From contig JAGKSZ010000047.1 in assembly GCA_018991295.1 (NCBI GenBank), forward strand, positions 1 to 32,435: a stretch of DNA of 32,435 bases, in the 5' to 3' direction. The stretch comes from Porphyrobacter sp. (lineage in GTDB: Bacteria; Pseudomonadota; Alphaproteobacteria; Sphingomonadales; Sphingomonadaceae). A program made the translations under genes and the position numbers. A model generated the notes under the pieces. It was not told the DNA's origin. It saw only the letters and a list, made by a program, of their open reading frames with translations, and searched no databases. Of the stretch, positions 1 through 32,435 are shown piece after piece. The stretch's first letter is position 1; every line of letters starts with the position of its first letter.

Positions 1-178
1 GGATCGGCACCTTGCCGCTGGAAGGCTGGACTTCGCCCATGTCCTGCTTCAGCCGATCCCATTCCTCACCCATGATCGGCACGGTCAGTTCTTCAAAGTG
101 CAGGCCCGATTGCTTGACCGCCAGCCAGCCGCGCAGGGACCAGCTGGAATAGTTCTTGTTGCCGATAATCAGTTTCAT
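1..178 (-). CDS. Glutathione S-transferase family protein, N-terminal part (runs off window start)
   Basis: Manual translation from ATG at 178: MKLIIGNKNYSSWSLRGWLAVKQSGLHFEELTVPIMGEEW...PSSGKVP; the NYSSWSLR and GKVP motifs are typical of a bacterial GST N-terminal subfamily. Not in the ORF track. Confidence 0.88.
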   Translation of the reverse strand, partial: MKLIIGNKNYSSWSLRGWLAVKQSGLHFEELTVPIMGEEWDRLKQDMGEVQPSSGKVPI

Positions 179-458
179 GCCGCCGCGCGCTCCACCTTGC
201 CGCGATGTATCCGGCCCCCGCCCTAGTCGTTCATCAGGGCGCTGTCGACGCTGAACGAGGTGACACATGAGACACTGTCCAGACTTTCTTTTCAGGCCTG
301 CCTGGAAGGCATCAAGCATGACGGCGAATTCCTCCCGGCTGACTGGGCGCGCAGCAGCGCGGGCGGGCGGACGACGGTTCATCCCAGGAGGCTGGCAGAG
401 CACGTGGGTGTAGGAAAATCCTTTCCCCCCGGCCCGCGCCCGCGCTATTCGGGCAGAC

Positions 459-878
459 ATGACCATGCCCCCCTTCCACCTCGCCTTTCCTGTCGATGAT
501 CTGGCCGAAGCCCGCCGCTTTTATGGCGAGGTCATGGGCTGCGGCGAGGGGCGCTCTTCGGACGAATGGATCGATTTCGATTTCCACGGGCACCAGATCG
601 TTGCGCACCTTGCGCCGGGGCAGGCAGGCGACAGGGCCAGCAACCATGTCGATGGCCACGGCGTGCCCGTCCCCCATTTCGGGCTGGTGCTGAGCATGGA
701 CGATTGGGAGGCGCTGGCTGCCCGCCTGCGCAAGGGCGGGTGCGACTTCGTGATCGAGCCCACCATTCGCTTCAAGGGCCAGCCCGGCGAACAGGCGACG
801 ATGTTCCTGCGCGATCCATCGGGCAACGCGCTTGAGTTCAAGGCGTTTGCTGATCCGGCTAACCTGTTTGCCACCTGA
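459..878 (+). CDS. VOC/glyoxalase family protein (extradiol dioxygenase-related)
   Basis: [38 protein letters not shown] and [15 protein letters not shown] motifs; His/His/Glu metal ligands. Confidence 0.9.
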
Positions 879-915
879 GGCAGGGGCACAGCTGCAATTT
901 TCTCAGGAACTATCC

Positions 916-952
916 TTAACCATGCTGTTAAGGCTAACGAGTTGCTAACCAT
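916..952 (+). promoter_or_regulatory. Putative CtrA-type sites upstream of the DUF11 cluster
   Basis: TTAACCAT at 916-923 and CTAA-N7-CTAACCAT at 934-952 in an AT-rich gap; CtrA consensus is TTAA-N7-TTAA(C). Confidence 0.5.
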
Positions 953-973
953 TTCTGCGTAGTTGCTCGGAGC

Positions 974-1963
974 ATGAATACACATGCTCGTCTTTACGCC
1001 TCGTTTGCCACGATCCTTGTTCCTGCCATGCTGGCCGGCCATGCCGCGCCTGCGCTGGCCGGAGGGGTGACCGCTGGCACACTGATCGAGAACACCGCCG
1101 TTGCCAGCTTCGATGAAGCCGGAACGCAGCGGTCCATCAATTCGAACACCGTCACCGTGCGCGTCGATGAATTGCTCGATGTGACCGTGACCTCGCTCGA
1201 TCCCGGCCCGGTCAACGCCCGTGCAGGCGATGCCGTGCTGACCTTCGAAGTCACCAATCAGGGCAACGGGCCCGAAGCCTTCCGTCTCACGGCTGAAACC
1301 GCTGTGGCAGGCAATGATTTCGACGTGACGCTTCGCGCCATGGCCATCGATAGCAACGGCAACGGCACCTATGATGAAGGCGTCGACCAGATCCTTGCCA
1401 GCCCGCAAACAACCCCGGTGCTGGCGCCCGATGCGCGTCTTACCGTGTTTGCGCTGGTCACCGTGCCGCAAGGCGTGGCCGATGGCGATACCAGCAATGT
1501 CCAGCTGACCGCTGCCGCTGCTACCGGCAATGGTGCGCCCGGCACCACCTTTGCCGGTCAGGGCGTGGATGGCGGCGATGCGGTGGTCGGCACGACCGGC
1601 GCGCTGGCTTCGGCACGCGGCAGCCTGATCGGCGCGGTTGCAGGCGTTGCTCTCGTCAAGTCTGTTACCCTGCGCGATCCCTTCGGCGGCACCAGCGCCG
1701 TGCCCGGGGCCACCGCAAGCTTCCGCATCGAAGCCCGCGTCAGCGGCACCGGCGCGATCAGCAACCTTGCCGTCACCGACGCGATCCCGTCCGGCACGAC
1801 CTATGTCGCAGGCTCGCTGGCGCTGGACAGCACGACACTCACCGATGCCGCCGATGCCGATGCCGGGACTGCCTCGCAGGCCGCAGGCGTCGCTGTGACG
1901 CTCGGCTCGGTCGCGGCCGGGACCACCCGGACCGTGACCTTCGACGTGACCATCGACCGCTAA
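974..1963 (+). CDS. Secreted split-DUF11 protein (donor hairpin + Ig-like domain + acceptor domain); putative minor pilin/adaptor
   Basis: Sec signal ending ALA|G; N-terminal AGTLIENTAVASF...SNTVTVRV; DSNGNGTYD loop; C-terminal LVKS..VPGATASF..VTDAIPSGTTYVAGSL..VTFDVTIDR-stop. Confidence 0.8.
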   Translation: MNTHARLYASFATILVPAMLAGHAAPALAGGVTAGTLIENTAVASFDEAGTQRSINSNTVTVRVDELLDVTVTSLDPGPVNARAGDAVLTFEVTNQGNGPEAFRLTAETAVAGNDFDVTLRAMAIDSNGNGTYDEGVDQILASPQTTPVLAPDARLTVFALVTVPQGVADGDTSNVQLTAAAATGNGAPGTTFAGQGVDGGDAVVGTTGALASARGSLIGAVAGVALVKSVTLRDPFGGTSAVPGATASFRIEARVSGTGAISNLAVTDAIPSGTTYVAGSLALDSTTLTDAADADAGTASQAAGVAVTLGSVAAGTTRTVTFDVTIDR

Positions 1964-2011
1964 GCAACCGCCACGATCTCCACCATCAACCGAACTTCCA
2001 AGGGCCGCACC

Positions 2012-2503
2012 ATGAAGACCATCTCCAAGCTCGCTCTCGCCTGCGCTGCCATCGCCAGCCTTGCCCTGCCCGTGCTTCCGGCCGCTGCGCAGGGCGCGCC
2101 CGGGCCGATCACGCTCAATGGCGATGTGAAGGCGGTCAAGACCGTCACCGATGCCGATGGCAAGGAGCGCACCGAACTGGTCGATCCGACCACCATCATC
2201 CCCGGCGATCGCCTGCTGTTCGGCACGGATTATGCCAACACCGGCACCGAGGCCGTGACCAATTTCGTCGTCACCAACCCGCTGCCCGGCGCTGTCCGGC
2301 TGGCGCCCGATGCCGATCCGGCGCTGGAGGTATCGGTTGACGGCGGCAAGACCTGGGGGCTGCTCAGCGCCCTCACCCTCACCAATTCCGACGGGACCCC
2401 GCGTCCCGCCACCCATGCGGATGTGACCCACGTCCGCTGGGTGCTGGCGAGCATCGCGCCCGGCGACAAGGGCAGGCTCACCTATCCAGCCATCATCCGC
2501 TGA
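2012..2503 (+). CDS. Small secreted DUF11-like single-domain protein; putative chaperone/cap
   Basis: Signal peptide ending AAA|Q; IIPGDRLLFGTDYANTG..VVTNPLP..HVRWVLASIAPGDKGRLTYPAIIR-stop. Confidence 0.75.
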   Translation: MKTISKLALACAAIASLALPVLPAAAQGAPGPITLNGDVKAVKTVTDADGKERTELVDPTTIIPGDRLLFGTDYANTGTEAVTNFVVTNPLPGAVRLAPDADPALEVSVDGGKTWGLLSALTLTNSDGTPRPATHADVTHVRWVLASIAPGDKGRLTYPAIIR

Positions 2504-2574
2504 AACGCGGGCGATAACCGCCAAGCCTCGCGGGCGGGACCATTGACGCGGGGCAGACACTCGGGACCAAAACC

Positions 2575-3627
2575 ATGAAGACCACCAAGCAGCTGCTGGG
2601 TGCGGTGAGCGCGATTGCGCTCGTCGCGATGTCCAGCACCCCTGCTCTGGCCGCAGGGACCAGCGCAGGTACGACCATCACCAACACCGTCACCGTCAAC
2701 TACAATGTCGGCGGCGTGGCACAGAACACCCAGAGCGCAACCGACGAATTCACCGTCGACCAGCGCGTCAACGTGACTGTGACGGCCATCACCACGCCTG
2801 TTTCGGTATCGCCGAACCAGACCAACCGCGTGCTCGCCTTCGATGTGGCCAACCTTTCGAACAGCACCGTCGACTTCGCGCTGACCACCGCGCTGGCGGG
2901 CGGCAATGCTTCGAACATCAGCAACATCCGCATCTATCGCGATCTCGATGGTGACCGGGAGCTGGATTCCAACGAACTGACCGCCGGCCCGATCACCTAC
3001 CTCGATGAAGTCGCGGAAGATGAAACTGTCGCGGTGCTGGTCGTCTCCGACATCAGCATCAACGCGGTGAACGGCAACACCTTCGACGTGAACCTGACCG
3101 CCGCCTCGCACGCTGCGGGCACCGCCGGTTCGCTTGGCGCAGTGCTTGCGGGCACCGCTGGCGGCGACACCGCCGGCATCGACACCGTGCTGTTCGACGG
3201 CGCGGGCATTGCCGATAGCGCCAATGATGGCCGCTTCTCGGCGCAGGGCCGCTACACCGTGGCAGGCGCGGTTCTGACCGTCGCCAAGTCGAGCCGCGTG
3301 GTCAGCGATCCGGTCAACCTCACCAACAACCCGAAGGCCATCCCCGGCGCGACGGTCGAATATTGCATCACCGTGGCAAACGCCGCCGGTGCTGCCACCG
3401 CGACCGACGTCAACCTGGTCGACGATCTGCCCGATGATGTGACCTTCGCGTCCGCCTTCGGCATCTTCGTCAATGGCGATGCGACCTGCTCGGCCAATAG
3501 CGGCACCACGGGCGGCAATTTTGCTGCCGGCGCCGGCGCTGGCGGGCGTGACCGCGTCAGCGGCGCGCTGAGCGATGTGGCAGCGGGCCAGACGCGCTCG
3601 CTCTACTTCCAGGTCGTGATCAACTAA
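2575..3627 (+). CDS. Secreted split-DUF11 protein; putative major pilin
   Basis: Signal ending ALA|A; AGTTITNTVTVNY donor; YRDLDGDRELD loop; LTVAKS..AIPGATVEYCITVAN..LVDDLP..LYFQVVIN-stop; Cys264/Cys305 pair. Confidence 0.8.
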   Translation: MKTTKQLLGAVSAIALVAMSSTPALAAGTSAGTTITNTVTVNYNVGGVAQNTQSATDEFTVDQRVNVTVTAITTPVSVSPNQTNRVLAFDVANLSNSTVDFALTTALAGGNASNISNIRIYRDLDGDRELDSNELTAGPITYLDEVAEDETVAVLVVSDISINAVNGNTFDVNLTAASHAAGTAGSLGAVLAGTAGGDTAGIDTVLFDGAGIADSANDGRFSAQGRYTVAGAVLTVAKSSRVVSDPVNLTNNPKAIPGATVEYCITVANAAGAATATDVNLVDDLPDDVTFASAFGIFVNGDATCSANSGTTGGNFAAGAGAGGRDRVSGALSDVAAGQTRSLYFQVVIN

Positions 3628-3647
3628 GCCTGATCCGGACTTAGGTC

Positions 3648-6600
3648 TTGCGTGTTTTCCCCTCCTTGCGCCGTCTGAAAGCGGCACTGGTGCTTGCGCT
3701 CGTGCCCTTCGGGCTGGCGCAGGGAGGGGTTCACGCCCAATCAACTGGCAATGCGACCGTCCGCACCGTCACCAACATCGCCGAGGCGAGTTGGGACGAG
3801 GACGGCGCACGCCAGCGGATTTCCAGCAATATCGTTCGTTTTGATGTGACCGCGCAAGCCGCGCCTGCCCCCACCATCCGGGTCTATCGCCGGGTTGCGG
3901 GCTCTGCGCCGGGCGCCGAGCTCGTCTACCGCGCTCCGCAATGCAATGCCCTTGCAGCTCCCGCACAGCAGCTGCGCGCCAATGCCACCGCGAGCACCAC
4001 CCCGAGCGGGCCAGCCATCAGCACCGCCCGCACCGCCACCGTCGAGCCGACCGACAAGCTGCGCGGCGGTGAACCGCTGTTCTTCGAAATCACCGCTGCC
4101 AGCGCCAACCGCGATCCCAACGCGATCGATATCCTCACCGTGGTGCTCACCACCATGGAGGGCGACCGCGAGACCATGACGGTCTTCGAAACCGAGGCCA
4201 ACAGCGGCGTGTTTGCCGGCGTTGTCGATACGCTGCGCATCCCCCCGGCGCTGGTGCAGGAAGACTGCCGCCTCAGCGTTGGCGCCGACAGCCGCATCAC
4301 GGTTGCCGCGATGCGCCCCGGTTCCGATGCGATGCTCATTTCTGCCGATGTCAGCGTGCTGGTCGATCCCTTCGGCGTGGTCTTCGACAGCGAAACCGGC
4401 GCGCCCGTGAATGGCGCGCGCGTCAGCCTGGTCAATGCCGATACCGGGGCGCCTGCCACGGTGTTCGCGCCTGACGGCATCACCGCCTGGCCTTCCAGCG
4501 TGATCAGCGGCCAGACGATCACCGATGGCGCGGGCCGCGCCTTCGCGATGGGTGCTGGCGAATTCTGGTTCCCGCTGACCACCCAAGGCCGCTTCCGCCT
4601 GACGGTCGAGCCGCCCGCCCCTTACACCGCGCCATCTGCTGCCCCGCGCGAGGCGCTGGCCCGGGTGACACGCCCGAACGGCCAGCCTTACGTCATCCGC
4701 GAAGGTTCCTTCGGGGATATCTTCGTGCTCGACAATCCGACGCCCTTCGAAGTCGATCTGCCGGTTGATCGTCCGGCGGCGGACCTCGGCCTTGTCAAAA
4801 CCGCATCGCGCACCCGCGTGCAGCCGGGCGATGTGGTGTTCTACACCCTCACCATCACCAACACCGATGCCGCGCGCGTGCGCCGGAGCGTGACGATCAC
4901 CGACACGCCCTCGCGCTGGCTGCGGCTGCGCCCCGATAGCGTGCGCATCAACGGCGCTGCGGCTCCGCAGGCCGTGGCCATCGCGCCCGATGGCCGCACC
5001 CTGACCGTCAATCTGGGCGATCTGGCCGCAGGAACCGCCGCGCGCGTGACCTATGCCATGACCGTGCGCCCCGATGCTCCACCGGGCCGTGCGGTCAATG
5101 CCGCGCTGGCCCGCGATGCGCTGGGCCGCGAAGTGCGCGCCGATGCCGCCATCGACATCGCGCGTGACGGGATCGCCGACCGCATGACCATCATCGGCCG
5201 CATCACCGCAGGCCGCTGCACCCTGCCCGATGCCGAGCGCCGCGGCATTCCCGGTGTGCGCGTGATGCTGGAAGACGGCAGCTTTGCCATCACCGATGCC
5301 GATGGCCGCTATCACTTCGAAGGCGTGGTGCCGGGCACCCACGTGGTGCAGGTCGCGCCGATGACCCTGCCCGAAGGCGGCCGCTTCGTCGATTGCACGC
5401 GTTCCACCCGCAGCGCCGGCAGCGCGATCTCGCGCTTTGCCACAGGGCAAGGCGGGAGCCTGGTGGTGGCCGATTTCCACGCCGAACTGCCGCAGGGCGC
5501 GCTTGTGCCGGCACCTGCTGCTGTGGCCGAAGCCCCCGCTGATGCAGCCGCAACCAAGACAGCTGCGTCTGCCGCCACGGATTACATGGCGCTGGGCGAT
5601 GGCGAGGACGGTTTCCTCGCCCCCGCCCCCGATGCCAACCCCCGCGCGCCCGCCATCAAGGTCGCCGTGCGTCACCGCCGCGGCCAGACCGTGGTGCTGC
5701 TGGTTGATGGCAAGCCGGTCGAGCCGCTCGCCTTTGAAGGCACGCAGACCGCGGAAAAGGGCAAGTGGGCCGTCAGCCAGTGGCGCGGCGTGCCGCTGCT
5801 GACCGACAAGACCGTGCTCGAAGCACGCATCGTCAATTCCTTTGGCGAGGTTTCCAAGACCTTCACCCGCGAAGTGTTCTTCACCCGCGCACCGGCGAAG
5901 GTGGAATTCCTGCGCGATTCCTCGAACCTCATTGCCGATGGCCGCACCCGCCCGGTGGTGGCCATCCGCGTCCTTGATCGTAACAATCGCCCCTTGCGCG
6001 AAGGCATTTCGGGCAGCTTCACGCTGAACGCGCCCTATCAGAGCGCCGAGCAGATCGACCGGCAGCAACTGAACCAGCTCACCGGCACCACCCCGATGGC
6101 GGCGCGCTGGGTGGTCGAAGGCACCGAAGGCATTGCGAAGATCGAACTGGCCCCCACCATGGTCAGCGGGTCGCTGCGGCTTGGATTTACCTTTGACGAT
6201 GGCGAAATCACCCGCCGTCAGGAACTTGAAGGCTGGATCGAGCCGGGCGAAGTCGAATGGACGGTGATCGCCCTTGCCGAAGGCACCGTGGGCGCGCGTT
6301 CGGTGGCGGACAACATGGAACGGGCTGGCCGGTTCGACAGCGATCTTGGGGAAGATGCGCGCATCGCGCTTTATGCCAAGGGCCGGGTGCTGGGGAAGTA
6401 TCTGCTCACCCTCGCCTATGACAGCGCCAAGCAGCGCGATGACCAGCGCGTGCTCGGCGCGATCGATCCCAATGCCTATTACACCGTGTTCGGTGATGGC
6501 TCGGCCCGCCAGTTCGATGCCGCCAGCCGCGAAAAGCTGTATGTGCGCATCGAAACCGCCAGCTTCTATGCACTTTACGGCGATTTCCAGACCGCCTTCA

Positions 6601-8792
6601 ACCAGACGCGCCTTGCCGCATACAATCGCACCGCCACCGGGGTGATGGGGGAAGCGCGGCTTGGCGGGATCAAGGCACAGGGCTTTGCCGCGCAGATTTC
6701 AAGCCGCTTCCGGCGTCAGGAAATCCAGGGTCAGGGCATCACCGGCCCCTACAGCCTGTCGAGCCGCCGTATCCTTGCCAACTCGGAACGCGTGACGCTG
6801 GAAGTGCGCGACCGGTTCCGCCCTGAACAGATCGTCTCGGCCCGCACGCTGACGCGCTTTACCGATTACGAGCTTGATCTGCTGGCCGGCACGATCCGCT
6901 TCAAGGCCCCTGTCCTCAGCCGCGATGAAAACCTCAACCCGCAGTTCATCGTGATCGAATTCGAAAGCGATGGCGCGGGCGAGGCCGAATGGAACGCCGG
7001 CGCGCGGGCTGACTGGACGAGCGAGGATGGCCGTATCCGTATCGGTGCCAGCGCGCTCAGCGATGCAGGCCTCGAAGGCGCACGCGGCACCGCGCAGCGC
7101 ACCGATATCGGCGCACTCGATCTGCTTGCCCGCGTCGGCGAGAACACCGAAGTGCGCGCCGAAATCGCCATGAGCCAGCGCCAGGGCGACCGTGCGCAGG
7201 GCTGGCTTGCCGAAGTGCAGCACCAGACCGGCGATGTCGATCTGATCGCCTATGCCCGCCAGATCGATGCCGATTACGGGATCGGCCAGCAGAACGCGGT
7301 CGAGCGGGGCCGCCGCAAGGTCGGCGTGGACGGGCGCGTGCTGATCACCGAAGAACTCAGCTTCACCGGCAGCGTGTGGCAGGACGAAAGCCTGATCGAT
7401 GCCGCCCGCCGCCGCGCTGCGCAGGGGCAGCTCGCGCTGACCCGTCAGAGCACCAACCTGCGCCTTGGGCTGGTCCACTTCAATGATCGCCTTGCCGATG
7501 GCAGCAACGCGGCCTCGACCGTGCTGGAAGCAGGCGCGACCCAGCGGTTGTTCGATAACAAGCTGGAGCTTTCCGCAGGCACCGCCGTGGCGCTGGACAA
7601 GGCGGAAAGCCTTGATCTGCCGGCCCGCCACCGCTTGGGCGCGCGTTATGCGATCACACAGGATGTGCGGCTGGTGGGCACCTATGAAATCGCCAAGGGT
7701 GACCGGATCAATGCGCGCAGCCTGCGCGGCGGGATCGAAGTTGCGCCCTGGCAGGGCGGACAGGTGACCACGACGCTGGGGCAGGAAAGCATCGGTGAAA
7801 ATGGTACCCGCAGCTTCGCCGCCTTCGGCCTGTCGCAGACCCTGCAGGTGAGCCCCACCCTCACCCTCGACGCGACGCTCGACGGCAACCGCACGCTCGG
7901 CGGCACGCCTGCCACAGGCGATCTCGTCAATCCGGCCCAGCCGCCAGCCAGCGGCGGCCAGATCACCGGCGGACTGCTGTTCGAAGATTTCACCGCCGCC
8001 ACCTTTGGTGCTGCCTGGCGCAAGGACCGCTGGAGCATCACTGCCCGCGGCGAAGTGCGCGATGGCGAGACGGCTGACCGCAAGGGCGCGCTGCTCGGCG
8101 CGATCCGCCAGCTGGGCGAAGGCAGCCTGGTCGGTTCGGGCGTGACCTGGACCCAGGCCGAAGCGATCGGCGGGGCCAAGGCGGAGATCCTCGATGCCTC
8201 GATCGCCTTTTCGCACCGTCCTGCGCATTCACCTCTCGCGATGCTGGGACGGGTCGAATATCGCAGCGACCGCATCACCGGCGGGGTGGCAGGGGAGATC
8301 GGCGGCGCTGGCGGGGCAGGCCGCACCGCGCTGACGGTGGATGGCAACGCCACCTCGCGGCGGCTCGTCGGCAGCCTTTCGGCCAACCTCAGCCCGCGCG
8401 GGCACGATGATGCTGGCGCAGAAACCCGCCGCGACGAATTCGTCCTGTTCGTGGGTGCGCGCCACAACCTCGATCAGTTCGAAGGCAGCGAGTTCACCGG
8501 CACCGCCGTGCTGGTCGGCGGCGATGCCCGCATCGGCATTGGCGAGCGGATCGAGATCGGTGCCAGCACCACGGTGCGCAGCAGCCTCGAAGATGAAGTG
8601 ACCAGCTTTGCCTATGGCCCGACGCTTGGAATCGTGCCGGTCAAGGGGATGCTGCTTACGGTTGGCTACAATATCGAAGGCTTCCGCGACGGCGATTTCG
8701 GCCCGGCGCGCAACACCCAGAAGGGCGCCTTTGCGGCAGTGCGGATGAAGTTCGATGCCTCAAGCCTCGGCTTCCTCGGGCTGGGCCGCTGA
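3648..8792 (+). CDS. Large outer-membrane protein: N-terminal donor hairpin, Ig/carboxypeptidase-regulatory-like domains, complete DUF11, SdrD-B-like domain, C-terminal beta-barrel; putative pilus anchor/usher
   Basis: TTG start, signal ending VHA|Q; FGVVFDSETGAPVNGARVSL; LGLVKTAS..VQPGDVVFYTLTITN..ITDTP..GRAVNAA; GIPGVRVMLEDG..TDADGRYHF; from about residue 870 many amphipathic beta-strands ending GAFAAVRMKF. Confidence 0.8.
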   Translation: MRVFPSLRRLKAALVLALVPFGLAQGGVHAQSTGNATVRTVTNIAEASWDEDGARQRISSNIVRFDVTAQAAPAPTIRVYRRVAGSAPGAELVYRAPQCNALAAPAQQLRANATASTTPSGPAISTARTATVEPTDKLRGGEPLFFEITAASANRDPNAIDILTVVLTTMEGDRETMTVFETEANSGVFAGVVDTLRIPPALVQEDCRLSVGADSRITVAAMRPGSDAMLISADVSVLVDPFGVVFDSETGAPVNGARVSLVNADTGAPATVFAPDGITAWPSSVISGQTITDGAGRAFAMGAGEFWFPLTTQGRFRLTVEPPAPYTAPSAAPREALARVTRPNGQPYVIREGSFGDIFVLDNPTPFEVDLPVDRPAADLGLVKTASRTRVQPGDVVFYTLTITNTDAARVRRSVTITDTPSRWLRLRPDSVRINGAAAPQAVAIAPDGRTLTVNLGDLAAGTAARVTYAMTVRPDAPPGRAVNAALARDALGREVRADAAIDIARDGIADRMTIIGRITAGRCTLPDAERRGIPGVRVMLEDGSFAITDADGRYHFEGVVPGTHVVQVAPMTLPEGGRFVDCTRSTRSAGSAISRFATGQGGSLVVADFHAELPQGALVPAPAAVAEAPADAAATKTAASAATDYMALGDGEDGFLAPAPDANPRAPAIKVAVRHRRGQTVVLLVDGKPVEPLAFEGTQTAEKGKWAVSQWRGVPLLTDKTVLEARIVNSFGEVSKTFTREVFFTRAPAKVEFLRDSSNLIADGRTRPVVAIRVLDRNNRPLREGISGSFTLNAPYQSAEQIDRQQLNQLTGTTPMAARWVVEGTEGIAKIELAPTMVSGSLRLGFTFDDGEITRRQELEGWIEPGEVEWTVIALAEGTVGARSVADNMERAGRFDSDLGEDARIALYAKGRVLGKYLLTLAYDSAKQRDDQRVLGAIDPNAYYTVFGDGSARQFDAASREKLYVRIETASFYALYGDFQTAFNQTRLAAYNRTATGVMGEARLGGIKAQGFAAQISSRFRRQEIQGQGITGPYSLSSRRILANSERVTLEVRDRFRPEQIVSARTLTRFTDYELDLLAGTIRFKAPVLSRDENLNPQFIVIEFESDGAGEAEWNAGARADWTSEDGRIRIGASALSDAGLEGARGTAQRTDIGALDLLARVGENTEVRAEIAMSQRQGDRAQGWLAEVQHQTGDVDLIAYARQIDADYGIGQQNAVERGRRKVGVDGRVLITEELSFTGSVWQDESLIDAARRRAAQGQLALTRQSTNLRLGLVHFNDRLADGSNAASTVLEAGATQRLFDNKLELSAGTAVALDKAESLDLPARHRLGARYAITQDVRLVGTYEIAKGDRINARSLRGGIEVAPWQGGQVTTTLGQESIGENGTRSFAAFGLSQTLQVSPTLTLDATLDGNRTLGGTPATGDLVNPAQPPASGGQITGGLLFEDFTAATFGAAWRKDRWSITARGEVRDGETADRKGALLGAIRQLGEGSLVGSGVTWTQAEAIGGAKAEILDASIAFSHRPAHSPLAMLGRVEYRSDRITGGVAGEIGGAGGAGRTALTVDGNATSRRLVGSLSANLSPRGHDDAGAETRRDEFVLFVGARHNLDQFEGSEFTGTAVLVGGDARIGIGERIEIGASTTVRSSLEDEVTSFAYGPTLGIVPVKGMLLTVGYNIEGFRDGDFGPARNTQKGAFAAVRMKFDASSLGFLGLGR

Positions 8793-8821
8793 ACATGATT
8801 GCGCACGGCGACAGGCGGTTT

Positions 8822-8841
8822 GCTAACCGTGTGTTTACCAT
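8822..8841 (+). promoter_or_regulatory. Second CtrA-like box, upstream of the adhesin gene
   Basis: GCTAACCGTGTGTTTACCAT (CTAA-N7-TTTAC) aligns with GCTAACGAGTTGCTAACCAT at 933-952; both lie about 20 nt before an ATG. Confidence 0.45.
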
Positions 8842-8860
8842 GATTTCCTATCCGATAGGG

Positions 8861-10729
8861 ATGATTACGAGGTCGCCCTTCCCGCGCCGCTGGCTGGCGC
8901 TGCTGCTGCTGGCGTGCGCAATGCTGTGGAGCCCGGCCGCACAGGCGCAGAACTGCGCGCAGGCCACCACCCAGGGCACCGCTCCTGCCAGCTGGCAGAC
9001 CTATTGCTGGCTCAACCTTGCCAATTACAACGATACCACCGCGCGCAGCGCATCGGGCCAGAACATGAGCTTTACTCTGCCCGATGGCTCGACCCTGACC
9101 TTCAATGCGCGGGTTACCGGCACCAACCCGGCCTATAATGCCGTCACTTCGCCATCCTGGAGCGGATCGGCGGTCGGCAACAGCGCCTTCATCGGCATAC
9201 CGGGGCGGCCCGTGCTCTACTCCGCACAGGCAGGGACCAGCACCATCGCCATCACCAACATCTCCATCGCGCCCCCGGCAGGCGGCGGCGTGACGGTCTA
9301 TTCCTTTGTCGTTGCCGATGCGGAATCGAGCAATGACGGCGAAGCGATCCGCGTCACGACCAATGGCGGCGGCTGGCAGTTGTTCGATTCCGTACCGCCG
9401 ACTTCGGGCTCGACCATGCCGCCGATCAGCGGGGTGGGCAGCAGCAATGTCACCATCACCGGCGCGCCGGGCACGGTTGGCGCCTATATTCTTGGCAGCA
9501 ACAGCCCGACCAGCGTGACCATCCAGACCCAATCGGGCGGCCTGCAAGGGGTGATGATCGCCATCCGCTTTGCCACGATCCGGCTCCAGACCCAGTTCCT
9601 TGGCACGCGCGTGAACAGCGCCGATCAGCTCAGCTACCAGATCGCCTCGACCGCCACCGGCAGCGCGATCAGCAGCGGCACCACGACCGGCACAGGCGCA
9701 GGGCCCTTCACCACTGCACCGCTCAGCATGTCGGCCGGTATCCCGATCACGCTGCGCCTTGCGATGGCCAGCGGGAGCGCAAGCGCCACCACCGCCTACA
9801 CCGCCAATCTCACCTGCGTGAACACGGCAGGCACCACCCGCGCCAGCCTGCCCAACAACCTTTCAGCGACCACCGCCAATATCGGCCAGCTTGAATTCGG
9901 GGAATTTCTGGTCTGCACCTTTCAGGCTGGCGCCCAGCCCCGGCTGCGGGTGCGCAAGGCATTGAGCACCGCGCGGCGCTTTACCGGGGATCAGTTTACC
10001 GTGCGGATCATGGATGGGGCGAGTGTCGTCGCCTCATCGACCACGGCGGGCAGCAGCAGCACGATCAATACCGGCACGGGTGACACAGGGCTGGTGCAGG
10101 TCATCAACCAGCTGGCCTATACTGTCGACGAAATCGCTGCGGGGACCGGCAATCTCGGCAATTACACCGCCACCATGGCCTGCACCAACGCGACCAGCGG
10201 TTCGACGACGGCGCTGCCAACCGCAGTGGGCGGAACGATCAGCCTGCGACCCGGCGATGCGATCACCTGCACCATCACCAATGCCCGCCGCAATGCCGCA
10301 CTGCTGGTGATCAGCAAGACCAGCACGGTCATTTCCGATCCGGTCAATGGCACCACCAACCCCAAGCTGATCCCGGGCGCGATTGTCGAATATGCGATCA
10401 CGGTGCGCAATGTCGGCAATACGACGGTCGATTCCAGCTCGATCGTGATCCTTGATGTGATGCCTGCCGAAATGGCCTTCGCTACCGGCACGCCGGTGAC
10501 CTTCACCAACGGCACGCCGACCAGCGGGCTCAACACCTTCAATGCGGGCACGATGGTGCGCTTCACTTCGGCTGCAGGCGGGGCGGCACCCTATACTTAC
10601 ACACCGGCCGGACCGTTCGATGCCAATGTGCGCGGCATCCGCATCAACCCCACAGGCACGATGGCCGCAGCCACCAGCGGGACAAGTCAGCCGAACTTCA
10701 CGATCCGCTTCCGCGCGCGGGTGCAATAA
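8861..10729 (+). CDS. CshA/CshB-related fibrillar adhesin with two SpaA/CnaB-like repeats and a C-terminal DUF11 acceptor; putative tip adhesin (ORF track starts at 8795; 8861 preferred)
   Basis: AGGG before ATG 8861, signal ending AQA|Q; WQTYCWLNLANYN and FVVADAESSNDGE resemble the CshA non-repetitive domain; ..YTATMACTN..GDAITCTITN; LVISKTS..LIPGAIVEYAITVRN..ILDVMP..IRFRARVQ-stop. Confidence 0.75.
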   Translation: MITRSPFPRRWLALLLLACAMLWSPAAQAQNCAQATTQGTAPASWQTYCWLNLANYNDTTARSASGQNMSFTLPDGSTLTFNARVTGTNPAYNAVTSPSWSGSAVGNSAFIGIPGRPVLYSAQAGTSTIAITNISIAPPAGGGVTVYSFVVADAESSNDGEAIRVTTNGGGWQLFDSVPPTSGSTMPPISGVGSSNVTITGAPGTVGAYILGSNSPTSVTIQTQSGGLQGVMIAIRFATIRLQTQFLGTRVNSADQLSYQIASTATGSAISSGTTTGTGAGPFTTAPLSMSAGIPITLRLAMASGSASATTAYTANLTCVNTAGTTRASLPNNLSATTANIGQLEFGEFLVCTFQAGAQPRLRVRKALSTARRFTGDQFTVRIMDGASVVASSTTAGSSSTINTGTGDTGLVQVINQLAYTVDEIAAGTGNLGNYTATMACTNATSGSTTALPTAVGGTISLRPGDAITCTITNARRNAALLVISKTSTVISDPVNGTTNPKLIPGAIVEYAITVRNVGNTTVDSSSIVILDVMPAEMAFATGTPVTFTNGTPTSGLNTFNAGTMVRFTSAAGGAAPYTYTPAGPFDANVRGIRINPTGTMAAATSGTSQPNFTIRFRARVQ

Positions 10730-10737
10730 GGCGGCGC

Positions 10738-11415
10738 TTAGCCTGCCCAGCTTTCACCCAGCGCATCGGCCACCACGGCAGCGCGCAAGGCGGCAATCCC
10801 CATGCCCTTCTCGCTGCTGGTGAGGTGAATTTCGGGGTGTGCGGCGACGTGCTTTTTCGCCTCGGCGGCGGTCGCTTCTGCGACCTTGGCCAGATCGCTC
10901 GCCTTGATCTTGTCGGTCTTGGTGAGGACGATCCGGTATCCGACCGCAGCCTGATCGAGCATCGTCATCATTGTCCGGTCAACGTCCTTGATGCCGTGGC
11001 GGCTATCGACCAGCACCAGCGTGCGCGACAGGACCTGCCGCCCGCGCAGGTAAGAATTGACCAGCGCCTTCCACTTTTCGACCACCTTCACCGGCGCTTT
11101 GGCAAAGCCATAGCCGGGCATATCGACCAGCCGGAACAGCGGCAGCGCGCCTTCATCCTCAGGGCGGCCCACATCGAAGAAGTTCAATTCCTGCGTGCGC
11201 CCCGGCGTCACCGATGCCCGCGCGATGGACTTGCGGCCTGTGAGCGCATTGAGCAGCGAGGACTTGCCCACATTCGAACGCCCGCAAAAGGCGATTTCCG
11301 GCACGACCGGATCGGGCAGGAATTGCAGCTGCGGGGCAGAACGCAGGAAATCGACCGGCCCCGAAAAGAGCCTCGATGCCGCTTCTTCGCGCTCGTGCTG
11401 TACGGTCTCGTCCAT
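10738..11415 (-). CDS. engB: Ribosome biogenesis GTPase EngB/YihA (true start MDETVQ at 11415)
   Basis: FCGRSNVGKSSLLN (G1), TPGRTQ, DMPGYG (G3), TKTDK (G4). Confidence 0.95.
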   Translation of the reverse strand: MDETVQHEREEAASRLFSGPVDFLRSAPQLQFLPDPVVPEIAFCGRSNVGKSSLLNALTGRKSIARASVTPGRTQELNFFDVGRPEDEGALPLFRLVDMPGYGFAKAPVKVVEKWKALVNSYLRGRQVLSRTLVLVDSRHGIKDVDRTMMTMLDQAAVGYRIVLTKTDKIKASDLAKVAEATAAEAKKHVAAHPEIHLTSSEKGMGIAALRAAVVADALGESWAG

Positions 11416-11423
11416 TGCGCGCG

Positions 11424-13178
11424 TCAGGTCTTTTTCGCTGCGGCCGCCGCATTGGCCGCCTTCAGTTGTGGATGCTTGGAATAGAGGTAGCTCTGCTGCG
11501 CCACGGTGAGGATGTTCGAGGTTACCCAGTACAGCAGCAGGCCTGCGGCAAAGGGCGCCATCACAAACATCAGGATCCACGGCATGATCGCAAACATCTG
11601 TTGCTGCACCGGGTCCATCGCGGACGGATTGAGGCGGAAGGTCAGCCACATGGTGATCCCCAGCAGCACGGCAAGCGGGCCGATGGCAAGGAAGCTCGCT
11701 TCCGGCACGGCAAAGGGCAGCAGGCCGAACAGGTTGAGGATATGCGCAGGATCGGGCGCGGACAGATCCTTGATCCACAAGATGAACGGCTCGTGCCGCA
11801 TCTCGATGGCGAGGACCAGCACCTTGTAGAGCGCGAAGAACACCGGGATCTGGATCAGCATCGGCAGGCAGCCGGACAAGGGGTTCACCTTCTCGTCCTT
11901 GTAGAGCTTCATGATCTCCTGCTGCTGGCGCTGCTTGTCGTCCTTGAAGCGTTCCTGGATTTCCTTCATCCGCGGCTGCACCGCCTTCATCGCCGCCATC
12001 GAGGCAAAGCCCTTCTGCGCGACGGGGAACATCAGCCCGCGGATGATGACGGTGAGCAGGATGATCGCCACCCCGAAATTGCCGACCACGCCGTTGAGCG
12101 AGCGCAGCAGCCACAGGATCGGCTTTTCAAAGATCTCGAACCAGCCCCAGCTGATCGCCTTGCCGAAATAGGTGATCCCGCCATCTTCGTAGGTATCAAG
12201 GATCTGGCTGTCCTTGGCGCCCGCATAAAGGCGGGTTTCCTGCGTCACGGTGCCGCCCGCCGGCACGGTAACAGCGCCATGAAGCAGATCGGTGCGGAAC
12301 AGTTTGCTGCCAAGGCTGCGGAAGCCTGCATCGTCAACCTTGACGTTGCCTTTGCCATCCCCCGGAACCAGCGCGGCGAGCCAGTACTGATCGGTAAAGC
12401 CCAGCCAATCGGGTGCGCCTGCCGGGCTTTCACCGCCCAGTTCGGCCAGCTCGTCATAGGAATGCGGGTCCCACAGCGTCCCGCCGAACACGCCGACGGG
12501 GCCGGAGTGCGACACGAACTGATCGATCGTGGCATTGGTGCTGGTGCGCTTGATCAGCGCGAAGGGCTGCACCACCGCAGGGGCAGCGCCAGCGGTCACG
12601 CTTTGGGTGGCGGTGATCATGTAATTGGCATCGACCGCAAAGCGGATGCGATAGGTCACGCCAGAGGCATCGGTGCGGGTGAGGGTCACCGGCGTGGTCG
12701 GCGTCAGCTTGGTGGCATCTGCCTGCCACAGCAGGTTCGAAGCCTGGCGCTGGCCGCCTGCGACAAAGCCGAATTCCGCAAAATACTGCCCCGGCGTGCC
12801 TTCAGGCGCGAACAGGCGGACAGGGCCTGAGTCCTTCTTCACCGTCTCGCGGTAATCCTTGAGCTCGATATCGTCGATCCGCGCGCCGACAAGGTTGATC
12901 GATCCGGACAGGCGCGGGGTATCGATCGCCACGCGGTTGCCGCCGCCAAGTGCGGCCTTCAGGTCAACCTTGCGCGTCGCAGCCTCAGCGCCAAGATTGC
13001 CTGCACCGCCCGCCGCAGCAATCGGAGCGGCAGCCGGGCCTTCGCCCTTGGCCGCAGCCGTCGCAGCTGCCTGTGCGGCAGGTGCCGGCTCGGGGTAGAA
13101 ATACCGCATGCCCACGTCCCACCCGAGAATGAGCAAGCCGGAAAGTACGACGGCGAGCAGAAGATTGCGATTGTCCAA
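11424..13178 (-). CDS. yidC: Membrane protein insertase YidC (TTG start at 13178 or 13184)
   Basis: N-terminal TM, periplasmic domain, GNFGVAIILLTVIIRGLMFP, KVNPLSGCLPMLIQIPVFFALY, WIKDLSAPD, GLLLYWVTSN. Confidence 0.97.
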   Translation of the reverse strand: MDNRNLLLAVVLSGLLILGWDVGMRYFYPEPAPAAQAAATAAAKGEGPAAAPIAAAGGAGNLGAEAATRKVDLKAALGGGNRVAIDTPRLSGSINLVGARIDDIELKDYRETVKKDSGPVRLFAPEGTPGQYFAEFGFVAGGQRQASNLLWQADATKLTPTTPVTLTRTDASGVTYRIRFAVDANYMITATQSVTAGAAPAVVQPFALIKRTSTNATIDQFVSHSGPVGVFGGTLWDPHSYDELAELGGESPAGAPDWLGFTDQYWLAALVPGDGKGNVKVDDAGFRSLGSKLFRTDLLHGAVTVPAGGTVTQETRLYAGAKDSQILDTYEDGGITYFGKAISWGWFEIFEKPILWLLRSLNGVVGNFGVAIILLTVIIRGLMFPVAQKGFASMAAMKAVQPRMKEIQERFKDDKQRQQQEIMKLYKDEKVNPLSGCLPMLIQIPVFFALYKVLVLAIEMRHEPFILWIKDLSAPDPAHILNLFGLLPFAVPEASFLAIGPLAVLLGITMWLTFRLNPSAMDPVQQQMFAIMPWILMFVMAPFAAGLLLYWVTSNILTVAQQSYLYSKHPQLKAANAAAAAKKT

Positions 13179-13258
13179 GTTCAAGCCCCGAGCGAATGCG
13201 ACATTTGGTGTATTATGGGGTTAAGGCGGTCCGGTTACCAGTCCCCCGGATGATGGCC

Positions 13259-13468
13259 CTAGGGAACGGGATCGTGCCCGCACCCACCCCAAGGCTGGCA
13301 GCGCATTAGCCGCTTCGCTGCCATCCATCCACCCTTAAGCGCGCCGTATTTGCCGATCGCCTCGATCGCATACTGGCTGCACGAAGGCGAAAAGCGGCAC
13401 GAGGGCGGCAGGATACGCGAAGGGCCAAGCTGCCAGCCGCGCGCGATGAGGATGAGGAGTTGCTTCAT
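13259..13468 (-). CDS. yidD: Membrane protein insertion efficiency factor YidD
   Basis: CRFSPSCSQYAIEAI..GALKG..RLMRCQPWGGCGHDPVP; conserved position between rnpA and yidC. Confidence 0.95.
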   Translation of the reverse strand: MKQLLILIARGWQLGPSRILPPSCRFSPSCSQYAIEAIGKYGALKGGWMAAKRLMRCQPWGGCGHDPVP

Positions 13469-13869
13469 TTGCGGCGATTGCCCTTTCGGGGGCGACGCCC
13501 GCCTGCCGGATCGCCGCGCCCTTCGCGGGCACGCTCCAGCGCCTTGGCGAGTTCATCGGCCATCAGGTGGAAGTCGCGCTCGATCCCGCCAGCGCGGCCG
13601 ATCAGCACGTGATCATGGTCGGCCAGGCCCTGCACCGGAAGCGCGGCCCGCAACAGCTCGCGCAAGCGCCGCTTCATGCGGTTGCGCACCACCGCGTTGC
13701 CGATCTTCTTGGTGACGGTAATCCCGAACCGGATGCCCTGCCCGTCATTCGGGCGGGTCAGCAGCACGAATCCAGCGCGGGCATTGCGGGTGCCGCTGTT
13801 CGCCGCCAGAAAATCGGCGCGCTTGGTGAGCGTCTTCACAGGGATCGTGGCGCTTGCCGCCTGAGTCAT
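13465..13869 (-). CDS. rnpA: Ribonuclease P protein component
   Basis: LTKRADF, RFGITVTKKIGNAVVRNRMKRRLRE (RNR motif). Confidence 0.95.
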   Translation of the reverse strand: MTQAASATIPVKTLTKRADFLAANSGTRNARAGFVLLTRPNDGQGIRFGITVTKKIGNAVVRNRMKRRLRELLRAALPVQGLADHDHVLIGRAGGIERDFHLMADELAKALERAREGRGDPAGGRRPRKGNRRK

Positions 13870-13876
13870 GTGTTTA

Positions 13877-14101
13877 CGCCCTCAAACGCCGGGCGGCGGA
13901 CATCCGTCCGCCTTGGCTTCGGCCTTCCGGCCGGCGCGTGGTCACGCTTGCCAGCCGCTGGCGCGGTGCGATTCGTTCTATCCATCAGAGCCGGAAACGC
14001 AAACGGGCTCCCAAAGGGAGCCCGCAAGGGCGACTGCCCGCCGCAGCTTATGCTGCGAAAGCCAAGCAGGCCGGATGGCCTGCGCCCGGCGCCTGAGGGC
14101 G
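13877..14101. repeat. Inverted pair of composite structured repeats (REPIN/BIME-like)
   Basis: 13877-13951 and the reverse complement of 14024-14101 share CGCCCTCA..CGCCGGGC-[6-bp stem/CATCCG loop]-TTGGCTT(T)C-[hairpin]-GGCG.G..GTC.C.CTTGC; extra hairpin CGGGCTCCC-AAA-GGGAGCCCG at 14004-14024. Confidence 0.75.
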
Positions 14102-14109
14102 CCAGAAAA

Positions 14110-14244
14110 TTACGCGCAGAGCTTCTTGCGGCCGCGGGCACGGCGGGCACGCAGCACCTTGCGGCCACCGGTGGTCGCCTTGCGGGCAAAGAAACCGTGA
14201 CGACGGGCGCGCACGAGATTGCTGGGCTGGAAGGTACGCTTCAT
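14110..14244 (-). CDS. rpmH: 50S ribosomal protein L34
   Basis: Manual translation [44 protein letters not shown] (44 aa); missing from the ORF track. Confidence 0.97.
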
Positions 14245-14331
14245 ATCATCCTCGAAAAGCTGACCGGCACATTCTCAAGGCGAGGCAGGCCGGGGCCGCA
14301 CACGTGCGGACCGCAAAACAGACCGGGGCCG

Positions 14332-15366
14332 TTATGGGAAAGCCGCCGCTGAGTCAAGCAGACCAAGCGGAGCGGTCGCATAAGCGAGGCGAGGTGCGAC
14401 AGCAGCCACAGGCCGTTCAGCCTGCACCAATGCCGCCAGCCGCCCCGACATCGCCTGTGCCGAGCGCGCCAGCGCCGCACGCAGCGCGCTGTCGACCTTG
14501 ACCACCGGCGCAGCGGGCATGCTGCGCGATGCCGGAGCGATCCAGCGCGCCATTTCGGCCCCCTCCAGCCACAGCGCACCGGCATGCGGCACGGAATTGG
14601 TCATGGCATAGAACGCGCGGGCATCCTCGGGGCTCATTCCCATTTCGGCGTAGTAATCCAGATAAAGCCGGTTTTCAGGTGCATCGGGGGCGAAATCGGC
14701 AGGCTCGCGCCCGGCCTCATCGCGCCATGAATGCACCGCGAACAGCGCGCCGGGCTCAACCGTGCGGCGCGTGCCTGCCAGAAACAGCTCGACCGCGCCC
14801 GAGCGTGCCGAGCCGCCCGCCGGGACATGGGTGGCAAGGCCCGCGGCCCGGATCGCACGGCCAAGGCGCAGGTTGGCCAGATCATGGCTGGTCCCCGGCG
14901 CATCGACGAATTCAATCACTTCCAGATCGGGAAAGCTCGCCAGCATCGCCGCGAAGGCCTGCGGACTGGCCGCATCGGTGGGCGCAACCAGTGCGGCGCG
15001 GCTTGCGTCGATCACGCGGAACGGGCCGAAGGCGGCAATCCCGGCAGCGCCAGAAGGCACACGCTTGGCTGCGCCGATAAAGCGCACCGGTTGCGGTTCA
15101 ATCACGGTTTCGGTGATGGTGACGCCGCCCGCCGCACGGGTGGTGGTGGTGCTGGTGGTGGGCGCTTCGAACGCCGCCGGGGCGATAGCGCCAGGGCCCT
15201 CCTCGACGCGCACCCACCGGCCTGTGGCCGGGTCCCATTCCTCGACCCAGCTGACCTTGGTCACCACCCGCGCACTGTGCTGCGCGAATGCAGCAGTGCC
15301 GGGAAGCACCAGTGCCAAAACGGCAAGGAACAGGGCGAGCACGCGGTTCATGGCCGCAGGTTTCAC
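14332..15366 (-). CDS. Secreted hypothetical protein with ClpP/crotonase-like domain (COG3904-like)
   Basis: Signal peptide ending AFA|Q; DAPG..LRLGRAIRAAGLATHVPAGGSARSGAVELFLAGTRRTVEPGALFAVHSW matches the pattern of ClpP-like periplasmic proteins. Confidence 0.6.
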   Translation of the reverse strand: MKPAAMNRVLALFLAVLALVLPGTAAFAQHSARVVTKVSWVEEWDPATGRWVRVEEGPGAIAPAAFEAPTTSTTTTRAAGGVTITETVIEPQPVRFIGAAKRVPSGAAGIAAFGPFRVIDASRAALVAPTDAASPQAFAAMLASFPDLEVIEFVDAPGTSHDLANLRLGRAIRAAGLATHVPAGGSARSGAVELFLAGTRRTVEPGALFAVHSWRDEAGREPADFAPDAPENRLYLDYYAEMGMSPEDARAFYAMTNSVPHAGALWLEGAEMARWIAPASRSMPAAPVVKVDSALRAALARSAQAMSGRLAALVQAERPVAAVAPRLAYATAPLGLLDSAAAFP

Positions 15367-15401
15367 CCACCGCCCCTTCCGAATTCGCCAAGATTTATGC
15401 T

Positions 15402-15417
15402 TTAAAAAAGCCTTAGC
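15402..15417 (-). promoter_or_regulatory. CtrA-like box in the divergent gap between the hypothetical gene and comM
   Basis: TTAA-AAAAGCC-TTAGC (GCTAA-N7-TTAA on the minus strand); TTAACCCT half site at 15448-15455. Confidence 0.45.
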
Positions 15418-15523
15418 ATTCGCCCTGAGGCGGCGCGGCCGGGGCGATTAACCCTATTTGCTCGACAAGCCTTTCGAATGACTGCACAATCCGCAGCCTT
15501 GGGGCGGGCAAGGGGGCAGGCAG

Positions 15524-17014
15524 ATGGTCGCGCTGGTGAGGACGGTTGCCTACCTCGGGCTGGAGGCCCGGGCGGTGGAGGTGCAGTGCCATGTCGGCCC
15601 CGGCCTGCCGCGTTTCAATCTTGTCGGCCTGCCTGACAAGGCGGTGAGCGAAAGCCGCGAACGGGTGCAGGCCGCGCTGGCGGCGATGGGCCTTGCGCTG
15701 CCGCCCAAGCGCATCACCGTCAACCTGTCGCCCGCCGATCTGCCCAAGGACGGATCACATTACGATCTGCCGATCGCGCTGGCGCTGCTGGCGGCGATGG
15801 GCGTGACCGATGCCGAACAGCTGGGCGATTGGATCGCGGTGGGGGAACTGGCGCTGGATGGCCGCGTGGTCGCCAGCCCCGGCGTGCTGATCGCCGCGCT
15901 TCATGCCAGCGAAGTTGGCAGCGGCCTGATCTGCCCCGAGGCCCAAGGCCCCGAGGCCCGTTGGGCCAGCGGCGTGCCGGTGCTTGCCCCGCGCGATCTG
16001 ACCAGCCTGCTGGGCCATCTCAAGGGCACGCTGGTCTTGCCCGAGCCCCCTCGCGGCGCGGTGACAGAAGTCCCAACGGGCAATGATCTGAAGCAGGTCA
16101 AGGGGCAGGAAACCGCCAAGCGCGCGCTCGAAATTGCGGCTGCCGGCGGGCACAACCTGCTGATGGCGGGGCCGCCCGGATCGGGCAAGAGCCTGCTCGC
16201 ATCCTGCCTCCCCGGCATCCTCCCCCCGCTCGCCCCTGCCGAGGCGCTGGAGGTTTCGATGGTGCAATCGGTGGCGGGGATGCTGGAGGCAGGACGGATC
16301 AGCCGCGCCCGCCCATTTCGCGCACCGCACCATTCGGCCAGCATGGCCGCGCTCACCGGCGGCGGGCTGAAGGTGCGGCCCGGAGAGGTCAGTCTGGCGC
16401 ATCTGGGGGTGCTGTTTCTCGACGAATTGCCCGAATTCCAGCGCCCGGTGCTCGATTCGCTGCGCCAGCCGCTGGAAACCGGCACCGTCGATGTCGCCCG
16501 TGCCAATGCCCATGTGACCTTCCCGGCGCGGGTGCAGCTGGTGGCGGCGATGAACCCGTGCCGCTGCGGCTATGCCGGCCATCCGGCGAGGAACTGTAAC
16601 AAGTATCCGCGCTGCATTGGCGATTATCAGGCGCGATTGTCCGGGCCCTTGCTCGACCGCATAGACCTGCACGTTCATGTCGCCGCCGTCAGCGCATTGG
16701 ACATGACCCTGCCCCCGCCCGCCGAGGGCAGTGCCGAAGTTGCGCTGCGTGTCGCGGCTGCGCGGGCACAGGCAACCGCGCGCGGTGTGCGCTCGAACGC
16801 GGAACTGGATGGCGAGCGGCTCGATCAATATGCGAGCCCCGACGAGGCAGGCCGCAAGCTGTTGCTGCAAGCCGCCGAAAAGCTACGGCTTTCCGCACGC
16901 GGCTATACCAGGATGCTCAGGGTCTCGCGCACAATTGCCGATCTTGCCGGGGCACAAACGGTGGGCCGGGCGCACATCGCAGAAGCCCTGTCCTATCGGA
17001 TGATGACCGGCTAA
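15524..17014 (+). CDS. comM: YifB/ComM Mg-chelatase-like AAA+ ATPase
   Basis: VGLPDKAVSESRERV, GPPGSGKS (Walker A), RPFRAPHHSAS, GVLFLDELPEF (Walker B), AAMNPCRCG, LSGPLLDRID. Confidence 0.95.
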   Translation: MVALVRTVAYLGLEARAVEVQCHVGPGLPRFNLVGLPDKAVSESRERVQAALAAMGLALPPKRITVNLSPADLPKDGSHYDLPIALALLAAMGVTDAEQLGDWIAVGELALDGRVVASPGVLIAALHASEVGSGLICPEAQGPEARWASGVPVLAPRDLTSLLGHLKGTLVLPEPPRGAVTEVPTGNDLKQVKGQETAKRALEIAAAGGHNLLMAGPPGSGKSLLASCLPGILPPLAPAEALEVSMVQSVAGMLEAGRISRARPFRAPHHSASMAALTGGGLKVRPGEVSLAHLGVLFLDELPEFQRPVLDSLRQPLETGTVDVARANAHVTFPARVQLVAAMNPCRCGYAGHPARNCNKYPRCIGDYQARLSGPLLDRIDLHVHVAAVSALDMTLPPPAEGSAEVALRVAAARAQATARGVRSNAELDGERLDQYASPDEAGRKLLLQAAEKLRLSARGYTRMLRVSRTIADLAGAQTVGRAHIAEALSYRMMTG

Positions 17015-17098
17015 GGGCACAGGCCAAGGCCGCGCATCCCCTCCCCACCCGCCCGGCCTGACAAAGGCACAGCGGCGATTCTTCACGATCCTTCAGCA

Positions 17099-17914
17099 TT
17101 GCCGATCAACGAGCCGCGCGGGTTCGCCGCGCTGGCTGCCCTGTGGCACGACGCCTCGCGGCGGCGCAAGCTGGCGAGCCTTGGCATCGCGCTTGCGCTT
17201 GAAGGGCTGATCCTGCTCGTGCTGCTGACGCTGGGCGCGAGCCTTGCGGGCGATCCGGAGGCACGGGAAAAGGTGACCACCTTCAAGGCGCAAAGCGTCG
17301 CTGAAGCCCCCGCGCCCCAGCCGGAGCAAAACGAAGAAAGCCCCGAGGATAGCCCCCAGCCCGATCAGCCTGTGACAACGCCGGTTGCGCCGATGCGCCC
17401 CTCGCCGCTGGCCCTGAACCCGCAGCCCGCTCTGCCCCAGCCGCCTCAGCCCCCGCAGCCGGAGCCGGAGCCGGAGCCCAGCCCGACCGCTGCGCCCGCG
17501 CGCCCCAAATCGACCATCGGCGCGCGCATCCGGCCCAATTCGGGCTATGGCCCCGTCGATACCGGCAATCCGCGCACTGTCGGCGATAGCGAGATGGTCG
17601 GCACCATGCCCAATGGCGAACCGCTTTACCGCGCCCGCTGGTATCGCGAACCGACCGAGCAGGAGCTCCTCGGCTACCTCTCGACCGCCACTGGCCCGGG
17701 ATATGCGCTGATCGCGTGCCGTGTGGTGCAGGGCTACTATGTCGAAGATTGCCAGTTCATCTCCGAAGGGCCGCAAGGATCGCAGATCGGCCGCGCCGTG
17801 CTGGCTGCGGCATGGCAATTCCGGGTGCGGCCTGCGCGCGTGGGCGGGCGCGAGCAGTTCGGAACATGGGTCCGGATCAGGATCGATTACACCGAACGGC
17901 GCGAGCGGCGTTAA
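17099..17914 (+). CDS. TonB-like membrane-anchored proline-rich protein
   Basis: N-terminal TM, Pro/Glu-rich linker (PEPEPEP), C-terminal domain with a Cys pair and GRAVLAAAWQFRVRPARVGG..WVRIRIDY. Confidence 0.65.
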   Translation: MPINEPRGFAALAALWHDASRRRKLASLGIALALEGLILLVLLTLGASLAGDPEAREKVTTFKAQSVAEAPAPQPEQNEESPEDSPQPDQPVTTPVAPMRPSPLALNPQPALPQPPQPPQPEPEPEPSPTAAPARPKSTIGARIRPNSGYGPVDTGNPRTVGDSEMVGTMPNGEPLYRARWYREPTEQELLGYLSTATGPGYALIACRVVQGYYVEDCQFISEGPQGSQIGRAVLAAAWQFRVRPARVGGREQFGTWVRIRIDYTERRERR

Positions 17915-19716
17915 CCGCTCAGGTGGTCGCGCACCACTGCGATGAAATCCGCCCCCCAGGTCTCCAGCTTTTTCGCCCCGACACCCGGAATCCGGCCCAG
18001 TTCGCCAAGCGTTTCGGGACATTGCAGCGCCATGTCGCGCAGCACCGAATCATGGAAGATGACATAGGCGGGCAGGCCGTGTTCACTTGCCAGCGCCTTG
18101 CGCCTCGCTCGCAGCGCCTCGAACAGCGGATTGCCGACCGGGTTGGGCGCATCACCCGACCCGCCGGCGCGTCTGCGATCGCTGCGGCTTCGGCGCTGGC
18201 GCAGCGGCGGCTCGGCGATGGTCACCCCGGCCTCGCCCTTCAGCACGGCCCGCGCCTCGGGACCGAGGGCAAGGCCGCCATGTTCGGTCGCACTCAGCAT
18301 CCCGCGCGCCACCAGTGCCCGCGCCAGCGGGCGCAGCAGGGGAGCCTCTGACGCGCCGACAATGCCGAACACCGACAGCTTGTCATGCGCACGCGATTCG
18401 ATGCGCTCGTCGCTCTGGCCGGTCAGCACCTTCTCGACATGGCCGATCCCGAAGCTCTGCCCGGTGCGGTAGACCGCCGAAAGGAGCTTGCGGGCCAGCT
18501 CGCTGGCCTCGATCACCTTGGGCGGCTCAAGGCAGTTGTCGCAATTGCCGCAAAGGTCGGCGGGGTGCTCACCGAAATGGCGCAGCAGGATTGCGCGGCG
18601 GCAAGTGGGTGCTTCGACCAGCGCGGCGAGCGCATTGAGGCGGGCATTTTCGGCCGGCAGGCGTTCCGGCTCGACCTCGCCCAGCCATTGCCGCGCCCGG
18701 GCAAAATCGGAAACGCCCCAGAACAGATGCGCCTCGGACGGGTCACCATCACGGCCTGCGCGGCCGGTTTCCTGATAATAGGCCTCGATCGATTTCGGCA
18801 GGCCGGCATGGATCACGAAGCGCACATCGGGCTTGTCGATGCCCATGCCAAAGGCGATCGTGGCGACCATCACCATGCTTTCCGAGGCGACAAACTCGGC
18901 CTGCACCTGCGCGCGGCGGCCCGGCTCCAGCCCTGCGTGGTAAAACCCGGCCTCGCGGCCTGCGCGGGTGATCGCAGCGGCGAGGTCTTCGGCCTGCTTG
19001 CGGCTCGGCGCATAGACGATCCCTGCCCCCTCCAGCCGCTGTAGCAATTCGGTGATCTGGCGCGGGCCATTGTCACGCGGGGTAATGGCGTAGCGGATAT
19101 TGGGCCGGTCGAACCCGGCGACGATCAGGCCATCGTCCGGGATGCCGAGTTGGCGCAGGATATCGAGCCGCGTTGCCTGATCGGCTGTCGCGGTCAGTGC
19201 AAGGCGCGGGACATCGGGAAAGCGGTCCAGCACCGGGCGCAGCATCCGGTAATCGGGGCGGAAATCGTGGCCCCATTCGGACACGCAATGCGCCTCGTCG
19301 ATGGCGAACAGGGAAACCTCAGCGCGTTCGAGCAGGCTCTGGAAGCCCGGCGTCGAGGCGCGTTCGGGGGCCACATAAAGCAGATCGAGCGCGCCGCTGC
19401 GAAATGCTTCGGCAGTGGCGGCATTGTCGCTATCGGCTGAGGTCATGGAGGCGGCACGGATGCCCGCCGCCCGCGCTGAGCGGATCTGATCGTGCATCAG
19501 CGCGATGAGCGGGGAGATCACCACCGCCGTGCCTTGGCGGGCAAGCGCGGGAATCTGATAGCACAGGCTCTTTCCCGCGCCCGTCGGCATCAGGGCAAGC
19601 GTGTGAGCGCCCGCCATCACGCGGCCAATCACCCCCTCCTGCTGCCCGCGAAAGGCGGGATAGCCGAAGGTGCGCTGAAGGATTTCATGACATTCAGGGG
19701 GCAGGGCCGCGTGCAT
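17911..19716 (-). CDS. recQ: ATP-dependent DNA helicase RecQ
   Basis: MPTGAGKSLCYQ, DEAHCVSEWGHDFRP, ATIAFGMGIDKPDVR, YYQETGRAGRDG, CGNCDNC Zn site, HRDC domain. Confidence 0.97.
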   Translation of the reverse strand: MHAALPPECHEILQRTFGYPAFRGQQEGVIGRVMAGAHTLALMPTGAGKSLCYQIPALARQGTAVVISPLIALMHDQIRSARAAGIRAASMTSADSDNAATAEAFRSGALDLLYVAPERASTPGFQSLLERAEVSLFAIDEAHCVSEWGHDFRPDYRMLRPVLDRFPDVPRLALTATADQATRLDILRQLGIPDDGLIVAGFDRPNIRYAITPRDNGPRQITELLQRLEGAGIVYAPSRKQAEDLAAAITRAGREAGFYHAGLEPGRRAQVQAEFVASESMVMVATIAFGMGIDKPDVRFVIHAGLPKSIEAYYQETGRAGRDGDPSEAHLFWGVSDFARARQWLGEVEPERLPAENARLNALAALVEAPTCRRAILLRHFGEHPADLCGNCDNCLEPPKVIEASELARKLLSAVYRTGQSFGIGHVEKVLTGQSDERIESRAHDKLSVFGIVGASEAPLLRPLARALVARGMLSATEHGGLALGPEARAVLKGEAGVTIAEPPLRQRRSRSDRRRAGGSGDAPNPVGNPLFEALRARRKALASEHGLPAYVIFHDSVLRDMALQCPETLGELGRIPGVGAKKLETWGADFIAVVRDHLSG

Positions 19717-19779
19717 TGCCGGCGGCCCTAACCCATGGCAGGCGCAAAAGGCACCCGCCGCAGCGTCACTATCGACGGT

Positions 19780-20331
19780 TTACCGGAGAGACGCCTTTTT
19801 CGCGGCCAGATCGACCACATCGCCCTTGGCTAGATCGGCGCCGCGGGTCGCAAGGGTGCCATCGGCGCGCTTGCCAAGGTTTTCAGGGCGCACCAGCCAC
19901 AGGTCCTGCGGCCCAAGAATCCGCCCGTCATGGGCGAGGATCGACACTGGCCCGATCGGCAGGCGATCCCGCTCGTCAACCAGCACCGGGTCTTCGACGA
20001 CCCGTTCATTGCCATATTTCTGCCCCCACTGGCGCAGCGCCAGCATCGCAGGCAGCAGATCCATGCCCTTTTCGGTCAGGCGATATTCGATCTTGCGGCG
20101 GTCATCGGCGCAAGGTTCGCGCTTGAGGATACCGTGTTCGACGAGCTTGGCGAGGCGGTTGGACAGGATGTTGCGGGCGATGCCAAGTTCCGAAAGAAAT
20201 TCCTCGAAGTGCTTGAGACCGTTGAAACTTGCCCGCAGGATCATGAAGGACCAGCGTTCCCCCATCACCTCAAGCGCCTGCGGCAGCCCGCATTCGATGA
20301 GCTCGCGCAGCGGTTCTCTCAAGTCACCCAT
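19780..20331 (-). CDS. HxlR-family winged-helix transcriptional regulator (start MGDLREP at 20331)
   Basis: CGLPQALEVMGERWSFMILR, GIARNILSNRLAKLVEHG, EYRLTEKG..LLPAMLALRQWG. Confidence 0.9.
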   Translation of the reverse strand: MGDLREPLRELIECGLPQALEVMGERWSFMILRASFNGLKHFEEFLSELGIARNILSNRLAKLVEHGILKREPCADDRRKIEYRLTEKGMDLLPAMLALRQWGQKYGNERVVEDPVLVDERDRLPIGPVSILAHDGRILGPQDLWLVRPENLGKRADGTLATRGADLAKGDVVDLAAKKASLR

Positions 20332-20406
20332 TGGCCTGTTTCCCTTCCCCGTCCGGGGCTGTGTGTAACCGATTTTCGAGGTCACACAAAAAAATTTCAG
20401 TTTTCA

Positions 20407-20465
20407 GTTGCAACTCACAACCTAATGGCATAGGTAGCGAATAGCAACTGGTTTCGAATCGAAAT
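20407..20465. promoter_or_regulatory. Three GTTGC-N5-GCAAC-like palindromes, probable HxlR operators
   Basis: GTTGC-AACTC-ACAAC (20407-20421), GTAGC-GAATA-GCAAC (20434-20448), GTTTC-GAATC-GAAAT (20451-20465). Confidence 0.5.
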
Positions 20466-20539
20466 GTTGCATTGCAAAATACGGTGACAGAGACCATGGG
20501 GCCCAGACCCCAAAAAACAAAAAGGCAAAGGATACCCCG

Positions 20540-20887
20540 ATGACCAACACCTTCTTCTCCCTCCCCCGTGGCGGCAAGTTCGCGATCCTGGCTTCGGCGC
20601 TGATCTACACCGGCGCGACCTTCGGCGTTGCCACCAGCAGCGCCCCGCTCGAAGCGGCCGGCCCGGCCTATTACAGCGCGACCCTTTCGGCTCCGGCCAG
20701 CGAAACGCGCTTTGTGGCGGGCGGGGGTGCCTGGACCTCCGAAGGCAGCACCTGTGTTGCCGCCAAGGCGAGCGCGCGCCCCTTGCGCATCTGCCGCGGC
20801 CTGAACCGCAAGTCGGGCGAAATCGCTGATTTCAAGGTGCTGGGCCAGCCGATCCAGTCCGAAGAACTGGCCAAGTGCAACGCGTAA
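20540..20887 (+). CDS. Small secreted protein, CC_3452-like family
   Basis: Signal peptide; YYSATLSAPA..VAGGGAW..G.TC..RP...C..L....GEI..F......ELAKCN pattern. Confidence 0.65.
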   Translation: MTNTFFSLPRGGKFAILASALIYTGATFGVATSSAPLEAAGPAYYSATLSAPASETRFVAGGGAWTSEGSTCVAAKASARPLRICRGLNRKSGEIADFKVLGQPIQSEELAKCNA

Positions 20888-20953
20888 GCGCGGCCTGACA
20901 CACTGTCCCTCTCTGCCCGGGCGTCCCCCTCTCCAACCGGGCAGAACTCCAAG

Positions 20954-20993
20954 AACCCCGGCGCGCCGTCCCCAAGGCGCGGCCGGGGTTTTT
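20954..20993 (+). terminator. Rho-independent terminator
   Basis: AACCCCGGC-GCGCC...GGCGC-GGCCGGGGTT stem followed by a T run, between convergent genes. Confidence 0.75.
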
Positions 20994-21052
20994 GATATTT
21001 CACGGACCCGCGCACCCGTCCATGCGGGCATCCTCGGTGCGGGTCTGGTGCC

Positions 21053-21655
21053 CTAGAGCAAGCCCGCCGCGATCAGCTGCGCTTCAAGGCTGGCGGGATC
21101 GGTGAACAGATGCGCGTCCCAGCCGCGCGCGCGGGCCGCCGCAATGTTGGCAGGATTATCATCGGTGAAGAACAGCGCATCGCCGCTGCGGCCGCTGCGC
21201 TGCTCGACGATCTCGTAGATCCGCACCTCGGGCTTGGCGACCTTCTCTGTGCCGGACACGATGATGTCTTCGAAGTGATCGAAGATCGGCTGGGTCGGAC
21301 GGAACGCCGCCCAGAACTCGTCCCCGAAATTGGTCAGGCAGAACAGCGGCACACCCGCCGCTGCCAGCCGTTCAACCAGCGCGTGCGAGCCTTCGATGGG
21401 GCCGGGGATAGTCTCGTTGAAGCGCGTCGCATAGGCGCGGATGTGGGCTTCATATTGCGGGTAGAGCGCGATGCGTTCAGGCACCATGTCGGCCAGCGCG
21501 CGGCCGCGATCATGTTCGAAATGCCATTCTTCGGTCACGACATTGGCAAGGAACCAGCCGAGCTCCTCGCGGTCCGTGATCAGCTTTTCGAACAGGGTGG
21601 CAAGCTGCCAGTGGAACAGCACCCGCCCGACATCGAACACCGCCGCTTTGCGCAT
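21053..21655 (-). CDS. HAD-superfamily hydrolase (COG1011-like; start MRKAAVFD)
   Basis: VFDVGRVL (motif I), LTNF (II), KP (III), FFTDDNPANI (IV). Confidence 0.9.
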   Translation of the reverse strand: MRKAAVFDVGRVLFHWQLATLFEKLITDREELGWFLANVVTEEWHFEHDRGRALADMVPERIALYPQYEAHIRAYATRFNETIPGPIEGSHALVERLAAAGVPLFCLTNFGDEFWAAFRPTQPIFDHFEDIIVSGTEKVAKPEVRIYEIVEQRSGRSGDALFFTDDNPANIAAARARGWDAHLFTDPASLEAQLIAAGLL

Positions 21656-21756
21656 CACGCCCTCAAACACCCGAACCCCGAAAGCCTGCGGCCCGCGCTC
21701 CGGTGAGGAGGCGGGCCGCCGAATTCTCCAGCCGCCCATCGGGCAGCTGCGCCGAA

Positions 21757-21882
21757 TTAGCCCTGACGAGCCTTGAAGCGACGATCGGTCTTGTTGATCA
21801 CATAGGTGCGGCCGCGACGACGGATCACGCGGTTGTCGCGGTGACGGCCCTTCAGCGACTTGAGGCTGTTGACGATCTTCAT
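21757..21882 (-). CDS. rpmJ: 50S ribosomal protein L36, type B (zinc-independent, YkgO-like)
   Basis: [41 protein letters not shown], no Cys. Confidence 0.96.
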
Positions 21883-21985
21883 GGCGTTTTTTCCAAAAGC
21901 AAAGCGCGCCGGATCGGCTCCGACGCGCGGAAATTGAAGCGTGCCGTTAGCGATGCTGGCGGCGCAGGTCAATGCGAGTCTGTCT

Positions 21986-22996
21986 TCAGCCCGCCTGCAG
22001 ATCGCCCAATTTGCGCTCCCACGCCAGCGCATGGGCGATAATCGTGTCGAGATCGGCGTGCGCAGGATCCCAGCCAAGCGTCGCTTTCAGTCGCGAGGGA
22101 TCGGAAATCAGCGAATCGGGATCGCCCGCACGGCGCCCCTGGATGCGGCGATCGAGCTTGCGATTCGTCACCCGGTCGACCGCGTCGAGCACCTCGTTCA
22201 CCGAAAAGCCCCGGCCATAGCCGCAGTTCATGGTCAGCGAGCGTTGCGGCTCCGCAATCAGCGCCTCCAGCGTCAGCACATGAGCGGCGGCCAGATCGCT
22301 GACATGGATATAATCGCGCACCCCGGTGCCATCGGGCGTAGCGTAATCCGTGCCGAACACCGCCACCGATTCGCGCTTGCCGAGCGCCGCTTCGATGGCG
22401 ACCTTGATGAGATGGGTCGCGCCTGCAGTGGATTGCCCGCTGCGCGCCTGCGGATCGGCACCTGCGACATTGAAATAGCGCAGCACACCAAAGTTCAGCG
22501 GATGGGCGGCGGCCACATCAGCGAGCATCTGCTCGGTCATCAGCTTGGACCAGCCATAGGGATTGATCGGGCGCTGGGGCGTATCCTCGGACACGGCAGC
22601 GACATCGGGGATGCCATAGGTCGCCGCGGTCGAGGAGAAGATGAAGTGCGCCACACCCGCCTTGACCGCCGCTGCGATCAGCGCGCGGCTTTTGGCGGTG
22701 TTGTTCTCGTAATATTTCAGCGGATTTTCGACGCTTTCGGGCACCACCACCGATCCGGCAAAGTGCATGATCGCGCGCGTATTGTGCTCGGCAAAGATCC
22801 GCGCCAGCAGATCGGCATCGGCAATGTCGCCTTCGTAAAGCGGCACGCCATCGGGAATGGCAAAGCGAAAGCCGGTCGAAAGATTGTCGATCACCGCGAC
22901 CGGCCAGCCGGCATCGCGCAAGGCGAGCACCGCGTGGCTGCCAATGTAGCCCGCCCCGCCGGTCACGAGCACGCTGGGTTTGCTGTGTGTCATCAT
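21986..22996 (-). CDS. galE: UDP-glucose 4-epimerase
   Basis: [25 protein letters not shown] (YxxxK), [21 protein letters not shown]. Confidence 0.95.
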
Positions 22997-23115
22997 CACG
23001 CGGCCCCTATCACACAATCGGATTAGAGAAATCTCAACTTGCAGCCGACATTCGCAGTCTGTCCTTGTTCAGGCACGCGGCGTATAGCTGGCAGGCCACC
23101 GGAGGAATCTGCGCC

Positions 23116-23751
23116 ATGTTCCACGCCCGCCTGCTTGCCCACCTTTCTGCCGCCGCCGCGCTGGCGCTGTCGGCCTGTGCCACCACGCCTTACACCGGAC
23201 CTGTGGAGGTCACCCGCTTTGTTGCGCCCGCCCCTTCCGGCCTTGGGCAGGGTACCATTGCCATCACCTTCCCCGACGAGGTCAGCAACGCGGCCGCGCG
23301 CACTGCCATTGCCGATGCGGTGCGGGCCGAACTGGTGCGGCTCGGTTACACCGTTGTCCCAGAAGGCGTTCCCGCACAGGCCACCGCTGCAATCCGCACC
23401 AGCCGCACGCCGATTGCCGCAGCGCCGGTGGAGCGGCGTGGGCCGGTGAATATCGGGATCGGCGGAGGCACCGGCGGCTTTGGCTCGGGCGTCGGCATGG
23501 GGATCGGCTTCAACCTTGGCGGCGGGCGCGAAGGGCCGGCGGCCAGCACCTTGCTTGAAGTGCGGATCACCGGGGCCGATGGCAATGCCCAATGGGAAGG
23601 CCGCGCGCAGATGGTGACCGGGGTCAAATCACCTTTTTCGCAGATCGGCACCTCGGCCCGCACGCTGGCCGCCGGGTTGTTCAAGGACTTCCCCGGTGGC
23701 AATGGCGAGACCGTGACGATTGACGCCAAGAAGCTTCAGGGAACCAAATGA
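23116..23751 (+). CDS. Lipoprotein, DUF4136-like
   Basis: GGAGG RBS before ATG 23116; lipobox LSAC; Gly-rich [19 protein letters not shown]; WEGRA. Confidence 0.75.
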
Positions 23752-24887
23752 CATCTGTGTTTATCGACGCCGCCTTTGACAGCGGCAATATCGACGTTCT
23801 GGGGATTGCCGGAAACACCGCGCGCCTTGCGATCCGCCGCGACAACGCCTCCGAGTTCTTCCAGTGGTTCCACTTCCGCGTTTCAGCGCCTGCGGGCGAG
23901 GAGGTGGTGCTCAAGATCACCGGCCTCAATGCCAGCGCCTATCCCGGCGGCTGGCCGGACTATGACGCCTGCGTGTCCGAAGACCGTGACTATTGGGCGC
24001 GTGCGGCATCCACCTTCGACAAGGACGAAGACGGCGGCACACTGACCGTGCGTTACCTGCCGGCTGGCGGGGTGTTCTGGGTCGCCTATTTCGCGCCCTA
24101 TTCGATGGAGCGTCACCACGATCTGGTTGCAGAGGCGGCATCGGCCGAGGGGGTCGATTACATCCGCCTCGGCACGACGCTGGATGGCCAGCCGATCGAT
24201 TGCCTCGAAATGGGTGAGGGCGATACGCAAGTGTGGCTCTACGCCCGCCAGCATCCCGGCGAGACGCAGGCCGAATGGTGGATGGAGGGCGCGCTGGAGT
24301 GCCTGACCGATCCCGCCGACCCGGTGGCACGTGCCTTGCGAGCGAAATGCCGCATCCACATCGTCCCCAATTGTAACCCAGATGGTTCGCGGCGTGGGCA
24401 TCTCAGAACCAACGCGGTTGGCACCAACCTCAACCGCGAATGGGCCGAGCCCACCCCTGAACGCTCGCCCGAAGTGCTGGCGATCCGTAACCGGATGGAC
24501 GAAACCGGCGTCGATTTCGCGATGGACGTCCACGCCGATGAAGCGATCCCGGCGGTGTTCCTTGCCGGGTTCGAGGGCATTCCTTCGTGGAAGGAGGAAC
24601 AGGGCGCGGGCTTCTACCGCTATCAGGCGATCCTCGATCGCCGCACGCCCGATTTCCAAACCAAGCTCGGCTACCCCAAGGCCCGCCCCGGCACTGCCAA
24701 CCTTACCATGAGCACCAACCAGCTGGCCGAACGCTTCGGCGCAGTCGCGATGACACTTGAGATGCCCTACAAGGACCTGGCCGACTCCCCCGAGCCCGAA
24801 CAGGGCTGGTCACCGGAACGCTGCAAGCTGCTGGGCCGCGAATGCCTCGCCGCGCTGGTGGAATGGCTGGACGCCAGAGACGCCTAA
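23748..24887 (+). CDS. M14-family zinc carboxypeptidase (cytosolic type)
   Basis: FDSGNI, QWFHF, YFAPYS, ARQHPGE (HxxE), [21 protein letters not shown]. Confidence 0.92.
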
Positions 24888-25306
24888 CCGAGGTGCGAGG
24901 GCCCGAAGGCGTGCGGCAGCAGCGCGGATAGCGTTACCCGCCGCACGTCATCCTTGCTCACGCACAGCACCAGCGGATCGGTGCCGCCGAGCGCCGCGAC
25001 TTCGTTGAGCACCTGACGGCAGCGCCCGCACGGGGTGATCGGCGCGCTGTCGGCTTTCAGCCCCACCACGGCCACCGCCGCCAATCCGCCGCGCCGCCCT
25101 CCGCCAAGCGCCTTGGCCACCGCCACGGTCTCGGCGCACAGGGCAAGGCCGTAGCTGGCGTTTTCGACATTGCAGCCGGTGATCACCGCGCCATCATCAA
25201 ACAGCAACGCCGCGCCGACGGGGTAATCGGAATAGGGTGCATAGGCGTTCTGCGCCGCGGCGTGGGCGGCGGCGATCAGGGCGGATTCGGTTTCTTGGGC
25301 CAGCAT
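24884..25306 (-). CDS. cdd: Cytidine deaminase
   Basis: [34 protein letters not shown]. Confidence 0.95.
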
Positions 25307-25314
25307 CGAAAACT

Positions 25315-25406
25315 CCGTTCGTGCTGAGCTTGTCGAAGCACTGCACTTTCTTTGGCGACATCAGAAAAGAAGAAAAACGGCCCTTCGACAAGCTCAGGGC
25401 GAACGG
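25315..25406. repeat. REP-like palindromic element
   Basis: CCGTTCGTGCTGAGCTTGTCGAAGC (25315-25339) and CCTTCGACAAGCTCAGGGCGAACGG (25382-25406) are near-perfect inverted arms around an AT-rich spacer; a widespread bacterial intergenic repeat type. Confidence 0.85.
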
Positions 25407-25422
25407 GTTTGGGTGATCCGGG

Positions 25423-26145
25423 CTACTTCTGCACCACCACCCATTCGACCGGCTCCGCGCTCGCTTCGGTCACGCGCGCGCTGTTGGCGCTCCATAGCAG
25501 CCAGGGGCGGCCCGCATAGTCCGGCCGCGCCCGGTCGCGCGCCAGCCACAGGTCCCGCGCAAGCGTGGTGGCGGTGCGGTGGCGGTCCTGAAAGACAGGC
25601 GAAAGCTTGAGGATCGCAGGCTTGCCCGCGTGCAGTTCGATCTGGTTGATCAGCGTCATCAGCTCGCTTTCGACTGCCGCATCGCTGACCTTGGGCTCGC
25701 ACGCCTCGGCCAGCCGTTCGAGCGCGATCGCAGGCGGCAGCAGGGCCGCGTCACGCGGAACCATCTGTGCGAACACCCCGCTCTGCGCATCGGCGCCAAG
25801 GCAGGGATCGAAGGGCAGGACCACACCCACCTGCAGGCCCGCCCGGCGCGCCGCGGCAAACCGATCGGCAAAGCCGCCGGGGCCATCGCCGCCCGCCCCT
25901 GATGCCAGCGGCAAATAGACGAACTGCGCGCCAATCGCCTTCAGCGTCTCGAAGCGCACCGGGATGGTGCCCGCAGAAATCAGCGCGCCTTGTTCGGGAT
26001 AGGCTTGCGGGTCTGGCCGCCAATCGCGCATGTCCCACCACAGCCAGGCGGCAAAGGCGAGGCCGAACAGCCCGGCCAGCACCGCCAGCCGCCACAACCA
26101 GCGCCGCGACGCGCCGCGAGTGCGGCTTCTGCCCCCTTTCGCCAT
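25423..26145 (-). CDS. Membrane-anchored GH25 (lysozyme M1)-like protein, catalytic acids apparently degenerate
   Basis: N-terminal TM; YP.QG, FVYL, AARRAGL.VG, LPPAIALE, IELHAGKPAIL, LWLAR, RPWLLW. Confidence 0.7.
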   Translation of the reverse strand: MAKGGRSRTRGASRRWLWRLAVLAGLFGLAFAAWLWWDMRDWRPDPQAYPEQGALISAGTIPVRFETLKAIGAQFVYLPLASGAGGDGPGGFADRFAAARRAGLQVGVVLPFDPCLGADAQSGVFAQMVPRDAALLPPAIALERLAEACEPKVSDAAVESELMTLINQIELHAGKPAILKLSPVFQDRHRTATTLARDLWLARDRARPDYAGRPWLLWSANSARVTEASAEPVEWVVVQK

Positions 26146-26154
26146 GCCCGCCCC

Positions 26155-26688
26155 TCAGCCCTTGATGTGCAGCACGCAGATCAGCGTGAACAGCCGCCTT
26201 GCGGTGGCAAAATCGGTTTCGACCTTGCCTTCAAGCCGTTCGAGCAGCAGTTCGGCGGCATTGTTGTGGATGCCGCGCCGGGCCATGTCGATCGTCTCGA
26301 TCTCGGCCGGGGTCGCCTTGCGGATCGCCTGATAATACGAATCGCAGATCGCGAAATATTCGCGGATCGGGCGGCGGAAGCGGGCCATGCCGATCAGCAG
26401 GGTTTCCAGCAGCTGCTCGCCCGTATCCTTGATGTCCATCGCCAGCCGTCCGTCGGTGACCGACAGGTGGAGATGATAGGGCCCGCTCGCTCCGCGTTCG
26501 GCGCTGCGGACCGGCTTGAAGGTGTTTTCCTCGATCAGGTCATAGATCGCAACGCGCCGTTCCTGTTCGACATCGGCATTGCGCCACAGGATCGTGGCCT
26601 CATCGAGCGTCACCTGCGCAATGCGCTGCGCCCCCGCGGCGCCGGGCGCGGGCGAAAGGGGCAGGGAATCGGGCGGCGTATCAGCCAT
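26155..26688 (-). CDS. UPF0262 family protein
   Basis: VEQERRVAIYDLIEEN.F.P, GPY.L.L, YF.ICDSYYQAI, IETIDMARRGIHN, DFATARRLFTLICVLH. Confidence 0.9.
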   Translation of the reverse strand: MADTPPDSLPLSPAPGAAGAQRIAQVTLDEATILWRNADVEQERRVAIYDLIEENTFKPVRSAERGASGPYHLHLSVTDGRLAMDIKDTGEQLLETLLIGMARFRRPIREYFAICDSYYQAIRKATPAEIETIDMARRGIHNNAAELLLERLEGKVETDFATARRLFTLICVLHIKG

Positions 26689-26742
26689 GACGCCCTGCCT
26701 TCGCAGATCGAAGGGGGCGACTTCAAGCACTTCAACACACTC

Positions 26743-26757
26743 TCCCCACTATCCACA
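26743..26757 (+). promoter_or_regulatory. DnaA-box-like site upstream of dnaB
   Basis: CTATCCACA (26749-26757, one mismatch to TTATCCACA) abutting TCCCCA (26743-26748). Confidence 0.5.
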
Positions 26758-26826
26758 GCGGGCGAAATAAATATTGCCACCCTCAGCCCTTGCGCAAAAG
26801 GGGGTCGCGCGCGCATCAGGCGGCGC

Positions 26827-28347
26827 ATGGCCGAACCTGAAAAAGTCACCCCGATCAAACCGCAGGACACCGCCGGAGAGCTTCCGGTGCGAAAGCTGCC
26901 CGCCAATCTGGAGGCCGAAGCCGCCTTCCTCGGCGCGGTGCTGATCGATAACCGGGTGATCGAGGAATTGCAGGTGCCGATCCGGCCCGAACATTTCTTT
27001 GAAGCCCTGCACGCCCGCATCTATGACCGCGTCCTGACCCTGATCGAACGCAACGCCACGGCATCGCCTGTCACCTTGCGCCCCTTCTTCGAGGCGGACG
27101 AGGCGCTGCGCGAACTGGGCGGCACGTCCTACCTTGCACAGCTTACCGCGAGCGGCGCAGGGCTTTTGGTGCCGCGCGAACTGGCCCAGCAGATTTACGA
27201 TCTGGCCTTGCTGCGCGAACTGGTGAGCGTTGGGCGGGGCCTTGTGGAAGGCGCGCTCGATACCTCGGAAGATACCTCGCCCATGGACCGCATCGCGCAG
27301 GCCGAAGCGGACCTGTTCCGCGTGGCAGAAGGTGCAGCGACCGGGCGCGAGGCCGCCACCTTCCGCGAGGCGGCGATGACCGCGATCCGCATGGCCGAAG
27401 CCGCGATGAATTCAGGCGGCGGGCTGTCGGGCAAGACAACCGGCCTTGCCACGATCGACCAGAAGACCAGCGGCCTGCACAATTCCGACCTCATCATCCT
27501 TGCCGGGCGGCCCGGCATGGGCAAGACCTCGCTTGCCACCAACATCGCCTTCAACTGCGCCGAGGCGCATCTCAACTGGCAGCGCGAGGGCGGCGAGTTC
27601 AATTACGGCGCGCCGGTCGCCTTCTTCAGCCTTGAAATGAGCAGCGATCAGCTGGCCACGCGTATCCTTGCCGAACAGGCCGAGATTTCCTCCGAAGCCC
27701 TGCGCAGCGGTAAGCTGACGCGGGAGGATTTCCAGAAGCTGTCCTATGCCAGCCAGCGGCTTGCCGAACTGCCGCTCTATATCGACGATACGCCCGCGCT
27801 GACCATCGGTGCCCTGCGCACCCGCGCGCGGCGGATGAAGCGGCGGCACGATATCGGGCTTATCATCGTTGACTATCTGCAGCTGCTGCAAGGTTCGGGC
27901 CGGGCGAATGATAACCGCGTCAATGAAATCTCGGAAATCAGCCGGGGCCTGAAGACGCTGGCGAAGGAATTGCAGGTTCCGGTGATCGCGCTCTCGCAGC
28001 TTTCCCGCGCCGTCGAAAGCCGCGAGGACAAGCGCCCGCAGCTCTCGGACCTGCGCGAATCCGGCTCGATCGAGCAGGACGCGGACATGGTGTGGTTCAT
28101 CTTCCGCGGCGATTATTACCACCTGCTGGTCAAGCCCGACACACCCGATGCATCCTCTGCGCCCGACGTGCAGGAGAAATACCGCCAGTGGGAAGAAAAG
28201 TTTGAAGGGCTGGTGGGCCGCGCAACCCTGATCGTGGCCAAACAGCGCCACGGCTCGACCGGCAACGTGCCGCTCCACTTCCAGAGCGATATCACCAAGT
28301 TCACTTCGCCCAACTTCAAGGATTATTCGGACTACGGGTACGAATAG
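26827..28347 (+). CDS. dnaB: Replicative DNA helicase (true start MAEPEKV at 26827)
   Basis: LPANLEAEAAFLGAVL, AGRPGMGKTS, FSLEMS, IVDYLQL, ALSQLSRAVESREDKRPQLSDLRESGSIEQDAD, AKQRHG; no intein. Confidence 0.97.
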   Translation: MAEPEKVTPIKPQDTAGELPVRKLPANLEAEAAFLGAVLIDNRVIEELQVPIRPEHFFEALHARIYDRVLTLIERNATASPVTLRPFFEADEALRELGGTSYLAQLTASGAGLLVPRELAQQIYDLALLRELVSVGRGLVEGALDTSEDTSPMDRIAQAEADLFRVAEGAATGREAATFREAAMTAIRMAEAAMNSGGGLSGKTTGLATIDQKTSGLHNSDLIILAGRPGMGKTSLATNIAFNCAEAHLNWQREGGEFNYGAPVAFFSLEMSSDQLATRILAEQAEISSEALRSGKLTREDFQKLSYASQRLAELPLYIDDTPALTIGALRTRARRMKRRHDIGLIIVDYLQLLQGSGRANDNRVNEISEISRGLKTLAKELQVPVIALSQLSRAVESREDKRPQLSDLRESGSIEQDADMVWFIFRGDYYHLLVKPDTPDASSAPDVQEKYRQWEEKFEGLVGRATLIVAKQRHGSTGNVPLHFQSDITKFTSPNFKDYSDYGYE

Positions 28348-28356
28348 CATGACGCA

Positions 28357-29697
28357 ATGGCCGGACCGATGACTGTTTCGAGCTCGGCGAACATACCCCC
28401 TGTCCCGTCTTTGCGCGAACTTGTCGCCGCTTTCATCCGGATCGGGTTCCTGTCCTTTGGCGGGCCGGCCGGGCAGATTGCGTTGATGCACCGCGAAGTC
28501 GTGGAGGAGCGCGGCTGGCTGGGGGAGGAGGATTTCCTCCACGCGCTCAATTTCTGCCACCTCCTGCCCGGCCCGGAAGCGCAGCAGCTGGCGACATGGA
28601 TCGGATGGCGCCTGCATGGGGTGCGCGGCGGGCTGGCGGCAGGGATGCTGTTTATCATCCCGGGCGCGGCGGGGATGTTTGTGCTGACGCTGCTTTATGC
28701 CTTTGCTGCAAACCTTGATTGGGCGGCGGCGCTGTTCCTTGGGGTCAAGGCGGCGGTGCTGGCGATCGTGGCGCAGGCCTTGCTGCGCATTGCGGGCCGC
28801 GCGCTTGACACCGGCCTGAAGCGGGGGCTGGCAGCGGCGGCCTTTGCCGGGCTGTTCCTGCTTGCCCTGCCCTTCCCGCTGATCGTGCTGGGGGCAGGAG
28901 CGATCGGCATGGTCGTGGCAAGGCAGCGCCCCGATCTTCTTGCGCTGAGGCCCGCAGCGACAAGCGCCGCGCTACCCGCAAAGCCGTGGCGCGCCACCAT
29001 CCTTGCCGTGCTGACATGGGGCACGATCTGGGCTGCACCCATGGTCCTGATCGCTGCAACGCTCGGGCAGGATCATGTGCTGTGGCAGATCGGCGTGTTC
29101 TTCTCGCAGCTGTCGGTGGTGACCTTCGGCGGCGCTTACGCCGTGCTCGCCTATATGGCGCAGGAAGCGGTGCAGGGCTTTGGCTGGCTGCACCCCCACG
29201 AAATGGCCAACGGGCTGGGGCTTGCCGAAACAACGCCGGGGCCGCTGATCCTTGTCACCCAGTTCGTCGGCACGCTGGCCGCTTACCGCGTGCCGGAGCC
29301 CTTCACCCCGATGGTGGCCGCATTGCTGGGCGCGGGGCTGACGACTTGGGTAACCTTTGCGCCGTGCTTCCTGTGGATCTTCGCGCTTGCGCCGTGGATC
29401 GACCGGCTGGGGCAGGCAGTATGGCTGAAGGGCGGGCTGGCGGCGGTCACCGCAGCGGTGGTGGGGGTGATCGCCAACCTCACCGCCTGGTTTGCGCTCC
29501 ATGTGCTGTTCGGCCGCGTCGGCACATGGGAGACAGGCCCGCTCAAGCTGACATGGCCCGATCTTGCCAGCTTCGACTGGCGCGCAGGGGTGCTTACGCT
29601 GGCCGCGCTGGCGCTGGCCTTCGGGGCGAAATGGGGCGTGCTGCGGCTGCTTGGTGCAGCGGCGGCAGGCGGGCTGGTGCTGGGCCTATCGGCCTGA
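28357..29697 (+). CDS. chrA: Chromate efflux transporter (long-chain CHR)
   Basis: IGFLSFGGPAGQIA, LLPGPEAQQLA, TFGGAYAVL, LAETTPGPLI; two homologous halves. Confidence 0.92.
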   Translation: MAGPMTVSSSANIPPVPSLRELVAAFIRIGFLSFGGPAGQIALMHREVVEERGWLGEEDFLHALNFCHLLPGPEAQQLATWIGWRLHGVRGGLAAGMLFIIPGAAGMFVLTLLYAFAANLDWAAALFLGVKAAVLAIVAQALLRIAGRALDTGLKRGLAAAAFAGLFLLALPFPLIVLGAGAIGMVVARQRPDLLALRPAATSAALPAKPWRATILAVLTWGTIWAAPMVLIAATLGQDHVLWQIGVFFSQLSVVTFGGAYAVLAYMAQEAVQGFGWLHPHEMANGLGLAETTPGPLILVTQFVGTLAAYRVPEPFTPMVAALLGAGLTTWVTFAPCFLWIFALAPWIDRLGQAVWLKGGLAAVTAAVVGVIANLTAWFALHVLFGRVGTWETGPLKLTWPDLASFDWRAGVLTLAALALAFGAKWGVLRLLGAAAAGGLVLGLSA

Positions 29698-29768
29698 CCT
29701 GCGCCGCTTCGCGGCTGATTGGCAGCAGGGTGTTGCCCGGCCCGGTCCCGGCGCTACACCCTGCAATC

Positions 29769-30959
29769 ATGGTCACCGCGCCCCCCGAATCGCCCCAGAG
29801 CGGACCCGACTACCGTGACCCTGATCCTGTCAGCATAACGGCGGCAGGCCACAGCTTCACCTTCTACCCCCACGGGCAGGACCGGCTGGCGGCCCTGATT
29901 GCCCTGATCGAGAGCGCCAAGGCCAGCCTGCGCGTCTTTTACTATCTGTTCGACAGCGATGGATCGGGCACCCGCGTGCGCGATGCGCTGATCGCCGCCG
30001 CACAGCGCGGGGTTCAGGTGGAACTGATTGTCGATGCTTTCGGCAATGATGCAGGCGCTCCGTTTTTCGAGCCGCTCATTGCAGCAGGCGGCACCTTCGC
30101 GCTGTTCGGTCCGCGCTGGGGGACGCGCTATCTGGTGCGCAACCACCAGAAGTTCGCGATTGCCGATGAAGGCGCCGTGATGACGGGCGGCGCCAATGTC
30201 TCGGATCATTACTTCGCCAGCCCTGCCGATAATGGCTGGTGCGATCTGTCGGTGCAGATCGAAGGCCCGGTGGTGGAACAGTTCACCCGCTGGTTCGGCC
30301 TGCTCAGGGAATGGGTCGCAGGAGAAGCAGAAGGGCGCACCCGCCGCTTGCGCGCCCTGCGCGACATCGTGCGCGCATGGGATGGCGGGGATGGTCCGGT
30401 GCGCCTGCTGGTCGGCGGCCCGCTGGTGCGCCGGGGACACTGGGCCTGGGTGCTGCGGCAGGATCTGGTCAGCGCCACGCGGCTCGATACGGTATCGGCC
30501 TATTTCTCCCCGCCGCGCAGCTTCCGCCGCCTGTTCGCCCGCATCGGGCGGCGCGGCAGCGCGCGCATGATCATGCCGGGCAAATCGGATATCGCCGCCG
30601 CCATCGACATGGCCCGCCTGCTCTACGGCAAGCTGCTGCGCGCGCGCATCCGCCTGTTCGAATTTGGCCCCTGCAAGCTGCACATGAAGCTGCTGGTGGT
30701 CGACGATGTCAGCTATGTCGGCAGCGCCAACCTCGACAAGCGCAGCTTCCGCATCAATGTCGAACTGATGGTGCGCATTGCCGACCCGGAAGTGGCCGCG
30801 GCCTTGCGCAAGGTGATCGATCACCTCGAAGCCGCCAGCGAGCCGATCACCCCGGCCTGGTATGCCCGTCACAGCACCCTGCTGGCCCGGATGCGCTGGC
30901 GCATCGCCTATTGGCTGAACCTTGCCGATTATCGCATCAGCGCGGCCGGAACCCGCTGA
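29769..30959 (+). CDS. Phospholipase D / cardiolipin synthase-like protein (start MVTAPPE)
   Basis: Two HKD motifs: NHQKFAIAD..GGAN and LHMKLLVVDD...GSANLD.RSF..N.E. Confidence 0.9.
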   Translation: MVTAPPESPQSGPDYRDPDPVSITAAGHSFTFYPHGQDRLAALIALIESAKASLRVFYYLFDSDGSGTRVRDALIAAAQRGVQVELIVDAFGNDAGAPFFEPLIAAGGTFALFGPRWGTRYLVRNHQKFAIADEGAVMTGGANVSDHYFASPADNGWCDLSVQIEGPVVEQFTRWFGLLREWVAGEAEGRTRRLRALRDIVRAWDGGDGPVRLLVGGPLVRRGHWAWVLRQDLVSATRLDTVSAYFSPPRSFRRLFARIGRRGSARMIMPGKSDIAAAIDMARLLYGKLLRARIRLFEFGPCKLHMKLLVVDDVSYVGSANLDKRSFRINVELMVRIADPEVAAALRKVIDHLEAASEPITPAWYARHSTLLARMRWRIAYWLNLADYRISAAGTR

Positions 30960-30982
30960 AATCCGCCGCGGGTGCGTTATCA

Positions 30983-30998
30983 TTAACGCCGGTTTTAC
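30983..30998 (+). promoter_or_regulatory. CtrA-like box upstream of the diguanylate cyclase
   Basis: TTAA-CGCCGGT-TTTAC (TTAA-N7-TTAAC with one mismatch), 24 nt before ATG 31023. Confidence 0.5.
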
Positions 30999-31022
30999 GC
31001 ATCACCCCTAAGCATCAGCCCG

Positions 31023-32180
31023 ATGAGAGGGCCTTTCCAGAACCTGCGCGACCGGCTGATGCCGCCCGTCCCCGGTGCGATCCGGGACGAATTCACGATC
31101 CTGCGGGCACGCCGGGTCGAAAGCCAGGCGCCCACCATGTACCTGATGCTGCTGGCGACCACGCCGACAGCGGCCTGGGCCGGATCGGCCGATCTCAACT
31201 GGATGATCAAATACGGGATGCCCGCGCTGCTGGCGGTGCTGTGCGTGCTGGGCCTGATCGAGAACATCATCAGCCGCCGCCGCAGCCTCAGCCTGCGCCG
31301 CGCGCGCCTGATGGTGAAGAAAACCGCCAGCGTTTCGGGCTGGGTGGGGGTGATGTGCAGCAGCTGGGCGGTGCTCAACTGGCTTGCCTCGCCTCCGGAA
31401 GCACACGCCAGCTTTGCCATGATCATCGCCATGGGATCGCTGGCGACAGCCTATTGCCTGTCTGCGGTGCGCTTTACCGCAATCCTCAATCTGGTGATCG
31501 GGGTGGTGCCGATTTCGGCACTGATGCTGACCTCGGGCCGCCCTGCCGAAGTGGCAGCGGCGACCAGCCTGATCCTTGCCACCATGATCCTGGTGCGCTT
31601 CATCATGCAGGGTCACACGATGCTGATCGACCTCTTGCAGTTGCAGCACCAGACCCGCGATCTGGCGCACACCGATCCGCTGACGGGCCTCGCCAACCGC
31701 CGCGCGCTCGATGAACGCATTGCGCCGCTGCTGCGCAAGGGGGATGAGGCCGCGCCCTTCAAGCTGGTGCTGCTTGATCTGGATGGGTTCAAGCCGGTCA
31801 ATGACCGCTATGGCCATGCCTTTGGCGACAAGCTGCTGTGCGGCGTGGCCGATCGTCTGCGCGAAGCGGTGGGTGATGGCGGGCTGGTGGTGCGGCAGGG
31901 GGGCGATGAATTTGCAGTGCTGATCCCGGCGCATTCGCCGCTGCACGGATCGGCGGTGGCCGATCGCCTGCTGATTGCACTGGTGCGCCCGCACATGATC
32001 GAAGGCGTGCCGGTTCAGGTCGGGGCAAGCGTAGGCGGGGCGCATTCCCCCGCCGATGGCACCGATGCCGATGCCCTGTTCGATTTTGCCGACCGCGCGC
32101 TTTATCAGGCCAAGCACACCGCCCGCACCGCACGCCGGGCCGAGGCGCAACCGGAACCGGACACGGCTCTGCGCGCCTGA
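31023..32180 (+). CDS. Membrane-bound diguanylate cyclase (GGDEF)
   Basis: Several N-terminal TMs; DPLTGLANRR, DLDGFKPVNDRYGHAFGD, RQGGDEF, ADRALYQAK; no RxxD I-site. Confidence 0.93.
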   Translation: MRGPFQNLRDRLMPPVPGAIRDEFTILRARRVESQAPTMYLMLLATTPTAAWAGSADLNWMIKYGMPALLAVLCVLGLIENIISRRRSLSLRRARLMVKKTASVSGWVGVMCSSWAVLNWLASPPEAHASFAMIIAMGSLATAYCLSAVRFTAILNLVIGVVPISALMLTSGRPAEVAAATSLILATMILVRFIMQGHTMLIDLLQLQHQTRDLAHTDPLTGLANRRALDERIAPLLRKGDEAAPFKLVLLDLDGFKPVNDRYGHAFGDKLLCGVADRLREAVGDGGLVVRQGGDEFAVLIPAHSPLHGSAVADRLLIALVRPHMIEGVPVQVGASVGGAHSPADGTDADALFDFADRALYQAKHTARTARRAEAQPEPDTALRA

Positions 32181-32281
32181 GTGCACGGTGCCGGGCGGGG
32201 CCCTTTTCCTTGACTTCGCACGCCCCTGCCCCTAGCTGGCGCGCTTCCCTACTTTTCGCGATTCTTGTATAAGGCCCGCAC

Positions 32282-32435
32282 ATGGCACGCGTTACCGTTG
32301 AAGATTGCGTCGACAAGGTTCCCAACCGGTTCGACCTCGTATTGCTCGCCGCGCAGCGTGCGCGCGAGATTTCCGGCGGGAGCGAACTGACCATCGACCG
32401 TGACCGTGACAAGAACCCGGTCGTCGCCCTGCGCG
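32282..32435 (+). CDS. rpoZ: RNA polymerase omega subunit, partial (runs off window end)
   Basis: Manual translation [51 protein letters not shown]. Confidence 0.95.

What the first reader, a model, noticed from the sequence alone, without database searches (positions are those of the whole stretch)
974..10729. Candidate new pilus class: sortase-free, covalently self-polymerising fibre built from split DUF11 (isopeptide) domains
SEEN: five co-oriented genes, all with Sec signal peptides and none with a type IV prepilin, LPXTG or PapD signature. The large protein holds one complete DUF11 domain as an internal template: K384 (LVK), D419 (ITDTP), then VTYAMTV-RPDAPPGRAV-N484-AALA..AAIDI. The other four proteins end in the same domain but stop at the same point, just before the Asn strand (VTFDVTIDR*, LTYPAIIR*, LYFQVVIN*, IRFRARVQ*). 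The missing piece sits at the mature N-terminus of three proteins: AGTLIE-N40-TAVASF..SNTVTVRV, AGTTIT-N37-TVTVNY..SATDEFTV and VRTVT-N43-IAEASW..SNIVRFDV. KNOWN: CnaA-type domains form autocatalytic Lys-Asn isopeptide bonds (Lys on the first strand, Asn on the penultimate strand, Asp catalyst); donor-strand complementation polymerises chaperone-usher and type V pili. INFERENCE: each subunit's N-terminal hairpin completes the next subunit's C-terminal domain and is locked by an intermolecular isopeptide, like a natural SpyTag/SpyCatcher chain. The order would be OM barrel (donor only), then pilins (both), then adhesin (acceptor only). I am not aware of this system having been characterised in Gram-negative bacteria, but could not search the literature.
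Basis: partly seen in the sequence, partly recalled or inferred. Interest (0 to 1): 0.95.

Follow-up and report, generated by a model that had tools for sequence, protein, structure and literature searches.

The report
Split-domain self-locking pilus operon
Five neighbouring genes of an Erythrobacter-like bacterium carry a known self-crosslinking protein domain cut in two between different proteins, which likely plug together head to tail and likely lock with a self-made covalent bond into a surface fibre predicted to be rooted in a very large outer-membrane barrel; this would be a kind of pilus I found no description of.

Summary
Observation confirmed, with one correction. A (974), C (2575) and E (8795) end in a DUF11/CLIPPER domain that keeps Lys and Asp but stops before the Asn hairpin. 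A, C and D (3648) begin with that hairpin. B (2012) has neither Lys nor Asp, so it is likely a non-covalent cap or chaperone.

Natural mutants favour assembly in trans. Of 13 relatives of A that lost the donor Asn, 12 keep their own Lys and Asp; the cognate tip E lacks Lys/Asp in 10 of 11 known cases. In D's intact domain, Lys and Asn are lost together (15 of 15). A natural tandem fusion shows an acceptor running straight into the next donor. Likely order: tip E, adaptor A, repeated C, anchor D (predicted barrel of about 35-40 strands).

No complex model, filament or bond is shown, and the mutants come from few lineages. Exchange-and-lock is published for clostridial BsaA. Ten literature searches found no description of this two-membrane system. 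The scan noted it before on other DNA (33 findings).

The parts
974..1963 (+). A: minor subunit, likely tip adaptor (329 aa). Signal peptide, donor hairpin (about 1061-1171, N40 at 1091), middle Ig-like domain, truncated DUF11 acceptor (1637-1960; K229 at 1658, D269 at 1778)
   Evidence: (29% identical to C)
2012..2503 (+). B: single truncated DUF11 acceptor (163 aa) without the reactive Lys (G37) or Asp (N89) and without a donor; likely non-covalent cap or chaperone of donor hairpins
   Evidence: present in 15 of 16 distant operons, the 16th starting at a contig edge
2575..3627 (+). C: likely major shaft subunit (350 aa). Donor hairpin (2653-2763, N37 at 2683), middle Ig-like domain (2764-3264), truncated DUF11 acceptor (3265-3624; K238 at 3286, D283 at 3421)
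   Evidence: pLDDT 95.6; N/K/D in 152 of 156 rows, the other 4 being fragments
3648..8792 (+). D: anchor and predicted assembly pore (1714 aa). Donor hairpin (about 3738-3851, N43 at 3774), Ig and transthyretin-like domains, complete DUF11 (4776-5177; K384, D419, N484), C-terminal predicted outer-membrane barrel of about 35-40 strands (6252-8789)
   Evidence: (OmpA domains in 3 of 3 distant relatives scanned)
8795..10729 (+). E: tip adhesin (644 aa as annotated; the start may be the ATG at 8861 or nearby). CshA_NR2 domain (8999-9562), two SpaA_3 domains, C-terminal truncated DUF11 acceptor (10295-10726; K508 at 10316, D554 at 10454), no donor
   Evidence: (variable cargo in relatives)

Best explanation
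The operon encodes a DUF11/CLIPPER domain split between proteins, and it likely builds an adhesive surface fibre in which each subunit's N-terminal two-strand hairpin would complete the next subunit's C-terminal domain and likely be locked there by a self-formed Lys-Asn isopeptide bond. SHOWN by sequence: the split, the conserved Lys/Asp on acceptors (A, C, E) and Asn on donors (A, C, D), B's lack of both reactive residues, a conserved gene set, and variable cargo on E. INFERRED steps: (1) All five proteins cross the inner membrane by Sec. (2) B, an unreactive acceptor, caps donor hairpins in the periplasm so that subunits do not lock in cis or too early. This would be the mirror image of PapD, which caps the groove. 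(3) Assembly starts at tip E; A's hairpin (N40) locks into E (K508, catalysed by D554). (4) C's hairpin (N37) locks into A (K229) and then into other C subunits (K238/D283), giving a linear C polymer. (5) The chain passes through D's large barrel. (6) D's own hairpin (N43) fills the last C acceptor, ending growth and tying the fibre to D. D's load-bearing stalk has an ordinary intramolecular bond (K384-N484), and OmpA domains in relatives would hold the peptidoglycan. The result resembles a single-chain CLIPPER adhesin (CshA_NR2 tip, CLIPPER stalk, OmpA anchor; PMC12617251) cut into polymerisable parts with exchangeable tips.
For: (a) Triad conservation in close loci and in 101 of 110 distant single-subunit representatives, 103 of which end within 2 residues of the acceptor profile. 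(b) Two proteins cannot complete a domain alone: D is donor only and E is acceptor only. (c) Against cis: 13 of 144 A rows lost the donor Asn, and 12 of those 13 keep A's own Lys and Asp. In D's intact domain, loss of Asn comes with loss of Lys in 15 of 15 ungapped rows. (d) A-E pairing: among 92 loci with both genes, 81 are intact in both, 9 lost both A's Asn and E's Lys/Asp, 1 lost only A's and 1 only E's. The window genome's second copy fits: A has Ser, and an E on another contig lacks Lys and Asp. The quick tree places L124's loss apart from the main clade. (e) Natural fusions: in P0130 (696 aa) one acceptor runs directly into the next donor hairpin and middle domain; P0145, P0139 and tip L125 are similar. 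(f) In an operon without A, the tip's acceptor is a C-like copy (L214), so a C donor fits a C-type groove, which allows homopolymerisation. (g) E's N-terminal cargo varies (CshA_NR2, ice-binding, beta-helix, P-domain, GEVED) on a constant acceptor, and unlinked tips occur elsewhere in genomes. (h) Published precedent for the chemistry: 9IFR (PMC12617251) and BsaA (PMC11580942).
Against: No complex model, filament image, ladder or mass-spectrometry evidence exists here. The loss patterns rest on few independent events: three origins of A's Asn loss on an unfinished quick tree. One of them, L111, keeps E's Lys/Asp. The two Lys-less tip lineages are related (39% identical in the acceptor), so E's loss may have one origin. 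A keeps its Asn beside a Lys-less tip in L171, and in three genomes whose unlinked or adjacent tip lacks the Lys (L203, L204, L206; read by eye). D's donor has Ser in place of Asn in L117 and apparently in L118. The clade that lost the A-E link also lost D's internal triad, so general relaxation of selection is possible. The single-chain model gives the hairpin pLDDT about 95, and I could not see where it sits. A one-of-each chain D-C-A-E would conserve the same residues as a long polymer. The barrel model is weak (pLDDT 67, pTM 0.46).
Confidence: 0.7

Rival explanations
1. The same trans, covalent links are made, but the product is a short fixed stalk (D-C-A-E, one or a few C) that displays a tip protein, not a long pilus: in effect a fibrillar adhesin made in pieces.
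For: All conservation and loss patterns fit equally well. Some relatives have subunits of about 900-1000 aa that supply length within one chain. No expression data were obtained.
Against: A C donor appears to fit a C-type acceptor (fusion P0130; C-like tip acceptor in L214), so nothing evident stops C-C repetition. A universal unreactive acceptor B is easier to explain if polymerisation has to be controlled.
Confidence: 0.14
2. Subunits polymerise by donor-hairpin complementation, but the bond does not form or is dispensable; the triad is a conserved structural core.
For: Whole clades have lost the A-E reactive residues and D's internal triad yet keep intact ORFs. In BsaA the N35A mutant still forms SDS-stable oligomers until heated (PMC11580942, passage). 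Some DUF11 domains lack the bond (PMC12617251, passage).
Against: C keeps all three residues in 152 of 152 complete rows. A buried Lys, Asp and Asn kept across classes are hard to explain without the reaction, and the partners are lost together.
Confidence: 0.07
3. A and C are circularly permuted monomers whose hairpin completes their own C-terminal domain, while D and E pair directly with each other or with B.
For: The single-chain model is confident throughout. The window genome's second copy of A lost both Asn and Lys (L079). D's donor and E's acceptor could in principle satisfy each other.
Against: 12 of 13 A proteins without the Asn keep Lys and Asp, unlike the true cis domain of D (15 of 15 co-lost). 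D keeps its donor Asn in the clade where E lost Lys/Asp, so D and E are not each other's partners there. The model superposes over both domains on end-to-end tandem Ig pairs (for example 166 residues at 4.8 A), a weak hint of a rod whose hairpin lies far from its own groove.
Confidence: 0.05
4. The chain is a periplasmic or envelope scaffold hanging under the barrel, not a surface fibre.
For: OmpA domains lie between D's stalk and barrel in relatives, so part of D's N-terminal region is periplasmic by established knowledge of OmpA-like domains.
Against: The tips carry extracellular-type binding modules (CshA_NR2, ice-binding, beta-helix). The predicted barrel is larger than a 24-strand usher (usher strand count from PMC13721041).
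Confidence: 0.04

Closest known systems
DUF11/CLIPPER fibrillar adhesins (PF01345; PDB 9IFR; PMC12617251, passages and section 2.4 read)
   Same: Same domain and same Lys/Asp/Asn triad. The studied Acinetobacter adhesin has the same overall plan: CshA_NR2 tip, CLIPPER stalk, OmpA anchor.
   Different: There the bond is intramolecular in one long chain. The passages I read give no donor-strand or split form (0 hits for 'donor' and 'split'). Here the domain is divided between proteins, and there is a dedicated barrel.
BsaA of Clostridium perfringens, TasA family, 'donor-strand exchange and lock' (PMC11580942, passages read)
   Same: An N-terminal donor Asn bonds to the acceptor's Lys, catalysed by an acid in the acceptor, with no sortase; supported there by models and Ala mutants.
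   Different: Different family (no DUF11 mention; no TasA Pfam match here). Glu rather than Asp catalyst, a monoderm host and SipW processing. No outer-membrane barrel; the triad is reported mainly in Clostridia.
Chaperone-usher pili (Fim, Pap; PMC13721041, passages read)
   Same: Acceptor-only tip adhesin, adaptor, shaft with N-terminal donor, small periplasmic helper, outer-membrane barrel.
   Different: Non-covalent, single donor strand. PapD fills the groove, whereas B is itself a groove. The usher has 24 strands and carries no donor. No PapD or PapC family match here; Foldseek TM to FimD is about 0.22.
Archaeal thread, Saci_0406 (PMC9715654, passages read)
   Same: Donor-strand filament with a proposed intermolecular isopeptide bond and a candidate donor-only cap protein.
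   Different: Its bond joins an Asn to the N-terminal amine of subunit n+2, not to a Lys. It is archaeal, with no outer membrane, and was not among the listed fold matches.
Grappling hooks GhpA and GhlA (PDB 9FLP and others; bioRxiv 10.1101/2025.08.19.671072, passages read)
   Same: Surface filaments built of DUF11 domains.
   Different: One chain of about 6000 residues spans the filament; there is no split domain or subunit polymerisation.
Other donor-strand pili: type V, tafi (PMC11821415), TLP-1 (PMC11494351), Pam of CPR bacteria (PMC13278184); passages read for the last three, type V recalled
   Same: Ig-like subunits joined by strand donation.
   Different: No isopeptide mention in the tafi and Pam texts (0 hits). 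TLP-1 is a single-domain n+4 helix. Type V pilins are lipoprotein precursors with a C-terminal donor (recalled).

Membership tests
DUF11/CLIPPER (PF01345, TIGR01451) | Profile match | tested here: met
   Above cut-off: D 31.3 and C 28.7 bits (Pfam, 24.6); A, C, D and E for TIGR01451 (31.6, 33.8, 32.6, 24.1; cut-off 24). B is below cut-off in both.
DUF11/CLIPPER (PF01345, TIGR01451) | Lys, Asp and Asn of the bond within one continuous domain | tested here: not met
   Met only by D's internal domain. A, C and E stop before the Asn strand; B lacks Lys and Asp.
Chaperone-usher pili | PapD-family chaperone and PapC/FimD-family usher genes | tested here: not met
   No such Pfam or NCBIfam match in any of the five proteins at E up to 1; the barrel profile finds nothing in PDB sequences.
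Chaperone-usher pili | Usher fold (24 strands, plug) | tested here: inconclusive
   The low-confidence model shows about 39 long strands; Foldseek gives only generic barrel matches, TM at most 0.32.
Chaperone-usher pili | N-terminal extension completes the neighbour's Ig fold | tested here: inconclusive
   Supported indirectly by loss patterns and fusions; no complex model was obtained.
Sortase-assembled pili | LPxTG sorting signal and a sortase gene | tested here: not met
   No LPxTG in the five proteins; no sortase match among the operon and neighbouring ORFs scanned.
Type IV pili | Class III prepilin cleavage motif | tested here: not met
   Motif scan negative; no pilin Pfam match.
Type V pili | Lipoprotein precursor and C-terminal donor strand (recalled definition) | tested here: not met
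   No lipobox; the C-termini are acceptors that lack strands.
TasA/BsaA fibres | TasA-family sequence and a SipW peptidase gene | tested here: not met
   No TasA-family or peptidase match in the operon; no TasA hit in PDB sequence searches.
TasA/BsaA fibres | Intermolecular autocatalytic isopeptide bond | not testable with these tools
   Needs mass spectrometry or mutant ladders; the residues are present and conserved.
Type IX secretion translocon SprA | Homology of D's barrel to SprA (a recalled resemblance) | tested here: inconclusive
   No sequence hit; Foldseek ranks SprA 25th, TM 0.27, rmsd 27 A, on a weak model.

The most novel reading that the evidence does not exclude
This is a separate pilus biogenesis pathway of two-membrane bacteria. 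A barrel of about 35-40 strands, with no close solved relative, threads a covalently continuous polymer and then becomes its last link through its own donor hairpin. A catalytically dead acceptor acts as an inverse chaperone, and interchangeable tip proteins scattered through the genome plug in through a constant C-terminal groove. It would be a natural, orthogonal set of tag/catcher pairs and a surface-display pathway in about a third of sphingomonad genomes sampled, and beyond.
Probability: 0.45. Interest if true: 0.92.

Novelty: new variant of a known kind. Interest (0 to 1): 0.8.

Why it matters
The review passages I read (PMC13721041) tie covalent inter-subunit links in pili to sortases of monoderms, and describe the donor-strand pili of two-membrane bacteria as non-covalent. 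A self-locking fibre with its own giant barrel would add a class of appendage and an assembly route. It is common: 97 of 274 genomes of the host family and 18 of 400 of another class. It gives a testable role to many 'DUF11 hypothetical' genes, and it offers natural split-isopeptide pairs with built-in specificity (A-E, C-A, C-C, D-C) for protein engineering and surface display. The predictions are cheap to test.

Tried and rejected
The wide fold search was not obtained; only Foldseek and its re-alignment were. These show no solved structure with C's two-domain layout (best TM 0.36; best Z 9.5, generic Ig), which does not prove a new fold. PDB sequence searches with C and with the A/C profile gave nothing significant. 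A recalled likeness of D's barrel insert to SprA was not supported. Profile-profile alignment of donors to the intact domain was not significant. No RNA holder was listed, which is no evidence on expression. The promoter and terminator scan was at chance level. No metagenome loci were obtained for the distant alignment. A single-protein search of G081's class found only itself (1 of 133). Atlas hits for B and the barrel were unnamed clusters. One row of alignment A4 had the wrong strand, so A4 was replaced by A5. The idea that B is a covalent pilin was rejected. Literature: 10 searches found no description of this operon. The library lacks most subscription papers, and no supplements were read; those of PMC12617251 (Table S2) might list truncated DUF11 entries.
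Full report
THE LOCUS. Five genes lie on the + strand between a glyoxalase-family gene and a convergent GTPase/yidC/rnpA block. I call them A (974), B (2012), C (2575), D (3648) and E (8795). The closest named relatives of C are from Erythrobacter and other Sphingomonadales. Of 78 loci fetched around relatives of C, 52 read exactly A-B-C-D-E. The others are cut by contig ends, have a broken D, lack E, or have two E genes. A relative of A was found in 122 of 200 genomes of the genus, in 97 of 274 of the family, and in 0 of 126 of the order's other families with that query. In another class of the phylum 18 of 400 genomes matched (this tally includes one unpublished genome, G1172, on which nothing else rests). 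I fetched 16 of them: all have a D-type barrel and donor/acceptor subunits, and 15 have B. Occurrence in other phyla comes only from earlier scan notes and was not tested.

CHECK OF THE OBSERVATION. D has a complete DUF11 domain. A profile of 23 such domains has invariant Lys, Asp and Asn and matches the solved CLIPPER domain 9IFR at E 2e-9. Lys and Asn lie 91 residues apart there, as published; the Asp is within one residue of the published number. The C-terminal domains of A, B and C align to it and stop at the column before the Asn strand. C-termini are fixed: no extension in 73/73 A, 73/74 B, 76/78 C and 64/64 E. In the same loci A's N40, K229 and D269, C's N37, K238 and D283, D's N43 and E's K508 and D554 are 94-100% conserved. 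Many other residues are also conserved among such close kin, so the distant set counts more. Among the 110 single-subunit proteins in the top 150 of a 1.84-billion-protein search, 101 keep N/K/D and 103 end within two residues of the acceptor profile. The donor hairpins resemble the last two strands of the intact domain only modestly and not significantly by profile alignment. The correction concerns B: its acid column aligns to D419/D283/D269 but is Asn (Asp in 3 of 152), and its inferred Lys column never holds Lys (0 of 152).

CIS OR TRANS. No complex model could be made, and the confident single-chain model of C (pLDDT 95.6, pTM 0.82) could not be inspected. I therefore used natural mutants. 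The window's genome has a second, diverged copy whose A has Ser for the donor Asn; following it up gave more cases. Over all loci, 13 of 144 A rows lost the Asn and 12 of these keep Lys and Asp. In D's intact domain, where the partners are in one chain, all 15 ungapped rows that lost Asn also lost Lys, and none lost Lys alone (fragment rows with gaps set aside). So A's Lys does not depend on A's Asn. What changes with A's Asn is E. Among 92 loci with both genes, 81 are intact in both, 9 lost both, 1 lost only A's Asn (L111) and 1 only E's pair (L171). The second copy's likely tip, on another contig and 71% identical to the L120 tip, also lacks Lys and Asp, giving 10 of 11 known cases. In that clade C's triad and D's donor Asn are kept. 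Limits: the quick tree of 59 loci (careful search unfinished) shows only three origins of the loss: the main clade, L124 and L111. The Lys-less tips of the first two are related. Three further genomes keep A's Asn with an unlinked or adjacent Lys-less tip (read by eye). D's donor has Ser in L117 and apparently L118. The clade also lost D's internal triad, so general relaxation may contribute.

NATURAL FUSIONS. P0130 is two whole subunits in one chain: the first acceptor's last strand continues through a short turn into the second donor hairpin with its Asn, giving an ordinary complete domain. P0145, P0139 and tip L125 show the same acceptor, hairpin, middle-domain order. This is the junction expected between neighbours in a chain. 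It suggests an origin by cutting a repeated [DUF11 + middle domain] stalk inside the DUF11 (inference).

ROLES. C is present in every operon and keeps N/K/D in 152 of 152 complete rows: the likely shaft. A is dispensable; operons B-C-D-E occur, and in L214 the tip's acceptor resembles its own C acceptor. E is a constant acceptor with variable cargo: CshA_NR2 and SpaA_3 here; ice-binding, GEVED, P-domain and beta-helix elsewhere. I checked 10 genomes whose fetched region lacked E. Eight have a full E-type acceptor elsewhere or just outside the region, and 2 have large proteins ending in a C-type acceptor. D's last 846 residues model as a barrel with about 39 long strands by my count of the element list (pLDDT 67, pTM 0.46, first quarter poor). 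It has no close solved match (best TM 0.32). Three of three distant D relatives scanned carry OmpA domains between stalk and barrel. B is nearly universal and unreactive; a cap for donor hairpins is the simplest role, and it is untested.

MECHANISM. Shown: split domain, residue conservation, loss patterns, fusions, gene set. From established knowledge: CLIPPER forms a Lys-Asn bond that raises unfolding from about 45 to about 80 C (PMC12617251, section 2.4). Inferred: Sec export, capping by B, tip-first assembly E, A, C(n), passage through D, termination and anchoring by D's hairpin. I put this at 0.70, a short fixed stalk at 0.14, non-covalent polymer at 0.07, cis permutation at 0.05 and periplasmic scaffold at 0.04.

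COMPARISON. It works like a chaperone-usher pilus in layout and like BsaA in chemistry, but fails the tested membership features of chaperone-usher, sortase, type IV, type V and TasA systems. What I saw of each paper: PMC12617251, passages and section 2.4; PMC11580942, PMC11821415, PMC10787695, PMC13297417, PMC13721041 (first 300,000 characters held), PMC11494351, PMC9715654, PMC13278184 and bioRxiv 10.1101/2025.08.19.671072, passages only; all others, search listings only. None of the passages describes this operon or a split DUF11. Ten searches cover only open-licence papers and bioRxiv, and no supplements were read. Earlier scan notes report the same idea in 33 findings; they are not independent evidence. 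The eight shown there and one more do not mention the loss test in their displayed text.

VERDICT. A real, conserved and apparently undescribed system. I rate it a new variant of a known kind (donor-strand fibres with an isopeptide lock), with a real chance that its assembly pathway is a class of its own. Interest 0.8.

Noticed in passing
G000:C244:2198-8653 (L079) and G000:C271:17318-20146: A second, diverged copy of the operon in the same genome. Its A lost both Asn and Lys, D's internal triad is gone, C is intact, and the likely tip lacks Lys/Asp. Its relatives carry beta-helix tips of about 1100-1850 aa.
   Followed up: yes
L186-L209 (for example G670, G581, G538, G453): Unlinked tip genes, up to three or more per genome, ending in the same truncated acceptor; suggests a repertoire of interchangeable tips.
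   Followed up: partly
L222-L229: A variant with subunits of about 870-1130 aa that begin with the Asn hairpin and end in a Lys/Asp acceptor, with a Cys pair in the acceptor's first hairpin in those printed; gene order B, long subunit, D, second long subunit, tip.
   Followed up: partly
L214, L216, L217, L219: Operons without A in the region fetched; D's internal domain has Arg for Lys and Ser for Asn together.
   Followed up: partly
L110:606-1817: A tip made of an ice-binding-like domain (PF11999, E 2e-60) fused to the acceptor.
   Followed up: no
L156:7955-8608, L114:11597-12250, L215:6526-7248: Minimal tips that are little more than a signal peptide and the acceptor domain; useful constructs for a bonding test.
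   Followed up: no
L003: A contig labelled Synechococcus carries the operon at about 80% identity to the window and groups with it on the tree; probably a mis-binned sphingomonad contig.
   Followed up: no
L004, L006, L007, L039, L060, L072, L077, L176, L215: D is split over several ORFs (frameshifts or stops); may be assembly errors or decay.
   Followed up: no
L079:1-2103: A long open frame upstream of the second copy that seems to join two carotenoid-pathway genes (labels recalled, not tested), possibly by a frameshift.
   Followed up: no
window:10738-13869: Housekeeping block (GTPase, yidC, rnpA) convergent on the operon; it meets the 3' end of E within 9 bp.
   Followed up: no

What the first reader, a model, noticed from the sequence alone, without database searches (positions are those of the whole stretch)
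2575..3627. Putative major pilin with donor and acceptor halves at opposite ends
SEEN: donor Asn37 (2683-2685), acceptor Lys238 (3286-3288) and Asp283 (3421-3423), separated by an intervening Ig-like domain. Asn falls at mature position 11 in both this protein and the 974 paralogue (xGxxAGTxIxN). Cys264/Cys305 may staple the acceptor. Codon use looks strongly biased (AAC/ACC/TTC) by eye. INFERENCE: the intervening domain would hold donor and acceptor apart and favour head-to-tail polymerisation; this is probably the abundant shaft subunit.
Basis: partly seen in the sequence, partly recalled or inferred. Interest (0 to 1): 0.8.

Follow-up and report, generated by a model that had tools for sequence, protein, structure and literature searches.

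The report
Self-locking split-domain pilus shaft subunit
This gene from an aquatic two-membrane bacterium encodes a likely secreted protein that carries the two halves of a self-crosslinking domain at opposite ends, so copies are predicted to plug head to tail and probably lock covalently, likely forming the main shaft of a surface fibre of a kind that I did not find described in the papers searched.

Summary
Observation confirmed. Asn37, Lys238 and Asp283 lie where stated and occur together in 128 of 145 diverse homologues. The C-terminal domain is a CLIPPER/DUF11 isopeptide domain that stops before its Asn-bearing hairpin. The N-terminus supplies such a hairpin; a natural tandem fusion joins the two in that order. 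A two-copy model is one-directional head-to-tail: score 0.74, best of 3 controls 0.00. The gene is third in a conserved five-gene operon: A is a second donor-plus-acceptor subunit; B is an acceptor lacking Lys and Asp; D has a donor and a predicted ~39-strand outer-membrane barrel; E is acceptor-only with a variable adhesin head. Codon adaptation is in the top ~2% of the genome. Best reading: the major subunit of a covalently locked donor-hairpin pilus rooted in D and tipped by E. No bond, fibre or abundance has been measured. It works like chaperone-usher pili and Clostridium BsaA but belongs to neither. Nine paper searches found no description. This scan reported the same system earlier on other DNA (20 notes, at least 19 genomes).

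The parts
2575..3627 (+). Gene C, 350 aa: predicted major shaft subunit (signal peptide, donor hairpin, Ig-like middle domain, truncated CLIPPER acceptor)
   Evidence: (DUF11 E 1.8e-6, profile 9-71 of 114)
2575..2652 (+). Likely Sec signal peptide of C (aa 1-26, ending PALA)
   Evidence: sequence read by eye; matches to mature C begin at residue 26-30 in most homologues
2653..2757 (+). Donor beta-hairpin of C (aa 27-61) with Asn37 at 2683-2685
   Evidence: DSSP strands; hairpin couplings N42-T52, T34-T60, V39-A55; forms the copy-2 side of the dimer interface
2758..3267 (+). Middle Ig-like domain of C (about aa 62-231), with a DxDGDxxxD loop at 123-131 and invariant N96
   Evidence: calcium binding by the loop is recalled motif knowledge, not tested
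3268..3624 (+). Truncated CLIPPER acceptor of C (aa 232-350) with Lys238 (3286-3288), Asp283 (3421-3423), Cys264 and Cys305; ends before the Asn-bearing hairpin
   Evidence: aligns to positions 12-98 of the 133-residue complete CLIPPER in D, probability 97.2, E 3.7e-11; 131 of 145 rows end one residue after column I349
974..1963 (+). Gene A, 329 aa paralogue: donor Asn40 (1091-1093), Lys229 (1658-1660), Asp269 (1778-1780); likely minor or adaptor subunit
   Evidence: N 67/69, K 68/69, D 67/69 loci; donor profiles of A and C match, probability 98
2012..2503 (+). Gene B, 163 aa: acceptor-only domain with Gly37 at the Lys site (2120-2122) and Asn89 at the Asp site (2276-2278); likely non-covalent cap or chaperone for donor hairpins
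   Evidence: Lys site G/S/A in 69 of 69, Asp site N 67 and S 2 of 69; donor HMM 0 of 69; matches the C acceptor, probability 91.9. The Lys site was placed by motif alignment by eye, outside the hhalign-aligned stretch
3648..8792 (+). Gene D, 1714 aa: N-terminal donor (Asn43, 3774-3776), complete internal CLIPPER (K384/D419/N484), carboxypeptidase-regulatory-like domains, C-terminal outer-membrane barrel; predicted anchor and export channel
   Evidence: all four residues 60 of 60; Pfam
6225..8789 (+). Predicted very large beta-barrel of D (aa 860-1714), about 39 long strands by my count of the DSSP list, with a small beta-domain inserted after about strand 8
   Evidence: AlphaFold2 pLDDT 73.4, pTM 0.66; matches only outer-membrane or organellar barrels, top Z 13.7 tied among PapC, VDAC and Tom40; no Pfam hit
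8795..10729 (+). Gene E, 644 aa: CshA_NR2 adhesin-like head, two SpaA_3 domains, C-terminal acceptor (Lys508 at 10316-10318, Asp554 at 10454-10456), no donor; predicted tip adhesin
   Evidence: K 53/54, D 53/54; donor HMM 0 of 54; head domains vary among relatives

Best explanation
Gene C encodes the likely major shaft subunit of a surface fibre: its N-terminal two-strand hairpin is predicted to complete the truncated C-terminal CLIPPER domain of a neighbouring copy, and would then be locked there by a spontaneous Lys238-Asn37 isopeptide bond catalysed by Asp283. Shown here: the split of the domain, the conserved triad, the five-gene order, and which genes carry donors (A, C, D) and acceptors (A, B, C, E). 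Predicted: the head-to-tail docking and the barrel in D. Inferred assembly: subunits enter the periplasm by Sec. The acceptor-only adhesin E starts the tip. Each incoming C (sometimes A) inserts its donor into the open acceptor of the last subunit. B, which cannot form the bond, shields donor hairpins reversibly. The chain leaves through D's barrel and is ended and anchored when D's own N-terminal donor locks into the last subunit.
For: Triad N/K/D together in 128 of 145 homologues. It matches the Lys/Asp/Asn triad of the solved CLIPPER domain (K715/D748/N806 in 708-828; PMC12617251, section read), and D holds an unsplit copy with the triad in 60 of 60 loci. The C acceptor aligns to that unsplit copy and stops before the Asn strand. 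Natural fusion P0130 is donor-middle-acceptor-donor-middle-acceptor; its second donor (372-404) follows the first acceptor (251-367), and the complete-CLIPPER HMM runs across the junction (272-388, E 6e-11). Two-copy model: score 0.74, best of 3 controls 0.00; the mark was reached by 20 of 30 solved pairs and 1 of 23 solved single chains; runs agree in at least 97% of contacts; partner pLDDT at least 93. The interface is one-way: residues 27-64 of copy 2 against 230-289 and 349-350 of copy 1, with D283-V39', K238-A55' and A255-F59' among the best pairs. No sequence relative has a solved structure, which makes a pass from memory less likely. Operon: A in 69, B in 69, D in 68 and E in 54 of 70 loci, all on one strand. 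E heads are swapped among relatives (CshA_NR2, ice-binding, P-domain), as expected of tip adhesins. Relatives of the barrel sit beside giant single-chain repeat adhesins whose C-terminal region holds a complete CLIPPER like D's (L119, L120, L121, L123), which suggests that the polymer replaces a gene-encoded stalk.
Against: No experiment: no fibre, cross-link, localisation or abundance has been measured. The complex tool gave no side-chain distances, and Asn37 is in the interface list but not among the 25 best pairs. The donor profile does not align significantly to the tail of D's complete CLIPPER (E 0.25-0.82). The coevolution signal between donor and acceptor is weak (best rank 47; Meff 179), is not independent of the model, and cannot tell cis from trans. 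The strong coupling Y43-N111 (rank 16) is not in the predicted interface. 17 of 145 homologues lack the full triad (8 have Arg for Lys), so the bond is not universal. The second C gene in this genome has only moderate codon bias (75th percentile). L103 has C and D with no A, B or E hit in 19 kb, so B and E are not always linked. Nothing in the operon clearly stabilises the open acceptor groove.
Confidence: 0.68

Rival explanations
1. The same head-to-tail donor-hairpin fibre, but held non-covalently; the triad is structural or reacts only partly.
For: 17 of 145 homologues lack the full triad; the A homologue in L101 has Ser at the donor site. In BsaA, the N35A oligomer survives SDS without heating (PMC11580942, passage). 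Costa et al. note DUF11 domains without the bond (passage).
Against: The triad is kept in 69-70 of 70 loci for C and 67-68 of 69 for A, while B loses both Lys and Asp. That contrast is hard to explain unless the bond forms.
Confidence: 0.1
2. A short covalent stalk of fixed or near-fixed composition (for example D-A-C-E or a few C) that extends the adhesin, with C not much more abundant than the rest.
For: Barrel relatives serve single-chain giant adhesins. A scores highest in codon bias in 14 of 67 loci, and all of A-D are above the 75th percentile here. Only one C-C pair was modelled; hetero-pairs were not tested.
Against: C carries both halves and docks on itself; it has the strongest codon bias in 42 of 67 loci; it is the subunit kept in the two-gene locus L103.
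Confidence: 0.12
3. C is a self-closed monomer (or a closed ring of few copies): the hairpin completes its own C-terminal domain, as a circular permutation of CLIPPER.
For: The monomer model is confident throughout, hairpin included (pLDDT 92-98 per block, pTM 0.86). Coupling Y43-N111 fits a hairpin tip near a middle-acceptor junction in cis as well as in trans.
Against: The two-copy model prefers trans in all three runs. D (donor only) and E and B (acceptor only) have no cis partner. The monomer aligns from residue 5 to 324 on Antigen I/II residues 1116-1466 (Z 7.7, rmsd 6.8, 240 aligned), a weak hint of an extended shape. Linkers at both junctions are 4 residues or fewer.
Confidence: 0.07
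4. The polymer is real but is released as matrix or stays in the envelope, with D as a porin-like or envelope-anchoring protein and not an assembly channel.
For: D's barrel has no specific match: PapC ties with VDAC and Tom40, and Foldseek ranks SlpA and LptD first with TM-scores of 0.25 or less. The D homologue in L101 has an OmpA domain.
Against: D carries an invariant donor Asn (60 of 60), E looks like a tip adhesin, and the barrel family co-occurs with secreted adhesins in distant taxa.
Confidence: 0.05

Closest known systems
CLIPPER / DUF11 (PF01345) intramolecular isopeptide domain, PDB 9IFR (PMC12617251; abstract, sections 2.2 and 2.4 and passages read)
   Same: CnaA-like Ig fold with a Lys / catalytic Asp / Asn triad; disulfides are common; CshA_NR2-like heads and OmpA-like anchors occur in the same proteins.
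   Different: There the bond is within one chain of a monomeric fibrillar adhesin. Here the domain is split, with Lys and Asp at the C-terminus and Asn on an N-terminal hairpin. 'Donor strand' occurs 0 times in that paper's main text.
BsaA fibres of Clostridium perfringens, TasA family (PMC11580942; passages read)
   Same: Donor-strand exchange followed by a self-catalysed Lys-Asn bond between subunits ('exchange and lock').
   Different: TasA-family fold, Glu catalyst, one N-terminal strand, SipW peptidase, Gram-positive host, no outer-membrane barrel. Here: CLIPPER fold, Asp catalyst, two-strand donor, an intervening Ig domain, a diderm host.
Chaperone-usher pili (Fim/Pap: FimH tip, FimA rod, PapH terminator, FimC/PapD chaperone, FimD/PapC usher; roles from established knowledge)
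   Same: Incomplete Ig domain completed by the next subunit's N-terminus; acceptor-only tip adhesin; large outer-membrane barrel with an inserted domain; one operon.
   Different: No chaperone-usher Pfam hit in any of the five proteins. Predicted barrel of about 39 strands (ushers have 24, recalled). The links are predicted to be covalent. The candidate chaperone is a dead acceptor, not a strand donor. The terminating donor sits on the barrel protein itself.
Archaeal thread Saci_0406 (PMC9715654; passages read)
   Same: Head-to-tail filament with donor-strand complementation and proposed intermolecular isopeptide bonds.
   Different: The bond joins Asn57 to the N-terminal amino group of subunit n+2; different fold family; no outer membrane.
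Pam pili of CPR bacteria (PMC13278184) and Elr/WxL pili of Enterococcus (10.64898/2026.10.17.759780); passages read
   Same: Two-domain pilins with a truncated C-terminal Ig-like domain joined by donor-strand exchange; in Elr, modular tips on a constant attachment module.
   Different: Non-covalent strand exchange ('isopeptide' 0 times in the Pam paper), strand-donating membrane-anchored chaperones, no outer-membrane barrel; 'DUF11' 0 times in the Pam paper.

Membership tests
CLIPPER / DUF11 (PF01345) | Pfam DUF11 match above the curated cut-off | tested here: met
   28.7 bits against cut-off 24.6, residues 251-311; TIGR01451 33.8 against 24
CLIPPER / DUF11 (PF01345) | Lys on the first strand and catalytic Asp conserved | tested here: met
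   K238 132/145, D283 139/145
CLIPPER / DUF11 (PF01345) | Complete domain, with the bond-forming Asn downstream of Lys and Asp in the same chain segment (intramolecular bond) | tested here: not met
   the acceptor ends at position 98 of the 133-residue complete domain; 131 of 145 rows end one residue later
CLIPPER / DUF11 (PF01345) | Isopeptide bond actually formed | not testable with these tools
Chaperone-usher pili | Subunit with incomplete Ig fold completed by the N-terminal extension of the next subunit | tested here: met
   predicted only, with a two-strand hairpin
Chaperone-usher pili | PapD/FimC-family chaperone gene in the cluster | tested here: not met
   none of the five proteins matches a chaperone Pfam at E up to 0.1; B matches DUF11 weakly and the C acceptor
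Chaperone-usher pili | PapC/FimD-family usher by sequence | tested here: not met
   no usher family hit for D or its barrel region
Chaperone-usher pili | Usher-like barrel fold | tested here: inconclusive
   PapC Z 13.7, rmsd 6.6, 312 aligned, tied with VDAC and Tom40; SprA Z 13.0
BsaA / TasA family | TasA-family sequence with SipW signal peptidase in the operon | tested here: not met
   no TasA-family or peptidase hit in the five operon proteins or the flanking genes scanned; profile search of PDB sequences gave 0 hits at E up to 5
BsaA / TasA family | Self-catalysed intermolecular Lys-Asn bond after strand exchange | tested here: inconclusive
   residues conserved and in the predicted interface; bond not measured
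Sortase-dependent pili | C-terminal LPXTG-type sorting signal and a sortase gene | tested here: not met
   C ends on the last core strand; no sortase hit in the operon
Type V pili | Lipoprotein precursors with a lipobox Cys | tested here: not met
   C has no Cys before residue 264

The most novel reading that the evidence does not exclude
A distinct class of pilus and secretion pathway of two-membrane bacteria. Its shaft is one covalent chain built without sortase, ATP or a strand-donating chaperone, from natural tag-and-catcher halves of the CLIPPER domain. It is exported through a previously undescribed barrel of about 39 strands that ends and anchors its own fibre with an N-terminal donor. 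The same barrel family also exports giant single-chain adhesins in Sinorhizobium, Vibrio, Ralstonia and Eleftheria.
Probability: 0.55. Interest if true: 0.88.

Novelty: new variant of a known kind. Interest (0 to 1): 0.76.

Why it matters
The enzyme-free, covalently linked fibres I found in print are from Gram-positive bacteria and archaea. A version in two-membrane bacteria with its own very large outer-membrane channel would add a pilus class and give a function to a widespread set of 'DUF11 domain-containing' genes: 1902 clusters at 50% identity match C at E up to 0.001, and similar clusters occur in alpha- and other proteobacteria and a cyanobacterium. Swappable tips (CshA-like, ice-binding, P-domain) would make it a general adhesion platform of aquatic bacteria. 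The donor-acceptor pairs would be natural SpyTag/SpyCatcher-like reagents, possibly with orthogonal specificities, and a self-polymerising protein material. The central claim can be tested with one recombinant protein and three point mutants.

Tried and rejected
Solved relatives by sequence: phmmer gave 3 chance hits at E about 0.1; the profile gave 0 at E up to 5. Fold searches of C gave generic Ig matches only; 9IFR was not listed, which does not exclude it. Donor hairpin against the tail of D's complete CLIPPER: not significant by local or global hhalign; P0130 gave the link instead. Coevolution: the 25 listed model contacts have mean z 0.54 against 0.02 for all donor-acceptor pairs (P 0.005), but three pairs drive this and the model used an overlapping alignment, so I treat it as weak. 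Expression: no RNA holder listed. The L3 gene was not found in this 78%-complete genome, so a 13-gene codon reference was used. Promoter and terminator scan of 800-4000: 1 and 1 site against 0.6 and 1.9 expected, nothing to report. Ten distant homologues looked up for names carried none. ESM Atlas neighbours are DUF11 or hypothetical clusters with no functional name. Paper searches gave no description of this system; one search was swamped by unrelated papers. PMC12282271 and PMC9957290 mention DUF11 only in passing, and the Litorilinea DUF11 grappling hook is a single-chain repeat protein. The library lacks most subscription journals, and I read no supplements; tables S2-S5 of PMC12617251 could bear on split members.

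Full report
Observation. The family is large: 1902 representatives of 50%-identity clusters at E up to 0.001. I aligned the mature query with 137 full-length representatives of the best 150 (13 fragments or longer forms left out) and 7 closer homologues. Asn37 is kept in 139 of 145 rows, Lys238 in 132, Asp283 in 139, and all three in 128; mean column identity is 21%. Cys264 always has a partner near 305 (119 of 119 rows that carry it).

Anatomy of C. AlphaFold2 gives mean pLDDT 97.3. Structural matches split the mature chain into a hairpin (27-61), an Ig-like middle domain (about 63-231) and a C-terminal domain (231-350). The last is DUF11, above the Pfam cut-off. DUF11 was renamed CLIPPER and solved with an intramolecular Lys715-Asn806 bond and presumed catalytic Asp748 (PMC12617251, section read). 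Gene D holds a complete internal CLIPPER with K384/D419/N484 in 60 of 60 loci. The C acceptor aligns to positions 12-98 of that 133-residue domain and ends there (probability 97.2); 131 of 145 rows stop one residue after the last core strand. So the Asn-bearing hairpin is missing from the C-terminus. The N-terminal hairpin did not align significantly to D's CLIPPER tail (E 0.25-0.82). But P0130, a natural tandem form seen on 2 contigs, reads donor-middle-acceptor-donor-middle-acceptor. Its second donor starts 5 residues after the first acceptor, and the complete-CLIPPER HMM spans the junction (E 6e-11). That is one sequence, but its two repeats have diverged, so it is unlikely to be an assembly duplicate.

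Cis or trans. A two-copy prediction scored 0.74 against 0.00 for the best of 3 controls; the mark was reached by 20 of 30 solved pairs and 1 of 23 solved single chains; the runs agree in at least 97% of contacts and partner pLDDT is at least 93. The interface is one-way: residues 27-64 (and a loop at 194-217) of one copy against 230-289, 335 and 349-350 (and 79-82, 162-163) of the other. This leaves a free donor at one end and a free acceptor at the other. D283 lies against V39', K238 against A55', and Asn37' is in the interface set; side-chain distances were not given, so the reactive geometry is inferred. No sequence relative is solved. Coevolution recovers the hairpin register and weakly the pairs V45-A276, F59-A255 and V45-A232 (ranks 47, 91, 127), but cannot separate cis from trans. 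The strong coupling Y43-N111 is not in the listed interface and remains unexplained.

The operon. Five genes on one strand recur in the order A-B-C-D-E. Of 70 loci found with C, A is seen in 69, B in 69, D in 68 and E in 54. Of the 16 without E, 11 end at a contig edge, one has an E-like gene that best matched C, and four have full flanks with no E hit. Donor HMM hits: A 67 of 69, C 70 of 70, B 0 of 69, E 0 of 54 (circular for A and C, which helped build the HMM). D has the donor Asn in 60 of 60 loci with a usable N-terminus. E keeps Lys and Asp (53 of 54 each) behind a variable head: CshA_NR2 here, P-domain in L011, L038, L045 and L101, ice-binding in L102. B has no Lys (0 of 69) and no Asp (0 of 69) at the two sites. 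The last 855 residues of D model as a barrel with about 39 long strands and an inserted small domain (pLDDT 73.4). They match only membrane barrels, none specifically, and no Pfam family.

Spread. A sample of 401 genomes of the phylum gave 15 with a match at E up to 1e-15, this genome included; at most five candidates were scored per genome, so this is a lower bound. Full A-E sets occur in two genomes of another class (L101, L102). A reduced C-D pair occurs in L103 (L104 looks the same). Related donor/acceptor clusters occur on Acinetobacter haemolyticus and Picosynechococcus plasmids. Barrel relatives also sit behind giant single-chain repeat adhesins in Sinorhizobium meliloti, Eleftheria terrae, Vibrio campbellii and Ralstonia. 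Those adhesins carry a complete CLIPPER near their C-terminus, like the one in D's N-terminal part. I infer that D's N-terminal part is the base of the stalk, and that the covalent polymer replaces a gene-encoded repeat stalk. This genome has a second A-B-C-D cluster on contig C244.

Is C the major subunit? Against 11 ribosomal proteins, IF3 and a GroEL fragment, C is at the 97.9th (CAI) and 98.5th (log-ratio) percentile of 1898 crudely called genes; A 75/90, B 94/94, D 87/90, E 49/52. With the same weights C is top in 42 of 67 related loci. The C244 copy is only at 75/69, though still above its own A and B. This is supportive, not proof; no RNA run was listed.

Mechanism. Shown: split domain, conserved triad, complementary gene set, codon bias. 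Predicted: trans docking, barrel. Inferred: Sec export, tip-first growth at the base with E as starter, B as reversible donor cap, passage through D, termination on D's donor, and the covalent bond itself. Growth at the distal end from a surface-exposed D donor is equally compatible with the parts list. My rough odds: trans complementation 0.85, bond given trans 0.85, surface fibre through D 0.8, C as major subunit 0.75; these are not independent, and I put the whole at about 0.68.

Comparison and novelty. It works like a chaperone-usher pilus (roles from established knowledge) locked by the chemistry of C. perfringens BsaA (PMC11580942, passages). It fails membership of both on chaperone, usher and TasA/SipW homology. 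The archaeal thread (PMC9715654, passages), Pam pili (PMC13278184, passages) and Elr pili (bioRxiv 10.64898/2026.10.17.759780, passages) share strand donation but not the parts. Nine searches found no paper describing this system; subscription journals and supplements were not seen. I class it as a new variant of a known kind, because each principle has precedent, with a 0.55 chance that it stands as its own pilus and secretion class. I had stated this reading before consulting earlier notes. A later word search showed 20 notes of this scan, in at least 19 genomes, with the same idea (8 shown); they are unchecked AI notes and add no independent evidence.

Noticed in passing
G000:C244:2198-8653 (L117): A second A-B-C-D cluster in the same genome, cut by the contig end, with lower codon bias; the best A1-profile hit in the genome (E 1.6e-130).
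   Followed up: partly
P0130: Natural tandem fusion of two C-like units that rebuilds a complete CLIPPER at the junction.
   Followed up: yes
L119:500-14757, L120:4482-16715, L121:1789-16688, L123:7483-16661: Two-gene version: a giant single-chain repeat adhesin (1858-3771 aa ORFs) followed by a stand-alone relative of D's barrel, variously annotated as hypothetical, OmpA family or TonB-dependent receptor; a candidate undescribed adhesin export pair.
   Followed up: partly
L102:606-1817 (-): E-type tip with an ice-binding (PF11999) head on the acceptor domain.
   Followed up: partly
L105:8742-10139 (-): Orphan E-type gene (unknown head, C-like acceptor) away from the operon in G352, suggesting spare tips encoded elsewhere.
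   Followed up: partly
L103:5336-11930 (-) and L104:3048-9643 (-): Reduced C-D locus just upstream of the trp genes, with no A, B or E hit in 19 kb of L103.
   Followed up: partly
L122:5986-21856: Cyanobacterial version in which D is two genes (541 aa with CLIPPER; 1543 aa with barrel) and B keeps the Asp but appears to lack the Lys.
   Followed up: partly
L118:4999-18506: Acinetobacter haemolyticus plasmid cluster whose main subunit gene is annotated in several short pieces, next to a transposase.
   Followed up: no
window 2941-2967 (C residues 123-131): DxDGDxxxD loop and conserved acidic residues (D62, D203, D208, D214, D218) in the middle domain; possible calcium sites (motif recalled).
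   Followed up: no
window 459-878 (+): Glyoxalase/VOC-family gene directly upstream of A; found there in 16 of 70 loci, mostly the closest relatives, so probably not part of the system.
   Followed up: partly
window 2500-2580 and 910-935: Stem-loop between B and C (-24.6 kcal/mol for the 81-base stretch, no shuffle control) and a short inverted repeat upstream of A.
   Followed up: no
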